Assembly: GCA_964519305.1 (NCBI GenBank)
Contig: CAZFHY010000009.1
Coordinates: 64,001-128,000, forward strand
Direction of reading: 5' to 3'
Length of the DNA: 64,000 nt
Source of the DNA: Candidatus Undinarchaeota archaeon
GTDB lineage: Archaea > SpSt-1190 > JASMDC01
The notes beneath the pieces were generated by a model. That model was not told where the DNA came from. It worked only from the letters and a program-made list of their open reading frames with translations, and searched no databases. The translations under genes were made by a program, and so were the position numbers. Of the stretch, positions 1 through 64,000 are shown piece by piece (positions within the stretch are counted from its first letter, which is position 1; each line of letters opens with the position of its first letter).

Positions 1-375
1 ATGAACTCTCGCAACAGGCGCCAGATGCAAAAGATGATGAAGGGAATGGGGATGCAGGACCTCGATGTCAAGCGCGTGATCTTTGAATTCGGGGACAAGA
101 AACAGGTAATCCTCAATCCTAAGGTCGTTAAGATGAGCATGCAGGGCGTTGACACATTCCAGGTGGTGGGCCAGGCCCAACTACTCAAGGAAGAGCCTGT
201 CGTGGCCCCTACCGCAGCACCTGTCGCCGAGACCGAGCGCCCCGAGAAGCCCACTGTGTCCGAGGACGATGTCAAGCTCATCGCGCAGCAGACCGGTTCC
301 AGTCTGGCCGATGCCCGGGCCGCTCTCGAAGAGTCAGGCGACCTCGCTGCCGCCATCCTCAAGCTGTCTAGCTAG
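1..375 (+). CDS. nac: Nascent polypeptide-associated complex protein (archaeal NAC)
   Basis: MQKMMKGMGM N-terminus, NAC beta domain, C-terminal UBA-like EDDVKLIAQQTG...GDLAAAILKL. Confidence 0.93.
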   Translation: MNSRNRRQMQKMMKGMGMQDLDVKRVIFEFGDKKQVILNPKVVKMSMQGVDTFQVVGQAQLLKEEPVVAPTAAPVAETERPEKPTVSEDDVKLIAQQTGSSLADARAALEESGDLAAAILKLSS

Positions 376-428
376 TGCCCGCACCCGCCAGGGGAGAGCT
401 TAAAACGATTTGCCCATGAAGTGGTCAC

Positions 429-902
429 GTGCGCGAGCGTAGGATGCTGTTCGCAGAAGTACTCCTTATCCTATGCATAGTGCTCATCTACGACCAGCTC
501 ACCGGGATCGATCCCATGAACGTGACCTTGGAGAGCGGTGAGTCGATAGCGGTCGCCGGGAGCACGTTCGATTACATGGACGCGATCATCTTCATCATCA
601 CGTCCTTTGTCGCTGGTGCGAGCTTCGCATTCCTCTTCCTCAGCGGAGATGAGAAGGAGGACACATCGACACCACAGACCGAGAGCGCACCGCCCGACAT
701 CGCTCTTCTGCTCACGCCTGACGAGCGGAAGGTCTACAAGAAGATACAGGAGAACGAGGGCCAGATGCTCCAGAAGGACCTGGTCGCAGAGATGCCGTTC
801 GGCGGAGTTAAGGTCAGCCGCATCATCACCCGACTGGAGAAGAAGGGCGTGGCCGTTCGCTACAAGCATGGCCTTACCAACCGGATCGCCCTCAAGACCT
901 AG
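429..902 (+). CDS. Membrane-tethered winged-HTH transcriptional regulator (2 TM)
   Basis: Two hydrophobic helices then LTPDERKVY...QKDLV...KVSRIITRLEKKG...GLTNRI wHTH; start may be ATG 444. Confidence 0.8.
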   Translation: MRERRMLFAEVLLILCIVLIYDQLTGIDPMNVTLESGESIAVAGSTFDYMDAIIFIITSFVAGASFAFLFLSGDEKEDTSTPQTESAPPDIALLLTPDERKVYKKIQENEGQMLQKDLVAEMPFGGVKVSRIITRLEKKGVAVRYKHGLTNRIALKT

Positions 903-936
903 AAGACTTGTGTTCTTTCAGGTGTTTTCATCCAGG

Positions 937-950
937 TGAAAGCAGCTTCA
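937..950. promoter_or_regulatory. Imperfect palindrome TGAAAGCAGCTTCA, candidate operator
   Basis: Matches TGAAACCAGTTTCA (32027, 32698) at 12/14; lies between HTH gene and ABC operon. Confidence 0.5.
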
Positions 951-1009
951 CATCATTACCGGGAACCTTCTTTAACCATTTCAGCGCTCATTGTTCCCGG
1001 TTGATCACA

Positions 1010-1666
1010 ATGGGCGTATACCAGCGAATATCTGACATGGGCAAGTGGAAGCGGATCGCTCTGATCGTCGTGTGCATCTTCGGCCTCTTTCTAATAGGGG
1101 CGGTCCACAAGCATCGCGGATCGATCTCGGACCTCTCGGACACACAGAAGGCAAGTATCCTTGCCATCGCCGAGGCCGAGATGGGCACGGAGGGTACTCT
1201 GACAGCGCTCGAAAAGGCGCAGACGCTCAGGACCTGGGATGGCGAGTACACGATCACTAATGTCTACTATAATGGCACTGACGGGGACGCCCTGCTCACC
1301 ATCGATCTCGATTCGGAACAGGTCATCCAGCGTATCGAACGTCGTGGCTGGATGGCACATGACAAGTACCGTGCGTACGACCGATCCCGCAAAGTCAAAC
1401 AGGGAAGCCCGGGTCAACCTCCGATCCCCGCGCTCTTGCTGGATAGACGTCACCGGGGTTCGGGAGGCCCAATCATCCCCCTCGTGGTCCTCGTCGTGCT
1501 CGCATACGGCATCGACTGGCTCTTCTTCTCGCGGAAGGTAGAAGAAGAGTTTGACCGTGATGAAGAATCCGATAATGTTATAATCTCCGAAGAAAAAGAG
1601 GCGCTCTCAGAGGACGAAGAGCCCGAAGAAGAACCTGTCAAGAAGAAGAAGAAGAAGAAGAAGTGA
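1010..1666 (+). CDS. Hypothetical membrane protein, 2 TM, acidic then poly-Lys tail
   Basis: ORF in track (908); ATG 1010 or 1037 more likely; ends in (AAG)8. Confidence 0.7.
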   Translation: MGVYQRISDMGKWKRIALIVVCIFGLFLIGAVHKHRGSISDLSDTQKASILAIAEAEMGTEGTLTALEKAQTLRTWDGEYTITNVYYNGTDGDALLTIDLDSEQVIQRIERRGWMAHDKYRAYDRSRKVKQGSPGQPPIPALLLDRRHRGSGGPIIPLVVLVVLAYGIDWLFFSRKVEEEFDRDEESDNVIISEEKEALSEDEEPEEEPVKKKKKKKK

Positions 1667-1712
1667 GCTGCGAGATATCGAATTCATGTGAGAGCCTGAG
1701 AGGAAATGTGCC

Positions 1713-2540
1713 ATGGCGGATAGAGAACTGGAGAATAAAAAGACGGTGATCATCACCAAGCACATAACGAAAGAGTACCATCTGGGCAAGGTCATCGTCC
1801 ATGCCCTCCGTGACCTATCTCTCGAGGTGGAGGAAGGCTCGTTCGTTGCCATCATGGGGCCCTCTGGTTCGGGCAAGAGCACGCTCTTGCACATGATCTC
1901 GGCCCTGGACCGGCCGACGAGCGGTCAGGTCATCCTGGAGGACGAGGATATCACTGCTGCCTCGGACCGACGTCTCGCCCGCATCCGGAACAAGCAGGTG
2001 GGCTTCGTGTTCCAGTTCTTCAATCTCTTCCCCACGATGTCCGCCCAGGACAACGTGGAGTTCCCCATGATGATCGCGAACATGTCCGGGAGCAAGCGAA
2101 GGAAGCGCGCAAAAGAGCTCCTGGAGCTGGTCGGCCTCGGCGAACGACGCCACCATACACCGGGTGAGCTCTCAGGCGGACAGCGGCAACGCGTCGCCAT
2201 CGCCCGGGCGCTCGCTAACGATCCACCCGTGGTCTTCTGTGACGAACCGACAGGCAATCTGGACTCGACGGCCTCAAAAGAGATCATGGAGCTCCTGCAC
2301 CGGTTGTGCAAGGAGCAGGGAAAGACCATCGTCATTGTCACGCATGATCCTGCCGTGGGCGCGGTCACGGATCGAATGATCGAGCTGTGCGACGGACAGA
2401 TCAGCAAGGATCAAAAGAACGGCAAAGGTGAGAAACATGACAAGGAAGAGAAGCCTGCAAAGAAACGATCGAAGCGGAAGCGTTCCGCTGTCAAGAAACG
2501 TCCGAAGAAGGCAAAAGGAGGAGTGAAGAATGCAGAATGA
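1713..2540 (+). CDS. ABC ATP-binding protein, LolD/MacB/SalX family
   Basis: [36 protein letters not shown]; Lys-rich tail. Confidence 0.95.
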
Positions 2541-4224
2541 TAACACCATCTACAACCTCGGGCTCGTGCTCGTGCTAGCGCTCGTTATGCTCACGACACC
2601 TGCGACCGCGGCTTCGTCATCGGTCAAGATCCCCACGCTGGCCAACGTCCAGGTGTCCGTGCTGAATACCGATCCAGATACTGTTGAACCTGGTCGCGAT
2701 CTCCTGCTCACACTCAAAGTGGAGAACTACGGGAGCGAAGCGGCCGATAACGTTACTGTAACGTTCAAGCCACGATACCCCTTCGAGCTCAAACCCGGCG
2801 AGGATGCCATGACCGATGTGGGTCGTCTCGGCCCCCTTCGTGAGGCCTATGTCGAGTACGACCTTCTCGTACGCGAGGACGCTGTCGAGGGTGCGTACAC
2901 GTTCGTCATCGACTCGTGCATGGATAGCTGCGAGAAGGACCGGTCATCCACCGAGCTCGACATCCGGGTGAACGCCGCACCAAGCGTCTTGCTTACCGCC
3001 ACAAAGGTGCCCGAGCTCATCGGCTCCGACATGGAGGTACCGGTCAGGATCACTGTTGAGAACGTAGGGGCCGGGCAGGCCCGCAAGGTGCAGGTCGAGT
3101 TCAGCACGGTACCATCGGGCTCAACGGACGCGTCCCTGTTCACACTGGTGGACTCGGCACAGGTCGCGTTCCTCGGAGACATGGCACCCCGCTCGCTGCG
3201 TCACATCGACCTCATCTACCGTACCGGCGAGAAAGCCAGCGGCATCTACAAGCTTCCGGTCACGATCACCTACTCAGACGATGATGATGTGGAGAAGGAT
3301 TTCACCGTCACCATTGACGTGAACGCTCAGCCCGACATCACCATCGGCCAGATCTCGGTCGATCCGCCCCGCATCCTTCCCGGCTCTGTGGTCAGCGCTA
3401 CCATCCCCTTCACGAACACTGGCGACTGGAAGGCAGAGGACCTCAAGATCGTGCTTTCCACCATCCCCGTTGGCGCCACTGGCCAGACCACGCCCTTCGG
3501 GCTGGTGGACGGTACCGCCCAGCGCACCTATGACATCATCGCCGCGAACGGCTCCGACATGGCCACGTTCTCCCTGCTCGTGGACCCTGACGCCAGTGGT
3601 GTCTACACGCTCAAGGCCTATCTCACCTACAAGGGGCTCGCTGCGCCCATGGAGGGCGTCATCTCCGTCCCCGTGTTCGGCGAACCCAGGCTCGAGGCCG
3701 CCGTGCGCGGTGTGAGCCAGGAGAACGGGAACCTCCAGCTCTCGGTGGACGTCATGAACTCCGGCAGCGGCACGGCCAACGCCATCGTGGTGGAGCTTGC
3801 GCCCTCGGACGAGGACGTGAAGCTCGTATCATCACCACGCTCGCTCCTGGGATCGCTCGCGCCCAACGAGATCCAGACCGTGGACTTCACGCTAAAAGTG
3901 CCACAACCCGAGCCCGCGTTCACACGGCCCGGGGGACATGGCGAAGAACCCGAGGGAACACCGATGCCCACACCGGAGCCGGTGAAGCGCACCTTCTCCG
4001 CTGATGTGAGCCTCCACTACAAGAACGCCATGAACCAGGACCTTTCAGAGCCCACAGAGCTCTCATTCTCCGAGCCCCAGCGACAGTCATCTGGTATGGC
4101 CTCGGCCCATGGGGCGGGGGGCATGAGCAGGAACATCCAGTACGGGATGTATGCCTTGACGCTCATCGGTGCCCTGACCATCGTGCGCTGGCTCTTCGGC
4201 AAGCTGTTCGGAGGCGGGGACTAG
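2530..4224 (+). CDS. COG1361 S-layer-like exported protein with Ig-like repeats and C-terminal TM
   Basis: Signal peptide; repeated ENxGxxxA...LGxLxP...GxYxLxV units; inside ABC operon. Confidence 0.8.
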   Translation: MQNDNTIYNLGLVLVLALVMLTTPATAASSSVKIPTLANVQVSVLNTDPDTVEPGRDLLLTLKVENYGSEAADNVTVTFKPRYPFELKPGEDAMTDVGRLGPLREAYVEYDLLVREDAVEGAYTFVIDSCMDSCEKDRSSTELDIRVNAAPSVLLTATKVPELIGSDMEVPVRITVENVGAGQARKVQVEFSTVPSGSTDASLFTLVDSAQVAFLGDMAPRSLRHIDLIYRTGEKASGIYKLPVTITYSDDDDVEKDFTVTIDVNAQPDITIGQISVDPPRILPGSVVSATIPFTNTGDWKAEDLKIVLSTIPVGATGQTTPFGLVDGTAQRTYDIIAANGSDMATFSLLVDPDASGVYTLKAYLTYKGLAAPMEGVISVPVFGEPRLEAAVRGVSQENGNLQLSVDVMNSGSGTANAIVVELAPSDEDVKLVSSPRSLLGSLAPNEIQTVDFTLKVPQPEPAFTRPGGHGEEPEGTPMPTPEPVKRTFSADVSLHYKNAMNQDLSEPTELSFSEPQRQSSGMASAHGAGGMSRNIQYGMYALTLIGALTIVRWLFGKLFGGGD

Positions 4225-4228
4225 ACAT

Positions 4229-5464
4229 ATGGACCTGCTCTCCCTGTCGCTCGCCAACATCGGACGTCGCCTGTTCCGTAACGGGTTCACCGTGGTGAGT
4301 ATCGCCATTGGCATCGCTGCCATAGTCGCGCTCCTGGCCCTTGGTGACGGGATGAAGGCATCGCTGGGCGACCAGCTCGGGCCCATGGCCGCCGACATAA
4401 TCGTCATGCCCAAGTCCAAGGGCGTCCAGCGGGCCCGGGGCGGGCGCATGGGTCACGGTCCTCCCGGCCGGATGCGGTCGTTCGGCGGCGTCTACCCCAT
4501 GGATGAGTCCATCCTCTCAGATCTTCGACGTGTGAACGGCATCAAGTTCGTGGTCCCTCGTTACTCCACCCGCGGTCAGCTCAAGGTGGCGTCGGACGAC
4601 TTCTCTGTATCGGTCATGGGCATCGATCCCGACGCCGAGAAGGACTATGATCAGATACCTGACTTCGCGGAAGGGAAGATGTTCCTCTCTCGTGACCGGA
4701 ACATGGTGGTGCTGGGTGACCGTGTGGTGAGCGACTTCTTCCAGTTCCGCCGCCCCCAGGTCCGCTCCACGGTGGTCATCGAGGGACGCAAGTTCCAGGT
4801 TGCGGGCATCCTTGAGAAGGGCGGACAGGGGGGACCGGGAGGCTCCTATGACAACGCGATTCTCATGAGCCTCGAGGACGCGCGGGAGATCGGGGATCCC
4901 GAGGTGAAGGACCAACTCAGCAACCTCATCGTGCGCGCAACATCCCCTGAGATCGCCGAGGACGTGGCCGAGGACATAGTCAAAGTGGTCGACACGGTCC
5001 AGACCATGGCCCTCTCCACCATGCTGGAGACCATCCAGGAGATCATGGGCACCTTCACGGCCTTCCTTGCAGGCATCGCGGGCATCTCACTGTTCGTGGC
5101 CGCAATCACTATCCTCAACAACATGTACACCGCAGTCATGGAGCGCCGGCGCGAGATCGGCACCATGAAGGCCCTTGGTATGGACAGCAGTCAGGTGCTC
5201 ATCACTTTCTCCATCGAGGCGGGCATCCTCGGTCTCCTGGGCGGCGCCTTGGGCATCGCCATCGGCCTGGGCATCGGCCGGTTCGTGGAGTACATGCGAC
5301 TGGGCGCCCCAGGGCCTGGTGACGCCTACCTCATCCCGGTCTACCTCCCCGAGTACATGGTGGCCAGCGTGGTGTTCGGCGTCATGGTGGCGTTGCTGTC
5401 AGGCCTCTACCCCGCCTGGCGAGCATCGCAGCTCTCTCCTGTAGAGGCTCTGCGATTCGAGTGA
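4229..5464 (+). CDS. ABC permease, MacB/FtsX family
   Basis: N-terminal TM, large external domain, AVMERRREIGTMKALG, YPAWRASQLSPVEALRFE. Confidence 0.93.
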   Translation: MDLLSLSLANIGRRLFRNGFTVVSIAIGIAAIVALLALGDGMKASLGDQLGPMAADIIVMPKSKGVQRARGGRMGHGPPGRMRSFGGVYPMDESILSDLRRVNGIKFVVPRYSTRGQLKVASDDFSVSVMGIDPDAEKDYDQIPDFAEGKMFLSRDRNMVVLGDRVVSDFFQFRRPQVRSTVVIEGRKFQVAGILEKGGQGGPGGSYDNAILMSLEDAREIGDPEVKDQLSNLIVRATSPEIAEDVAEDIVKVVDTVQTMALSTMLETIQEIMGTFTAFLAGIAGISLFVAAITILNNMYTAVMERRREIGTMKALGMDSSQVLITFSIEAGILGLLGGALGIAIGLGIGRFVEYMRLGAPGPGDAYLIPVYLPEYMVASVVFGVMVALLSGLYPAWRASQLSPVEALRFE

Positions 5465-5470
5465 GGCGGC

Positions 5471-6358
5471 ATGAGTATGGCCCCAAACGCACAATGGAAA
5501 GGTTTGGTGTTATCCTTCCTGCTTCTCGCCCTGGTCTGTGCCCAGGACGCTGCGCTCGACTCCTACCACCTCTCAGTTGATGTGCTGGAGAGCGGGGAGG
5601 CCCACTGTACCCTCTCGCTCACGTACCGGCAGGAGGGTGACGAGCTCTCTGGAGGCTATCTGGTGTTGCCCGGGAAGGCAAGCTATGTCTCCGTCACAGA
5701 TAAAGAGGGTGCGCTCAAGTTCGGCTCGGCCGAGGTCGAGAACCTCACAGAAGTGAAGTTCTTGTTCCGCGACATCTTTCTCGATGGTGAGAGGTACACC
5801 GTCTCCGTGGAGTTCTGGACCTTCGACCTTACACGGAAGATGCTGGACGAGTGGGTGCTGGAGGTGGCGTATACCGACCCACCAGAGGTCGATAGCTATT
5901 CGCTATCGGTCACCCTTCCCGAGGGTGCCAAGTACATTCCCGGCGACGAGGTATGGTCTGCGGTGCAGGCCGAAGGGGGCCGTGTCATCCTCTCTACAGA
6001 GGGTGCAATGAGCGATACCATGGTCGCCTACTCCCTCACTTCCGACCGAAATACTGCTCTTCCCGACCTGTTCATGGGCCTGCTTGTATTCCTCGTGGGT
6101 GCGTTCGCAGGCTATCGCATGTTCCGGCAAGAGCCCCCTGCTGAACAGGAGCATGACATCACGCGCCTCTTGGATGACACCGAGAGGAAGGTCTACCAGC
6201 TTCTTTCCACTGACGGCCCGAGCCTGAGACAGTCCGACATCGTCGAGCGCACAGGATTACCAAAATCAACGGTATCTAGAACGCTGGATCGGCTCGAACG
6301 GAAGAAGATAGTGAAGAAGGAGCGCCATGGACGAGAATACAGGATAATACTTGCTTGA
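5471..6358 (+). CDS. Membrane-anchored regulator: signal peptide, external beta domain, TM, wHTH
   Basis: LDDTERKVY...LRQSDIVERTGLPKSTVSRTLDRLERKKIV. Confidence 0.8.
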   Translation: MSMAPNAQWKGLVLSFLLLALVCAQDAALDSYHLSVDVLESGEAHCTLSLTYRQEGDELSGGYLVLPGKASYVSVTDKEGALKFGSAEVENLTEVKFLFRDIFLDGERYTVSVEFWTFDLTRKMLDEWVLEVAYTDPPEVDSYSLSVTLPEGAKYIPGDEVWSAVQAEGGRVILSTEGAMSDTMVAYSLTSDRNTALPDLFMGLLVFLVGAFAGYRMFRQEPPAEQEHDITRLLDDTERKVYQLLSTDGPSLRQSDIVERTGLPKSTVSRTLDRLERKKIVKKERHGREYRIILA

Positions 6359-6367
6359 TTCACCCCA

Positions 6368-6428
6368 GTTCCGCAGTTCCGCACGATATACGCCTTCGTT
6401 CCGCAGAAATTATTTATTTCGTTCCAGA
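6368..6428 (+). repeat. Direct repeats GTTCCGCA (6368, 6376, 6398) and GTTCCAGA (6421), candidate operator
   Basis: Seen in the intergenic region around an AT-rich TATA-like stretch (6407-6419). Confidence 0.5.
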
Positions 6429-6441
6429 TATAGATGTAGTC

Positions 6442-7071
6442 ATGGTCAGTTCTGGAGAAAAGAAAGTAAGGGTCATCGGGGCGGTCCTCGTCGTCCTCAT
6501 CCTATCCCTTATCACCGTCGAGGCCTTCAGGGGTCGTGGCAAGCACAGCTTCATCAGACAGAAACCCGCGTGGAAGCACCGACCCGGCGACATGCTCGTG
6601 GCCTTCGACATCACCGCGGCCGATGATGGCTCGATCGGTGCGCTCAAGGTGAAGCTTGATGAAGAAGGGTTCGAGAGCATCGCGAAGAAGACCTTCGACA
6701 AGGGCGAGGGTCCCCGGGACTACCTGATCGTAAAGGGCCCCGTCGATAGCAGGGCGCTGCTCCCTGCCATCTCCGAGGCCACGGGATTCAAGGCAATCGG
6801 GCTCGGTTCGAAGAAGGATATCGGTTTCGCCCGTAAGGGGAAACGCGAGCGCTACGTCAAGCTCATGGTACCAAAAGAGAACATGGACGCCTTCGTTGAG
6901 GGCGCAACGGCCGCCAACGCGACCGCTACGGTCGAGGACGGGTACGTCCTCGTCGTCGTGAAGATGGGTGAAGGAGCGGACGGCGGTAAGCTCCGCGAGC
7001 TCATCGGAAGCCAGAACGGAATACCGCTCACTTCGGGCGAGCGATGCGCATCGAGGGCGCGGAAGAGGTGA
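6442..7071 (+). CDS. Hypothetical exported or membrane-anchored protein
   Basis: N-terminal hydrophobic helix after ATG 6442. Confidence 0.7.
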   Translation: MVSSGEKKVRVIGAVLVVLILSLITVEAFRGRGKHSFIRQKPAWKHRPGDMLVAFDITAADDGSIGALKVKLDEEGFESIAKKTFDKGEGPRDYLIVKGPVDSRALLPAISEATGFKAIGLGSKKDIGFARKGKRERYVKLMVPKENMDAFVEGATAANATATVEDGYVLVVVKMGEGADGGKLRELIGSQNGIPLTSGERCASRARKR

Positions 7072-7076
7072 TTACC

Positions 7077-9269
7077 ATGGTAGAAAGGCAGCGTTTGGTC
7101 AATCAATTGATAGTAGCGCTCTTGGCGCTCTGTACAATTCTCACCATGGTCACCGCCCCCGCCCTGTCCGACACGGTGACGCGATACCAGATCCTCGCCT
7201 CCGACATCGAGGTGGGTGATCCGGTGTTCAGCACCTATCCCACGGCCGGTACATGCTTCCTGATGAAGGTGCCCGCCACAAACAACGGCAACACCGAGGC
7301 CGATGAGATCGTTTTCAACCTGACCGTTGAAGAACCGTTCAGCTTCGACGGTGATAGTGGCGTCAAGACCATCAGCCGCCTTGGGTCCGGTGTGTGGGGA
7401 TGGGTGGATTACAACCTCTGCGTCGACTCGGTAGCGCCTGAGGGCGAGTACGCTCTGGACATAACCCACACCTATGAGGAGCTTGGATCGGACTCCTACG
7501 TGCTCGGGAACATCACGCTCCCCGTGGGTGGGGTCCCACGCTTCGATCTCACGGTGGAGCCCACCACCGCTGACCTCAAGCTCGAGACCATGACATTCAC
7601 CCTGGAGAACATCGGGACGGGTATAGCAAAGGACATCGAGCTCTTACTGGCCACCGATGGGACACCGCTGGTGCTAGAGGGGATGAACATCATCAACATC
7701 AAGTCCATCGAGGCGGGGGCGTCCCAGGCCTTCGAGTTCAAGGTACAGGTCACCGAGCTCACCCCCTTCAACCTACCGGTCACCATCACCTACTCCTCCA
7801 GCCTCGGCGAGACCACGACCCAGTCCATCAAGGTGGGCATCTCGGCCCGTCAGAAGATCAGCACCGAGGGCCTGGAGATCGCGGAGGTCGCCATCGAGCC
7901 GGAGTTCGTGTTCCCGGGCCAGCGCTTCACGGTCAAGTTCAGCGTGGAGAACGTGGGGCTATACGACGCCCGGCTGGTCAAGGTGGTCATGGGCAAGGTG
8001 GAGACCAATGACATCGTCACCGAAGTGTTCGTCCCTTCGGGGCAGGGGAACACCGTCCACCTGGGCACCATCCCTCCCGAGGGCTCGAAGAACGTTACCT
8101 TCACCATGCTCACCAGCGGTAACGCCAACTCGGGCTCCTACTCGGTCCCGATAACGCTGCTGTTCGTTGACTTCGAGGACAACGACCGGGAGATCGACCG
8201 GAACATCGGTGTGGCGGTGCGCTCCAAGTCCACCCTTACGCCGACCGAGGTGACCACCGTGCCTGCCACCGTGACCGCGGGCTCCAGCTTCACACTCACC
8301 CTGGGAGTGTCCAACGGCGGCCCGGCCAAGGCCACATCGCTCAAGGTGCGGTTCCGCAAGAATGACAACTTCCAGCCAGTGGGGAAGGATACGGTGTTCA
8401 TCGGTACGCTGGACGTGGACCTTGCAGACTCTGCGGAGTTCGCAGTTATGGTCAGCCCGAAGGCCTCCGGTTCTGTCAGGCTTCCCGTCTTCTTCGAGTA
8501 CGTTGACGACTACGGTAACACCATCCGGGAGATCGTGGAAGCTTCCATCACGGTCCAGGGTATCTCCCCCGAGGACCTTGCGGCGATGGGTGACAAGGGC
8601 GCAGGAAAGCGCACTACGATCAACAACGGGGCCGCGGCGGGCATCAGCATCATCTCGCCGGAGAAGAACGCTCTTGTGACAACGAAGCCGGTGAACATGG
8701 CCCTGGGGGCAGTAGGTCTCCTCGTCGTTGTTTACATACTTGGGAAGCTCATCGAGCCCAAGCGCTCCGAGAAGCACAGTGCGCTCATGCGCACCTTCAG
8801 CACTCTGGTGGCCAACCGTATGGCGCTCGCAGTGGTTGTGCTCATCGCTGGCGGTATCTGGCTTTATGGTGAGCGCGCCACGCTCCAAGAAGAGGTCACT
8901 ATCTCCCAGCTGATTTCCGCCAACGCCGAGGTGAAAAAGCAGCTCTCCAAGGTCCCCGACATCACTTCCTGGCGCATCATGGCCATGGAGAAGGGGAGCC
9001 TCGACCAGAAGGTGGATGCGGGCAAGCTGCAGTTCATCACGACCTACGTGGTGACCCTCGAACCGGACATGGCGTCGGACAAGCGCGTGAAGGCCGAGGT
9101 CGACACCCGCATGGGCTCAGTGACCTCAATGGACCTGTGCACGGTCGCAGGTGGCAAGGAGGACTGCAAGATCCTCTACGAGGCCAAGGACGAGGAGACC
9201 GACATGATGAAGAAGCTAGCCCAGGCCTACGGCAAGGGTGGCGGCAGGATGAGAGTTCCCCGAAAGTGA
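7077..9269 (+). CDS. COG1361 S-layer-like protein with C-terminal TMs and an extra domain
   Basis: SD GAGGTG before ATG 7077; signal peptide; repeated ENxG...A and LGxIxP units. Confidence 0.8.
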   Translation: MVERQRLVNQLIVALLALCTILTMVTAPALSDTVTRYQILASDIEVGDPVFSTYPTAGTCFLMKVPATNNGNTEADEIVFNLTVEEPFSFDGDSGVKTISRLGSGVWGWVDYNLCVDSVAPEGEYALDITHTYEELGSDSYVLGNITLPVGGVPRFDLTVEPTTADLKLETMTFTLENIGTGIAKDIELLLATDGTPLVLEGMNIINIKSIEAGASQAFEFKVQVTELTPFNLPVTITYSSSLGETTTQSIKVGISARQKISTEGLEIAEVAIEPEFVFPGQRFTVKFSVENVGLYDARLVKVVMGKVETNDIVTEVFVPSGQGNTVHLGTIPPEGSKNVTFTMLTSGNANSGSYSVPITLLFVDFEDNDREIDRNIGVAVRSKSTLTPTEVTTVPATVTAGSSFTLTLGVSNGGPAKATSLKVRFRKNDNFQPVGKDTVFIGTLDVDLADSAEFAVMVSPKASGSVRLPVFFEYVDDYGNTIREIVEASITVQGISPEDLAAMGDKGAGKRTTINNGAAAGISIISPEKNALVTTKPVNMALGAVGLLVVVYILGKLIEPKRSEKHSALMRTFSTLVANRMALAVVVLIAGGIWLYGERATLQEEVTISQLISANAEVKKQLSKVPDITSWRIMAMEKGSLDQKVDAGKLQFITTYVVTLEPDMASDKRVKAEVDTRMGSVTSMDLCTVAGGKEDCKILYEAKDEETDMMKKLAQAYGKGGGRMRVPRK

Positions 9270-9279
9270 GGGTGCCGCC

Positions 9280-10536
9280 GTGCTATACGCTGCCTACTAC
9301 GCTGTCCGGTACATCTGGAGCCGCAAGCTCCGCAGCCTCCTGACCGTGCTTGGTATCGCTGTAGGCGTTGCTGCTATCGTGTCGCTCCTAGGCATCTCCG
9401 CAGGGATGGAGGCCCAGGTGCTATCCTGGGTGGACACTCTTGGCATCAACAACATGGGTGTCTATCCCGCCGGTGGTGAGGACGACTATCCTGACGAGGA
9501 CGACCTCGAGTACATCCTCCAGATGGAGCACGTGGACACCGCAGCCCTGTTCTACACCACAAACGGCCAGGTGCCTCCCCACGTGCGCAAGCGGGCCGAG
9601 CGCCTGTCGAAGGAAGTCCGAGGCATCGAGCCTACGGGGTCCGTGACCTTGGTGGGGACGGACCTTGCAGCCCTCCAGCGTATCCTGTCCATAGACATGC
9701 AGGACGGTGACTTTCCCACGACGCGGCAAGGCACCGCCATCGGGGCACGGGTCGCCCGGGGCCTGGTCTCGTCCGCCAACGAGCTCGAAGGAGTGGGCGG
9801 AAGGCTCCAACTCTTCCGCCTCGGCGCAGGCCAGGGCTCCAAGGGGAAGGCCGCCACCCTGGTCATCGATGGCGTCCTCACGGAGATGGGGAGGAGCTTC
9901 GTAGAGGTCGACTCCTCGGCCATCGTGTCGGTGGAGACATTCAAGAAGGTCACAGGGAACCTCAATCCCACGGCAGGCTACCTTGTGGTCCGGGTGGACA
10001 GCTATGAGAACGTAGACCTGGTGGAGTCGTCCCTGCAGTCCTACTTCACCTCGCGGGACAAGCAGGTGGACGTCAAGAGCTCCAAATCCGTCGTTGACTC
10101 CCAGCAGCAGGAGATGTACACCATGCAGATCTTCTTCGGCAGCATCGGGGCCATCGCCCTGGTGGCCGGGTGCATCGGCGCTATCAACACCGTGCTCACC
10201 TCGGTCCTTGAGCGCACCCGGGAGATCGGGATGATGAAGGCCGTTGGGGCGTCATACAATTACGTGCTCATGCTCTTCATTTTAGAGTCGGCGGTGCTGG
10301 GTGTTCTCGGAGGCATCGTCGGCAATATCATCGCCATCGGGATCTCCAGCGCCCTTTCAGGCGTCCTGGGGGGCGGCTCCAGCGGTATGCTCCGGCGTCT
10401 TGGCTCCGGTGCCGTGCTCTCCAATGAGCTCATGGTGTTCGGATTCCTCGTGGGGCTGGGCGCCTCCCTGCTCGCCGGATACTACCCTGCCAAGCAGGCT
10501 GCCAAGATGGACCCCATAACGGCACTGAGGTACTGA
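9280..10536 (+). CDS. ABC permease, MacB/FtsX family
   Basis: RKLRSLLTVLGIAVG, SVLERTREIGMMKAVG, YPAKQAAKMDPITALRY. Confidence 0.93.
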   Translation: MLYAAYYAVRYIWSRKLRSLLTVLGIAVGVAAIVSLLGISAGMEAQVLSWVDTLGINNMGVYPAGGEDDYPDEDDLEYILQMEHVDTAALFYTTNGQVPPHVRKRAERLSKEVRGIEPTGSVTLVGTDLAALQRILSIDMQDGDFPTTRQGTAIGARVARGLVSSANELEGVGGRLQLFRLGAGQGSKGKAATLVIDGVLTEMGRSFVEVDSSAIVSVETFKKVTGNLNPTAGYLVVRVDSYENVDLVESSLQSYFTSRDKQVDVKSSKSVVDSQQQEMYTMQIFFGSIGAIALVAGCIGAINTVLTSVLERTREIGMMKAVGASYNYVLMLFILESAVLGVLGGIVGNIIAIGISSALSGVLGGGSSGMLRRLGSGAVLSNELMVFGFLVGLGASLLAGYYPAKQAAKMDPITALRY

Positions 10537-10538
10537 CC

Positions 10539-11354
10539 ATGACCCTCATCGAGACCCATGCGCTGAAGAAGGAGTACCTCATGGGCAAGGTCATCGTCAA
10601 CGCTCTGCGGGGAGTGGACGTAAAGATCGGTAAGGGGGAGTTCGTGGCCCTCGTCGGTCCGTCCGGCTCGGGGAAGAGCACCCTCATGCACCTCATCGGC
10701 GGCCTCGACTACCCCACAGAGGGCACGGTATCCGTTGAGGGTGAGGACCTCTACAAGATGACCGAGGGGGAGCTCGCTCACTTCCGGGGCATGAAAGTGG
10801 GATTCGTGTTCCAGTCCTTCAACCTCTTCAACCTCCTCTCGGCCAGGGAGAACGTGTATTTCCCCATGCAGTTCTCCGACATACCGTTCAACCAGTGGGG
10901 AGTGCGTGCCGACGAGCTGCTGGAGCTGGTGAAGCTCGGTGACTGGAAGCACCACAAGCCCACAGAGATGTCCGGCGGCCAGCAGCAGCGGGTGGCCATC
11001 GCCCGGGCGCTCGCTAACCACCCGGACATCCTGCTCGCCGACGAGCCCACAGGGGAGCTGGATACCACGACGTCGCTTGAGATAATGGCGCTATTCGACC
11101 GCATCCGGAAGGAACAGGGCACGACCGTCATCATAGTGACCCACGACACGGAGATGGCCGCCCTTGCTGACCGGCAGATCAAGCTCATTGATGGCCATGT
11201 CGTGTCGGACATACGGAACCACAAGCCTGAAGTGAAAGCAAAAGGCAAGCAGTCGAAGAAGATCCCTAAGAAGAAGAAGAAGAAGACCGCTCCCAAGAAG
11301 AAAGTGACTGGAAAGAAAGGGACCGGTAAGAAGAAGACCAAGAAACCTGCTTGA
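10539..11354 (+). CDS. ABC ATP-binding protein, LolD/MacB family
   Basis: [32 protein letters not shown]; Lys-rich tail. Confidence 0.95.
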   Translation: MTLIETHALKKEYLMGKVIVNALRGVDVKIGKGEFVALVGPSGSGKSTLMHLIGGLDYPTEGTVSVEGEDLYKMTEGELAHFRGMKVGFVFQSFNLFNLLSARENVYFPMQFSDIPFNQWGVRADELLELVKLGDWKHHKPTEMSGGQQQRVAIARALANHPDILLADEPTGELDTTTSLEIMALFDRIRKEQGTTVIIVTHDTEMAALADRQIKLIDGHVVSDIRNHKPEVKAKGKQSKKIPKKKKKKTAPKKKVTGKKGTGKKKTKKPA

Positions 11355-11363
11355 ATAACGGGC

Positions 11364-11780
11364 TCACGACTGCATGAGCGCCCGCTCCACACTGTCCCGC
11401 AGTTCCCACTCGGTATCGTACTCCCATACCTTGAGATTGGGGTGAGCGTTCCCTGCCACCAGTGCCGAGAGCCGGGTGCCCTTCTGGCAGAAGCAGTGGA
11501 CTGGCTTCCCCCACTCCAGGGCCAGCCCGATCTCCATCCCAACGCCCAGGCTCGGACGTGACACCTCGGCGATGAGCATCTCGCTCGTCCTCAGCCACTT
11601 CATGTCCCGGTCGAATATCTCCCGTTGCGTGAGGGCGGCCTCCCGCTCCATCACATCAGGTGCTACGACATGCTCGGTGAGCACCGTGTGCCCGAGGTCC
11701 CTGATGGCATCGGCCATGGCGCGGGCGTTCCCGATAGCAGCGCGGTCACCGGCGATGGGGGCGGCGAGATAGACGTCCAT
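11364..11780 (-). CDS. Nucleoside 2-deoxyribosyltransferase / DNPH1(Rcl)-like N-hydrolase
   Basis: MDVYLAAPIAG, VLTEHV, IFDRDMKWL, IAEVSRPSLGVGMEIG, LSALVAGN. Confidence 0.85.
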   Translation of the reverse strand: MDVYLAAPIAGDRAAIGNARAMADAIRDLGHTVLTEHVVAPDVMEREAALTQREIFDRDMKWLRTSEMLIAEVSRPSLGVGMEIGLALEWGKPVHCFCQKGTRLSALVAGNAHPNLKVWEYDTEWELRDSVERALMQS

Positions 11781-11831
11781 GGGAGGCGATAATGGGACGC
11801 AGCCTTTTATTTCTTGGTCGGGAGGTGAACA

Positions 11832-12611
11832 ATGGTGGACATGGTGCCCCTGCCCCGTCGCATCCTTCTTGCCTGTGACCTGGACGACACGGTCGCAGGC
11901 GATACAGAGGGTGAGCGCCGGTTCACAACTGCCGTGAAGCTGGCACGTGACGCAGGCGTGCTTGTCCTTGCTTACGTCACCGGAAGATACCTTGCATCGG
12001 GCCAGCGACTGGTCGCCCAGCTCGGTCTTCCGGAACCGGACTGGTGGGGATGCGACTCGGGAGCTTCGTTGTATCAGGTAGTGGATGGGGAAGCTATTGA
12101 ACTGACCGGAGAGCTTTCTCAGGGACAATGGGACGCTGAACAAGTACGCTCACGTCTGTCCGGGCACCCCGCGCTCGTCCCGCAGGACTTCGACAACGTC
12201 CGTCGTGTGAGCTATATCGTGACGAACGTGGAGCCACAATCTGTTGTCCAGGAAGTGAGAGGAGCGCTGGTAGGACTAGATGTCAGCGTCGCGCTCATCA
12301 AGGGCAACGGTCTGGACGTGCTCCCCGTAGGATGTGACAAGGGCGTGGCCGTAGCGTTCATAGCAGAGCACGAGGGTATCCCTGCAGGTAACGTCCTGGT
12401 GGTGGGTGACAGCGAGAACGATGTCCCCATGCTCACGGGAGGATTCGGCCGGGCCGTTATAGTGGGGAACGCGGAGCCACATGTTAAAGAGGCGTTAAAG
12501 AATGAGGGCGTCATTGTAGAATCGGCCACCCATGGGACTGCCGTGGCCGATGCTCTCGAATCGTTCATCTCAGAACGTGGATTTGCCCCTTCACCTACGA
12601 AAAGTTATTAA
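11832..12611 (+). CDS. HAD-IIB hydrolase, sucrose-phosphate phosphatase-like
   Basis: DLDDT motif I, YVTGR, LDVLP...KG, GDSEND, GNA. Confidence 0.8.
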   Translation: MVDMVPLPRRILLACDLDDTVAGDTEGERRFTTAVKLARDAGVLVLAYVTGRYLASGQRLVAQLGLPEPDWWGCDSGASLYQVVDGEAIELTGELSQGQWDAEQVRSRLSGHPALVPQDFDNVRRVSYIVTNVEPQSVVQEVRGALVGLDVSVALIKGNGLDVLPVGCDKGVAVAFIAEHEGIPAGNVLVVGDSENDVPMLTGGFGRAVIVGNAEPHVKEALKNEGVIVESATHGTAVADALESFISERGFAPSPTKSY

Positions 12612-12648
12612 GCGACGACCCTCGCCCATTCTTACCTGACGGGGTAAC

Positions 12649-13677
12649 TTGGACGTGTTGTCCGAACATCTTACTTTAGATGGGGAGAAGGATTCCCCCT
12701 CGCCCCAGGGCTGGGCACCCGAGGACAAGTACCTCTGGGACTTCTGGACCGTCGAGAAGGATGGCCAGCACCACATGTTCTACCTCCAGGCACCCCGTGA
12801 CATCTCCGATCCCGAGATGCGCCACGGGATGGCGACTGTGGGGCATGCCGTCTCCGACGACCTCGTCAACTGGGAGGAGATCGGTACTGCTTTGGGACCG
12901 GGACCGAAGGGCTCGTGGGACGACACCAGTATCTGGACCGGCTCCGTCATCGAGAAGGACGGGCGCTACTTCATGTTCTACACGTCCCGCTCCTCCGAGG
13001 ATGACGGCCTGATCCAGCGCGTGGGTCTGGCGACCTCGGACGACCTCGTCAACTGGGAGAAGCAGCCCGGACCCGTCATGGAGGCCGACGCCAGGTGGTA
13101 CGAGAAGCTCGGCGATCCCGGTGCGACAACCGAGTCATGGCGCGATCCGCAAGTGGTGTACGACCCGTCAGATGGTTTCTACCACGCCTACGTGTGCGCC
13201 CGTACCAACGAGGGACCGCTCGATAGCAGAGGATGCATCGCCCATGCCCGCTCCAAGGACCTCTATGACTGGGAGGTGATGGCGCCCATCAGCGCCCCCG
13301 GGCACTTCTCGCAGATGGAGGTGCCCGTAATGCACAAGCACGGGGACAAGTACCACCTATTCTTCGCCACAGACGAACGGTCGTACTCTTCGACGCACGA
13401 GAACGAGATAGAGGGCGCTCCGCAGACAGGAGTGTTCATGTACGTGTCCGACCGGCCAGACGGCGGGTTCCGACCTGCTGGCAACGAGGTGGTCATGGGC
13501 AGCGATACCAACGCCTACACATGTCGGATCGTGCAGGGTGAGGACGGTCGCGACCGGCTGCTCACCTGGCTCTTCGAGGCCGAGGGCAGGGACGGGTTCG
13601 CGGGCGTCATCGACACGCCGTACATCGTCAGCTACAACGACGATGGTTCCATCGAACTGGAGCGCGAGGTCTACTAG
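12649..13677 (+). CDS. Glycoside hydrolase clan GH-J (GH32/GH68) beta-fructofuranosidase-like
   Basis: YLWDFW nucleophile motif, WTGS, WRDP, QMEVP; GHAVSDDLVNWE propeller repeats. Confidence 0.85.
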   Translation: MDVLSEHLTLDGEKDSPSPQGWAPEDKYLWDFWTVEKDGQHHMFYLQAPRDISDPEMRHGMATVGHAVSDDLVNWEEIGTALGPGPKGSWDDTSIWTGSVIEKDGRYFMFYTSRSSEDDGLIQRVGLATSDDLVNWEKQPGPVMEADARWYEKLGDPGATTESWRDPQVVYDPSDGFYHAYVCARTNEGPLDSRGCIAHARSKDLYDWEVMAPISAPGHFSQMEVPVMHKHGDKYHLFFATDERSYSSTHENEIEGAPQTGVFMYVSDRPDGGFRPAGNEVVMGSDTNAYTCRIVQGEDGRDRLLTWLFEAEGRDGFAGVIDTPYIVSYNDDGSIELEREVY

Positions 13678-13734
13678 CCCGCTCGTCCAAAAGGTAGTTA
13701 AATCGATATACCTCCTAGTCTGAGGAGGATCATC

Positions 13735-14442
13735 ATGGAGAGAGCGTCACATGCAAAGAGGACGGGACCCATCATCGCCGTCCTTGCGACCATAATCCTT
13801 CTGTCCTTCATCCCGCTTGCGTTCGATACCTACTCCGTAACGAGGGAGAAGGGAGAGGTCGGTGCTTTCAAGGAGGGTGTCCAGTTCGGGTACGAGATGG
13901 CCACCGAGATGCTGGCTCGCGAAGTGGGTTCTTGCCAGCCTATAGAGCTGTCGCTGGGAGACAAGATCGTGAACGTGACCGCCGTCGACTGTATCCGTGA
14001 GCGGGATGTCCAGGCGGGAGCACGCGTAGGGCATGACCAGGCGCTCATTCAGCTCATAAACCAGGCCGCGTCGTGCGAACCGGTCGCCGTCCATATGCAG
14101 GACCAGACCATCAACCTCACCATGGTCGAGTGCGTCCAGAACCGTGAGCTGCAGTTGGGTGCTCAGTACGGGTACGAGCGCGCCCTCACGCAGGTCGTCG
14201 CGCAGGCAGTTACGTGCGAGCCCGTCCCTATCCAGCTACAGAACCAGACGGTCAATGTGACGGCGTCAGGTTGCGTGCAGCAGAAGGACGTCCAGGCCGG
14301 CGTCCAGTACGGCTACGAGATGGCGGTGACACAGCTGATGACCGAAGCACAGAAGTGCCAGCCGGTCACAGCAAAGGTGCACAATAGGACGATCGACCTG
14401 ATAGCCGTTGAATGCCTACAACCAATGAACGTGACCACCTGA
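13735..14442 (+). CDS. Membrane-anchored protein with four 47-aa Cys-pair repeats
   Basis: SD GAGGAGG; N-terminal TM; repeats GxQxGYExA...CxPV...(N/D)xx(A/M)xxC. Confidence 0.8.
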   Translation: MERASHAKRTGPIIAVLATIILLSFIPLAFDTYSVTREKGEVGAFKEGVQFGYEMATEMLAREVGSCQPIELSLGDKIVNVTAVDCIRERDVQAGARVGHDQALIQLINQAASCEPVAVHMQDQTINLTMVECVQNRELQLGAQYGYERALTQVVAQAVTCEPVPIQLQNQTVNVTASGCVQQKDVQAGVQYGYEMAVTQLMTEAQKCQPVTAKVHNRTIDLIAVECLQPMNVTT

Positions 14443-14494
14443 TACGTGATCAGTGATCCACACAAGTACTCCTTTCAGTAGTCACGAAAACATA

Positions 14495-14540
14495 TCATCA
14501 CCGGGGACCATCATTACTGATGGCCCCCTGGCGATGATGA
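14495..14540 (-). terminator. Long hairpin with GUAA tetraloop between convergent genes
   Basis: Minus strand TCATCGCC-AG-GGGGCCATCA GTAA TGATGGTCCC-C-GGTGATGA with G-U pairs. Confidence 0.5.
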
Positions 14541-14633
14541 GAGCCTTATGATGGTAGGGGAGCTATCTCCGATGACCGACCAGGGTACTGAGCCTGTGGG
14601 GCCACCAACCTTTTCAACCTTTCCCCGCGCGCC

Positions 14634-15668
14634 CTACTCCAGGTCACCGCGCAAGAGCTCCTTGATCTCGTTGCGCTCATGCCGTGCCTGCTGTAGCGAT
14701 TCGGGAACCCTGAGAAGGTGGTCCATGGACATACCCTTGTAGAAGTATCCGCCCACATCCTCGTCAGGAGCGAGCTTCTCCTTGTGGGAGACAGCATACG
14801 AGAGGTTGTGGAGGTAGTCCTTCCCGAGACAGACCGCATACTTCGGGACGTTGAACAGTAGGCGCCATCGCATGCCACCCTTCACGTCGTTGTCCGTCAG
14901 CTTCCGCTTCGCGGCCAGTTGGGCAAGGTTGAAGAACCTCGTCGAGGCGATGCGGCCCAGGGAGTGCAGGACAGGTGAATCATACCACGAACCGCCCCGC
15001 TCTCCTGTGTACTCGTAGATCGGGTTCTCACCGCCCCATACGTGCTTTATCCGCCCCTCTTCCTCGAGACGGTCGAAGGCGGACTGGTAGGAGCTCTTGA
15101 TCTGCTGGAACATCTCACCGTACGTACCGGCCACCTCCATGCGCTCGATGCGTTCGGCCATCTCTGGCAGTGCCAGCACCTTCTTCACGATGGCGGTCTC
15201 GACGATGTCGTTGCGGGTCAGGTAGATGGGGACGTCCTCGTCGAGCCCCTTGGCCAGGTAAGCAACGTCGTCTAGCGCTTTTGTAGCGATCTCATACTTG
15301 TTCTCCACGTCAAGGGATTCAACGTACTCTCCGCCCACGGGCGCCTCGTAGTTGAACATAGTGGTCCCCACGTGCTCCAGGGACAGGCCACGCGCATCGG
15401 TGATGCCCCGCTCGAAACCGTCACGAGTGAGGGCGATCGCATGCACCTCCACGTCGTCGATGTAGAAGGATTCGAACCCGGCCTTGTCCTCGTACCCGTC
15501 CTCGAGAACAACGAAACAGTCGACGTCGGATGCGGGCTTTGCGTATCCGTTGACCCGGGAGCCGTACACAAGGACCGCCTTGGCAGCGTCGCCGTAAAGC
15601 TCACCGATACCGTCAACTGCGCCCTCGATGAGGTCCGCGTTCTCCTCAGGTGTGGCCAGCATGGTCAT
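14634..15668 (-). CDS. Pol-beta superfamily nucleotidyltransferase domain protein
   Basis: VYGSRVNGYAKPASDVDCFVV; SD GGAGGA before ATG 15668. Confidence 0.75.
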   Translation of the reverse strand: MTMLATPEENADLIEGAVDGIGELYGDAAKAVLVYGSRVNGYAKPASDVDCFVVLEDGYEDKAGFESFYIDDVEVHAIALTRDGFERGITDARGLSLEHVGTTMFNYEAPVGGEYVESLDVENKYEIATKALDDVAYLAKGLDEDVPIYLTRNDIVETAIVKKVLALPEMAERIERMEVAGTYGEMFQQIKSSYQSAFDRLEEEGRIKHVWGGENPIYEYTGERGGSWYDSPVLHSLGRIASTRFFNLAQLAAKRKLTDNDVKGGMRWRLLFNVPKYAVCLGKDYLHNLSYAVSHKEKLAPDEDVGGYFYKGMSMDHLLRVPESLQQARHERNEIKELLRGDLE

Positions 15669-15875
15669 CCGCAGGTCCTCCGTCCTACTAGACTGCATTT
15701 GGAGGCAGATCACCCCTATTTAAGTCGTATCTTGGGGCGCAGGTGTGCTGTTTTGTGTCACGTTCCGCTGCGGCTCTTCCATGTGCCGCAAGGGGTCCAG
15801 AATTAGGTCCGGCCACTGGCCGGTTCGGTCCCATCATTACCGAGGGCGGGAGGCCGTCCACCTTCAGGTGGAGCC

Positions 15876-16091
15876 TCACTCCCGCCGCTCGCGTGCCCTA
15901 CGGTTTATCGTCGTGTTGTGGATACGGGTGAGGTATCCGGCAACCTTATTGCGCAGCTTGGATGTCGGGAAGGTAAGAAGTTCTTCCGCCATCTGCTTGT
16001 TCTTGTAGAAGTCACTTGAGAACACTTCAGGGTGGTCCTCATAGAGCTTACCTGCTACGCGCTTTACGAGCGTTGTGCGAATTCGTCCCAG
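15876..16091 (-). CDS. rps17e: 30S ribosomal protein S17e (CTG start; absent from ORF track)
   Basis: Translates as (M)GRIRTTLVKRVAGKLYEDHPEVFSSDFYKNK...SKLRNKVAGYLTR; SD GGAGGTGA. Confidence 0.93.
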   Translation of the reverse strand: MGRIRTTLVKRVAGKLYEDHPEVFSSDFYKNKQMAEELLTFPTSKLRNKVAGYLTRIHNTTINRRARERRE

Positions 16092-16110
16092 TCATTTCAC
16101 CTCCTTTTCA

Positions 16111-16611
16111 TCATATCGTGTCCAGCTCGATGAGCTGAGGCTCCATGGAGCCAAGGTCGACTATCATTACCGTAGGGACACCCGTGAGGTACGGGCAGGT
16201 CTCTCCGGGATTGACCAGCAGGGTGTCGTCCCGCTGGATGATCTCATGCTTGTGGGTGTGGCCGCGCACGACCAGGTCGTAGTTACCGGATGAGAGCACG
16301 GCGGATACAAGCTTGGGGCTCTCGCCGTGGAGCATGGCGACCCGGCGGTTGGCCAGCTCTAGGTCGGCGAACCTCCCGTGGAAGGTGGCGATCCCATCGA
16401 ACTTCTTGGTGAGGAAGGGTATGTCGCCGTCGTTGTTCCCGAACACCGCGGCCATGGGCGGTTTGAGCTCCCTGAAGGCGCGTGCGGTGAACGGGGAGAC
16501 GAGGTCACCGGCGTGGAGCACGTACTCCACGTCCTCCCGGTTGAAGGTGGCCACAGCGGACTCGATGAAGTCGATGTTATCATGCGAGTCGGACATCACT
16601 CCGATCCTCAT
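16111..16611 (-). CDS. Metallophosphoesterase, YfcE/MJ0936 family
   Basis: SDSHDN, HAGD, GNND, GHTH, NPG motifs. Confidence 0.92.
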   Translation of the reverse strand: MRIGVMSDSHDNIDFIESAVATFNREDVEYVLHAGDLVSPFTARAFRELKPPMAAVFGNNDGDIPFLTKKFDGIATFHGRFADLELANRRVAMLHGESPKLVSAVLSSGNYDLVVRGHTHKHEIIQRDDTLLVNPGETCPYLTGVPTVMIVDLGSMEPQLIELDTI

Positions 16612-16640
16612 GCAATACACCTCCTGTCATGTACCATGGT

Positions 16641-17888
16641 CTACACCGAGTTCTCCAGGATGCGGATGAAGGCGGGGCGAGATACGAGCACGCTGACGAG
16701 CACCCCGAGGATGGTCGTGATGGCGAAGCCCTTCACAGCGCCCAGACCGACGAAGGTCAATGGCACCATCGCGCAGATGGTAGTGGAGGCGGCGGCGAAG
16801 ATGATGAAGAACGCACGCTTGATGCGCGCCCGCCAGCCGTACACACGCTTCGTGTCCACGTCGCCCCGAATCATGGTGTCAGCGATGATGACCTGGTGGT
16901 CCACACCGGTCCCCACCGCGGCGATGATGCCAGCGATGGCGGCCAGGTCGATCTGCCAGTGGATGAGCGAGGCCATCCCGAGGATGAGGATTATCTCCGA
17001 GGTGGAGGTGAAGAGGATGGAACCGACCATGTAGGGCTCCCGGTACTTGACGATGAGGACGCACGCCACTCCGAGCAGTGCGACGAGGCCCGAGACCACG
17101 GATTGCTGCTTGAAGTCGGAACCGAGCTTGGGCGACACGTCGTTGATGGTCACGATGGATAGCTTGGTCGGTAACGCACCGGTAGACAGCACTGCCTGGA
17201 GGTAACGCATCTCGGAGAGCGCCTCCTCGCGGCTGGACGACGAGCCCTCGATACGGGCCTCGGTCGCTGGCTTGCACGCCATGCCCGACGCGATGCGGAG
17301 GTCTGACTTGACCACATCGTCCACCCTCAGGACCAGGTTGCACGCGGGCTCCAGGTACTCGCCTGTGGGATCGCGGGTGCAGTTGCACGTGGCGTCGGCG
17401 AACTTCCGCGCCTCATCGAAGTGCATCTCCACAGAGAACCAGAAGCGGAATACGTTCTCGCTCACCTGCGAGGTCCCGCTGCGCTGGGCATCGGTGAAAA
17501 CGCGCTTGGTCTTTGTGAAGATTGTCTTGTTGCGGATCTGGCCCTCGAACTTGCCCTCTGCTTCGAGGTACCGTTCCGCCTCGGTGCGGTTCACACCGGC
17601 GAAGTCGATTATGATATACGAATTGCCCGAGAGCACATCGCTGACCACGCGGGTCGTCACGTCCTTAAGGGCGATGCGGTTGATACGCTGGTTGATGACG
17701 TTCCGTGCCGTCTCCAGGACGTCGGGGCCCACGGTGGCGTTGGGGGCCATGACGACGCGGACACCGCCCGAGATGTCGAGCCCGGTGTCGATACCACGGA
17801 ACACGACGAGCGTGATGGACGCGATGAGGATGATCACGAGCAGGAGCACTTGAGGCTCCTTCAGGATCTTCTCGAAGTCCGGTTTCAT
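16641..17888 (-). CDS. secD: Protein translocase subunit SecD (archaeal)
   Basis: GLDISGG, GALP, VSPKLG, GTGVDHQVIIAD, KGFAITTILGV. Confidence 0.92.
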   Translation of the reverse strand: MKPDFEKILKEPQVLLLVIILIASITLVVFRGIDTGLDISGGVRVVMAPNATVGPDVLETARNVINQRINRIALKDVTTRVVSDVLSGNSYIIIDFAGVNRTEAERYLEAEGKFEGQIRNKTIFTKTKRVFTDAQRSGTSQVSENVFRFWFSVEMHFDEARKFADATCNCTRDPTGEYLEPACNLVLRVDDVVKSDLRIASGMACKPATEARIEGSSSSREEALSEMRYLQAVLSTGALPTKLSIVTINDVSPKLGSDFKQQSVVSGLVALLGVACVLIVKYREPYMVGSILFTSTSEIILILGMASLIHWQIDLAAIAGIIAAVGTGVDHQVIIADTMIRGDVDTKRVYGWRARIKRAFFIIFAAASTTICAMVPLTFVGLGAVKGFAITTILGVLVSVLVSRPAFIRILENSV

Positions 17889-18856
17889 TCGTCCACCCCC
17901 TCAAGTCGCCACTTGATGATGCCAGCGTTCTGGATCCAAGTGTTGATGACGTCGACGCTGATACCCAGAAGGAGCACTGTGGCGATCTCCTGTAGTACAG
18001 CGGCGTTGGATAGCAGGAGGATGGCGGTCACTGCGGCGATGGTAGTGGCCTCCATGGTGAGTCCTGTCATCATGGCGTCGAATATCCGATCGACGATACG
18101 ACCCTCGCGACGCTTGAGTATGCGGGTAGTAAGGAGGATGTCCGAGTCAACGGAATAACCGATGAGCATCAGAAGCGCGGCGATGGTGGGCATCGAAAGC
18201 TTGATGCCCAATAGAGACATGAGCGCGTAGCTCTCCACTATATCGGAGAAGGCCGCGAGCATCACTGCCCCGGAGATGACGGGCTCACGGAAGAGTAGCG
18301 CGATAACAGCCCCCATGAGGACGAATGCAATCAATACTGCACGCTGTGCACCGGCGAAGGTGGACGCACTGATGGACGGATTGACCTGGTGGATGCTGTA
18401 GCTCCCGGTATCAATGTCTATGTTCAGCTGCTTCCCCAGTTCGGCCAGTATGGCATCCTTGTCGGGATCGCCCCCGACCTCGACCGCCACCTGGGTCTCG
18501 CCAGTGAGCGCGTTCTTGAGGACACGCAGCCGGATGTCCGAGCCGAAGCGACTTTGGAGCGCGCTCTCCAGCGTATTGGCGTTGACAGCAATATCGGTCT
18601 GGATGACTATCGAAAGTCCACCCTTGAGATCTATGTCCTGCTCGGGCGGCATGGTGAATGCTATGACGAGAGCAATTGCGAGCATGGCGAAGGGGAGGAT
18701 CATGAGCGTCTTGTAGTTCTTGTCGTAGTATTCTCTGAATTCGGCGATCTTAGGATGGAGCTCCTCCTTGGTCGTCTCTTCCTCGACCTTCTTTTTTTGG
18801 ACCTTCTTAGGGACTTTGTCCTTCTTCCGGCCCTTGCTCTTCTTCTTGTCCGCCAT
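17885..18856 (-). CDS. secF: Protein translocase subunit SecF (archaeal)
   Basis: IDLKGG, ALLMLIGYSVDSDILLTTR, NTWIQNAG. Confidence 0.93.
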   Translation of the reverse strand: MADKKKSKGRKKDKVPKKVQKKKVEEETTKEELHPKIAEFREYYDKNYKTLMILPFAMLAIALVIAFTMPPEQDIDLKGGLSIVIQTDIAVNANTLESALQSRFGSDIRLRVLKNALTGETQVAVEVGGDPDKDAILAELGKQLNIDIDTGSYSIHQVNPSISASTFAGAQRAVLIAFVLMGAVIALLFREPVISGAVMLAAFSDIVESYALMSLLGIKLSMPTIAALLMLIGYSVDSDILLTTRILKRREGRIVDRIFDAMMTGLTMEATTIAAVTAILLLSNAAVLQEIATVLLLGISVDVINTWIQNAGIIKWRLEGVDE

Positions 18857-18910
18857 GCGCTCGCCGCCTTCCAAAATGCTTTTCAATCTGGCCCCCTAAG
18901 AGGGGACTAG

Positions 18911-19519
18911 GTGGGATGGCCGATGCCTGATATTTATAAAGCTAACCGAAACGTGTTCGCGCTCTCAAGAAGGTTCCGTCGGTCGGGTAATGTGGCCTCA
19001 CCGATGGACTTCGGGATTATTGTCGCCGTCACAGGAGTCGGGCGCGGCTGGCGCGTGCTCGAGGCGGGATGCGGTTCCGGATTCCTGACCTCCTTCCTCT
19101 CGGACTATGTCGGTCCGGAAGGGTCCATTTTGACCTATGAGGTACGCGAGGAGGCCGTGCGCATCGCCCGATCCAACCTCGCGATAGCCGGCGCTGATAA
19201 CGTGGAGCTCGTGGAGGGGCCCCTGAGCGTAGAAGGGCACGAGCAGCCCTTCGACCTTGTCTGCCTCGACATGCGTGACGCGGACGCGGTCCTCCCGGAA
19301 GTCACGGGAGTGGTGAAGAAAGGGGGCTGGGTGTTCGTGTACTCGCCCTTCATGGAACAGGTCGCTGCCGTTCATCGGGCGGCTGGTGACCTCCCCCTCA
19401 AGAACATCGTCACTTATGAGCCGCTCGTACGCGAGATGCATGTTGACGACAGGGGTACTCGCGGTCGGACCCAGTTCCTCGGACAGGCCAGGTTCCTGAC
19501 CTTCGCCCAAAAGGCATAG
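18911..19519 (+). CDS. trmI: tRNA (adenine-N1)-methyltransferase TrmI/Gcd14, short form without the N-terminal beta domain
   Basis: VLEAGCGSG, TYEVRE, LDM, YSPFMEQV; start uncertain (GTG 18953 possible). Confidence 0.82.
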   Translation: MGWPMPDIYKANRNVFALSRRFRRSGNVASPMDFGIIVAVTGVGRGWRVLEAGCGSGFLTSFLSDYVGPEGSILTYEVREEAVRIARSNLAIAGADNVELVEGPLSVEGHEQPFDLVCLDMRDADAVLPEVTGVVKKGGWVFVYSPFMEQVAAVHRAAGDLPLKNIVTYEPLVREMHVDDRGTRGRTQFLGQARFLTFAQKA

Positions 19520-19551
19520 GTTTTTTCAAGTTTGACGACATAGTTGCTAAC

Positions 19552-19962
19552 ATGCCGGGCAAAGGGAGCAAGAAGAAGAGTACTAAGGAGAAGGAGGAGA
19601 AGTCCGTGCGAAAGGAGAAGCTCGTCGAGAAAAAGGAAGAGACGGAGGCCGCTCCCGCCAAGAAAGAGGTCGAGGTAAAGGAAGCTGAGGTCGAGCTTCC
19701 GCCCGTCCCTCACCCAAAGAAGCGCAGGCCGATATCCACCTGGCAGAAGCCGGAGATCCTGGGTCTAGGATTCGGATTGTGCGCGCTTGGACTCGCTATC
19801 GTGATCGTGTACTATTCCTATATTATCGAGAAGGGCGTGGACTGGAGCATTGCCCACTTCGGTACCGAGTTCTACCACTTCTCCGTGCTGGGGATCTTCC
19901 TCATGGTCACAGGATCCATGTTCTTAGGAATGTACTTCGCGACGCCCAAGGAGTTCATGTAG
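19552..19962 (+). CDS. Hypothetical membrane protein with K/E-rich N-terminus
   Basis: ORF with two C-terminal TM helices. Confidence 0.65.
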   Translation: MPGKGSKKKSTKEKEEKSVRKEKLVEKKEETEAAPAKKEVEVKEAEVELPPVPHPKKRRPISTWQKPEILGLGFGLCALGLAIVIVYYSYIIEKGVDWSIAHFGTEFYHFSVLGIFLMVTGSMFLGMYFATPKEFM

Positions 19963-20080
19963 ACAGATCCTCACAATTATGAGACATATCTCTCGTCAGC
20001 GTGAGCTGCATTTCTATCCGATCAATAAGTGACGATCGATAGAAGGCAGGTTATTGCGGGGGAGCGTAAGCCCCCCCGCA

Positions 20081-20212
20081 TGGGCCCGACGGGATTTGAA
20101 CCCGCGACAAACAGGTGTCTCCATCTCATTGCCAAGTGGCTCGAAACACCCGATTTCGGGATGCCGCAGTGGCTTAAGAGCCTGCCGCTCTGCCAGACTG
20201 AGCTACGGGCCC
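20081..20212 (-). tRNA. tRNA-Lys(CTT) with 58-nt intron at 37/38 (20117-20174)
   Basis: GGGCCCG acceptor, D arm, GCAGG/CCTGT anticodon stem, TTCAAAT T-loop; CTCT/GGAG central helix of a relaxed BHB. Confidence 0.9.
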
Positions 20213-20239
20213 GCTGGATTACCTATGCGGGACCTGGCC

Positions 20240-20425
20240 CTACCAGAGCCGGATCCGGTTGAATTGCTTTCTTTGCCAGTTGTACCTTCGGATTCGCGAG
20301 GTGGCGCCATACCCGCAGGCCGAGCAGCGTTTCTTCACTCGATGGTACGAGTGCCTGCCGCAGCGCCTGCACGGGAGGTGCATCGCCTTCTGGTGCTTAC
20401 CGAAGGATGGTGTACCTTTGCTCAT
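20240..20425 (-). CDS. rpl37e: 50S ribosomal protein L37e
   Basis: MSKGTPSFGK...HLPCRRCGRHSYH...CSACGYG. Confidence 0.97.
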   Translation of the reverse strand: MSKGTPSFGKHQKAMHLPCRRCGRHSYHRVKKRCSACGYGATSRIRRYNWQRKQFNRIRLW

Positions 20426-20655
20426 GCTCCCACCTCAGGTGATACGATGAGGACATTATCCCCACGGATGAGGACCCGCCCCAGACGTCGTATCTTTTTT
20501 CCTTCGTTCTGTTCCTCGGTGTTATCGAGGACAAGGTTGATGTGAATATCGAACGCCTGCAACTCACCGACGTACGAGGTGCCATTCTTCAGCTCCACGA
20601 ACACCCGTTTTCCCTTCGCGGCATTGAGTGCGTCCAAGGGTCGCTGTACGTTCAT
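20422..20655 (-). CDS. Sm-like archaeal protein (Lsm/SmAP1)
   Basis: RPLDAL, FDIHINLVL, LIRGDNV; conserved linkage with rpl37e. Confidence 0.95.
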   Translation of the reverse strand: MNVQRPLDALNAAKGKRVFVELKNGTSYVGELQAFDIHINLVLDNTEEQNEGKKIRRLGRVLIRGDNVLIVSPEVGA

Positions 20656-20707
20656 AAATTCACCCTCTATTTCGTCCTCGACACGACCTGCTTTTTTTAA
20701 ACCTATC

Positions 20708-21088
20708 CTATTGGACGAGCACGGCGTTCAGGATGCCGTGCTGGCCAGGTCGGCTGGTGACACGCGCCTTACCGGCCTCGGTCTCGATGATGGCGCCCTT
20801 CGTGATTATACCGCGTCGCACGTAGTGCGGGTTCGCGGTGTTCTCTACCACGCTGGTGACCTTGACATGCTTCTGGACCTTCTTCTTGGGATCGAACAGG
20901 TTCACGAGCTCGTCAGAGAGGAGCCGGAACTTCTGGTTTCCCCCGAGACATTGGATCTTCTTAACGCGGCGGGATCCTATCTTGGTCTCGAGGTGTGCCC
21001 GCCCTAGGTCGAATTTGCGATGTTTGCGGGCTCGCACGATGCGTTTCCCCGTAATTTTCCTTCTTGAGAATCCCTGCCAGACAGCCAT
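20708..21088 (-). CDS. rps8e: 30S ribosomal protein S8e
   Basis: MAVWQGFSRRKITG...IITKGAII...VTSRPGQHG. Confidence 0.96.
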   Translation of the reverse strand: MAVWQGFSRRKITGKRIVRARKHRKFDLGRAHLETKIGSRRVKKIQCLGGNQKFRLLSDELVNLFDPKKKVQKHVKVTSVVENTANPHYVRRGIITKGAIIETEAGKARVTSRPGQHGILNAVLVQ

Positions 21089-21211
21089 TTGTGATGCCTC
21101 TGTTCTGCTACTCCAATAGAAGATGCTAAAAACCTTTCGACTTCCGGGCCGGCTTATTAAATATTTTGCGAACGATTTATAAACCATGAAAGCACCGTTC
21201 CCCCTAAGAAC

Positions 21212-22171
21212 ATGGCCGAAGAGGGCAAACTCCGGAAGCAGGAGATAACCGAGTGCCCCGAGTGCGGGAGCAGGGACCTCTACCGCGACGAGGACCGTGG
21301 CGAAGTCGTCTGCGCCGGTTGCGGGCTGGTCATCGAGGAGTCCATGGTGGACACCTCACAAGAATGGCGCGAGTTCGACCATGAGCAAGCCTCCAAGCGC
21401 CGACGTACTGGAGCTCCACTATCGGCCGCACGACACGACCGCGGGCTCACGACAGACATCGGTAAAGGCATCAGCGAGATCTACTCCGCTCTCCCAGCCG
21501 GCAAGCGTGCCCAGTACATGCGTCTGCGCAAGTGGCAGAGCCGCATGGTCAGCGCCACGGAGCGCAACCTCCGCTTCGCTTTATCGGAACTGAAGCGTTA
21601 CTCTTCCTATCTCAATCTCCCGACGAACATCGAGGAGACCACCGCTATCCTCTACCGTAAGGCCGTGAGCAAGGGTCTGGTGCGGGGAAGGTCCATGGAG
21701 AGCGTCATTGCTGGCGCCCTCTATGCCGCGTGCCGCCGCCATAACACTCCGCGCACTCTCGAAGAGATCGCTGAGGTCTCCAAGGTGAGCAAGCGTGACA
21801 TCGGCCGTGCCTACAGGTACCTGGCCAGGGAGCTGGGCCTGCGTATCCTTCCTACCAAACCCGAGGACTATATCCCCCGGTTCGCTTCCGAGCTGGGCCT
21901 CTCGGGCGAGGTGCAGGCGACCGCCATAGAGATCATCAAGCAGGCGGAGGCAAACGAGCTAATCTCGGGCAAGGGTCCCACGGGCATCGCCGCCGCCACC
22001 CTCTATCTGGCATCCCAGATCGTCGGGGAGCGACGCACCCAGCGTCAGGTCGCAGAGGTCGCAGGTGTCACCGAGGTAACGATCCGGAACCGGTGCAAGG
22101 ACCTTATCGAGCGCCTCACACTCGAGGTACCCTCCGGCCGCCGAGGTCGACGGCGACGGAAGCGCGAGTAG
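21212..22171 (+). CDS. tfb: Transcription initiation factor IIB (TFB)
   Basis: CPECGS...CAGCG Zn ribbon, EWR B-reader, two cyclin repeats, VTEVTIRNR. Confidence 0.97.
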   Translation: MAEEGKLRKQEITECPECGSRDLYRDEDRGEVVCAGCGLVIEESMVDTSQEWREFDHEQASKRRRTGAPLSAARHDRGLTTDIGKGISEIYSALPAGKRAQYMRLRKWQSRMVSATERNLRFALSELKRYSSYLNLPTNIEETTAILYRKAVSKGLVRGRSMESVIAGALYAACRRHNTPRTLEEIAEVSKVSKRDIGRAYRYLARELGLRILPTKPEDYIPRFASELGLSGEVQATAIEIIKQAEANELISGKGPTGIAAATLYLASQIVGERRTQRQVAEVAGVTEVTIRNRCKDLIERLTLEVPSGRRGRRRRKRE

Positions 22172-22228
22172 CCCGTCACGGACAATCGAGAATCCCTTCT
22201 TCATGACCGATTTCTGTAGACGTGGTGA

Positions 22229-22250
22229 TTACTGAATTAAGATTCAGTAA
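22229..22250. terminator. Perfect 9-bp inverted repeat between convergent units
   Basis: TTACTGAAT-TAAG-ATTCAGTAA. Confidence 0.45.
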
Positions 22251-22282
22251 CGATTTCATTTCCCCTACAAGGGCGCACATCC

Positions 22283-22417
22283 CTACCCGAAGACGTTGTC
22301 CCTGTCGAGCTTTACCATGGCCTTGTTGATGCGCGACAGCTCATACCAGACATAGAACCCGATAACGAAATAGATCCACTGTGTGTACAGCAGAGCATCG
22401 GCCGTTGTGTCGATCAC
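22283..22417 (-). CDS. 44-aa single-TM micro-protein (not in ORF track)
   Basis: MIDTTADALLYTQWIYFVIGFYVWYELSRINKAMVKLDRDNVFG; GTGA overlap with upstream stop; GGTGA SD. Confidence 0.65.
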   Translation of the reverse strand: MIDTTADALLYTQWIYFVIGFYVWYELSRINKAMVKLDRDNVFG

Positions 22418-22557
22418 TCGTCACCGCCATCCTTTCCACTCTTCACTGCGAGCTCTTCGACCGCCTGGCGGAGCCGTCGCACCTCGTAGCATAGAAGGGC
22501 ACCGAAGATGGCCAGTGGCACCTGACTGATTATGACCGATTCCGGTGTCGTTAGCAT
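22414..22557 (-). CDS. 47-aa single-TM micro-protein (not in ORF track), paralogue of 22283-22417
   Basis: MLTTPESVIISQVPLAIFGALLCYEVRRLRQAVEELAVKSGKDGGDE; SD GGAGTGA. Confidence 0.65.
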   Translation of the reverse strand: MLTTPESVIISQVPLAIFGALLCYEVRRLRQAVEELAVKSGKDGGDE

Positions 22558-22581
22558 GTTCGTCACTCCGTTGGATTATCC

Positions 22582-23703
22582 TTATACGTCTTTTCCACCG
22601 CGGGCACCACCACCTAGACCCACGGCCTGTTTCGCCCGCAATCCCAGATAGCGGTAGATAGCTCCTGTCAGACGTCGCAGCTGCTTGTTCCAGAGGGATG
22701 CTGCCGAGAAGTACACCAGGCCCTCAACGAACATCGACGACAGCATGGAGAACCGCACTATATCACCAATGGCCCGGTTGGATGCACCGGCCTCATCGTA
22801 ACGCTGCCGGATGGTCTTGGCGGTCTGCTCCTCGACCGAGAGTTCGCGACGATGGTCCATACTCTCGAGCACGTCTTCTGGTGGTATCGGCTGCTCACGC
22901 ACACGCTCGATGAGCGCGTCGAGGTCCTCTCCCTTCTCCTCGAAGTAGGTACGGATGATCGACCGACCGTATTCGAGGTCCGACTCCAAGTGGCGCACGA
23001 CCTCCTCATGGATGAGATTGTCCGAGTAGGGATTGGAGAGGAACACGCCCACGACGTTGGCGAGCACACAGTAGGGCTGACGGTGTATGTGGTAGCCCTT
23101 GAGGCCTGGTGCACGGACCCGGTTCCCCATATCGATGCCCAGCTCGCCCAGGGCTGCGTCCTCCTTCCCTACTGTATAGAAATAGGATGGATGGATATGT
23201 CGGATTCCGAACTCACCGTAGAAGCGCTTGAGAGTATCGAGAACTCCGGGCATCTGCTCGGGATTATGCACCTCTTCCTGGATGGCCCCATCAGCCGCCA
23301 GCGGTATAGCGTTCTCGAGACAGTAGATGACCGTCCGCACGTGCATGATGAACTTGCAAGTGATGCAGGCGAAGTGGAGGCAGTCCCAGTGACGTACCTG
23401 GTTGTCCATCCACCAGGGAGGGATCGGCATGATCGAATGACGTACCTTTCCAGGGAAGGCCTTCTTCAGTGCATCGGACGACTTCTCCGAGAACTTCACG
23501 AAGATATCGACGTCCGTCTCGTAGGTGACGAGATGGACCTCGTCAAGGAGCCGGGAGAGAATGCCCGAGGCCAGTGACGAGTCGCCGCCACCCGAGAACA
23601 TCACCGCTGCCCGTAGAGGTGTGCCCTTCGTCACGTCCCCCGGGTCCGTGTCGGTTGATTTAAAGGTTTGCGCTCCGCCGCTGTCGGCGCGATCATCCTT
23701 CAT
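22582..23703 (-). CDS. PP-loop (AANH) ATPase with CxxCK and QPxC, sulfur-insertase-like
   Basis: FSGGGDSS, CITCK, PEQ, QPYC; C-terminal extension with a hydrophobic helix. Confidence 0.75.
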   Translation of the reverse strand: MKDDRADSGGAQTFKSTDTDPGDVTKGTPLRAAVMFSGGGDSSLASGILSRLLDEVHLVTYETDVDIFVKFSEKSSDALKKAFPGKVRHSIMPIPPWWMDNQVRHWDCLHFACITCKFIMHVRTVIYCLENAIPLAADGAIQEEVHNPEQMPGVLDTLKRFYGEFGIRHIHPSYFYTVGKEDAALGELGIDMGNRVRAPGLKGYHIHRQPYCVLANVVGVFLSNPYSDNLIHEEVVRHLESDLEYGRSIIRTYFEEKGEDLDALIERVREQPIPPEDVLESMDHRRELSVEEQTAKTIRQRYDEAGASNRAIGDIVRFSMLSSMFVEGLVYFSAASLWNKQLRRLTGAIYRYLGLRAKQAVGLGGGARGGKDV

Positions 23704-23715
23704 CTGCGAGCCACC

Positions 23716-24096
23716 TCACGCTATTGAGAGCTGTCCGATGGCCCCGAGAACGACAAGGACGAGCGCCAGCGTCATCACGACGCCCGATAGCGCGCACAGG
23801 GGAGCGAAGTTACGGTAAACGATACCGCCTACGCCGGGCGAGTGCCTGAGGAGGCGTCCTACGATCCGGCACCTCGCTCGCGGGCTCACGTCGGGTTCGG
23901 CAAGGAGTACGGGAGCTGTGTCGGCCAGATAGGATAGGTAGAATCGAGCAGGTGCCCTGTACCGCGGGAGCACGAGGGCCGTGAGAACTAGCACGGGAAC
24001 GAACACGATGTTGAACGCTGTCGTGACCGCGAGCGCCAAGAGGAAACCCACATACGAAACAGGTTCCCGTCCCTCGTTCCCACCACAGCAAACCAT
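23716..24096 (-). CDS. Small membrane protein with N-terminal CCG motif
   Basis: MVCCGG; SD GGAG; shares C(R/K)xxGxLxxxxPxxxxxxYxxF with 25277. Confidence 0.7.
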   Translation of the reverse strand: MVCCGGNEGREPVSYVGFLLALAVTTAFNIVFVPVLVLTALVLPRYRAPARFYLSYLADTAPVLLAEPDVSPRARCRIVGRLLRHSPGVGGIVYRNFAPLCALSGVVMTLALVLVVLGAIGQLSIA

Positions 24097-24126
24097 TAAA
24101 GGTACTCTCCTGTATCGCTCAATAAT

Positions 24127-24165
24127 ACTTAACGGGGTAAAATATATTAACTTAACGCCGTTAAG
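24127..24165. promoter_or_regulatory. Divergent promoter with palindrome CTTAACG-C-CGTTAAG (24151-24165) and partial copy at 24128
   Basis: AT-rich 79-bp spacer between divergent genes. Confidence 0.6.
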
Positions 24166-24175
24166 GTAGTGTATT

Positions 24176-24520
24176 ATGAAACCACCATGCGAGATTGTGA
24201 CAATGCACATTCTCCCCGCTGTCCGGTCATCCTTGTCGCGTATGCTGGTCGAGAAGCACGGGATGACGCGCGCTGCCGTCGCCAAGCGACTGGGCGTCAC
24301 CCAAGCGGCCGTGACCCAGTACTTCAAGGCGGTGAGGGGCACCCGGAACAAGGAGGTCATCGACGAGAACTTCAGTGACCTCATCGATGATATCGCCACC
24401 CGCATCGCGCGGGGTGAGGACGAGCTCGAGGGCATCTGTGGTCTCTGCAAGACCATCAGGAACGATGAGCGGTTCAAGCGGTACATCGAGCGGGGCAAGT
24501 GCGACGTCTGTACGGGATAG
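24176..24520 (+). CDS. Archaeal HTH regulator (COG2522-like) with Cys motifs
   Basis: MKPPCEI, VAKRLGVTQAAVTQY, CGLC, CDVC. Confidence 0.85.
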   Translation: MKPPCEIVTMHILPAVRSSLSRMLVEKHGMTRAAVAKRLGVTQAAVTQYFKAVRGTRNKEVIDENFSDLIDDIATRIARGEDELEGICGLCKTIRNDERFKRYIERGKCDVCTG

Positions 24521-24523
24521 GTC

Positions 24524-25276
24524 ATGCCAAAGCGTGAAAAAGAGCGAGAGGAACCACCTGACGATCGCGGGGACGATGTTGCCGTCCTGTTCTCAGGGGG
24601 AGTCGACTCGACAACGGTCGCCGTGCTGGCCGCCGAGCGGTTCAAGCGGGTTCATCTCCTCACCTTCAACACAGGCTTCCTCTACAACATGGACCTATCG
24701 GGCAAGCACGTGGTCACCCTCAAAGAGCTCTTCGGTGATGATGCCATACGTCACGAGCTCATCGACATCCGTCGCGTCTGGCGCGCCGTCCAGCGCACGA
24801 ACATCACCTCGGACCTGCTGCGCTACCGATCATGGTTCATCCTGTGCATGGGATGCAAGCTGACCATGCACGCTGCCACCATCCGCTACTGTCGTGAGCA
24901 CGGGATACACCATGCCTATGGCGGCGAGAACGTATGCCAGGACCAGTATCCCGAGCAGAAGCAGGCCATTCTCGACGAACTCCAAGGTCTGTATAAAGAG
25001 TACGACATCACCTATGAGTCGCCGGTGTACAACTTCACGAATATTGAGGAGGACACCAAGCTCCAGTCCCTCGGGTTCCGGCTCGGACATCACCTCAAGC
25101 TCTTCCCTAATACCAAGGGTTCCTATCACGGCACCCAGCCTTTCTGTCTCTCCTTCCCGATCTATCCTTTCGCGAACATGTTCCCACCAAAGGACACGCC
25201 CGTAGTCGAGTATCTCCAAGAGCACCTTCCACGGGCACGTGCGTTCATCGAGGACGAGCATAGGGAGGATGACTGA
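24524..25276 (+). CDS. PP-loop (AANH) ATPase with CxxCK and QPxC, paralogue of 22582
   Basis: FSGGVDST, CMGCK, YPEQ, QPFC. Confidence 0.78.
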   Translation: MPKREKEREEPPDDRGDDVAVLFSGGVDSTTVAVLAAERFKRVHLLTFNTGFLYNMDLSGKHVVTLKELFGDDAIRHELIDIRRVWRAVQRTNITSDLLRYRSWFILCMGCKLTMHAATIRYCREHGIHHAYGGENVCQDQYPEQKQAILDELQGLYKEYDITYESPVYNFTNIEEDTKLQSLGFRLGHHLKLFPNTKGSYHGTQPFCLSFPIYPFANMFPPKDTPVVEYLQEHLPRARAFIEDEHREDD

Positions 25277-25597
25277 ATGCCGTGCTGTGGCGTGTCCCCG
25301 GACACTAACACTCCGTTCATGCGGCTCTTCGTCTTCGTGCTCGGCCTATTCCTCAGCTTCCTAGCGCTCGTGAGGCCCGGGTATAGTAAGCTGGCGAGGA
25401 ACGCCTATGCTTACGTCTTCAAGGGCACGGACATGGAGCGGCGGGTGAAATGCAAGCTCACCGGCCAGCTCATGCCCCGATACCCGCGCCTGGCAAGCTA
25501 TCTCTACAAGACCTTCGAAGTGAACTTCCTGCGTGTGTCGGTCGTCGGGATGATCGCTCTCGTCTTCCTGGTCCGCCAGGCAATAGTGACGTTCTAG
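25277..25597 (+). CDS. Small membrane protein with N-terminal CCG motif, paralogue of 23716
   Basis: MPCCG; two TMs; RRVKCKLTGQLMPRYPRLASYLYKTF. Confidence 0.72.
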   Translation: MPCCGVSPDTNTPFMRLFVFVLGLFLSFLALVRPGYSKLARNAYAYVFKGTDMERRVKCKLTGQLMPRYPRLASYLYKTFEVNFLRVSVVGMIALVFLVRQAIVTF

Positions 25598-25601
25598 CGG
25601 C

Positions 25602-26636
25602 TCATGCCCCTATGTAGCGGGCATAGAGCGAGCGTGCCACGCTCGGATCATCGGTCCCTCGTACTAGCGCACGACCATCCTTGAAGACGACAAGCTCGTT
25701 CTCGGCCAGCGAGAGTGTGAGCGTGTGCTCTGTCAGCTGCACCTCGCCAAGGCCCCGGAGACGCTCCGATAGCTCCGGAAGGGAGAGTTCTCCTGATTTG
25801 GCCGGTGTCACCTGCACCATCTCTCGACCGCACATGATAGTGGTCAGACCGGTCCGTCCACCCTCAAGGAACTCGTAACGCCCCTCTCCACAGCATCCGC
25901 ATCGCGGGTCCCGTGCGACCTCCACTCGCCGCAGCTCGCGCCGCCAGGCATCGTAGACGACAAGGTCCCTGTCAATGTCCTCCCGGCCCAGGATGAGCTT
26001 GAGGGCTTCAGAGGTCTCCAGTGCCCCGATCACAAGGGGGAGGGTGTTGAGCACGCCGACGCGATCGCACGTATCCAGCGATCCGGGCGGGGGCAGGGAG
26101 GGAAGACAGCACCGGAGGCATGGCGTATCCCCAGGTACTATCGTCAGGCTCATCCCCAAGGTGGACACGGCACCACCGTACACCCACGGCACACCATGTT
26201 TCACGCATGCGTCGTTGAGTAGGAACCTGCTCTCGAGGTTGTCGGTGCCATCTATGACGACGTCCATTCCGTCAAGGAGGTCCTCAACGGTCTTAGGGCC
26301 CACGTCCTTGACAACACCTTCCACGACCACATCATGGTTGATGGCCTGGAGGCGCTCGACCGCAGCGATTGCCTTGGGCGAACCTACGTCGCCCTCGTCG
26401 AACAGCACCTGACGCTGTAGGTTGCTCAGTTCCACAAGGTCCCGGTCGACCAGCCTCACATGTCCCACGCCCGCCCGGACGAGAGCGGATGCCACGACCG
26501 TGCCCAGGGCCCCGACACCGATGACCAGTGCCGACCCACCAGCGAGCCGTTCCTGTCCCTCGGTACCGACCTCGGGAAGGATTACCTGCCTTCCATACCT
26601 GTCGTCGGAGGGTCTGGGACCATCGGTAGTCGCCAT
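25602..26636 (-). CDS. moeB: ThiF/MoeB family adenylyltransferase with C-terminal extra domain
   Basis: RYGRQ, GVGALG, DRDLVELSNLQRQ, DGTDN, PCLRC, TCDRVG, CGCC. Confidence 0.88.
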   Translation of the reverse strand: MATTDGPRPSDDRYGRQVILPEVGTEGQERLAGGSALVIGVGALGTVVASALVRAGVGHVRLVDRDLVELSNLQRQVLFDEGDVGSPKAIAAVERLQAINHDVVVEGVVKDVGPKTVEDLLDGMDVVIDGTDNLESRFLLNDACVKHGVPWVYGGAVSTLGMSLTIVPGDTPCLRCCLPSLPPPGSLDTCDRVGVLNTLPLVIGALETSEALKLILGREDIDRDLVVYDAWRRELRRVEVARDPRCGCCGEGRYEFLEGGRTGLTTIMCGREMVQVTPAKSGELSLPELSERLRGLGEVQLTEHTLTLSLAENELVVFKDGRALVRGTDDPSVARSLYARYIGA

Positions 26637-26743
26637 GATGGTGATATGATGGAGGAACAGGGATAAAAACATGGCCTTTTGGGCCTTTCCACGCCCAGGC
26701 CCAAGCGAAAAGTCCTAAAACCTTCCCCTCCTGCGACGGGGTG

Positions 26744-27925
26744 ATGGCGCTACCGGGTACCGTGCTCGTGCGATATGGTGAGCTCGCACTGAAGAAGGGC
26801 ACGATCCGCACAGGTTTCGAGCGGGAGCTCGTCCGTAATATCCAGCGCCTCCTTGAGCACAAGGGCATTCAAGGAAAGGTCACCCGGGACCGCGGACGCG
26901 TGTTCATCGCTACCGACGAGCCACGTGCTGCTGCCGAGGCGACCGCACGCGTGTTCGGTGTCACATCGTGTTCCGTCGTCGAGACCTGTGGCGTAGAGAT
27001 GGATGTCATCGTAAACGCCGTCGCGTCCTTCGCAGCAGAGCACCTCCCCTCTGACACATCGTTCGCCGTCCGGGCCCGCCGCGCAGGCACCCACTCGTTC
27101 ACCAGCATCGATGTCGGTAAGGCCGTCGGCCAGGGTATACGCGACGAACGGCCTGACCTCACCGTCGACCTGGATGCACCTGTGAGCGAGGTGTTCGTCG
27201 AAGTGCGACAGAAAGAAGCGTACTACTTCCTCGACCGTGTGGAGGGCACCGGCGGCCTCCCCCTCGCCACCCAGGGCAGGACCGCAGTGCTCATCTCGGG
27301 TGGTATCGACTCGCCCGTTGCCGCATGGCTCATGATGAAGCGCGGTTGTGTCCCCATCTTCATCCACTTCGTGCTCGATCCCTTCTCCGACATGGCCAAC
27401 CGCGACCGCGCAGTGGACATGTGCCACCGGCTCAAGTGCTGGGCCATCGGCCGCAAGGTCAAGCTATACCTCGTCCCGCACGGTGAGAACCTAGCCGAGA
27501 TCGCGCGATCGTGCCCGCACCACCTCCAGTGCGTCCTGTGTCGCAGGATGATGTACCGTATCGCCGACGTCATCGCAGAACGCGAGCGTGCTCTCTCGCT
27601 CACCACAGGGGAGAGCCTCGGACAGGTGGCATCACAGACCGCTGAGAACCTCTTCGTCGAGGACAGGGTGTCCACACGACCTGTGTTCCGCCCGCTCATC
27701 GGCCTGGACAAGCTCGAGATCACGCGTATCGGTGAGCGCATCGGTACGTTCGAGGTTTCGGTCAAACCGGCCGGGTGCTGCACGATAACCCCTGACCGCC
27801 CCGAGAAGCGGGGGAAGCTCCCTATCGTCGAGGAGGCGGAGCAGGCGCTGGACATCGACGCCCTTGTGAAGGCTGCCCTGGAGGGCGCCAAGATCGTCGA
27901 GGTGGAGGCGAAAGGATGCGAGTGA
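26744..27925 (+). CDS. thiI: tRNA 4-thiouridine synthase ThiI (no rhodanese domain; CxxC+C type)
   Basis: RYGELALK, THUMP domain, GGLP, SGGIDSPVA, CVLCRR, GESLGQVASQT, GCC. Confidence 0.95.
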   Translation: MALPGTVLVRYGELALKKGTIRTGFERELVRNIQRLLEHKGIQGKVTRDRGRVFIATDEPRAAAEATARVFGVTSCSVVETCGVEMDVIVNAVASFAAEHLPSDTSFAVRARRAGTHSFTSIDVGKAVGQGIRDERPDLTVDLDAPVSEVFVEVRQKEAYYFLDRVEGTGGLPLATQGRTAVLISGGIDSPVAAWLMMKRGCVPIFIHFVLDPFSDMANRDRAVDMCHRLKCWAIGRKVKLYLVPHGENLAEIARSCPHHLQCVLCRRMMYRIADVIAERERALSLTTGESLGQVASQTAENLFVEDRVSTRPVFRPLIGLDKLEITRIGERIGTFEVSVKPAGCCTITPDRPEKRGKLPIVEEAEQALDIDALVKAALEGAKIVEVEAKGCE

Positions 27926-28179
27926 TCCGGCCCTGCACGTCCAAGGGAGGTTTCGTGCTCGAGTTCCCTAAAGGTCGGCGCCTGGGCATGGGCGATGTGA
28001 GCGACCTCCTCGCCCCTGTAGATGACGCAAAGGTGCTGTCAACGACGCCGGTCGTTGTGATGGCCGAGGTCAGTGGTGTACGCGTGAGCGTCCACCCGCG
28101 AAAGCTCCTTGTGCTGACACGCGAGAAGGATACTGCCCAAGAGGTCGCGGAGCGTGTGTACGATGCGCTTTTCCCATGA
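27916..28179 (+). CDS. Small hypothetical protein overlapping the thiI stop
   Basis: ORF with typical composition; pattern resembles the MoeB C-terminal domain. Confidence 0.6.
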   Translation: MRVIRPCTSKGGFVLEFPKGRRLGMGDVSDLLAPVDDAKVLSTTPVVVMAEVSGVRVSVHPRKLLVLTREKDTAQEVAERVYDALFP

Positions 28180-28192
28180 GGGGCGACTTGAA

Positions 28193-29500
28193 CTATAACA
28201 GACCTGGCAGCCCGGTCACCAGCATCACGACACCGATGAACAGGAAGAAGATGGTGGCGGCGATCTTGGTCCCTGCCACATGCTTCTTGAACAGGTCCTG
28301 CATGCTCTTTGACGTGGTCTCAAGGTAGGCGGCAACGAACACGATGACGAGCGGGGAGATGAACAGCAAGTTGTACAGGATCAGGTAGAACATGGCCTGT
28401 GAGCGCAGTTCGGGCACTCCGAGGATATACACGATGGTCGGGAGATAGACCTGCCCCGTGCAGAGGAACTCGAAGAACGTGATGCCGAAGCCAACAAAGA
28501 AGGCGAAGGCCGCAAGGTACTCGGAGCGCGCTGCCGTCCGGACGATCGTATGGGTGGCCTTCTTGGCCCACTTGGGCATCTGAAGCGTCATCTCGTTCGG
28601 GTCACCGTCCCGGGCCCGGCAATAGTCGCGATAAGACAGGGCAGCGAACACGAGCGCTATGAATCCGGTGGCGGGATAGATAAGGGCCGACACAAGTGAG
28701 AAGCGCTCGACATAGACGAGCATACGCCTGAACCAGAGCCCCAGGAGAAGGTTGGCAGAGAAGACGCCAGCCGAGTAGAGGATTCCAATGAAGAGCACCT
28801 CCTTACCCTTCCGCTGGATGTAGGCAAGATAGGATATGAAGAAGATGAGACCGGCGATAGCACAGGGATTGATGCTGTCGACAAGACCGGCTATGATCAC
28901 AGCGGACGCAGAGAAGCTCGTGAAACGGTCGATGATTGAGTTACGTCCGGCCTCGACGCCTCCCGTATGGAAGACTTCGCACGAGCACGGGATCCCCTCT
29001 TCCGGTGCGGTGGATATGCTCTTCTCGAGCCCAGCGCGGACCTCCTCCTCACCTATGAAGTGGGTCTGGCCGACATAGAGGGCCGGGACGAAGGCACGTT
29101 TTTCCGGTGGGACGCCGAACTGTGCGTCCATCGCCTCTTTGATCTCGGCGTTCTCAGGGAATAGGATGTTCATCTTATGGACATAGAGCCGAGGATGTCG
29201 GACCGCGAGCTCATCGAGGTAGGTCGACACTCGTGCGCAAGAGCCACAGGTCGGAGAGTAGAAGTAGGCAACGCAAATGCCATTCGGTGGGCAGTCCATA
29301 GGCTCGTCGGCCACCAGCTCCTGTACAGTGGGAGTGGTGTCGGTCCCGCATGATTCGGCTACGATGGAGCATGCCTCGCCCTCAGCAGGCTCGGAAGTGC
29401 TCGTGCCAATATCTGAGGATGAGGCGATTGCCTCAAGACCCTGAGCGGCAGCTGCCGCGGGGACTAATATGAGAAGGAGCGCGATGATGAGCGCTCGCAC
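28193..29500 (-). CDS. Thioredoxin-like (CGSC) plus CcdA/DsbD-like membrane domain fusion
   Basis: Signal peptide, YFYSPTCGSC, DSINPC, EFLCTGQVY, about 6 TMs; GTG start inferred. Confidence 0.8.
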   Translation of the reverse strand: MRALIIALLLILVPAAAAAQGLEAIASSSDIGTSTSEPAEGEACSIVAESCGTDTTPTVQELVADEPMDCPPNGICVAYFYSPTCGSCARVSTYLDELAVRHPRLYVHKMNILFPENAEIKEAMDAQFGVPPEKRAFVPALYVGQTHFIGEEEVRAGLEKSISTAPEEGIPCSCEVFHTGGVEAGRNSIIDRFTSFSASAVIIAGLVDSINPCAIAGLIFFISYLAYIQRKGKEVLFIGILYSAGVFSANLLLGLWFRRMLVYVERFSLVSALIYPATGFIALVFAALSYRDYCRARDGDPNEMTLQMPKWAKKATHTIVRTAARSEYLAAFAFFVGFGITFFEFLCTGQVYLPTIVYILGVPELRSQAMFYLILYNLLFISPLVIVFVAAYLETTSKSMQDLFKKHVAGTKIAATIFFLFIGVVMLVTGLPGLL

Positions 29501-29507
29501 GACAGCG

Positions 29508-30044
29508 TCAGCAGCCCGCAATGCCCTCACCGATCCCGCACACGATCCTGCGAAGCTCGTCGTAGGCAGTGAACCCGACCTTGACACGATCGCAGGCGAA
29601 CACCAGAGTGGGTGTCGCCCGTATACTGTAGCCTCGGCTCATCCTCATGGCCTCGTCGAACGCTGTCTGTCCCACCTCGTCGACACACTTAGCACCGTCG
29701 TCATCCTTGAAGGCGATGCATTGCTTGTTGAGGTCGAATCCGTCACCGAGCTCCTCCTTCAGGCGCTCGAGGCCCGGTTTCGTCTTCACGCAAGCACCAC
29801 ACGATGGCGCATAGAAGTAGTCCAGGCGTATCTTTCCCGGCTCAAGGCACTCGTCGATCCGGTCGAGGACCCGGAGCCCGAATCCATCCACAACGGGAGC
29901 ACTGCCGCCACCAGGGCCCATAAGGAACACACCTCCGACGACGACCGTCATGAACAGGCCGACCAGGAGGAGAGTGCGCGCGACAGGGATTTCGATATCC
30001 GTGTCCTTTCCCTTGTTCCGTTTCTTATGGGTCACTCTCCCCAT
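29508..30044 (-). CDS. Membrane-anchored thioredoxin family protein
   Basis: TM, YFYAPSCGAC, ATPTLVF. Confidence 0.8.
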   Translation of the reverse strand: MGRVTHKKRNKGKDTDIEIPVARTLLLVGLFMTVVVGGVFLMGPGGGSAPVVDGFGLRVLDRIDECLEPGKIRLDYFYAPSCGACVKTKPGLERLKEELGDGFDLNKQCIAFKDDDGAKCVDEVGQTAFDEAMRMSRGYSIRATPTLVFACDRVKVGFTAYDELRRIVCGIGEGIAGC

Positions 30045-30069
30045 GGTCGTTGCCTCCAGTACGACTACT

Positions 30070-31947
30070 CTATGCAGCCTTGGCCAGCTCTTTATCGATG
30101 ATGTCCTTGAAGACCGCGAACGGCTGGGCACCGCTGATCGAGAATCCGTTCACGAAGAACGCCGGGGTTCCGGACACGCCGTACTCCTGACCATCATCCA
30201 GGTCCTTCTGGACCTCGTTGGCGTACTTGCCGCTGTCAAGGCACGTCTTGAACGCATCCATGTCGAGGCCGATGTCCTTGGCGAACTGCTCGAGCCCTGC
30301 TGCGTTTATGCCTGCTTGGTTCTCATAGAGGGCGTCATGGTACTCCCAGAACTTGCCCTGCTCCTCCGCACAGTGACTGGCCTCTGAGGCCTTCCGGGCG
30401 AAGGGGTGGAGCTGGTCGAGCGGGAAGTCGCGGTAGACGAAGCGCACCTTGTCACCGTACTCCTCGAGTATCTGCTTGATCGTGGGCTCGGCGCGCGAGC
30501 AGAAGGGGCACTGGTAATCTGAGAACTCGATGATGGTCACCGGTGCGTCCTCAGGACCCAGGGCCGGATCGTCGTCCACGCCCGGCGGCTGCAGGTACTT
30601 GCCGGCACCGACCGCACCGGGGCTGACTAGATATTGATCGCCCTTCTGGATCAGCACTTGGGCGACCTTATCGTAGTTACCCGCCTGTAGCACGCTCGAA
30701 TCGAATATGTACGCAGGTACTGCCTTGATATCCAGGTCCTCTATCATCTTCTTCCCCTCTGCAGAGGAGATATCTACATTGGTGACCTGGACCGTGGGGA
30801 ACAGTTGCGTGCGGAAGATACCGATGAGCTCGGAAGGATCACAGGCATCACAGGCCTCGTCGTTCAGGACCGTGAGCTTCACGACCGGATCGTTGTCGCT
30901 GGGCCGCTCGCCGGTGAGTATCAACTCGATGACCTCCTCGAAGGCCGGGTAGGGCTGTGCTCCGGAGATTGTCTCCTCCATGAGTCGTCCGTTCGCGTCC
31001 GTCCCCTGGATAATGAAGCCCGGCGTACCGGTGATGCCCTTGGCCTGACCTTCGGCCATGTCGTCCTTGACCTTCTGTGCCTTCTCATCCGAGTCCAGAC
31101 AGTTATCGAAGGTCGCTGTGTCGAGGCCCAGGTTCTTAGCGTACCCCTTGAGTGAGGGGACAGTTAGAGCGTTCTGGTTTTCGAAGAGCATGTCATGGTA
31201 CTCCCAGAACTTGCCCTGGTCACGAGCACATTCCGATGCTTCTGCGGCCTTCTGAGCGTTCTCGTGGAAGCCCAGCGGGAAGTGCTTGAAGATTATATTG
31301 ACCTTATCCCCGTAGGTGGCCTTGATCTGTTCCATAATAGGAACGGCCCTCGAACAGAACGGGCACTGGAAGTCGCTGTACTCCAGGATCGTGATCTCTG
31401 CATCCGTCGCCCCTCCGCTTGGGCGTTGAGTGGCTGTAGGGGCCTTCGTCGGGGCCGCCGTGGGCGCTGCTGTCGGTTTAGCTGTCACCTTCGGGGTGCT
31501 ATCCGTACCGGTCTCCTTCTGGATGATCGTGTCGACCGCTGCTCCTTGGACGCCCATGAGCTCTAGACTGGCCTTGACGTCCGCTGCCGCAACACCACGT
31601 GCGAGCTGGTACTGCACGAAGGCCTCGACGTTCTTTGCAGGGATCCCTGCAGAGGTTTGAGTTGTGCCGGTGGCACCGATCCGTATGCTGCCCATGGACA
31701 GTCCCACCGCAGCGATCACCATCACGGCGGCCAGCACCATCGCAGCGACCATCCAGGCGTTCGTTCCGTTCTCTGCGTTATCCAAGCGCTCCTCGACCTC
31801 ATCGAGTTCATCCGCTAGTTCTGTGAACCGACGGTTCATCTCGACGATACCGTCGTCCACTTCATCGAGACGCTCTTTGACGAGCTTGAGGGATACTCCT
31901 GATGTTCTCGCTTTCACCGGCCTTGCAGCCTTCTTCTTCTCTACCAT
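30070..31947 (-). CDS. Membrane-anchored tandem DsbA protein (two DsbA domains and a central CxxC domain)
   Basis: Coiled coil and TM; SD(F/Y)QCPFC and GTP twice; central CDAC. Confidence 0.88.
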   Translation of the reverse strand: MVEKKKAARPVKARTSGVSLKLVKERLDEVDDGIVEMNRRFTELADELDEVEERLDNAENGTNAWMVAAMVLAAVMVIAAVGLSMGSIRIGATGTTQTSAGIPAKNVEAFVQYQLARGVAAADVKASLELMGVQGAAVDTIIQKETGTDSTPKVTAKPTAAPTAAPTKAPTATQRPSGGATDAEITILEYSDFQCPFCSRAVPIMEQIKATYGDKVNIIFKHFPLGFHENAQKAAEASECARDQGKFWEYHDMLFENQNALTVPSLKGYAKNLGLDTATFDNCLDSDEKAQKVKDDMAEGQAKGITGTPGFIIQGTDANGRLMEETISGAQPYPAFEEVIELILTGERPSDNDPVVKLTVLNDEACDACDPSELIGIFRTQLFPTVQVTNVDISSAEGKKMIEDLDIKAVPAYIFDSSVLQAGNYDKVAQVLIQKGDQYLVSPGAVGAGKYLQPPGVDDDPALGPEDAPVTIIEFSDYQCPFCSRAEPTIKQILEEYGDKVRFVYRDFPLDQLHPFARKASEASHCAEEQGKFWEYHDALYENQAGINAAGLEQFAKDIGLDMDAFKTCLDSGKYANEVQKDLDDGQEYGVSGTPAFFVNGFSISGAQPFAVFKDIIDKELAKAA

Positions 31948-32002
31948 TGATCATTCACCTTGTAACCGGGGCAACTCACGGAGCCCTTCCACCAATAGAA
32001 TA

Positions 32003-32040
32003 TGAAACCCTTTATAATTGGGGTGGTGAAACCAGTTTCA
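32003..32040 (-). promoter_or_regulatory. Operator TGAAACCAGTTTCA (32027-32040), TATA and half-site (32003-32008) upstream of the dsbA operon
   Basis: Perfect 6-2-6 palindrome; same layout repeated at 32698. Confidence 0.7.
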
Positions 32041-32110
32041 AACGGACCAATTCGAAGCGTTTAATCAAATCCGAAAGATGGTTAAACCCCTCGTGTCCTA
32101 GCGTGGAACG

Positions 32111-32677
32111 ATGGACATCGGACGGCTTCTGTTCCGCCTTGGCGTCATCCTCCTCATAGTATCGTCCATCAACATCGTCCTTCTCAAGAACTTCACCGAC
32201 ATGGTACTCGAGAGCCGGAAGGAGGCGTGCGCGCTGGCCTGCGCAGCTGGGACCTGCCCGTTTGAAGAGACGGGAGATACCACACTCTCCCCTGCAGGCA
32301 TCTCCCGACGCATACTCGCTTGCCAGCATCCCGACCATGATCTGCGCACCCCTATAGAAACATACGTCGGTATCGCCATCGCGTGCATCACCGCCCTCGT
32401 TGGTGTCATGATGATCATGACGTCCCGCCAGCTGGGTACCGAGAGCATTGACGTGCGTAAGAAGATGGAACATGTCCTCGAAACACTCAAGGGCGAGGAG
32501 CGGGAAGTATATCGGTTCGTCACCGATGCCGACGGCTCGATCATGCAGAGCGACATCGTCGATAAGAGCAGTCTCTCAAAGGTGAAGGTGACCCGCATCC
32601 TCGACAAGCTCGAGGGCAAGGGTCTCGTAGAACGGCGCAGGCGGGGCATGGGGAACATCGTCGTGCTCAAGCACTGA
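32111..32677 (+). CDS. Membrane-tethered wHTH regulator with Cys/His-rich loop
   Basis: TM-CALACAAGTCPF...CQHPDH-TM, QSDIV...KVKVTRILDKLEGKG...GMGNIV. Confidence 0.85.
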   Translation: MDIGRLLFRLGVILLIVSSINIVLLKNFTDMVLESRKEACALACAAGTCPFEETGDTTLSPAGISRRILACQHPDHDLRTPIETYVGIAIACITALVGVMMIMTSRQLGTESIDVRKKMEHVLETLKGEEREVYRFVTDADGSIMQSDIVDKSSLSKVKVTRILDKLEGKGLVERRRRGMGNIVVLKH

Positions 32678-32697
32678 ACTGCCCTTCTTGCCCTTTT

Positions 32698-32735
32698 TGA
32701 AACCAGTTTCACGCCCGAGTTCTTAAGGTGTTTCA
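32698..32735 (+). promoter_or_regulatory. Operator TGAAACCAGTTTCA (32698-32711) and half-site GTTTCA (32730-32735) upstream of the ABC operon
   Basis: Identical 14-mer and identical 18-nt spacing as at 32027. Confidence 0.7.
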
Positions 32736-32758
32736 GGTCAATCTATCCTTGAACGGAC

Positions 32759-33922
32759 ATGGACATACTCGGAATCGCACTCCGGAACCTCACCCGTAGA
32801 CGACTGCGCACGGTGCTGCTCATCCTGGGCATCGCCGTCAGCTGTGCATCAGTGATAACCATGATCTCTATCACCTCTTCCATGGAGAAGAAAGTGAACC
32901 GTGAGCTTGAGACCTTCGGTGCCAACATTGTCGTGGTCCCCACAAGCCGCACCTTGGACCTGAGGTTCGGTGACCTGGACGTGGGTGGATTGTCATTTGG
33001 CGAACGTGATATCGACGCGACGGAGTTCGCTAACATATGGAATATAGAGGACAGCGGCAGCCTCGCACATGTGGCCCCTAAGGTGTACGGTGCTGTCACT
33101 TGGTCCAACGGCGGTGAGGGTGCGGTCACTCTCGCAGGTATCGATATTGAGCAAGAGCCCCAAGTGAAGCGATGGTGGCAGGTCGACGGTCGATATCCGG
33201 CGTCAGAGAACGAGGTGCTCCTGGGTGCCGACGTCGCCGCGGCCAGCGGTGCTGCCATTGGTGATACCGTAGAGCTGGACGGGCGGGAGTTCGTGATAAT
33301 AGGTGTGCTCCAGCCCACAGGTTCGGTGGACGACGCGATGGTATACATCGAGCTGAGCACTGCGCAGACGATGCTTGGTAAAGAGGGCCGATACTCCATG
33401 GTGGACATCCGCGCGTGGTGCCACCTGTGTCCCGTGGAGGAGATGGTACGACAGATCATGGAGGCCGTACCCGGGGTTCGGGCCACACCGGTCAAGCAGG
33501 TGGCCATGGCCGAGATGGCTGTTCTGGATAGCGTCCGTCGGTTCTCCACCTACATATCGGCAATCATCATCCTCCTCAGCATGCTCGGCCTCGGAGGGCT
33601 CATCCTCTCATCGGTCTCCGAGCGCACACGCGAGCTAGGCATCCTCATGGCCCTAGGATTCAAGGAGCTACAGGTGGCCAGGCTCGTCATCACGGAGAAC
33701 GCGCTCATAGGTGTCATTGGCGGTGCATCCGGGTTCGTGCTCGGGGCCGCGCTTACCGCCGTCATAGGTCCTGCGATTGCCGGTGACGCGATCGTCGCCA
33801 CCGGTGTACGGTTCCTCCCCGCATCAATAGGCCTAGCGCTTGTGGTGACGCTTATGTCGTCCCTCTACCCGGCCCACCGCGCATCCCGGCTCCACCCAGC
33901 GGAGGCGCTCAGGTCGTTGTAA
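32759..33922 (+). CDS. ABC permease, MacB/FtsX family, with external CHLCP motif
   Basis: RRRLRTVL, SVSERTRELGIL, YPAHRASRLHPAEALR. Confidence 0.92.
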   Translation: MDILGIALRNLTRRRLRTVLLILGIAVSCASVITMISITSSMEKKVNRELETFGANIVVVPTSRTLDLRFGDLDVGGLSFGERDIDATEFANIWNIEDSGSLAHVAPKVYGAVTWSNGGEGAVTLAGIDIEQEPQVKRWWQVDGRYPASENEVLLGADVAAASGAAIGDTVELDGREFVIIGVLQPTGSVDDAMVYIELSTAQTMLGKEGRYSMVDIRAWCHLCPVEEMVRQIMEAVPGVRATPVKQVAMAEMAVLDSVRRFSTYISAIIILLSMLGLGGLILSSVSERTRELGILMALGFKELQVARLVITENALIGVIGGASGFVLGAALTAVIGPAIAGDAIVATGVRFLPASIGLALVVTLMSSLYPAHRASRLHPAEALRSL

Positions 33923-33945
33923 GATATCATGGAATGGTGATAAGA

Positions 33946-34611
33946 ATGGCTTTTATTGAACTGGACGGTGTTCACAAGGAGTTCACGACCGGTGTGACGG
34001 TTGTAGCGCTACAGGATATAGAGTTCTCGGTGAAGGCGGGCGAGTTCGTCGCCATCATGGGCCCCAGCGGTAGTGGAAAGAGCACCATGCTCAACATCGT
34101 GGGAGGTCTCGACCGTCCCGATAGAGGTCGCGTCAAGGTGGATGATATGGATATCTACGACCTTCCAGGGACCAAGGTCGCCGACTACCGACGGGAGTAC
34201 GTGGGTTTCATCTTCCAGCAGTTCCATCTTGTACCTACGCTCACCGCAGCAGAGAACGTGGCCGTCCCTCTGATGCTCGCGGGCCTGTCCTCAACCGAGC
34301 AGACTGTCCGGGCCGAGCGTGCGCTTACCTGGGTCGGTCTCAAGGACAAGGGTGACCGACTCCCCAACCAGCTCTCCGGCGGCGAACAGCAGCGTGTGGC
34401 CATCGCCCGGGCAACGGTGAACGAACCGGCTATCGTGCTGGCCGACGAGCCCACGGGGAACCTCGATTCCGCCACTGGTACCGAGATCATGGATATCCTA
34501 TCCGAACTGAACGAGCGGGGCACCACAGTCCTGCTAGTCACCCACGACAAACAACTCGCCGAGATGGCAGACAGGATCATCACCATCAAGGACGGTGTCT
34601 CTCATGAGTAG
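33946..34611 (+). CDS. ABC ATP-binding protein, LolD/MacB family
   Basis: [31 protein letters not shown]; start 33934 or 33946. Confidence 0.95.
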   Translation: MAFIELDGVHKEFTTGVTVVALQDIEFSVKAGEFVAIMGPSGSGKSTMLNIVGGLDRPDRGRVKVDDMDIYDLPGTKVADYRREYVGFIFQQFHLVPTLTAAENVAVPLMLAGLSSTEQTVRAERALTWVGLKDKGDRLPNQLSGGEQQRVAIARATVNEPAIVLADEPTGNLDSATGTEIMDILSELNERGTTVLLVTHDKQLAEMADRIITIKDGVSHE

Positions 34612-35206
34612 ACGACGATCGAGATCCAGCGAGGACACCCTCGAACGAAAGCGCCGGCTGGTCACAGGAGAACAGCCACGCAGACCTCGATATTCTAACT
34701 GGCTCGCCCCCGGGCTGCTGCTCTTGGTGGTGCTGGCCGTGGCCAGTGTATCCCTGAGAGGTACCGGGACGGACCCTGTCCAACCGGCATCCAAGGTACC
34801 GATCACTCTCAAGACCTCCAGTATTCCGACAACCGAGAGCACCTCTCCGGTCGGGACATCGCCCTCATCTGTGCTTGACGGTCCTCCTGCGATCGAGCAG
34901 CCCACTGTGAGCGCAACGATGGAACCGGCCACACCGGTCCCGACAGAACGTACGCCCGAGCCGGTCGCTACTAATCAGAGAGTGCTCATCGCCATCCAAG
35001 GCATGACCTGTGGCGGATGTCAGGCAGGTGTCACCAGGGGCCTCTATGCAACCCCTGGTGTCGAGGAGGCAGACGTGTCCTTCCGGAAGGGACAGGCGGT
35101 AGTAGTGTACGACCCCGCGGTCATCTCACCGGAGGGGCTCGTTGACGCCATCCATGCCATGGGTTCCAAGTATTCCGCCAGGGTTATGGAAGAGGATCCG
35201 GCCTAG
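34604..35206 (+). CDS. Membrane-anchored heavy-metal-associated (HMA) protein with P/T/S linker
   Basis: TM, low-complexity linker, GMTCGGC HMA motif. Confidence 0.85.
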   Translation: MSRRRSRSSEDTLERKRRLVTGEQPRRPRYSNWLAPGLLLLVVLAVASVSLRGTGTDPVQPASKVPITLKTSSIPTTESTSPVGTSPSSVLDGPPAIEQPTVSATMEPATPVPTERTPEPVATNQRVLIAIQGMTCGGCQAGVTRGLYATPGVEEADVSFRKGQAVVVYDPAVISPEGLVDAIHAMGSKYSARVMEEDPA

Positions 35207-35781
35207 GCACACGCCGCCAGCCCCGGCTCGTAACCGCACACGATGCCCTTGAGCTGAGTGTAGGCAGGGATACCCACCTGCATCCGGTGACAGTTGAACA
35301 CCAGCGTCGGAGTGGCGCGAACGCGGTACTCCCTGCCCTTGGCGGTCGCTTCCTGAAAGCCTTCTTCGCCTATCTCTTCGGGGCACAGGACAGCGTCCTC
35401 CCCGTGGATTCGGATGCAGCGCTTGGCAAGGGTGATCGTATCGCCGAACTCAGCCTCAAGTCGGTCGATGGTGGGCTTGGCATTGATACAGGCAGGACAG
35501 GTCGGACTGTAGAAGTAGTCCACCTGGACCGTACCCGGGACCGTGCAGCCTTCCTGGCCTGCCACGATCTCGAGGCCATGCTCGTCTTTTTCAGGGGCCG
35601 GTCCTCCGCCACCACCGGGGCCTGCCATGAGCAGGAGAGCAGCGAGCACACCACCCATCACGACAGCGAGCACAACCGTGAGGCTCTCACCTCCGCGGGC
35701 TGTAGTAGGCCTAGGTGGTTCTGGTACGTCCTCGATGTCGTCAGGTGGCGTTACCATGGAGCTCACGCCGGTAAAGGACAT
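35203..35781 (-). CDS. Membrane-anchored thioredoxin family protein, paralogue of 29508
   Basis: YFYSPTCPAC, KRCI, YRVRATPTLVFNC. Confidence 0.8.
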   Translation of the reverse strand: MSFTGVSSMVTPPDDIEDVPEPPRPTTARGGESLTVVLAVVMGGVLAALLLMAGPGGGGGPAPEKDEHGLEIVAGQEGCTVPGTVQVDYFYSPTCPACINAKPTIDRLEAEFGDTITLAKRCIRIHGEDAVLCPEEIGEEGFQEATAKGREYRVRATPTLVFNCHRMQVGIPAYTQLKGIVCGYEPGLAACA

Positions 35782-35819
35782 CTGGCCTTAAAAGTCGATG
35801 CCCCACAGGTCACGATCGA

Positions 35820-36023
35820 TTACTCTACCTCGTACCCGGCCTCGACGATAGCTTTCTTCATCGTCGTATCGTCAACGGCCTCGGGATCGTACTTGACCTT
35901 GGCGGCGCCGATCACGACGTCCACATCGTCCACGCCCTCGAGCTCCGTCAGTGCCCGCCGGACGTGCATCACACAGTGGCTGCAGCTCATGCCACCTATC
36001 TTGATCTCTTTCTCTTCCTTCAT
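35820..36023 (-). CDS. copZ: Copper chaperone CopZ-like
   Basis: GMSCSHC, AIVEAGY; 67 aa. Confidence 0.88.
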   Translation of the reverse strand: MKEEKEIKIGGMSCSHCVMHVRRALTELEGVDDVDVVIGAAKVKYDPEAVDDTTMKKAIVEAGYEVE

Positions 36024-36054
36024 CTATCTCACCTCTTTCGCTCTCATGTAAGTA

Positions 36055-36810
36055 TCAAATACCTTCGCCCTGGAAGTCACGCTCAATCCGGTCGAGCTCG
36101 CTGTGGCTACCGTTATCGGTCCTGCACACGGCTTTAGCGACGGGCGGCTCACTGTTCCCGTTCTTGGATAGGGTGTGCTCCATTGCTTGGAAGCGGCTCT
36201 CAAGGATACCTATCTCGTGACAGAGCACTTTCACGGCGTCCGCGATAGGATCGGGGAGGTTCCCGTGGTCCAGGTCACTGGCGCGCTTCGGACCATTGCT
36301 CACGATACGCCCCGGGACGCCTACGACCGTGCTCCCGGGAGGTACGTCCTTGATGACCACCGAACCCGCGCCGATGCGGGCATCGTCACCCACGGTAATG
36401 GCGCCGAGCACGGTCGCACCAGTACCGATCACCACATGGTTGCCGATCGTGGGATGGCGTTTCTTTTTCTGAAGGCTCGTTCCACCGAGGACCGCACCCT
36501 TGTACATGAGCACGTCATCGCCGATCTCCGAGGTCTCTCCGATAACGACGCCCATCCCATGGTCGATGAAGAAACGGCGGCCGATGGTGGCCCCGGGATG
36601 TATCTCGATGCCCGTCAGGAACCTCCCGATATGGGAGATGAACCGGGGGAGCACCACCCAGCCCCGCGTCCACAACACATGGACGAATCGGTGGATCCAG
36701 AGCGCGTGAAGACCAGGATAGCATGTGACTACCTCCAACATGTTCCTTGCCGCAGGGTCCTCCCTGATGACGGTGTCCACGTCCTCGCGCAGGGTCTGGA
36801 TGATGCTCAT
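36055..36810 (-). CDS. cysE: Serine O-acetyltransferase
   Basis: [41 protein letters not shown]. Confidence 0.96.
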
Positions 36811-36814
36811 TTCC

Positions 36815-37747
36815 CTACACCTCGATGTTCTCGAAGAGCCAGCCTGAAAGGTATCTCTCTCCCGTGTCTGGAAGTACGACCACGATGAGCTTGTCCTTGC
36901 TGGATGGTCGCTTCGCGACCTCCAGAGCAGCGGCCATGGCGGCCCCCGATGAGATCCCGACGAGCATCCCCTCCTTCTTCGCGAGCGCTTGGGCGGTGGC
37001 CCGTGCGTCCTCGTCGGCCACCTTGACTACCTCGTCGATTATGTCCGTATTGAGCACCCTGGGCACGAAACCGGCCCCGATACCCTGGATCTTGTGAGGA
37101 CCAGGACTACCTCCTGACAGAATGGGGGATGCCTCCGGCTCTACAGCGATCGCCTGGAAGGATGGCTTCCGGGCCTTGATGGCCTCTGCGATACCTGTGA
37201 TGGTACCGCCTGTACCAACGCCGGAAATGAGGATGTCCACCTCACCATCGGTGTCCCGCCATATCTCCTCGGCCGTCGTCCTGCGGTGGATGTCCGGATT
37301 AGCCGGGTTCTCGAACTGCTGCGGCATGAACGACCCGGGAGTCTCTTTCACGAGCTCCTCGGCCTTTTCCACGGCACCCTTCATCCCACCTGATCCGGGC
37401 GTGAGCACGAGTTCGGCACCGAGTATCTTGAGGATCTTACGCCGCTCCATGCTCATAGTGTCCGGCATGGTTAGCACGAGCTTGTAGCCACGTGCCGCCG
37501 CCACGAACGCCAGCGCGATACCAGTGTTCCCGGAGGTAGGTTCGATGAGGGTCGTCCCCTCCTTGATGAGCCCTAGAGTCTCGGCCTTATCGATCATCGC
37601 TGAACCGATGCGGTCCTTGACACTGAATAGGGGATTTCTCGATTCTACCTTCGCGACCACTTTTCCTGGAAGTCCTTCTGCAAGTCGGTTGATACGCACG
37701 AGCGGCGTTCCACCGACCAGTCTCGTCATGTCCTTTGCGATATTCAT
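36815..37747 (-). CDS. cysK: Cysteine synthase A (O-acetylserine sulfhydrylase)
   Basis: SVKDRIG PLP lysine, [31 protein letters not shown]. Confidence 0.97.
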
Positions 37748-37985
37748 CGTAGTTCCACCTTGCCTTTGTCATTGAAGTCGTGTTCGCCCCCGGTCGTCCG
37801 GCCGTCCCTCACGTAGAGGAAAGGTGGGAGATTTGGAGCCAGGGCCCCGGAACCCAAGCGACATAGGGAAGGTGGCTGCCGCATAAGTCCGTGGTCAATA
37901 ACATGTACCGACCTAGGCCCTGACCCCGAAAGGAGCACGCTGTAAGGACATGAATTGTCGGTGACAAAAACGATCCCTCCAGCGC
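37748..37985 (-). ncRNA. Structured 5' leader of cysK, candidate cis-regulatory RNA
   Basis: Nested helices with several G-U pairs that form only on the cysK-sense strand; see findings. Confidence 0.6.
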
Positions 37986-37986
37986 A

Positions 37987-38030
37987 TATAACTATTGTTA
38001 TAGCTTCTGATTTAAATACCTTTTCTTTCG
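37987..38030 (-). promoter_or_regulatory. cysK promoter (BRE/TATTTAAA) with palindrome TATAAC-N4-GTTATA near the expected start site
   Basis: Minus strand gaaaaggTATTTAAAtcagaagcTATAACAATAGTTATA. Confidence 0.7.
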
Positions 38031-38061
38031 GGCGACAGCCTTCCCATTAGGGGGATAAAGA

Positions 38062-38150
38062 TGGAGCCGGGGCTAAGATTCGAACTTAGCTGTGCCGATG
38101 TCTGCCCTTCAGGACTGCAGTCGGCGGCATGGCCACTCTGCCACCCCGGC
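38062..38150 (-). tRNA. tRNA-Cys(GCA) with 15-nt intron (38100-38114), U73 and encoded CCA
   Basis: GCCGGGG/CCCCGGC acceptor, GCCGA/TCGGC stem, CTGC/GCAG BHB helix, TTCGAAT T-loop. Confidence 0.93.
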
Positions 38151-38211
38151 TCTCTTGATACATTCTAGATACCCTCATCTCATGCATCGTCGGTACGGGC
38201 GTACCGACACG

Positions 38212-38295
38212 CATAACAATAGTTTTTGTTCTTGGTACAAAAACCTTTCGATTCACCCGCTGGACCAAAGGGAAACAAATATAACGATGGTTTTT
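38212..38295. promoter_or_regulatory. Two further ATAAC-N4-GTT sites (38212-38227, 38280-38295) in the divergent tRNA-Cys/regulator promoter
   Basis: CATAACAATAGTTTTT and TATAACGATGGTTTTT. Confidence 0.6.
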
Positions 38296-38335
38296 TCGCT
38301 TAACACATTAAGAACTAAGAGGAGTCCGGTCGACC

Positions 38336-38737
38336 ATGAAGCTTCCTTGTGAGATCATCGTATGGTACCTTCTACCAAGCATCCGTGGCGAGCTCGCCAA
38401 GGAACTATCCCGAAGTGGCCTTCGACAGAAGGACATCGCTTCGCGGTTAGGTATCACTCAGCCTGCCGTTTCCCAGTACCTAAAGGACAAACGCGGCCAA
38501 GAGCTCAAGCTCTCGAAGGAGGCTCTCACCAAGGTACATGCTCTGGCAAAGAAGATGGTCGATAAGGTGGACGAGTCGATCGTGCGTACTGAAGTGTGTG
38601 CCATCTGCGCTATCGCTAAGGAGGGGAACCTCCTGTGCGACATCCACCGCAGCCTGGAAAAGGTCCCGGAGGACTGCTCCGTTTGTTCGAAGGAAGACGA
38701 TTGTATGCTCATAGGCGGTGGAGGGGAGGGTATTTGA
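38336..38737 (+). CDS. Archaeal HTH regulator (COG2522-like), Cys-rich C-terminus
   Basis: MKLPCEI, IASRLGITQPAVSQY, CAIC, LCDIH, CSVC. Confidence 0.87.
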   Translation: MKLPCEIIVWYLLPSIRGELAKELSRSGLRQKDIASRLGITQPAVSQYLKDKRGQELKLSKEALTKVHALAKKMVDKVDESIVRTEVCAICAIAKEGNLLCDIHRSLEKVPEDCSVCSKEDDCMLIGGGGEGI

Positions 38738-39918
38738 AGCGGATCTATCTCGACCATGCCGCCACTACACCGGTCGATCCGGAGGTCCTCGCGGCCATGA
38801 TGCCCTGCTTCGAGAGGGACTTCGGGAACGCGTCCTCCATCCATTCGTTCGGCCAGGATGCGAAGCATCTGATAGAAGAGGCACGTGAGCACGTCGCCGC
38901 TCTCATGAACGCTGGTACTGAAGAGGTCATCTTCACTGCTGGCGGTACGGAGAGCGACAACATGGCGCTCAAGGGTATCGCTGCCCTCAACCGTGACCGG
39001 GTGCGCGACCACCCCGAAGGCCCTCACATCATCACATCCTCCATCGAGCACCCCGCGATCCTCAGGACCTGCGAATGGCTCGAGACCCGAGGATTCGTTG
39101 TCCGATACCTGCCCGTTGATCCCTTTGGGATGATCGATGTGGGATTACTTGAGGACGCGATCGCCCCCGGGACGTTCCTCGTCTCTATCATGTTCGCCAA
39201 CAACGAGATCGGGACCATCGAGCCCGTCAAGCAGCTCGGGGCCGTGTGCCGGGAGCGGGGAGTGCTCTTCCACACCGACGCAGTCCAGGCATGCGGAAAG
39301 GTCCCCGTCGATGTACGGGCCATGAACATAGACCTGCTCTCCCTCTCCTCGCATAAGCTGCACGGCCCCAAGGGCATCGGTGCGCTCTACATGCGGGAAG
39401 GTATCGAACTGGAACCGATCGCCCACGGCGGCGGTCACGAGCGCGGGCTGCGTTCGAGCACTGAGAACGTACCAGGCATCATCGGTCTAGCAAAGGCCGC
39501 CGAGCTGGCCAAGGTGCGGATGGGCGAGGACAGTGCGCGGCTGATGAGCATGCGCGACCGTCTGGTCAGCGGAGTGCTCGACACGGTCCCCGCGTCCCAT
39601 CTCAACGGCCACCCGACCGAGCGGCTCCCCCATAACGCCCACTTCCGCTTCGATGCAGTGGAGGGCGAATCGCTCGTGCTTTCACTGGACCACGAGGGCA
39701 TCGCCAGCTCCTCGGGCTCAGCATGCTCTTCAAAGAAGTCGGGACCGTCGCACGTGCTCACCGCCATCGGGATGGACGGCATCCAGGCCCAGGGCACGCT
39801 CAGGCTCACCCTCGGCCGTGGGAACACGGACGATGAGATCGACAGGACTCTCGAGGTCGTCCCGCGCGTGGTGGCGAAGCTGCGTGAGCTCTCGCCGTTG
39901 TGGAACGGGGGTCCGTGA
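38734..39918 (+). CDS. iscS: Cysteine desulfurase, IscS/NifS class I
   Basis: YLDHAATTP, SSHKLHGPKG, SSGSACSS; TTG start overlapping upstream stop. Confidence 0.93.
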   Translation: MKRIYLDHAATTPVDPEVLAAMMPCFERDFGNASSIHSFGQDAKHLIEEAREHVAALMNAGTEEVIFTAGGTESDNMALKGIAALNRDRVRDHPEGPHIITSSIEHPAILRTCEWLETRGFVVRYLPVDPFGMIDVGLLEDAIAPGTFLVSIMFANNEIGTIEPVKQLGAVCRERGVLFHTDAVQACGKVPVDVRAMNIDLLSLSSHKLHGPKGIGALYMREGIELEPIAHGGGHERGLRSSTENVPGIIGLAKAAELAKVRMGEDSARLMSMRDRLVSGVLDTVPASHLNGHPTERLPHNAHFRFDAVEGESLVLSLDHEGIASSSGSACSSKKSGPSHVLTAIGMDGIQAQGTLRLTLGRGNTDDEIDRTLEVVPRVVAKLRELSPLWNGGP

Positions 39919-39919
39919 T

Positions 39920-41125
39920 ATGGTCGACTGGAACAGATTGCGCGAGGACTTCCCAGTGCTGAAGGAGGTCGTATACCTCGACAGCGCGGCGAGCTGCTTG
40001 ACCCCCATCCCCGTACTGGATGCTATTAGAGAATACTACATTAAGTACAGGGCCAACGTGCACCGCGGAGCCCATCGTCTCTCAGTAAAGGCCAGTGACA
40101 AGTACGATGAGGCACGTGCCAGCGTCACCCGGTTCATCGGGGCGGACGACCCGGTCGAGATCATCTTCACCAAGAACGCTACCGATGGCCTGAACATGGC
40201 GGCCAACGGGCTACGCCTGCGCTCTGACGACAAGGTAGTCCTCACGACCCTGGAACACCACTCCAACCTCATGCCCTGGCAGGTCCTCCACCACAGGCAT
40301 AATGTGGACCTGGCGTTCCTCGAGACCGACGAACAGGGCGGTTTCGACCTGGAGAAGGCGGAAGAGGTCATCGATGACAAGACCGCTGTTGTGAGCCTCA
40401 CACACGGGTCCAACGTGCTCGGGACATTCGGTCCGGTCAAGGATATCGCCAAGCTCGCTCACGACGTGGGCGCGCTGGTGTGCGTCGATGCCGCACAGAC
40501 CGTGGGCCACATGCCCATCGACGTCGACGAGCTGGGTGTGGACATCATGTCGTTCTCGGGCCACAAGGGCGCACTGGGACCCACCGGGATCGGTGTGCTC
40601 TATGTGAGAGGTGAGCACCTGGACAAGCTCAATCCCGTCGCCCTCGGTGGCGGCACCGTCAAGGACGTGGAGACCGGAGGCTTCACCCTTCTGGGCCCCC
40701 CGGACAGGTTCGAGGCAGGAACACCCAACATCAGCGGTGCTATAGGCCTGGGAGCGTCGGTCGAGTACGTGTCCCGTATCGGGACCGAGAACATCGAACA
40801 ACGTGAGCGCGCGCTCCTCACCACCATGCTCAAGGGCCTCCTCGACATCGACAAGCTCACCGTGTACGGACCTGAGGACCCTAAGCTCAAGACCGGTGTC
40901 GTGTCCTTCAACGTGGAGGGTATCAATCCCCACGACGTCGCGATCATCCTCGACGAGATGGACGCCATCGCTGTTCGCTCGGGCCACCACTGCGCCATCC
41001 CGCTGGTGAAGCGCATGGGAGCACCCGACGGTACGGTGCGTGCGTCGCTCGGATGTTACAATAACGAGAAGGACGTGGACACGTTCCTTTCCCGGGTAAG
41101 CGATGTTGCACAGGGACTGACGTGA
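39920..41125 (+). CDS. sufS: Cysteine desulfurase, SufS/CsdA class II
   Basis: YLDSAAS, ANVHRG, EHHSN, FSGHK, FEAGTPN, RSGHHCA. Confidence 0.92.
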   Translation: MVDWNRLREDFPVLKEVVYLDSAASCLTPIPVLDAIREYYIKYRANVHRGAHRLSVKASDKYDEARASVTRFIGADDPVEIIFTKNATDGLNMAANGLRLRSDDKVVLTTLEHHSNLMPWQVLHHRHNVDLAFLETDEQGGFDLEKAEEVIDDKTAVVSLTHGSNVLGTFGPVKDIAKLAHDVGALVCVDAAQTVGHMPIDVDELGVDIMSFSGHKGALGPTGIGVLYVRGEHLDKLNPVALGGGTVKDVETGGFTLLGPPDRFEAGTPNISGAIGLGASVEYVSRIGTENIEQRERALLTTMLKGLLDIDKLTVYGPEDPKLKTGVVSFNVEGINPHDVAIILDEMDAIAVRSGHHCAIPLVKRMGAPDGTVRASLGCYNNEKDVDTFLSRVSDVAQGLT

Positions 41126-41138
41126 AGGGAGTGATGAC

Positions 41139-41600
41139 ATGTCAGCTTTGAACGGCACGGTTGTCTCTGTCAACACGAGCACTGAGAAGGGCGTCCCCAA
41201 GGTCCCACAGGATTCCATCACACTGGTCGAGGAACATGGCGTGGATGGCGACGCTCACGCCTCGTCGACCTGGCACCGCCAGGTTAGCTTGTTGTCCATG
41301 GCCTCCATCGAACGCATGATGGAACAGGGAGTCGAGGTCAAGCCCGGTGATCTTGCCGAGAACATCACGGTCGAGGGGTTCGACGTGCACACCATCCCTG
41401 TCGGTACCCGGCTCAAGATCGGTAGTGACGTTCTGCTCGAGATCTCCCAGATTGGTAAGAAGTGCCATACCGGATGCGCCATCCAGAAGCGGACGGGAAA
41501 GTGCATCATGCCCACCGAGGGCGTTTTCGCCAGGGTGCTCGCGGGCGGTACGGTGCGGTCCGGGGACACCATCCTCGTCGTCGAGGGCACGGCGGAGTAA
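41139..41600 (+). CDS. MOSC domain protein
   Basis: KGVPK, GDAHA, HRQVSLL, AENIT, QIGKKCH..C, CIMPTEG. Confidence 0.9.
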   Translation: MSALNGTVVSVNTSTEKGVPKVPQDSITLVEEHGVDGDAHASSTWHRQVSLLSMASIERMMEQGVEVKPGDLAENITVEGFDVHTIPVGTRLKIGSDVLLEISQIGKKCHTGCAIQKRTGKCIMPTEGVFARVLAGGTVRSGDTILVVEGTAE

Positions 41601-41729
41601 GGTAGTGGATTGAGTAGGCCTCTGAGATCACCTCCTTGACTTCATCTTCCTGGCGTAGGATCAGGTCAAGCCAATCTTCTTCATCGGCCCAAGGAGAGGT
41701 AAGGGACCGCGAGGTTATAAACCCTTCCC

Positions 41730-41984
41730 CTAGGACTCATCATCAGCGCGCTTGTCCTTGATGGTCTGGTCCAGGAAGAGGCGGGCGGCGATTATATGAT
41801 AGCACTCGCCCTGGGTGAGGGTATTGTACCGGCATGTGCACGACCAGCGGCGCTTCCGCCGGTGGTAAACCACGGAATAATCCTTCACGTCGAGATGGAC
41901 TCGCTCCGGACCGGTCGACCGGAGGCTCACACGCCCGTCCCGGACGAGAGCGGCCGCCTTGTGCCGTCTGGCAACTGAACCCAC
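41730..41984 (-). CDS. Small SWIM zinc-finger protein
   Basis: WSCTC...ECYHIIAA. Confidence 0.7.
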   Translation of the reverse strand: MGSVARRHKAAALVRDGRVSLRSTGPERVHLDVKDYSVVYHRRKRRWSCTCRYNTLTQGECYHIIAARLFLDQTIKDKRADDES

Positions 41985-42066
41985 GGTCCGGGAGGGTCAC
42001 GGATAACCTTTATAATAATGGTCAGTTTTGCGGCCTCCGTCCCCACTGTGGGGGCGAGTGACGATC

Positions 42067-45000
42067 ATGACAGCCAAAGCCCAGGTCCGGCCGTATAATC
42101 CCCATACCGTAGAGGAGGAGGTCATCCAGTTCTGGAAGAAGAACGACACCTTCACCAGGGTAAGGGCACAGGTGAAGGACGGTAAACCGTTCTACTTCCT
42201 CGACGGCCCACCCTTCCCCTCGGGCGAAACGCATCCTGGAACGGCGGCCAACAAGGTCTCAAAGGATTTCCTCATCCGCTACAAGCGCATGCGCGGGTTC
42301 AATGTCCGCGACCAGCCCGGCTGGGACATGCACGGTCTTCCCATCGAGCAGAAGACCGAACTGCAGCTCGGGCTCAAGGACAAGCGCGACATCATCGACA
42401 AGGTGGGCATCGATAAGTTCATCGCTGAGTGCAAGAAGTTCGCACTGCGCCACATGGGCGCTATGGAGCGCGACTTCATGCGTCTGGGCGTCTGGATGAC
42501 CTGGGAGAACGCTTACCGGACCATCACCCCCGAGTACATGGAGTCAGTATGGTACGCCCTGAAATGCGTGCATGAGCGCGAGCTCCTCTACAGGGGGAAG
42601 AAGGCCCTTTCCTGGTGCCCGCGGTGCGCCACCATCCTTGCTAAGAACGAGCTCGAGTACAGGACTGTGGAGGACGACTCCATCTTCGTGAAGATGCCCG
42701 TTGCTGACAAGGAGAAGGAGTTCCTCATCATCTGGACCACCACACCCTGGACCATCCCCTTCAACATGGCCATCATGGCCAATCCCGACCTCGACTACCT
42801 CCGGTTCAAGGTGGAGGACGAGGTGTGGATCATGGCCAAGCGCCTGGCGGGCGTGTTCATGGGCTCCATCGTGGAGAAGAAGTACGAGGCGATCGAGACC
42901 ATCAAGGGGTCCGAGCTCGTGGGTATGAAGTACCGTCATCCGTTCTATGAGGAGATGCCCTACCACCAGGAGGATAAGAACGCCTACATGGTGGTGCCGT
43001 CCACCCAGTTCGTCTCCGCCACCGCAGGTTCTGGTCTGGTGCACTGTGCCCCCGGATGTGGTCCCGAGGACTTCCAGATCGGTCTCGACATGGGCATCCC
43101 CATATTCAACGAGGTCGACGAGAACGGCTTTCTCGCCGGCGAGAGCGGTGAGTTCTCCGGGCTCAAGGCCAAGGACGACGACCAACAGTTCGTCGACAAG
43201 CTCAAGGAGAAGGGCTACCTGTTGGCCGGCACGCCGGTGGAACACGAGTACGCCCACTGCTGGCGGTGCGACTCGCCAATCATCTATCGCGCAACGGACC
43301 AGTGGTTCATCGCCGTCTCCAAGATCCGCGAGGACATCCTCGAAGAGATCAAGCAGCTGTACACGGTCCCTGCCGAGGCCAAAGAGATATTCCTGGACTG
43401 GATCGGTAACTTCTCGGACTGGTGCATCACCCTCCAGCGGTTCTGGAACATCCCGGCGCCCATCTGGGTGTGCGACCAGTGCGATAACTACGAGATCTTC
43501 GGCAGGATCAAGGAACTGGAGGAGCGGTCGGGCGTTAAGCTCGACGACATCCACCGGCCGAAGGTGGACCCGCTCACCTGGAAGTGTAAGTGCGGCGGCA
43601 CCATGAGCCGCATCCCCGACGTGCTCACCGGATGGCTGGACTCGGGAGCGGCGCCATGGGCCTCGCTCGCCTATCCCCAGCGTCAGGACCTCTTTGAGCA
43701 GTACTTCCCCTCCGACTTCGTCATGGAGGGACGCGACCAGATCCGCGCGTGGTTCTCTGCCATGATGAACTTCTCCATGGCCGCGTTCGGACGTCGTCCG
43801 TACAACGCCGTGTACTGGCACGGGTTCTTCAACGACCAGGAGGGTCGCAAGATGTCCAAGAGCAAGGGCAACTTCGTGGCCGTCCAGCAGATCGCCGAGA
43901 AGATGGGCGGGGATCCAGTCCGCATGAAGTTCATCGAGTGGATCGCCCCCGGTCAGGACGTGCGCTTCAACATGCGCGACATCGAGGAGAACGCCAAGGC
44001 GCTCAACGTGCTCTGGAACATGCACAATCTCATCGTCCGCTCCGCGCGGGCCGCAGGGATCGATCCCACGAAGGCGACGTTCAAGGACGAGGACCTGGAC
44101 TTCACCGACCGCTGGCTGCTGTCGGTGTACAGCTCTCTCGCCGAAACGGTGACCGAGAAGTTCGAGAACTTCCACCTCTCCGACATCCCAACGCTCATGC
44201 GCCACTTCTGGCTCGAGGACCTCTCCCGGTGGTACGTGCAGAACAAGCGGCGTCAGATAGCCGCTGGCGACGAGACCACCATGGCAGTCCTATCTCACGT
44301 CTACCTGGGCCTTCTACGATTGGTGAGCCCCATGGTGCCCATGACGGCCGAGGGAATCTATCAGGACCTTCGCAAGGAGTACGGTCTCAAGGAGAGCTCG
44401 GTCCATCTCCAGGAGTGGATCGAGGCCGATCCATCACGCATCGATGAGGACATCGAGCGGGACATGGAGATCCTCCGCGACGTGACCACCAACGTGCTGG
44501 CCGCTCGCGAGAAGGTGAACCGTGGAGTCCGCTGGCCGCTGAGGAACGTTGACGTCATCACCCGCGACAAGCGCGTGATCTCGGCCCTGGCCAAGCAGGG
44601 CGAGCTCGTCAAGCGCCTCACGAACGCTTGGGAGCTTGTTGTCAAGCAGCACGAGGAGAGCCTCACGCATATAGTGAAGCCCGACTTCGCTCGCATCGGC
44701 CCCAAGCACAAGGGTCTGGCCGGTGCAATCACTAAGGCAATCCAGGCAGCGGATTCCGAGAAGGTCGTCGAGTCGCTCGACCGCAATGGGTCCTTCACCG
44801 TCACCGCGGGCGACCACGAGGTCGTCATCGAGCGGGACGAGGTGTTCATCGAAGAGACCGTCCCGGACACTGTATACTCGATCCCCGGTACGCGGTTCTC
44901 CATCTATGTTGACCTTGAGGAGAACGAGGACATGCTCTCATCCGGGCTTGCGCGCGAGGTCGTCCGCCACGTGCAGTCGTTACGGAAGAAGGCCGAGCTC

Positions 45001-45189
45001 GTGCGGACCGACCGCATCAAGCTCACCATCGCCAAGGACGTCGCCGACAAGCTCAAGCCTCACACGGACGAGATAACGTCCACCGTGGGCTCCGACGAGC
45101 TTGTGTTCGGTAAGGTCGATGGACGTGAGTTCACGACAACGTTCACCTCCCGCGAGACGAAGGTCGCTGTAGGATTCGACAAGGTATAG
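42067..45189 (+). CDS. ileS: Isoleucyl-tRNA synthetase (archaeal/eukaryotic type)
   Basis: DGPP, HPGT (HIGH variant), PGWDMHGLPIE, WTTTPWT, DWCI, EGRDQ, KMSKS. Confidence 0.97.
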   Translation: MTAKAQVRPYNPHTVEEEVIQFWKKNDTFTRVRAQVKDGKPFYFLDGPPFPSGETHPGTAANKVSKDFLIRYKRMRGFNVRDQPGWDMHGLPIEQKTELQLGLKDKRDIIDKVGIDKFIAECKKFALRHMGAMERDFMRLGVWMTWENAYRTITPEYMESVWYALKCVHERELLYRGKKALSWCPRCATILAKNELEYRTVEDDSIFVKMPVADKEKEFLIIWTTTPWTIPFNMAIMANPDLDYLRFKVEDEVWIMAKRLAGVFMGSIVEKKYEAIETIKGSELVGMKYRHPFYEEMPYHQEDKNAYMVVPSTQFVSATAGSGLVHCAPGCGPEDFQIGLDMGIPIFNEVDENGFLAGESGEFSGLKAKDDDQQFVDKLKEKGYLLAGTPVEHEYAHCWRCDSPIIYRATDQWFIAVSKIREDILEEIKQLYTVPAEAKEIFLDWIGNFSDWCITLQRFWNIPAPIWVCDQCDNYEIFGRIKELEERSGVKLDDIHRPKVDPLTWKCKCGGTMSRIPDVLTGWLDSGAAPWASLAYPQRQDLFEQYFPSDFVMEGRDQIRAWFSAMMNFSMAAFGRRPYNAVYWHGFFNDQEGRKMSKSKGNFVAVQQIAEKMGGDPVRMKFIEWIAPGQDVRFNMRDIEENAKALNVLWNMHNLIVRSARAAGIDPTKATFKDEDLDFTDRWLLSVYSSLAETVTEKFENFHLSDIPTLMRHFWLEDLSRWYVQNKRRQIAAGDETTMAVLSHVYLGLLRLVSPMVPMTAEGIYQDLRKEYGLKESSVHLQEWIEADPSRIDEDIERDMEILRDVTTNVLAAREKVNRGVRWPLRNVDVITRDKRVISALAKQGELVKRLTNAWELVVKQHEESLTHIVKPDFARIGPKHKGLAGAITKAIQAADSEKVVESLDRNGSFTVTAGDHEVVIERDEVFIEETVPDTVYSIPGTRFSIYVDLEENEDMLSSGLAREVVRHVQSLRKKAELVRTDRIKLTIAKDVADKLKPHTDEITSTVGSDELVFGKVDGREFTTTFTSRETKVAVGFDKV

Positions 45190-45206
45190 CCCCTACCGCC
45201 GGACCC

Positions 45207-48149
45207 TCAGAGGTTCCCGCCACAGTGGGGGCACTGTGCCATCCTGGTGATGAACGTAGCCCCGCAGTACGGGCACGCGCTCCCGCCCTGAGGTGCTGCG
45301 ACCTGCGGTTCCGCTGGTTGAGGGGCGTAATAGGCCGATGAGCTGTTGTAGCTCTGGTCCCAGTAGCCACCGTAATCCGCCCCCGGGTAAGCCTGCTGCT
45401 GTGCTGCGTTCCAGGCGGCAGGTGCGGCTGGAGACTGCTGCTGGGTGGCGTCCCAACCCTCCGCGGCCACCGGGGCCTGCTGTTGGACGAGCTCCGGTTG
45501 GTTTCCGCGTCGCCTGCGGAAGAACGCTGCCAGCGCGCCTATCCCCGCCATAACGAGGATCCCTACCTCGATTATCTCTTTGTAGCGGATGATCGTGTCA
45601 ATGAAACCACGAGGCTCGGCGGTCACGGGCTCGCCCTCGGGGCCTACGCAGTAGAAGCGCTCGGTGTCGCAGCTGTCCTCTTCCGTGCAGTGGGCGTCGG
45701 ACGTGCAGCAGACATGGCCCCCCAGACAACACACCGTATTGCAGTTGCCCGTGGCGCACTCTGCGTGAGAGCCGCAGGACTTACCCACAACCTTCTTGAC
45801 CGAGCTCAGCGCCCTCTCTACCCGTATCCGCGCGTCGAATGCGAGTCGGTAGGCCTGCACCACGTTCTCTGACACGAGCTCCCCTTCGGCTTCGGCTATG
45901 ACGAGCTCGATATCAGCTGTGTCCAATCCCTTCTCCTCGGCAGTGACCAGGAGCGAGTTGGTGGTCGATATCTCGCTGGCCACGTCCTCCGGGGTCACCT
46001 GGCCCATGGGCTTCTCGGTGGGCAGGGGCGTCGCCTCGCTGTGCATACAGTACGACCGGCCAATGTCACACCTCTCCCCCTCACTACAGTGCTCGTCGCC
46101 CGAGCAGCACGTCTCACCCTCATTGCAGCAGACGTACCTGCAGTTGCCGGACATGCATTCCCCGCCCGAGCTGCACAGCTCGCCGGCATCGAGGAGCGTG
46201 TCGTCCGGAGCAGGGCCCCCACCGGTCGTTGGCGAGGCGATAGGACCGCTGGTGGGCATACCGGGAACGGCGGAAGGAGTGCTACCGGTACCCGCACCCG
46301 TCGATGCCTCGACCGCCACGTTGAAGACGTACTCACCCACGCCGTACAACTCGACCTCGATGTACCAGGTACCGGAGCCGGTCCCATCGGCAAGCGTGAG
46401 CGTGTCGCTCCCGATGGTACCCTGACTGGATGAGATCTCGAGCTGTTGCTCTCTTTGGGGGTTGAACAGCCTCAGGTATAGGGCATATTCGGCTTGGGAC
46501 GTGAAGCTGATCTCGACGACAGTGTTCGTGTCCAGGAAGAAGCTGTACATGTCCTTCTTATCAAGGTCCTCCAGATGTCCAGCAATCTCTTTCCCCGTCA
46601 CGATCCCGAACGCATGATCATAGTCCGCGGCGACGTCAATGCCGCTCCCCCCATCGTTCTGTTCGTCCAGGGACACATTGAACCGGTAATCACCGGCTTC
46701 CGAGGACCCTATCTCGACATACCAGTAATCCGACGCAGTCTCATTGGCAAGATAGAAGGTATCGCTCCCAATGGCACCGTTCTTCGAGTCGATACTGAAA
46801 GCCTTCTCCCTCCCGGGATCATAGAGAACCAGTCTCTGATTGTATTTCGCCTCTGATGTGAACGTCACAGTCATAATGGAACCGCTTTCCACATAGACCT
46901 TGTACACGTCCATCTTGTCTAGGTCCTCCAGATGTCCGGCGATCTCTATTCCCGTCCCGATCTCAAGGGCACTAGCATAGTCCTCCGCAACATCTATGTC
47001 GCTCCCACCATCGTCCTGTTCCTCCACGGACACGGTGAATCGGTAGTCGCCAGCGTTCGAGGATCCGATCTGGACGTACCAATAACCTGACGCGGTCTCA
47101 TTGGCAAGATAGATCGTATCGGTCCCGATGGCACCGTTCTTCGAGTCGATAGCAAGTGCCTTCTCCCTCCCGGTGTCATCGAGGATCAGGTTCTGGGTGT
47201 ATACCGCTTCTGATGTGAATGATACGGTCACTATGGAACCGCTTTCCACGTAGACCTTGTACATGTCCTTCTTATCGAGGCCTTCCAGATGTCCCGCGGT
47301 CTCTATTCCAGCCTCGACCTCGAGGGCACTCGCATAGTCCTCGGCAAGATCCATTCCGCTCCCGCCATCGTCCTGGCTCCGGGTGGAGACGGTGAAGCTG
47401 TAGTCCCCGGCGTTGGTGGACTCCACCTCCACGTACCAGTAACCGGACGCGGTCTCGTTTGCCAGATAGGTGGTCTCGGTCCCGAGAGCTCCGGTATTCT
47501 TGTAGATGCTGAGGGCCTTCTCCCTCTTGGGATTGTAGAGGTAGATGTTCTGGTTGTAGTCCGCTTCCGAAGTGAACTCCAGCGTGACGATGGAACCGCT
47601 CTCGATATGCACCTTGTACATATCGCTCTTGTCGGCGTCATGCAGATGCCCCGCGACCTCCTTCCCAATCCCAAACTCCAGTGCAGTGGCATAGTCGGAT
47701 GCAATATCGATGTCTGTCCCGCCATCGTCCTGATACTCCACAGTGACGGTGAAGCTATAGTCCCCGGCATTAGATGACGCGATCCCGACGTACCAATCGT
47801 CCGGTTCCGTCTCGTTCGCCAGATAGAAAGTGTCGCTCCCGATGGCACCGTTCTTCGAGGTTATGTAGAAGCTCTTCTCCCTAGACGGATCGTACAGGAC
47901 CAGCTCCTGGTTGTATTCGGCCTCGGAGGCGAACTCCACCGTGATGATCGCGCCGCTCTCAAAGCGGATCTTGTACATGTCCTGCTCGTTGGCATCATCA
48001 AGGGTGCCTGTGTGTGTTCCGGTAGCTATCTGAGCTGCGTTGTCGAAGTCCTCGGATGTGGCAGAGAGGGCCGTACACGAGAGGGTGAACAGGACGAGTC
48101 CAAGGAATACGAACGCATAACCGTTGGTCCTCGCCTTGTTAATGTCCAT
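45207..48149 (-). CDS. Large single-pass surface protein: five 119-aa repeats, two Cys-rich modules, TM, cytoplasmic Zn ribbon
   Basis: Signal peptide; exact 357-bp repeat period; CxSGNC...CC...CC; C-terminal CPYCG...CPHCG. Confidence 0.85.
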   Translation of the reverse strand: MDINKARTNGYAFVFLGLVLFTLSCTALSATSEDFDNAAQIATGTHTGTLDDANEQDMYKIRFESGAIITVEFASEAEYNQELVLYDPSREKSFYITSKNGAIGSDTFYLANETEPDDWYVGIASSNAGDYSFTVTVEYQDDGGTDIDIASDYATALEFGIGKEVAGHLHDADKSDMYKVHIESGSIVTLEFTSEADYNQNIYLYNPKREKALSIYKNTGALGTETTYLANETASGYWYVEVESTNAGDYSFTVSTRSQDDGGSGMDLAEDYASALEVEAGIETAGHLEGLDKKDMYKVYVESGSIVTVSFTSEAVYTQNLILDDTGREKALAIDSKNGAIGTDTIYLANETASGYWYVQIGSSNAGDYRFTVSVEEQDDGGSDIDVAEDYASALEIGTGIEIAGHLEDLDKMDVYKVYVESGSIMTVTFTSEAKYNQRLVLYDPGREKAFSIDSKNGAIGSDTFYLANETASDYWYVEIGSSEAGDYRFNVSLDEQNDGGSGIDVAADYDHAFGIVTGKEIAGHLEDLDKKDMYSFFLDTNTVVEISFTSQAEYALYLRLFNPQREQQLEISSSQGTIGSDTLTLADGTGSGTWYIEVELYGVGEYVFNVAVEASTGAGTGSTPSAVPGMPTSGPIASPTTGGGPAPDDTLLDAGELCSSGGECMSGNCRYVCCNEGETCCSGDEHCSEGERCDIGRSYCMHSEATPLPTEKPMGQVTPEDVASEISTTNSLLVTAEEKGLDTADIELVIAEAEGELVSENVVQAYRLAFDARIRVERALSSVKKVVGKSCGSHAECATGNCNTVCCLGGHVCCTSDAHCTEEDSCDTERFYCVGPEGEPVTAEPRGFIDTIIRYKEIIEVGILVMAGIGALAAFFRRRRGNQPELVQQQAPVAAEGWDATQQQSPAAPAAWNAAQQQAYPGADYGGYWDQSYNSSSAYYAPQPAEPQVAAPQGGSACPYCGATFITRMAQCPHCGGNL
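46310..48060 (-). repeat. Five tandem 357-bp intragenic repeats (PPC-like beta-sandwich)
   Basis: Equivalent G(D/E)Y motif Tyr codons at 47758, 47401, 47044, 46687, 46330. Confidence 0.85.
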
Positions 48150-48210
48150 CTCCCCCGGTATTGAAGGTCGCTGATACATAATAAAAAGACTTCCGATTCC
48201 GGTGCCCGCT

Positions 48211-49410
48211 TCACTGCGTAGCGAGCTGATTGCCGCAGGAGGGGCAAACCGCCGCTCCCTGCTCGACAGCCCCACCGCAGTAGGGGCAGGCCAGGGCTGC
48301 AACGGGTGCAGCGGGAGCGGCAGCTTCGGCCGGTGCTACTGCTGCGGGCGGTGCTGCTGCGTACGGTGACGGTTGGGCAGCTTCCGTCGGGGCGGCTGCC
48401 GTCTCGGGGTAAGCCTGGGGGTAAGGTGAGGCTTCCTGAGCGTAACCGTAGTTGTAGCTGGCGGCGTAGTAGCCACCGTAGTCGGACACGGTGGATGGAT
48501 GGGCCGCGCCCTCCTGCTCCTTGACGACACCGCTCCGGCGAGCGAGGAAGAGGAGGATAGCACCGATACCGGCGGCGATGTACACAAGCGTCTCGATGAT
48601 CTCGCGATAGTAGATCAGCGTGTTCATGAATCCCTTTGGCCTTTCACCGCTCTCCTCGGGTCCCACGCAGAAGAAACGCTCAGTGTCGCAGGTCTCGCCC
48701 TGCTTGCACATCGCGGTCGTGGTGCAGCAGACGTTGCCCGCCATGCAGCACACGTCGTTGCAGTTGTTGGTATCACACTCTGCGTCGGCAGCGCAGGCCT
48801 CGCCCACCTCCTTCTTGATCGAGGCGACCACTTTCTCCGCTTCGGTCTTTGCCTCCATGGCCAGCTTGAAGGCGTTGGCGGTGTTCCCGGCGGACAGTTC
48901 GGTCCGGGCCGTCTCGAGCTTGGTCTTGGCCGCGGATGCGTCCGCCTCCTTCCCCTCTGCCGTGGTTATGAGCCCGGCCGCCGCGTCTATCTCCTTCTGG
49001 ACATCCTCGCTGGTCACCTGATCCTCGGCCGCGTCCGCCACGCAGTAGAACCGCTCAGTATCGCACCTCTGGCCCTCATCGCACTCGGCGTTCGACTTGC
49101 AGCATGCTTTCCCCTTGATGCAGCAGACGCCGTTCCGGCAGTTGCCGGTGGTGCAGTCATCGGCGTCATCGCAGCTCCCGCCCGCACTGGCATCCTCCCC
49201 GCCCAGTCCGCTGAGGTCGCCGATGTCTCCCAGGCCCCCTAGGTCGCCCACGTCACCGGCATCACCGGGAACGCCCGCGGGAGCGCCACCCGGGATCTTG
49301 AACGCTCCAGCTAGCACAGGTCCTGCAAAGGCGAGGCATATGAGGGCTACTGCGAGCAGGCGGGTCCGGGGGACAGCGGGCACCATTGGTAGGTGTGTGA
49401 CCGTGTTCAT
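48211..49410 (-). CDS. Single-pass Cys-rich surface protein with cytoplasmic Zn ribbon, short paralogue of 45207
   Basis: Same Cys module-helix-Cys module-TM-Y/A/P-rich-CPYCG..CPSCG layout. Confidence 0.85.
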   Translation of the reverse strand: MNTVTHLPMVPAVPRTRLLAVALICLAFAGPVLAGAFKIPGGAPAGVPGDAGDVGDLGGLGDIGDLSGLGGEDASAGGSCDDADDCTTGNCRNGVCCIKGKACCKSNAECDEGQRCDTERFYCVADAAEDQVTSEDVQKEIDAAAGLITTAEGKEADASAAKTKLETARTELSAGNTANAFKLAMEAKTEAEKVVASIKKEVGEACAADAECDTNNCNDVCCMAGNVCCTTTAMCKQGETCDTERFFCVGPEESGERPKGFMNTLIYYREIIETLVYIAAGIGAILLFLARRSGVVKEQEGAAHPSTVSDYGGYYAASYNYGYAQEASPYPQAYPETAAAPTEAAQPSPYAAAPPAAVAPAEAAAPAAPVAALACPYCGGAVEQGAAVCPSCGNQLATQ

Positions 49411-49514
49411 TTTTCAAGCTAACCCACCCCCCGCCGCCCGGCTTCCCAGGTAACTTTAAAAGAGATAAAATCCCCGCCTCGACAAATCGAGTGGTAGAGA
49501 AAGGGATGATACAC

Positions 49515-52217
49515 ATGGATCCACTAACTATCTTCTGGTTCGCACCCGCGTGCGCCATCATCTCCCTCTTGTTCGCCTACCTATTCTACAGGGAGGTCAT
49601 GAGCTATGACGAGGGGAACGAGACCATGCGCGAGATCGCCGATCACGTGCGGGAGGGCGCGTATGCCTACCTCAACCAGCAGTACCGGGTGGTGGCGTAC
49701 TTCTTCGCCGCAGCGTTCGTGTTCCTGCTATACCTGGCCTTCGTGCTCCAAGTGCAGTCCAAGTGGGTACCGTTCGCCTTCCTGACGGGAGGCTTCTTCT
49801 CGGCGCTGGCCGGCTTCATCGGTATGAAGACTGCCACCAACGCCTCGGCCAGGACCACCGAGGGAACGCGCCACTCGCTCAACCGCGGCCTCACCGTGGC
49901 CTTCCGTGCGGGCTCTGTCATGGGTCTCTGCGTGGTCGGGCTAGCCCTCCTTTACATCGCCACCTGGTTCTACATCCTCTATCTCACCGACATCCCAGTG
50001 ATGGTGTTCGGTGAGAAGCTCGACCTCTTCGAGGTCACCACCACCCTGCTCGCCACCGGTATGGGGGCGTCTGCCTACGCCCTCTTCGCGCGCGTGGGCG
50101 GGGGGATCTACACGAAAGCGGCAGACGTCGGCGCCGATCTCGTAGGCAAGGTGGAGGTGGGCATCCCCGAGGATGATCCGCGAAATCCCGCCACCATCGC
50201 CGACAACGTGGGCGACAACGTCGGCGACGTCGCTGGCATGGGCGCCGATCTCTACGAGTCCTACGCCGCGAGCATCCTCGCCACCGCTACCCTGGGCGTG
50301 GCCGCGGGGCTGGGCATCCATGGCGTCATCCTCCCTATGGCGATCGCCGCCGTGGGCATCCTGTTCTCCATCATCGGGATCTACTTGGTCAGCACCAAGG
50401 AGGACGCCACCCAGGAGGAGCTCCTCCACTCGCTTGCCAGGGGCATCAACAGCAGCTCAGTACTCATCATCATCGGCGCCACGGTCCTGGTCAAGCTGAT
50501 CCTTGTGGATGCGACCGTACCTGGCGGTGCGCTTGCCGATGTGAAGTTCGGCGATATCGGCGCATGGGGCATATTGGGCTCGATTATTTCCGGATTGCTG
50601 ACAGGCATCCTCATAGGTAAGTCAAGCGAGTACTTCACCTACTCGGCCTATCCGCCCACCCAGCGTATCGCAGAGCAAGCTGAGACCGGTCCCGCGACCG
50701 TGATCATAACGGGCATATCCGTCGGTATGGAGTCTACCACCATCCCTGTCCTGGCCGTGGGGCTCGGCACATTGCTCGCCTTCGGGCTTCCCGGAGGCTT
50801 CGGTAATCCTGCCCTGGGGCTCTATGGTGTGAGCATCGCCGCCGTGGGTATGCTCTCCACCCTGGGCATCACTCTTGCCACCGACGCCTACGGCCCTATT
50901 GCTGACAACGCTGGCGGCAACGCTGAGATGAGCGGGCTGGGGAAGGAGATCAGGGACCGCACCGATGCTCTGGACTCCCTGGGGAACACCACCGCCGCCA
51001 CGGGCAAGGGCTTCGCCATCGGGTCCGCCGCGCTGACGGGGCTGGCGCTCCTGGCCGCGTACATCGAGGCGGTGCGCGCCGGGCTCTTACAGAACGGCCT
51101 AGTGACCTTCCCAGGCACCGCTATTGCCATAAAGACCGCAACGCTTGCCGACTTCATGACCGCGTACGACGTAACCCTCATGAATCCCGCGGTGCTCATC
51201 GGGCTGGTCTCGGGTGCCATGGTCTCCCTTTTGTTCTGTGCAATGACTATCCGGGCCGTGGGGCGGGCTGCTGGCCAAATGGTGGAAGAGGTCCGCCGCC
51301 AGTTCCACGAGATCGAGGGTATAATGGAGGGCGAGACCACGCCCGACTACGCCGCCTGCGTGCGCATCTCCACCGAGGCCGCCCAGCAGGAGGTATTAGA
51401 GCCTTCTCTCCTGGCCCTCATAACCCCAATCGTCATCGGATACGTGCTTGGGGTGCCCGGAGTGATGGGTCTCCTCACCGGCACCCTGACCACGGGATTC
51501 GCATTTGCCGTCTTCATGGCGAACGCGGGAGGCGCCTGGGACAATGCCAAGAAATACATCGAGTCCCATGAAAACAGTTACATTGCCCTCTTCAACTGGG
51601 ACCTGGTACCAGGGAAGGACGAGGACAAGCTTCGCGACTATCTTGTGGGGACCTTGAAGCTCGATTGGGCGGACGATGCGACTATTGAAAAGAAGGATGA
51701 CAATCTGATTGCGATCACCTCAGGGGAAGAATCCCTCGAAATATCGATAGGTACTGTCTCCAGTATTGAAGGCATCGAATTGGGCGAGGGGGGTCAACTA
51801 GAGTTCGTACCGAGACACGAAAAGAAAGGCCTCATGATATACGTTCTTGATCCGGAAGGAGAGCCCCTTTTCGATGAGAATGGAAACCCGATCAGAGGGA
51901 AGCATTCCGACCTGCACAAGGCCGCGGTCGTGGGCGATACCGTGGGTGATCCCCTCAAGGACACCTCTGGCCCTTCGCTCAACATCCTCATCAAGCTCAT
52001 GAGCATGGTGAGTGTGGTCGTTGCTGGTTTCATCGTGAAGAACAATATCTATCAGGATCTGTCAACGACAGGGATCGACCTGGGATTCCTTATCCTCTCG
52101 TTCGTAGTAGCCTTCGTGCTGATAATCTGGGATATGCCTCGATATTTCTTTGGTTTCAGAGGGATGCTAGGTACCTTCTGGACTGTCGAGAAGAGAATAA
52201 CGATCAAGAAGTGTTGA
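49515..52217 (+). CDS. hppA: Membrane-integral pyrophosphatase, K+-dependent, with loop insertion and C-terminal extension
   Basis: DVGADLVGKVE, DNVGDNVGD, GNTTAA, GGAWDNAKK, GDTVGDPLKDTSGP. Confidence 0.93.
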   Translation: MDPLTIFWFAPACAIISLLFAYLFYREVMSYDEGNETMREIADHVREGAYAYLNQQYRVVAYFFAAAFVFLLYLAFVLQVQSKWVPFAFLTGGFFSALAGFIGMKTATNASARTTEGTRHSLNRGLTVAFRAGSVMGLCVVGLALLYIATWFYILYLTDIPVMVFGEKLDLFEVTTTLLATGMGASAYALFARVGGGIYTKAADVGADLVGKVEVGIPEDDPRNPATIADNVGDNVGDVAGMGADLYESYAASILATATLGVAAGLGIHGVILPMAIAAVGILFSIIGIYLVSTKEDATQEELLHSLARGINSSSVLIIIGATVLVKLILVDATVPGGALADVKFGDIGAWGILGSIISGLLTGILIGKSSEYFTYSAYPPTQRIAEQAETGPATVIITGISVGMESTTIPVLAVGLGTLLAFGLPGGFGNPALGLYGVSIAAVGMLSTLGITLATDAYGPIADNAGGNAEMSGLGKEIRDRTDALDSLGNTTAATGKGFAIGSAALTGLALLAAYIEAVRAGLLQNGLVTFPGTAIAIKTATLADFMTAYDVTLMNPAVLIGLVSGAMVSLLFCAMTIRAVGRAAGQMVEEVRRQFHEIEGIMEGETTPDYAACVRISTEAAQQEVLEPSLLALITPIVIGYVLGVPGVMGLLTGTLTTGFAFAVFMANAGGAWDNAKKYIESHENSYIALFNWDLVPGKDEDKLRDYLVGTLKLDWADDATIEKKDDNLIAITSGEESLEISIGTVSSIEGIELGEGGQLEFVPRHEKKGLMIYVLDPEGEPLFDENGNPIRGKHSDLHKAAVVGDTVGDPLKDTSGPSLNILIKLMSMVSVVVAGFIVKNNIYQDLSTTGIDLGFLILSFVVAFVLIIWDMPRYFFGFRGMLGTFWTVEKRITIKKC

Positions 52218-52372
52218 ACCGGGCCGACTTCACTAGTGTCAGACCGGGCGTAGCACGGGACCGCAGATGCCAGTGGAAGCCATCCCGCGGATGCAATCCA
52301 ACCCCACAGTAGATATAAAAGAGAGGGTTCTCTCGCAGAGACACATAGAAGGAAAGCTCAGAGCTGATATCC

Positions 52373-54670
52373 ATGGACCCGCTAACGATGTACTGGTTCG
52401 CGCCCGCGGGCGCCATCATCGCCCTCGTGTTCGCCTATATCTTCTACAAGGAGGTCATGGACTACGACGAGGGGAACGAGAAAATGCGCGAGATCGCCAC
52501 CCACGTGCGCGAGGGAGCGTACGCCTACCTGCACCAGCAGTACCGTGTAGTGGCGTACTTCTTCGCAGGCGCGTTCGTGTTCCTGCTGTTCCTGGCCTTC
52601 GGGCTCCACGTCCAGTCCAAGTGGGTGCCCTTCGCCTTCCTCACGGGAGGGTTCTTCTCTGCGCTGGCCGGCTTCATCGGCATGAAGACCGCCACCGACG
52701 CCTCGGCACGCACCACCGAGGGTGCCCGACACTCGCTCAACCGGGGGCTCACCGTGGCCTTCCGTGCAGGTTCCGTCATGGGGCTCACCGTGGTGGGGCT
52801 GGCCCTCATGGACATCGCCATCTGGTTCTACGTCCTCTACCTTACCGACATCCCCATGATGTTGTTCGGAGAGAAGCTCGACCTCTTCGAGGTCACCACG
52901 ACCATGCTCGCCTTCGGGATGGGGGCGTCGTCCTATGCGCTCTTCGCCCGCGTGGGCGGCGGTATCTACACCAAGGCGGCAGACGTTGGCGCCGACCTGG
53001 TGGGCAAGGTCGAGGCGGGGATACCCGAGGACGACCCGAGAAACCCGGCGACCATCGCCGACAACGTCGGCGACAACGTGGGGGACGTGGCTGGGATGGG
53101 GGCCGACCTCTACGAGTCCTACTGCGGGAGCATCCTGGCCACCGCCACCCTGGGGGTAGCCGCGGGGCTGGGCCTCCACGGCGTTATCCTCCCCATGGCC
53201 ATCGCGTCGGCAGGGGTCATCTTCTCCATCATCGGTATCTACTTAGTATCAACGAAGGAGGACGCGACACAGAAGGAGCTCCTCAGTGCCCTGGCCAAGG
53301 GCATCAACGGCTCTTCAGTGCTCATCGTCATCGGCGCCGCCATCCTCGTGAAGCTGATCCTGGTGGACCCTGTGGCCGCCGGTGAGCTTGTCGGCGTCAC
53401 ATTCGGTCCCCTGGGGGCCTGGGGCATCCTTGGCTCCATCCTCGCCGGTCTCTTCGCTGGCATCATCATCGGCTGGTCCACCGAGCACTACACGAATCCG
53501 GCGTACCAGCCCACCCAGGACATCGCCGAGCAGGCCGAGACCGGCCCTGCCACGGTGCTCATAGCGGGGATTGCCACCGGCATGATGTCCACCGCGATCC
53601 CTGTACTGACCGTGTGTGCGGGGACGCTCGTGGCCTACGGGTGCGCCGGCGGGTTCACCGACCCCTCCCTTGGGCTCTATGGCGTGGGCATCGCCGCCGT
53701 GGGGATGCTCTCCACCCTGGGGATCACACTCGCCACCGACGCCTATGGCCCCATCGCCGACAATGCCGGGGGCAACGCCGAGATGAGCGGACTCGGGGAG
53801 AAGGTCAGGGAACGAACCGACGCCCTCGACTCGCTTGGCAACACAACCGCCGCCACGGGCAAGGGCTTTGCCATCGGATCGGCGGCGCTCACGGCGCTGG
53901 CGCTCCTGGCAGCGTACATCGAGGAAGTGCGCGCAGGGCTCCTGCGCATCGCGCTGGCCTCGGGTGCCACCGCTGAGACGGCCATCCTCCCCGGCAGCAC
54001 CGACGTGCTCCTCATGAAGGCCACACTGGCCGACTTCATGGCCGTGTACAACGTCACCCTCATGAATCCCGCCGTGCTCATCGGCCTGTTCTTGGGTGCC
54101 ATGCTCGCCTTCGTGTTCTGCGCCATGACCATGATGGCCGTGGGCCGGGCCGCCTCGCTCATGGTGGACGAGGTGCGCCGCCAGTTCAAGGAGATTCCGG
54201 GCATCATGGAGGGCGAGGCCACGCCCGACTACGCCGCGTGCGTGCGCATCTCAACGGAAGCCGCCCAGCAAGAGATGATCATGCCCTCGCTCATGGCCCT
54301 CATCGCCCCCATCGCCGTGGGGCTCGTCCTGGGCATCCCCGGGGTCATGGGCCTGCTCGCAGGCGGCCTGGCGTGCGGCTTCACCCTGGCGGTGTTCATG
54401 GCCAACGCCGGCGGTGCATGGGACAACGCCAAGAAGCACATCGAGGCCGAGGAGAATACCTACCACCCCGATGACGAGCACAAGAAGCGGCCGCTCACGG
54501 GCAAGGGTTCGGACCCGCACATGGCCGCGGTCGTTGCCGACACCGTGGGCGATCCCTTCAAAGACACCTCCGGCCCCTCGCTCAACATCCTCATCAAGCT
54601 GATGTCGATGGTGAGCGTCGTGGTCGCTGGCCTCGTGGTGAAGTACAACCTGATCAGCTACCTGCAGTAG
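52373..54670 (+). CDS. hppA: Membrane-integral pyrophosphatase, K+-dependent, Na+,H+-PPase-like signature
   Basis: Same catalytic motifs; FLTGGFFS, MDI, FGMGAS. Confidence 0.95.
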   Translation: MDPLTMYWFAPAGAIIALVFAYIFYKEVMDYDEGNEKMREIATHVREGAYAYLHQQYRVVAYFFAGAFVFLLFLAFGLHVQSKWVPFAFLTGGFFSALAGFIGMKTATDASARTTEGARHSLNRGLTVAFRAGSVMGLTVVGLALMDIAIWFYVLYLTDIPMMLFGEKLDLFEVTTTMLAFGMGASSYALFARVGGGIYTKAADVGADLVGKVEAGIPEDDPRNPATIADNVGDNVGDVAGMGADLYESYCGSILATATLGVAAGLGLHGVILPMAIASAGVIFSIIGIYLVSTKEDATQKELLSALAKGINGSSVLIVIGAAILVKLILVDPVAAGELVGVTFGPLGAWGILGSILAGLFAGIIIGWSTEHYTNPAYQPTQDIAEQAETGPATVLIAGIATGMMSTAIPVLTVCAGTLVAYGCAGGFTDPSLGLYGVGIAAVGMLSTLGITLATDAYGPIADNAGGNAEMSGLGEKVRERTDALDSLGNTTAATGKGFAIGSAALTALALLAAYIEEVRAGLLRIALASGATAETAILPGSTDVLLMKATLADFMAVYNVTLMNPAVLIGLFLGAMLAFVFCAMTMMAVGRAASLMVDEVRRQFKEIPGIMEGEATPDYAACVRISTEAAQQEMIMPSLMALIAPIAVGLVLGIPGVMGLLAGGLACGFTLAVFMANAGGAWDNAKKHIEAEENTYHPDDEHKKRPLTGKGSDPHMAAVVADTVGDPFKDTSGPSLNILIKLMSMVSVVVAGLVVKYNLISYLQ

Positions 54671-54681
54671 CTGTGTGGGAA

Positions 54682-54709
54682 CCTGCCCGGTCCTCCGGGG
54701 CCGGGCGGG
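54682..54709 (+). terminator. GC-rich 12-bp hairpin after the second hppA, followed by a T-rich tract
   Basis: CCTGCCCGGTCC-TCCG-GGGCCGGGCGGG. Confidence 0.6.
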
Positions 54710-54750
54710 ACCACTATCTTTTTCAGTCTTTCGACGCCCCGTATGTCCTC

Positions 54751-55500
54751 ATGGACGAGATGGAGATGCTCTTCGAGGCGTTCACCGGGCTCCCCCGTGC
54801 GGGCCCCGGCGACGACGCGTCCACCCGTCGCGCCTTCAACATGATTAAGGGGCTGCCCGAGGAACCGGCGGTCCTGGACGTCGGCTGCGGTCCGGGTATG
54901 CAGACCATCGAGCTCGCCCGCATCTCTAATGGGACCATCACGGCCCTCGACATCCATCAACCCTTCCTTGACCAGCTCATTGCCAAGGCAAAGGACCTCG
55001 ATATGGCCGGCCGGGTGCGAACGATTAACCGCTCCATGACCGACATGGACTTCGCCCCAGGGACCTTCGACGTGGTTTGGTCGGAGGGTGCTTTGTACCT
55101 CATGGGCTTCATCAACGGCCTGAAGAGCTGTCGAACTCTCCTCAGACCGAAGGGCCACATAGCTGCCACCGAGATCGTGTGGCTGCGCAACGATCCTCCC
55201 GAGAAGCTCCAAGCGTTCTGGGACGCCGAGTACCCCGACATCAAGACTATCGAGGCGAACCTCGAGCGGATCGCAGGCCTTGGGTTCGACGTCGTGGGAC
55301 ACTTCGTCCTCCCGCAGTCGGCCTGGACCGAGAACCTCTACCCCCCGCTGATGGAGCGGGTGGCCATGCTCGAGAAGAAGTACGAGGGGAACACCGAGGC
55401 CCTGGAGCTGCTCGGGACACTGCGTGACGAGGTCGACATGTACGACCGTTACAAGGATTACTACGGGTACTGCTTCTTCGTGCTGCGCAGGATGGATTGA
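54751..55500 (+). CDS. Class I SAM-dependent methyltransferase
   Basis: LPRAGPG, VLDVGCGPG, FDVVWSEGA, YYGYCFF. Confidence 0.9.
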   Translation: MDEMEMLFEAFTGLPRAGPGDDASTRRAFNMIKGLPEEPAVLDVGCGPGMQTIELARISNGTITALDIHQPFLDQLIAKAKDLDMAGRVRTINRSMTDMDFAPGTFDVVWSEGALYLMGFINGLKSCRTLLRPKGHIAATEIVWLRNDPPEKLQAFWDAEYPDIKTIEANLERIAGLGFDVVGHFVLPQSAWTENLYPPLMERVAMLEKKYEGNTEALELLGTLRDEVDMYDRYKDYYGYCFFVLRRMD

Positions 55501-55582
55501 GACCAGTTCCTCCATCCACCGTAGAGCTGAAGTATAAAACCAGCGATATGCTAGTATGCGCTGTATCAGGAGCACGATCATC

Positions 55583-56104
55583 ATGGAAATCGACGAACTC
55601 CACGCCGAGCTCGACTACCGGACGCACTTCGACCTAACGGTGCACACCGATCACGGCGACGACCGGTATCTGGCGATATTCCCCCAGCGGGACGAGTTGG
55701 CAGCGTACGTCGGAACCCTCGCCGAGGACCTGCGCGATGAGGGGTACGAGGCCGACATCGTCGTCAGGGAGTACACAAAGGACCTTGAGGACCTGTACGA
55801 GGGCGAGGGCAGCGTGCCCACCAGTGGCGAGGAGCGTGGGTTCCGTGTCACCTACATCGGGGACCTTGCAGGCCTCGAGCAGCTCATCTCCCGGACCGCT
55901 GTTGCAGAGCACGGACGACCTTCACCGAACTTCCCGCCCGAGGAGGGTGTGAGCCTAGAGGCGTACATCGGTTTCCGCGAGGCTCTCCACATTTCGTCCG
56001 AGCTCATAGAGAACATCGAGGAGATCTGGGACCGTGAGGAGTACACCGAGACGGATGGAACCCGTACCGAGGAGTCCGTCGTCACCTTCATCTGGAAGGA
56101 GTAG
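55583..56104 (+). CDS. Hypothetical acidic protein
   Basis: Upstream TATAAA and AGGAG SD; typical codon usage. Confidence 0.65.
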   Translation: MEIDELHAELDYRTHFDLTVHTDHGDDRYLAIFPQRDELAAYVGTLAEDLRDEGYEADIVVREYTKDLEDLYEGEGSVPTSGEERGFRVTYIGDLAGLEQLISRTAVAEHGRPSPNFPPEEGVSLEAYIGFREALHISSELIENIEEIWDREEYTETDGTRTEESVVTFIWKE

Positions 56105-56352
56105 TCAGGCAGAGGGTACTACCAACGGTCGTCACAAAAGCAATTCACCCCCGGGGGACATCCATCATGATGGCCCCCGAAGGATAAGGAATGGATTCTG
56201 GAGGTAGCGACGCATCCCTTGTGGGCGCGCCCGATGACCGTACACTACGACCGATCCGAGGGATCACCATCCTTTTGAACCTTTCAGCAGCGGTATCGAT
56301 ATCCTGCCCGCCAGGGGTAGCCTTATAAAATTCAATCCCGGCCGGACGTCCG

Positions 56353-56877
56353 GTGGCCAAGGAGAGCGATGACGAGGGGCTGGCAGGCAACACTGCGGTG
56401 CTCGGAGTATTGCTCGTGTGGCTCGTGGTCTCCAACGGCATCTACCGAGAGCTCGTATCGATCTTCCTGCGCATCTCTGCGGTCTTCACGGGGATGGCCG
56501 TGTCATCCTCGTCGACGGCCGCTTTCACGTTCAAGCTCATCTCTGTCCTCCTTATCGTGTTCGGTCTGAAGTTCGTTGGCTCGCTTCCTACCAAAGCGAA
56601 GCGCAAGATGCTGTTCCCTTTCGTGCTTCTGGACATATCGATCCTGGGGATGCTCGGCGCCCATCTAGCAGGCAAGAACGACTACCTGGTCGAGCTCTTC
56701 GACCTGGTGGTCATCATCCCGGTTAGCTCGACTGCCGCTCTTGCGCAGGCACCCGCCCTGATCCTCACAAACGCCATCGCCGTGGTCATGAAGGACCCCC
56801 TCATCTCCGCTGTGCTCATTTACCTGCGACTTACGTGCTGGAAGGCCGTGCTCGCAAAGAGCCCCGAGAAGAAATAG
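56353..56877 (+). CDS. Hypothetical multi-pass membrane protein
   Basis: TTATAAAA about 30 nt upstream of GTG; hydrophobic helices. Confidence 0.65.
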   Translation: MAKESDDEGLAGNTAVLGVLLVWLVVSNGIYRELVSIFLRISAVFTGMAVSSSSTAAFTFKLISVLLIVFGLKFVGSLPTKAKRKMLFPFVLLDISILGMLGAHLAGKNDYLVELFDLVVIIPVSSTAALAQAPALILTNAIAVVMKDPLISAVLIYLRLTCWKAVLAKSPEKK

Positions 56878-56901
56878 TCATCGTTCTGAGCCCGCGGATT
56901 A

Positions 56902-58077
56902 TCACTTCATCTGTTCGAGAAGTCTGTCGATATCCTCGACGGACTTGGCCTCGGTAAGGGTGTTGTACACTTCCCGTGACCGGTACATGTCGATGAAAGA
57001 ATGGTAGCTAAGGTCCCCCACCTCGGCCAGCTGATCAGGATTGATACCTTCCGGCTTGTCGGACTCACTGTGGTAGTTGGGGATCTTCCCGTTCTGGCGT
57101 CTGAGCATAGTGGTTGCGGGGATGTTATTGCTGATGAGCGGGTCATGGTCGCTGTTCCCATTGGACCAGTCCATCCGCTGGACCGGTATCCCAAGACGTT
57201 TGCCGGTCCCCTCGATGAGTTCGTTCACCCACTTTGTTGTGTAACCGGTGCCCACGTACGAGCTGTAGCCGTCGAAACCACTTTTCGCATGGGATATCAG
57301 TACGCTCAGCTGGTTCCCAGCGCCAACACTGTCCAGGTTTATGGCCCCGATGCTTCTATCGCGTTCAGCATCAGGTAATGACCGTACGTATGCCTTTGAA
57401 CCGTTCAGACCGGTCTCCTCGGCCCCGAACGATATGAACCGAACGTTTACCTTCGGGCCGTTCTCCTTTGCAGCCCGTGCAAGTTCGAGGATGAGTGAAG
57501 ATCCGGAAGCGTTGTCGTTGGCCCCGGGACAGAAGTTCGATACCTTGTCAGCATGCGCCGTCACGAGTACGTAGCGGTCGCTCGACGGATCGCCTTTGTA
57601 CTCGGCGATGACGTTTGCGCCCGGGTGATAGCCACCTATGGACTGTTCCTTGACCTTGTATCCGAGCTCCTTGAATGCATCGGCCATGTAGGCCGAGCGA
57701 CCGTCGTTGTCCCGGGAACTCAGCTCCTTGACGTGCCCGAACGCCAGGTCCTTATCGATGACACGGTCCTCGCCCCCTTGGGAATATGCGAGCTTGCGAG
57801 TGTTCGAATACAACTTGCCCCGCTGGCTGCTGATGGCGTATGGCTGGTCGTGCTTCTCTTGCCAGAGGGTGTTGATCTCCTGCCTTAGCTCCTTGCAGGT
57901 CCGGGACTTCTCCTTGTCGCCACCGAACAGGCCGCCCAGATGCTTCTCCCGGAAATTGCCCGCTTCCTTGTACTCTGCCTGCTTCGCCTCGTATAGCGAT
58001 TCCAGTTCACCGAGTCGCTGGCGTCCCTCATATAGAGCGACTGCGTCCTCGCGAATCGGTGCGTAGAGCTCGTTCAT
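56902..58077 (-). CDS. M28 family metallopeptidase with N-terminal helical region
   Basis: TAHAD, GANDNASG, GAEETGLNGS, INLDSVG, SDH, YHSESD. Confidence 0.88.
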   Translation of the reverse strand: MNELYAPIREDAVALYEGRQRLGELESLYEAKQAEYKEAGNFREKHLGGLFGGDKEKSRTCKELRQEINTLWQEKHDQPYAISSQRGKLYSNTRKLAYSQGGEDRVIDKDLAFGHVKELSSRDNDGRSAYMADAFKELGYKVKEQSIGGYHPGANVIAEYKGDPSSDRYVLVTAHADKVSNFCPGANDNASGSSLILELARAAKENGPKVNVRFISFGAEETGLNGSKAYVRSLPDAERDRSIGAINLDSVGAGNQLSVLISHAKSGFDGYSSYVGTGYTTKWVNELIEGTGKRLGIPVQRMDWSNGNSDHDPLISNNIPATTMLRRQNGKIPNYHSESDKPEGINPDQLAEVGDLSYHSFIDMYRSREVYNTLTEAKSVEDIDRLLEQMK

Positions 58078-58201
58078 TGAGAAGCTACCCGTTATTATGT
58101 AGTGTTCCAGGTTTATATATGTTACTATTCTGGAGTGGTAACATCAGTCTTGTGAGACTGTGATGCAGTTTTATTTCTTGGCCCTTACGAGATATACAAC
58201 C

Positions 58202-59908
58202 ATGCAGCCTTCTGCGCCCAACTACTACGACATCATCATCAAGAACGCCGTCGTAATCGACGGTACTGGCAGGAAGCGGTTCGTCTCGGACATCGGCATA
58301 CTCAACGAGCGCGTGGCGTTCATCGGTGATCTGAAGCAGGCCAAGGCGGTGCTCGAGTTCAAGTGCGAGGGCAGACTCGTCGCGAGCCCCGGATTCGTCG
58401 ACATGCACAGCCACTCGGACCTCATGATCTTCTCGGATGATCCGACCTCCCACGTCAACCGGGGCGACCTCCCCAAGATCAAGCAGGGGGTGACCCTCCA
58501 AGTGGTGGGACAGGACGGGCTGAGCCTGGCCCCTGTACGCCCGGTAGCCCGCGAGGACCTGGCTACAAAGATGTCAGGTCTGTGCGGCGTAATCGATGAT
58601 CCATGGGACTGGGAGCAGGTGTCCGACTACCTCGCCAAGGCAGAGGGGCGACTGGCGGTGAACATGGCCTTCCTCGTAGGCCACTGCACTGTCCGCGAGT
58701 ACGTCATGGGTGCAACGGACCGGGAGGCCAACATCCGTGACCGTCTCCAGATGGGAGAGGTCGTCAAGCGGGCCATGAATGAGGGCGCTTTCGGGTTCTC
58801 CACAGGCCTCATCTACGAGCCTGCGATATTCGCCGATTTCAAGGAGCTGGACCATCTGGCCCGTATCGTCGCGCAGCACAACGGTTTCTTCGTGGCCCAC
58901 ATCCGCAACGAGACCGACCGGATCATCGAAGCGCTCAACGAGTTCCTTTCGATAGGGAAGACGACCGGAGTCCACCTCCATGTCTCCCACTTCAAGATAG
59001 CCGGGGACAACAACTTCAGTAAAATCGATGAACTGGTCAAGGTATTCACAGAGTACAAGGGCGCCGGCAACGCCATCACCTTCGACCAGTACCCCTACAT
59101 CGCAGGTAGCACCTACCTTCACGCGATCATGCCGCCGTGGTCCCGGGCGGACGATGTCGACAAGACCATCATCAACCTACAGGTGGACATTGTGCGCGAA
59201 CGAATGGCCACCGACATTTTCAACGAGGATGAGAGCGAGTGGGACAACTTCTACAAGATGTCCGGTGGGTTCGAAGGCATCCAGATCGCAGCGGTCCGGC
59301 CCGACAGCCCCAACCAGGACCTCATCGGAAAACGTCTCTCCCAAGTGGCCGAGGAGAAGGGTTTCGATCTTTCCACAGAGGAAGGGCGCAAGCAGATGCT
59401 CTTCTGGACATTCGACCTTCTGGCCGAGGAGCGGCTCGGCGTATCTATGATCAGCTACAACCAGTCCGAGGAGAACGTGCGCCGGATCATGCAGCTGCCC
59501 GGGTACACGGTGTCCACCGATGGCCTTGTGAGCGGTAAGCCCCACCCCCGCGTGTACGGCACTTATCCGCGCGTGCTGGGCCTGTACACCCGCGAGCACG
59601 GACTCCACACCCTCGAGGACGTGATCCACCACATGAGCCTGCTCCCTGCAGAGATCCTGGGCGTGGACGCCGACCGCGGCTCCATCGACGTGGGCAAGTT
59701 CGCCGACATCGTGCTCTTCGATCCTGAGACGGTCATCGATCGTGCGACCTTCGAGGACTCCATCCAATACCCCACTGGAATCGAGGCGGTCATCGTCAAC
59801 GGCCAGCTGTGCTACGACAACCGCGAGGGACTTGATATGGTGGCCACCCTTCCGGGGAAGGTGCTGCGCCACGACGTGGCCAAACCACGCCAGGTCCTTA
59901 AGTGGTAG
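58202..59908 (+). CDS. N-acyl-D-amino-acid deacylase (amidohydrolase superfamily)
   Basis: PGFVDMHSHSD, GQDG, GFSTGLIY, HIRNE, SHFK, DQYPY, PHPRVYGTYPR. Confidence 0.92.
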   Translation: MQPSAPNYYDIIIKNAVVIDGTGRKRFVSDIGILNERVAFIGDLKQAKAVLEFKCEGRLVASPGFVDMHSHSDLMIFSDDPTSHVNRGDLPKIKQGVTLQVVGQDGLSLAPVRPVAREDLATKMSGLCGVIDDPWDWEQVSDYLAKAEGRLAVNMAFLVGHCTVREYVMGATDREANIRDRLQMGEVVKRAMNEGAFGFSTGLIYEPAIFADFKELDHLARIVAQHNGFFVAHIRNETDRIIEALNEFLSIGKTTGVHLHVSHFKIAGDNNFSKIDELVKVFTEYKGAGNAITFDQYPYIAGSTYLHAIMPPWSRADDVDKTIINLQVDIVRERMATDIFNEDESEWDNFYKMSGGFEGIQIAAVRPDSPNQDLIGKRLSQVAEEKGFDLSTEEGRKQMLFWTFDLLAEERLGVSMISYNQSEENVRRIMQLPGYTVSTDGLVSGKPHPRVYGTYPRVLGLYTREHGLHTLEDVIHHMSLLPAEILGVDADRGSIDVGKFADIVLFDPETVIDRATFEDSIQYPTGIEAVIVNGQLCYDNREGLDMVATLPGKVLRHDVAKPRQVLKW

Positions 59909-60030
59909 GCCCCTTCAGCGCTGAACGACGTACTGAAGCCCATTTTCCAAATTCACCACCGTAGTGGTGCTATTTCTATTTAAATACTAACCACTATGTA
60001 GTAGTAACAGCATCCAAGAAGGTCGATACT

Positions 60031-60567
60031 ATGTACCAGATCGATGATATTCAAATGGAAACCGACCGCGAGGCCCGTGCCTCGGTCGTGTACTTCACGG
60101 AAGAGAGCAGCTTGGTGATGCCGTCAGAGTCCTTCGACGGCTGGCATCATATAGAGACCGGATACCCCCAGCGAGAGGACGGCCTGACCGGCAGTCTCCT
60201 CGAACTGGTCCACACCAAAGGCTACGATATCCAGGCAACGGTCAATCCCTACGAGAAGACCTGGAAGGACGACGACGGAGTGGCCCTGCAGGAGAAGGGC
60301 TATCGCGTGGACCTGAAAGGACCCGGGGCACAAATCGAGGATTTCCTAGTGGAAGCGTGCAAGGCCGGCTACGGCGTACCCGAGCGCACCGAGTTCTCCT
60401 CGATGTTCCATCCCATCACGTCAACGCGCGGTTATCGGATCGCAGAGGAGACGACCGAGAAGCTCTCCCAGATAACTTCCAAGGACACGGTGAAGGTCGA
60501 GAATCTGGAGAAGGGGAAGTGGGCGTTCGTCAAGCAGGAGAGCACCTACAGCCTTGACACCGAGTAA
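60031..60567 (+). CDS. Hypothetical protein
   Basis: Upstream TATTTAAATA; typical codon usage. Confidence 0.65.
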   Translation: MYQIDDIQMETDREARASVVYFTEESSLVMPSESFDGWHHIETGYPQREDGLTGSLLELVHTKGYDIQATVNPYEKTWKDDDGVALQEKGYRVDLKGPGAQIEDFLVEACKAGYGVPERTEFSSMFHPITSTRGYRIAEETTEKLSQITSKDTVKVENLEKGKWAFVKQESTYSLDTE

Positions 60568-60570
60568 CGC

Positions 60571-61374
60571 CTAGCTCTGGAGAAGCACGTCCCGTAGCAC
60601 CGGCCGCTTCTGCCTGTCCGCACGCACCTGTTCAACGTCCAGCTCGACCGCCTCGACACCCTCCTCGCCGACAGGAGCGACCACCAGTTCGTCGCCCAGC
60701 GGTGAGATCGCCCGGCTTCCGCCCCAGAAACTAAGGTCACCGTCGTCGCCAACGTAGTTGACATATAGGTGGTAGCATGTCGTCTCGATGGCCCGGGCAG
60801 GAGCCATGCGCTCGAACAGCTTCCGGCTCTGACAGGGAGAAGCTGATATCGTGATAACGACGTCGGCGCCCTGGAGCGCCATGGCGCGGTACACCTCTGG
60901 GAAGAATATGTCGTAGCAGATGGCCACACCGAACGTCATATCGCCCACGGTGAACATGGGTACCTCCTCACCGTGCGCGAACCATGCCTTCTCTTTGAAG
61001 ATGCCGAAGTTGGGCAGATGGATCTTCCGGTAGGTCGACGGTCCATCATCCTCGAGCCCTGCCACCAGCGCTGTGTTGTAGATGACACCGCTCAGACCGC
61101 CTTCCTCCGGCATGCCACACACCACAACGCACCCTGCCTCCACGGCCGCTGCGTGGATGCGTCGGGCCGCGTCCTCCACGGCCGGGACGAGCTCAATGGC
61201 CCGCTCCCCCGCGGAGTAGCCGGTGAGGAACAGCTCGGGGAATACGAGAAGGTCGGCCTTCCGCTGCTTGATGGTATCAAGGACACGTTGGCAGTTGGCC
61301 TCCACGTCCCCGGGTACAGGAGTGAACTGGCAGAGAGCCGCGGAGATGGTCATATCACCCGGGAACGGGCTCAT
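60571..61374 (-). CDS. Carbon-nitrogen hydrolase (nitrilase superfamily)
   Basis: FPELFLTGY, YRKIHL, ICYDIFFPE (E-K-C triad). Confidence 0.92.
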   Translation of the reverse strand: MSPFPGDMTISAALCQFTPVPGDVEANCQRVLDTIKQRKADLLVFPELFLTGYSAGERAIELVPAVEDAARRIHAAAVEAGCVVVCGMPEEGGLSGVIYNTALVAGLEDDGPSTYRKIHLPNFGIFKEKAWFAHGEEVPMFTVGDMTFGVAICYDIFFPEVYRAMALQGADVVITISASPCQSRKLFERMAPARAIETTCYHLYVNYVGDDGDLSFWGGSRAISPLGDELVVAPVGEEGVEAVELDVEQVRADRQKRPVLRDVLLQS

Positions 61375-61479
61375 GTTGATAAGATTATTGCCCCGGGCCC
61401 CCTAGAGAAAGTATAAAAGGCGGTCCCTTGCGCCGAAAGTTCACGTTCCACAGTTCCCCGGGACGGGAACGGAGAAAAA

Positions 61480-62433
61480 ATGGTCCACTACGTCCTGAAC
61501 GAGGTCGATCCGTCGGTCGAGGCTGCCTATAGCTTCATCCAGGAGCTCGGGCTTGTCCAGGAGCACGACCGGGTGGACTGCCTGCCCTATACGCCGGAGG
61601 AAGCTGACATCGCTCGACGGATCCCTCTGAACGAGGTAGACGATTTCGTCCAGCGCTATGCCGCCATCGGCAGGGATGACGACCAGCTGATCGTGCTCAA
61701 CGGCTCGGGCGACCACCATCACCACACCTACGGAGTGTGCCGGGGCATCATCGAACAGGATGGTGAGGAGTACACCGTCGTCCACTTCGACCACCACGGT
61801 GACTCGCGTGTCCCGGAGGGGTTTCTGGACTGTGGCGACTACCTGGGCGAGCTCGTCAAGTCCTCGGAGCTTGTCAGGAAGGGCATAATCATCGGCGCAG
61901 GGACCATGGTCGGCACGGATGGATGGAGCGATTGGAACTCCTTCTGGTTCGATCCGAAGGCCCTCGAGGCAGGGCTCGAGGTCTACCCCTACTCTTTTAG
62001 CACCGCGTCGCTCTATGGTGCGAGCTGCAAGCCCGACATCGACTGTGTCCACAGCCAGTACCTCGAGTCGTGCAGTTCGCTGGGTATCGAGTACCACACC
62101 GTCAAGGACCTCGGTATCGAAGCGATCGCGGCACGCGCAGTGGACCGGATAGAGACGGAGGACGTCCACATCACCGTAGACCTCGACGTCCTGACGGCCG
62201 AGTACGCCACGACAGACTGGGGGAACGGGAAATTGTCGCTCCCCGAGCTGCTCGAGGCCATTGCGTCCATCGGGGGCGAGAGGAACGTTGTAGGGCTTGA
62301 TATAACCGGAACCGACGGAGAAGGCGACGAGCGCACGCTGTACACCATCGCTGCCATCGTCAACGAGGTCACCAGCGGTCCGTACGAGCGTAGATTCTTC
62401 TACGAGCATATCGCGGCCATTGAGCCGGAATAG
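61480..62433 (+). CDS. Arginase/ureohydrolase-fold protein, copy 1
   Basis: NGSGDHHH, HFDHHGD, TVDLDVL, DWGNG, GLDITG. Confidence 0.82.
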   Translation: MVHYVLNEVDPSVEAAYSFIQELGLVQEHDRVDCLPYTPEEADIARRIPLNEVDDFVQRYAAIGRDDDQLIVLNGSGDHHHHTYGVCRGIIEQDGEEYTVVHFDHHGDSRVPEGFLDCGDYLGELVKSSELVRKGIIIGAGTMVGTDGWSDWNSFWFDPKALEAGLEVYPYSFSTASLYGASCKPDIDCVHSQYLESCSSLGIEYHTVKDLGIEAIAARAVDRIETEDVHITVDLDVLTAEYATTDWGNGKLSLPELLEAIASIGGERNVVGLDITGTDGEGDERTLYTIAAIVNEVTSGPYERRFFYEHIAAIEPE

Positions 62434-62484
62434 CGTCCGCAGTTAGGGAAAGTATAAATAGCGGCTGTCCCGGCGGCATTTCTC

Positions 62485-63444
62485 GTGACGCAGTACGTAC
62501 TGTCGGAGATCGATGACTCGGTGGACGCGGTCTACGGTGTCCTCCAGGAGCTCGACCTAGTTAATGAGGGCGACACGACGGACTACATCACGTTCGGCCG
62601 GGGCGACATGACTGACACCCCTATGGGACCTGATTACGTCACCGATAAGTGCTCGGGCGTGAAGAAGCAGGATGACCTGCTGGTCGTGCTCAACGGCTCG
62701 GGAAACTACCATCATCTCACCTACGGCTTCTGCCGCGGGATTCTGGAGCAGGACGGGAACGACTACACCGTGCTCCACTTTGACCGACATGGTGATTCAC
62801 GCGGTTACAGCTGGATGCTCGACTGCGGTAACTTTCTTGGTAAGCTGGTCCGTGACTCGGACCACGCGAAGAAGGGCATCATCATCGGTGCCGACGACAT
62901 GGTCACCGATTCGAAGTGGATGGAACCGGCCTACCTGAGCAGGGACACCCTCGAGGTGTACCCCTTCAAGAAAGAGCACGGTCATTTCCATGATGTACAG
63001 AGCGAGCCAACCGTCGACTGTGTTGAGAAGGAGTACGACTCCAGCTGGCAGGAGCTCAACGTGAAGTGGCACACCATCAAGCGCGAGGGCATCGATGCTA
63101 TCACGCACCGTGCTCTCGACCGGACCGATACCGAGAACGTCTACATCACCGTGGACCTGGACGCTCTCCAAGGTAAGTTCGTCCACACTGACTGGGGCAA
63201 CGGCAAGATGTCGCTTGACCAGCTGCTGGACTCCATCGCCCTCGTCAGGGAAGAGAAGAACATCATCGGTCTTGACGTCACCGGCACCGACGGGACCAAT
63301 GAGAACGAGCGCACAGCGTACACCATCGCCGCCATCGTCAACGAGGTCACCGACGGGCCGTACGAGCGCAAGTTCTTCCAGGACAGGATCAAGAAGGCCC
63401 GACGTTCCGACTTCTGGAACGGCGTCAAGGAGTTCTTCTCCTGA
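62485..63444 (+). CDS. Arginase/ureohydrolase-fold protein, copy 2
   Basis: NGSGNYHH, HFDRHGD, TVDLDAL, DWGNG; likely leaderless GTG. Confidence 0.82.
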   Translation: MTQYVLSEIDDSVDAVYGVLQELDLVNEGDTTDYITFGRGDMTDTPMGPDYVTDKCSGVKKQDDLLVVLNGSGNYHHLTYGFCRGILEQDGNDYTVLHFDRHGDSRGYSWMLDCGNFLGKLVRDSDHAKKGIIIGADDMVTDSKWMEPAYLSRDTLEVYPFKKEHGHFHDVQSEPTVDCVEKEYDSSWQELNVKWHTIKREGIDAITHRALDRTDTENVYITVDLDALQGKFVHTDWGNGKMSLDQLLDSIALVREEKNIIGLDVTGTDGTNENERTAYTIAAIVNEVTDGPYERKFFQDRIKKARRSDFWNGVKEFFS

Positions 63445-63548
63445 GGTAGTTCGGGACCACCATGGGAACGTTTATATAGCGGCCGTGGTTCGTTTCACTC
63501 ACAAGTGGTGACACGTATTTCCGCTTCAAATGATGGGAGGAACATCGT

Positions 63549-64000
63549 ATGACGCAGTACGTCCTCTCAGAGGTGGACCCCTCTGTAGGAGCGGCCTACG
63601 ATACTCTCGAGGAGCTCGGGCTCGTGAACAAGGGCGACCAAGTGGACCGCATCGAATTCTCCCAGTTCGACCAGGGCAAGCATATCTCCACTGAGGCCAT
63701 CACCCAGCGGTATGGAGACGTCGAGAAGCAGGACGATCTGCTTGTCGTGCTCAACGGCTCGGGTACATTCCACCACCACACATACGGTTTCTGTCGCGGG
63801 ATCCTGGAGCAGGGTGAGCGCGATTATTCAGTGATCCACTTCGACCAGCACGGGGACTCCCGTTACTGCAACGGTACCCTGGATTGCGGCAACTACCTCG
63901 GCAGACTGGTCCGCGATTCGGACCATGCGAAGAAGGGCATCATCATCGGTGCTGACGTTATGGTGACCGACAGCGACTGGATGGACCCCCGGTATCTCTC
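63549..64000 (+). CDS. Arginase/ureohydrolase-fold protein, copy 3 (runs off window)
   Basis: MTQYVLSEVDPSV...NGSGTFHHH...HFDQHGD; SD GGAGG. Confidence 0.82.
   Translation, partial: MTQYVLSEVDPSVGAAYDTLEELGLVNKGDQVDRIEFSQFDQGKHISTEAITQRYGDVEKQDDLLVVLNGSGTFHHHTYGFCRGILEQGERDYSVIHFDQHGDSRYCNGTLDCGNYLGRLVRDSDHAKKGIIIGADVMVTDSDWMDPRYL

Follow-up and report, generated by a model that had tools for sequence, protein, structure and literature searches.

A conserved, structured 5′ leader of the cysK-cysE operon in a Candidatus Undinarchaeota archaeon is a candidate cis-acting RNA element

The cysK-cysE operon of an uncultured Candidatus Undinarchaeota archaeon is preceded by a leader whose first 153 nt are conserved in a congener and are predicted to form three hairpins. 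Our favored reading, which we hold tentatively, is that this region is a genus-specific, cis-acting 5′ leader RNA of cysK-cysE that possibly gates the cysK Shine-Dalgarno (SD) sequence via a conserved loop. Since this first part of the leader is unusually well conserved and folds into hairpins, it probably helps to control the operon. All positions refer to the window, i.e., the whole stretch of 64,000 nucleotides that was analyzed, and the features lie on its minus strand unless stated otherwise.

RESULTS

The leader belongs to the cysK transcription unit.

The two genes of the operon were assigned by their protein families. cysK (36815..37747) encodes cysteine synthase A, with a PALP domain and a TIGR01139 score of 463.8 bits (cut-off, 350.95), and cysE (36055..36810) encodes serine O-acetyltransferase, with a TIGR01172 score of 240.8 bits (cut-off, 210.65). 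The cysK translation initiation region (37745..37772) comprises the SD AAGGTGG (37761-37755) and the ATG (37747-37745). Further upstream lies an archaeal-type promoter (38010..38032), in which a purine-rich BRE-like element, GAAAGAAAA, is followed by a TATA box, TATTTAAAT (38018-38010). This promoter is 91% identical to that of the congener, with both of its flanks at 50-59%. From the start of the TTTAAA hexamer to an ATG at 37987 there are 29 nt, which is also the commonest spacing of start codons from TATA-like hexamers genome-wide, and transcription of the leader is predicted to start at about 37987. Most mRNAs of this genome are leaderless or carry a short leader; cysK has an SD and therefore needs a 5′ UTR. 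No terminator-like site was found in 37600-38350, no T-run follows the conserved core, and inspection by eye of the region between core and SD revealed no AT-rich promoter box in either species; a second cysK promoter is not visible. The core sits inside the cysK transcription unit.

A 153-nt core is conserved without a coding signature.

Two distinct leader sequences (n=2) were available for comparison, that of the window genome (G000) and that of its congener G001, the sole distinct relative. BLAST of the leader against 41 genomes of relatives, G000 included, returned G000 and G001 only, and a metagenome scan with a codon-degenerate pattern of the invariant block returned two contigs, each matching G001 at 100% identity across 520 nt. 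A covariance model of the leader found one copy in each of the two genomes. In all 17 genomes of the phylum examined it gave one other match, at 13.5 bits (E 0.28), and in 80 loci with the closest cysK homologues its matches were limited to E values of 2.4 and 5.6. The core is thus present as a single copy in G000 and in G001, lacks relatives elsewhere in the genomes and loci searched, and keeps its synteny with cysK in G001, the one relative.

Within the core (37835..37987), 127 of 153 positions are the same in G001 (83% identity), without any gap, and the first 34 nt are invariant. No more than 3 nt separate the beginning of the conserved block from the ATG at 37987. Identity to G001 drops to 49% at 37800-37834 and 50% at 37988-38009, the segments flanking the core being 49-59% identical, and third codon positions of cysK are 56% identical; neutral sites of the two species are about 50-56% identical. 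The stretch on the 3′ side of the core (37800..37834) is an unconstrained spacer.

The conservation is not that of a protein-coding sequence. The 26 differences between the two cores fall 11/8/7, 8/7/11 and 7/11/8 by codon position in the three phases; by comparison, 137 of 191 differences in cysK and 24 of 37 in a neighboring gene for a 67-aa HMA protein are at third positions. The core is without coding signature. A 52-codon ORF that begins with TTG, with GGAGG ahead of it, was considered as a coding sequence and failed the codon-position test. An earlier note on this DNA had proposed a structured, probably cis-acting leader of cysK-cysE, and this part of its proposal is supported by a gap-free block without coding phase, with strand-specific folding and with no terminator behind it.

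Three predicted hairpins are shared by both species, within different global folds.

The folding energy of the leader was then compared with that of shuffled sequences. RNAfold gave the 241-nt leader a minimum free energy (MFE) of -96.1, against -81.8 ± 4.5 for the shuffles (z, -3.15), of which 2 in 200 were as good. For the core of the window, the z score was -5.3 on the sense strand, with none of 300 shuffles as good, and +0.34 on the antisense strand; the sense strand of the G001 core scored -3.0. Folding of the leader thus exceeded chance, and the strand specificity agrees with the point made in the earlier note that many of its pairs are G-U.

Hairpins P1, P2 and P3 were predicted independently in both species. 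P1 (37937..37985) is a long irregular 5′ hairpin with the helices GCGCUG/CAGCGU, AGGGA/UCCUU and UUGUC-ACC-GACAA (z, -3.7 in the window and -4.3 in G001). Two of its 16 pairs show one-sided compatible changes between window and G001 and the others are invariant; an extra terminal pair, U15-G39, is found in the window MFE structure only and is lost in G001. P2 (37893..37913), GGUCGGUA-CAUGU-UAUUGACC, includes two G-U pairs and has a z score of -3.1 in the window and -3.4 in G001. All eight P2 pairs are invariant, the sole change being in the loop, and the motif is unique in the genome. P3 (37858..37882) consists of GCGGCA/UGUCGC with a 13-nt loop. Three of its six pairs carry one-sided compatible changes and none is broken, and the 11-nt core of the loop, CCACCUUCCCU (37875-37865), is invariant; its CCACCU(U) is complementary to the cysK SD. 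Other copies of CCACCTTCCC and GGAGGGATC in the genome are mostly inside long ORFs.

For P1, P2 and P3 taken together, a subset picked after the data had been seen, one of 30 pairs is broken in G001. Mutants generated at random, matched to it in the number and type of substitutions, lose 5.85 ± 1.9 of these pairs (0.75% of 2000 were as good). In the a priori test, which used the full MFE structure of the window, 8 of 51 pairs are broken in G001, where random mutation would be expected to break 9.9 ± 2.2 (P 0.25), and by its own MFE G001 barely outdoes the random mutants (P 0.10). Compensatory covariation was not seen: between the two distinct sequences, a two-sided change occurs in none of the 51 pairs and a one-sided compatible change in 10, with pairing broken in 8.

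The global folds differ. The window sequence reaches -71.3 in a three-way junction and -36.6 in the G001-type fold, the corresponding values for G001 being -35.0 and -56.4. Such a difference between two species is unusual for a ligand-binding aptamer. The earlier note had described this junction, closed by a 13-bp stem made of GGGGTCAGGGCCT (37927-37915) and GGGCCCTGGCTCC (37847-37835), and an outer stem made of TTTTTGTCA (37970-37962) and TGACAAAGG (37771-37763). All four segments are present on the minus strand, and the 13-bp stem, the three-way junction and its two hairpins also appear in an independent RNAfold prediction for the window. As a conserved element, however, the junction did not stand. 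The stem is strong in the window only: 6 of its pairs do not vary and 4 have one-sided changes, but G001 breaks the remaining 3, and there the 3′ strand reads GAGTTCTGGCCCC. All four pairs at the base of hairpin 2 of the junction are broken in G001 as well, and the junction is there 21 kcal/mol worse than the alternative fold. The outer stem is possible, yet energetically disfavored: its formation would raise the energy above the MFE by 7.9 kcal/mol in the window and by 17.7 kcal/mol in G001.

A promoter-proximal palindrome suggests a protein repressor.

An operator-like palindrome, ATAAC-N4-GTTAT (37988..38001, no strand assigned), is located between the TATA box and the start, just beyond the range covered by the earlier note. 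The pattern occurs four times in the genome. One copy (G000:C5:124119) is the identical 14-mer at the identical 12-nt spacing from GGTATTT, and in G001 the arms have changed symmetrically to ATAC/GTAT. Moreover, ATAACTATAGTTAT occurs twice upstream of cysK in Methanobacteriota (loci L034 and L045), one of the two loci also encoding a 42%-identical homologue of an HTH and Cys-rich protein that is encoded divergently in the window (38336-38737). The position of the palindrome next to the promoter suggests that protein-mediated transcriptional control is already present at the cysK-cysE operon.

One alternative is that the whole conserved region acts as DNA, its invariant stretches being transcription-factor sites for repression or for an elongation block, with the HTH and Cys-rich protein as candidate factor and the RNA folds incidental. 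The palindrome that abuts the start would fit this, as it recurs at another promoter of this genome, with equal spacing, and also at two Methanobacteriota cysK promoters. So would a further palindrome within the 34 invariant nt, TTGTC-ACC-GACAA, and the 8-mer GTCGGTAC: counting its complement too, three copies lie within some 300 nt here, a triple seen nowhere else in the genome. However, near-continuous conservation over 153 nt far exceeds the length of an operator, and it begins at the predicted transcription start rather than straddling it. The folding energy is strongly strand-specific in the window, P2 retains two G-U pairs that would be mismatches in DNA, and the GTCGGTAC inverted repeat is imperfect in G001. 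We thus regard an explanation at the DNA level as improbable. The GTCGGTAC copies form an inverted repeat upstream of the tRNA gene and occur once in P2. TTGTC-N3-GACAA was also considered as the operator of a regulon, and it is not enriched in the genome (8 matches versus 6.9 expected).

Predicted masking of the cysK SD is ordinary for the genome.

Our preferred reading, a cis-acting leader RNA, directs attention to the cysK ribosome-binding site. The sequence AGGTGGAAC-N-ACGATG at the cysK start is conserved in G001; the 3′ end of the 16S rRNA of the genome reads GGATCACCTCCT, and SD-like words peak genome-wide at -12/-11. The SD at 37761-37755 and two copies of its exact complement CCACCTT, at 37875-37869 and 37827-37821, are present as had been described. 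The first copy, in the P3 loop, is invariant, but the second, in the spacer, reads CCGGCCC in G001, so that only one of the two proposed anti-SD elements is conserved. The window as a whole contains 21 matches to CCACCTT, against 6.4 expected over its 64 kb, an excess that probably reflects, for the most part, how common AAGGTGG is as an SD on the opposite strand.

The mean predicted probability of being unpaired was 0.025 for the cysK SD in the window and 0.21 in G001. In the G001 ensemble, the P3 loop pairs with the SD with a probability of 0.63; in the window, the predicted partner of the SD is the nonconserved second CCACCUU and not the conserved P3 loop. Among 150 other AGGTGG-led genes in a context of the same size, the median probability of being unpaired was 0.215, and 10.7% were as masked as cysK of the window. 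Predicted masking of the cysK SD is thus ordinary for this genome, with the window at the 10th percentile and G001 at the median. The duplex of the P3 region with the cysK initiation region is similarly unremarkable, at -17.0 versus a mean of -17.1 over 1931 other initiation regions. A long-range pairing of the 5′ segment AUCGUUUUUGUC with GGUGGAAC-N-ACGAU of the initiation region was rejected, as this duplex is weaker than that with most other initiation regions.

That the P3 region pairs about equally with 1931 initiation regions is also what might be seen if the core were a stable small RNA, expressed from its own gene or derived from the 5′ UTR, that acts in trans or stabilizes the mRNA and is not a sensor for cysK. 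The core is a discrete element with neutral sequence on both sides, its own promoter and compact hairpins; its conserved pyrimidine-rich single strands CUCCUUUC and CCACCUUCCCU might base-pair with other mRNAs at their SD regions. We nevertheless give this possibility only a small chance, because neither a terminator-like site nor a T-run follows the core, cysK would be left with no visible second promoter, synteny with cysK is kept in G001, and the element is single-copy without relatives in the genomes and loci searched.

A short ORF opens the predicted transcript.

The ATG at 37987 begins a leaderless-type short ORF of 24 codons plus TAG (37913..37987), MRWRDRFCHRQFMSLQRAPFGVRA, with a UGU cysteine codon at codon 8. 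In G001 the ORF is open, with the same length and stop codon, and a second cysteine is found at codon 17. Its nine nucleotide differences fall 4/3/2 by codon position, and six are non-synonymous versus one synonymous, indicating that the peptide is not under purifying selection.

This arrangement could serve as a ribosome-mediated attenuator, in which the transcript begins with AUG and slow cysteine decoding, triggered by scarce Cys-tRNA at UGU codon 8, refolds the leader and shifts cysK translation, in a manner like that of mycobacterial polycysteine leaderless short ORFs. There, according to the preprint describing them, stalled ribosomes block an RBS-sequestering duplex (bioRxiv 10.1101/834739). 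Similarities to that system are the predicted 5′-terminal AUG, a short ORF with a cysteine codon, a structured spacer and an SD-led cysteine-metabolism gene. The 29-nt spacing of the ATG from the TATA hexamer is the modal leaderless one, and ORF length and stop codon are the same in G001. UGU is the minor cysteine codon (4627 TGT versus 12644 TGC in long ORFs), and it lies within the 34 invariant nt, in a U-rich strand, UUUUUGUCA, that has two alternative partners, GACAA at 29-33 or UGACAAAGG beside the SD. Furthermore, arrangements of TATA box, ATG, short ORF and downstream gene were found 11 times in the genome, this locus among them; yet none of the other 10 short ORFs has the look of an amino-acid leader.

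Several further observations speak against attenuation or set the leader apart from the mycobacterial system. The window ORF has one cysteine codon and G001 has two that are not adjacent, whereas the mycobacterial criterion, as given in the preprint, is at least two consecutive cysteine codons (bioRxiv 10.1101/834739); the host here is, moreover, an archaeon. Masking nt 1-40 (a ribosome at codon 8) or nt 58-90 (a ribosome at the stop codon) in silico left the SD unfreed in both species. The UGU-bearing strand can pair beside the SD, at a cost of 7.9 to 17.7 kcal/mol, and the duplex of the 5′ 40 nt with the cysK initiation region (-12.2) is weaker than most (mean, -15.9). An ORF that stays open over 75 nt at 88% identity corresponds to chance expectation, and leaderless initiation might be impeded by the P1 stem, whose first base is the G of the AUG. 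On balance, we consider this attenuator unlikely.

The leader is not a T-box.

The earlier note had further likened the leader to a T-box that senses cysteine status via tRNA-Cys. The adjacent tRNA gene on which this comparison was based is real. ARAGORN with introns allowed recognized it as tRNA-Cys(GCA) (38062..38150), interrupted at 37/38 by a 15-nt intron and with its CCA encoded, and in a 131-nt slice the Rfam tRNA model gave it 40.2 bits; default ARAGORN and wide Rfam scans overlooked it. The gene is located upstream of the leader and outside it. Its orthologue in G001 was recognized by neither ARAGORN nor the Rfam tRNA model and is degenerate.

The search for known RNA families was negative. 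No T-box (RF00230) was found at E<=10 on 37500-38400, on 37735-37995 or on G001 L007:1450-1950, and no riboswitch or other Rfam family matched the leader at E<=10, including in a 261-nt slice scanned with laxer filters. The 901-nt Rfam scan had also overlooked the 40-bit tRNA, which makes the 261-nt rescan the better test.

A T-box-like switch would use specifier/anticodon and UGGA-NCCA contacts with tRNA-Cys and an acceptor mimic in the junction helix. Some features are compatible with this. The UGGA within AAGGUGGAAC, which is conserved in G001, complements the U73-CCA end of tRNA-Cys, and a UGC triplet, the only one conserved, lies in a linker (core positions 51-53). The tRNA-Cys gene adjoins the leader in the window genome and in G001 alike, and the organism has CysRS, SepRS and three tRNA-Cys genes. 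However, UGGA is simply part of the SD and is not in a bulge. The GGUGGAAC stretch resembles part of the T-box consensus cited in the earlier note, and this likeness lies in the SD itself. The tRNA-Cys-like 11-mer CCCTGGCTCCA does match the 3′ end of the adjacent tRNA at 10 of 11 positions, as had been claimed, but the likeness does not extend to G001, where a manual count on the alignment against that species' own tRNA-like end gave 5 of 11. In the window the mimic, CCCTGGCTCC(A) in the 3′ strand of the junction stem, is base-paired (its UCC included) and not a free end. Neither the junction helix nor the second anti-SD is conserved, the adjacent tRNA gene is degenerate in G001, and a terminator/antiterminator pair is absent. 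No stem I or specifier-type internal loop was found in P1, P2 or P3, the hairpins common to both species. Thus, although the leader resembles a T-box (RF00230) in preceding a cysteine-related operon beside a tRNA-Cys gene, it differs in having no covariance-model match, stem I, specifier loop or antiterminator. We conclude that the leader is not a T-box, and a T-box-like tRNA-Cys switch appears extremely improbable.

DISCUSSION

Taken together, our favored reading sees a roughly 240-nt 5′ leader of the cysK-cysE mRNA whose first 153 nt (37987-37835) would constitute a functional RNA element. It would comprise three conserved hairpins, whose loops and linkers are conserved too, and would most likely influence the operon's expression in cis. 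The most plausible mechanism would be control of ribosome access. The invariant P3 loop may pair with the AGGUGG of the cysK SD, and stabilization or opening of the upstream hairpins would then set the share of mRNA that can be translated. A metabolite, a protein or a ribosome positioned on the 5′-terminal short ORF could act as the trigger. The data show a sharply bounded conservation, no coding signature, strand-specific folding energy, a single copy per genome and a place within the cysK transcription unit; the transcription start, regulation by the element, masking of the SD as its mechanism and the nature of its signal are inferred.

We take SD-sequestering bacterial leaders and riboswitches, for example those of the SAM-II and SAM-III/SMK types, to be the appropriate systems for comparison. 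As in these, a structured 5′ UTR precedes a sulfur-amino-acid gene, and a conserved pyrimidine stretch of the leader is exactly complementary to the downstream SD. In contrast to these, the leader is archaeal, has no Rfam match, folds differently in two species and is predicted to mask its SD only to an ordinary degree. The fluoride riboswitch of Thermococcus kodakarensis is likewise a cis-acting archaeal leader RNA, from which the present one differs in sequence and gene context; according to a 2021 paper (PMC8241225), no other natural archaeal riboswitch had by then been determined experimentally. In the TBDB paper (PMC7778990), a term search located "archaea" in the reference list only.

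We regard it as doubtful that this leader is the first natural archaeal one to tie an amino-acid biosynthesis operon, at the RNA level, to the supply of that amino acid. It might do so as a new class of cysteine or sulfur-metabolite riboswitch or by archaeal ribosome-mediated attenuation, in which case the leaderless 24-codon cysteine ORF would remodel the hairpins that present the anti-SD loop to the cysK ribosome-binding site. Either form of control would act atop a protein repressor at the adjacent palindrome.

With a thin base of two species, the leader is a lead and not a discovery. RNA-level metabolic control is barely documented in archaea, and full-text searches on archaeal riboswitches and on cysteine and cysK turned up no described archaeal cysteine leader among the titles listed, which makes the conserved cysK-cysE leader a concrete and testable candidate. 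The apparent repressor/operator pair, for its part, has counterparts at methanogen-lineage cysK promoters. With three tRNA-Cys genes, CysRS and SepRS, and this apparent repressor/operator pair, the locus could show layered transcriptional and post-transcriptional control of cysteine supply in archaea.

Organization of the cysK-cysE locus

On the minus strand of the window, a BRE/TATA promoter (TATTTAAAT, 38018-38010) is followed by a palindrome of 14 bp (38001-37988), by the ATG (37987) that marks the predicted 5' end of the leader, and by a noncoding stretch of about 240 nt that runs from this ATG toward the Shine-Dalgarno sequence (SD) AAGGTGG (37761-37755). Then come cysK (ATG at 37747) and, 3' of it, cysE, both on the minus strand and above the cut-offs of TIGR01139 and TIGR01172, respectively. 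A conserved 67-aa HMA-domain (MxCxxC) gene (35820-36023, minus strand) lies directly downstream of cysE and probably shares its operon; in the congener G001, about 1.25 kb of additional sequence separates a thioredoxin-like gene from the HMA/cysE block (locus L089, reverse complement 4871-6225, versus window 35726-35826). A tRNA-Cys(GCA) gene that contains a 15-nt intron and encodes its CCA is found on the minus strand at 38062-38150. It was called by ARAGORN with introns allowed and scored 40.2 bits against the Rfam tRNA model in a small slice, having been overlooked by default ARAGORN and wide Rfam scans. A second intron-bearing tRNA, tRNA-Lys(CTT) (20081-20212, minus strand), was likewise called by ARAGORN with introns allowed, and its score against the Rfam tRNA model was 54.8 bits. 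Divergent from tRNA-Cys/cysK, a plus-strand gene (38336-38737) for an HTH protein whose tail is Cys rich precedes, on the same strand, those for a NifS-type and a SufS-type cysteine desulfurase. The host genome is archaeal, with an archaeal SSU rRNA and three genes for TBP, a family that matched only the four archaeal control genomes.

Conservation of the leader core

The leader is single copy in its own genome, and BLAST over 41 related genomes detected it only there and in G001 (76% identity, 298 nt). A metagenome scan returned two leader contigs, both identical to G001, and a search with a covariance model built from the core gave no credible match in 17 genomes of the phylum or beside the 80 nearest cysK homologues, most of them from bacteria. 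As no further distinct relatives were found, the comparative evidence consists of two distinct sequences, which are far apart at neutral sites, since cysK third codon positions are 56% identical.

Identity between the two rises from 59% in the tRNA trailer to 91% in the BRE/TATA element and drops to 50% from the TATA box to the start. It reaches 83% in the core (the first 153 nt of the leader, 37987-37835), of which the first 34 nt are invariant, then falls to 49% at 37834-37800 and is 70 to 80% from there to the cysK start codon. There is no gap from the core through the cysK start codon, the sole nearby gap lying in the tRNA trailer. Judged by identities of 83% inside versus 50% and 49% in the flanks, the core is a discrete constrained element, the 5' edge of which falls at the predicted transcription start. 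Across the genome, the distance from TATA-like hexamers to the start codons that follow them peaks at 28 to 31 nt (mode, 29), and the ATG at 37987 sits exactly 29 nt from such a hexamer.

Two open reading frames (ORFs) cross the core, namely, a 24-codon ATG ORF beginning where the transcript is predicted to start and a TTG ORF of 52 codons after GGAGG. A peptide-coding reading was rejected, as neither ORF shows purifying selection on its peptide. The 26 differences in the core are distributed by phase as 11/8/7, 8/7/11, and 7/11/8, and the 24-codon ORF carries 6 nonsynonymous versus 1 synonymous change; third positions account for 137 of 191 differences in cysK and 24 of 37 in the HMA gene. 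Thus, the constraint acts on nucleotides.

Structures shared by the two species

All of the sequence strings listed in the earlier note are present where it placed them, and RNAfold on 37745-37985 returned the 13-bp stem, three-way junction, and both hairpins that it had drawn by eye. This region folds better than dinucleotide shuffles (minimum free energy [MFE], -96.1 kcal/mol versus -81.8 ± 4.5; z, -3.15), with 2 of 200 shuffles folding as well. For the core, z was -5.3 in the sense orientation (0 of 300 shuffles) versus +0.34 in antisense; the structure is thus strand specific, as had been argued from its G-U pairs. We consider it quite unlikely that the conservation is due to DNA-level sites. 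The leader observation is real and partly more than chance. A proposed outer stem is possible, although its energy exceeds the MFE by 7.9 kcal/mol in the window (17.7 kcal/mol in G001).

Folding of each species alone gave the same three elements. P1, a long 5' hairpin domain (core positions 3 to 51), has 2 one-sided compatible changes, and the one pair of its MFE version in the window that G001 loses is the terminal U15-G39. In P2 (GGUCGGUA-CAUGU-UAUUGACC), all 8 pairs are invariant and the sole change is in the loop. P3 (GCGGCA/UGUCGC) shows 3 compatible changes and a 13-nt loop with the invariant core CCACCUUCCCU. The three-way junction was unsupported: of the pairs in its 13-bp stem, 4 change compatibly and 3 are broken in G001, all 4 pairs of the lower half of hairpin 2 are broken, and G001 prefers an extended P2 with separate hairpins (three-way junction versus G001-type fold, -35.0 versus -56.4 in G001 and -71.3 versus -36.6 in the window). 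No pair carries a two-sided change between the two species. Compared with random mutants carrying as many transitions and transversions, G001 keeps the window's MFE structure as a whole no better than chance (8 pairs broken versus 9.9 ± 2.2; P = 0.25); P1, P2, and P3 together, a subset picked after seeing the data, are better preserved, with 1 of 30 broken versus 5.85 ± 1.9 (P = 0.0075).

The P1 loop and 3' strand ACCGAC could pair with GUCGGU of P2 (6 bp, invariant). In addition, three copies of GTCGGTAC or its complement lie within about 300 nt (38188-38207, 37904-37911), the only such triple in the genome, as an 8-bp inverted repeat 38 to 57 nt upstream of the tRNA-Cys gene and one copy in P2.

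Predicted pairing of the cysK SD

The 16S rRNA 3' end is GGATCACCTCCT, and AGGTGG is an ordinary SD in this genome. Of the two CCACCTT copies put forward as anti-SD sequences, the loop copy is conserved, whereas the second falls within the neutral spacer and is CCGGCCC in G001. The SD is predicted to be paired in both species (probability unpaired, 0.025 in the window and 0.21 in G001), its predicted partner in the window being the nonconserved copy. Among 150 other AGGTGG-led genes, these values fall at the 10th and 49th percentiles, respectively, and the complementarity of the P3 region to the cysK initiation region does not exceed its complementarity to 1931 other such regions. Because both results are unexceptional, gating of the SD by the leader is plausible rather than demonstrated.

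T-box and tRNA-Cys likeness

Three scans, including one of a 261-nt slice, gave no T-box match at E ≤ 10, and no terminator-like hairpin was found at the leader. The words taken as T-box-like are the SD itself, and the supposed mimicry of tRNA-Cys drops from a 10/11 match in the window to 5/11 in G001. A T-box-like switch is therefore extremely improbable.

The G001 orthologue of the tRNA-Cys gene (locus L007, about 1815-1903, minus strand) is 85% identical to that of the window, and ARAGORN and the Rfam tRNA model both failed to call it. Mismatches affect its acceptor, anticodon, and T stems, its T loop is changed, and its 1-72 pair is altered on both sides from G-C to A-U. The window's genome (G000) carries three different tRNA-Cys(GCA) genes (C8:128272-128345, C17:11619-11691, and the window copy), of which one has an intron and two encode the CCA. 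CysRS and SepRS (G000:C8:121014-122423 and G000:C1:432479-434032) both score above curated cut-offs, as do cysK and cysE, and several parallel routes to Cys-tRNA are thus indicated.

A possible cis-acting leader

We tentatively favor the reading that the leader is a cis-acting RNA of cysK-cysE, because the core, judged from the sequence, shares a transcript with cysK, is under constraint on the RNA strand, and carries an invariant loop complementary to the SD. The general idea of a cis-regulatory leader is reasonable, with two species as its basis, but the T-box likeness, tRNA-Cys mimicry, three-way junction, and double anti-SD are not supported. We likewise consider it quite unlikely that the core is an independent or stabilizing small RNA. 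In a related and rather unlikely variant, translation would begin at the 5'-terminal AUG, and the leader would be remodeled by a ribosome on the 24-codon ORF. The minor UGU Cys codon of this ORF does sit inside the invariant block, and a 5'-terminal AUG short ORF with a Cys codon in the leader recalls the mycobacterial polycysteine leaderless ORFs, in which, as far as described in bioRxiv 10.1101/834739, stalled ribosomes block a duplex that sequesters the ribosome-binding site. However, that family is there said to require at least two consecutive Cys codons, which counts against the variant, as does in silico masking, which leaves the SD unexposed. According to PMC8241225, the fluoride riboswitch was, as of 2021, the sole natural riboswitch of archaea to have been determined experimentally, and we found no description of an archaeal cysteine leader or archaeal T-box in the literature, judged from titles and abstract openings.

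Promoter palindrome and HTH protein

The palindrome ATAAC-AATA-GTTAT fills the space between the TATA box and the start. An identical 14-mer is found at a second promoter of this genome (G000:C5:124119-124132), where it again stands at a 12-nt spacing from GGTATTT and lies ahead of an ORF for an 82-aa Cys-rich zinc-ribbon protein, and in G001 (L007:1742-1753) both arms are changed symmetrically to ATAC...GTAT. Moreover, ATAACTATAGTTAT is present in two copies upstream of cysK in each of two Methanobacteriota loci (L034:789 and 844; L045:1356 and 1405). The HTH protein is of HTH_3 type, with a C-terminal CxxC...C...CxxC...C part, and is 86% identical in G001; its Atlas neighbors are uncharacterized archaeal HTH_3 clusters. 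A Methanobacteriota MAG encodes a 42% identical homologue (L045:3469-3822) roughly 1 kb away from its cysK, and a similar palindrome lies in front of this homologue (L045:3390). The protein is a candidate redox, Fe-S, or cysteine-sensing regulator, and ATAAC-N4-GTTAT probably serves as the operator for a conserved repressor of a cysteine regulon. Together, they look like a repressor/operator pair for cysteine genes that is common to different archaeal phyla. With such an apparent pair at cysK, the leader, if regulatory, would therefore be an additional layer.
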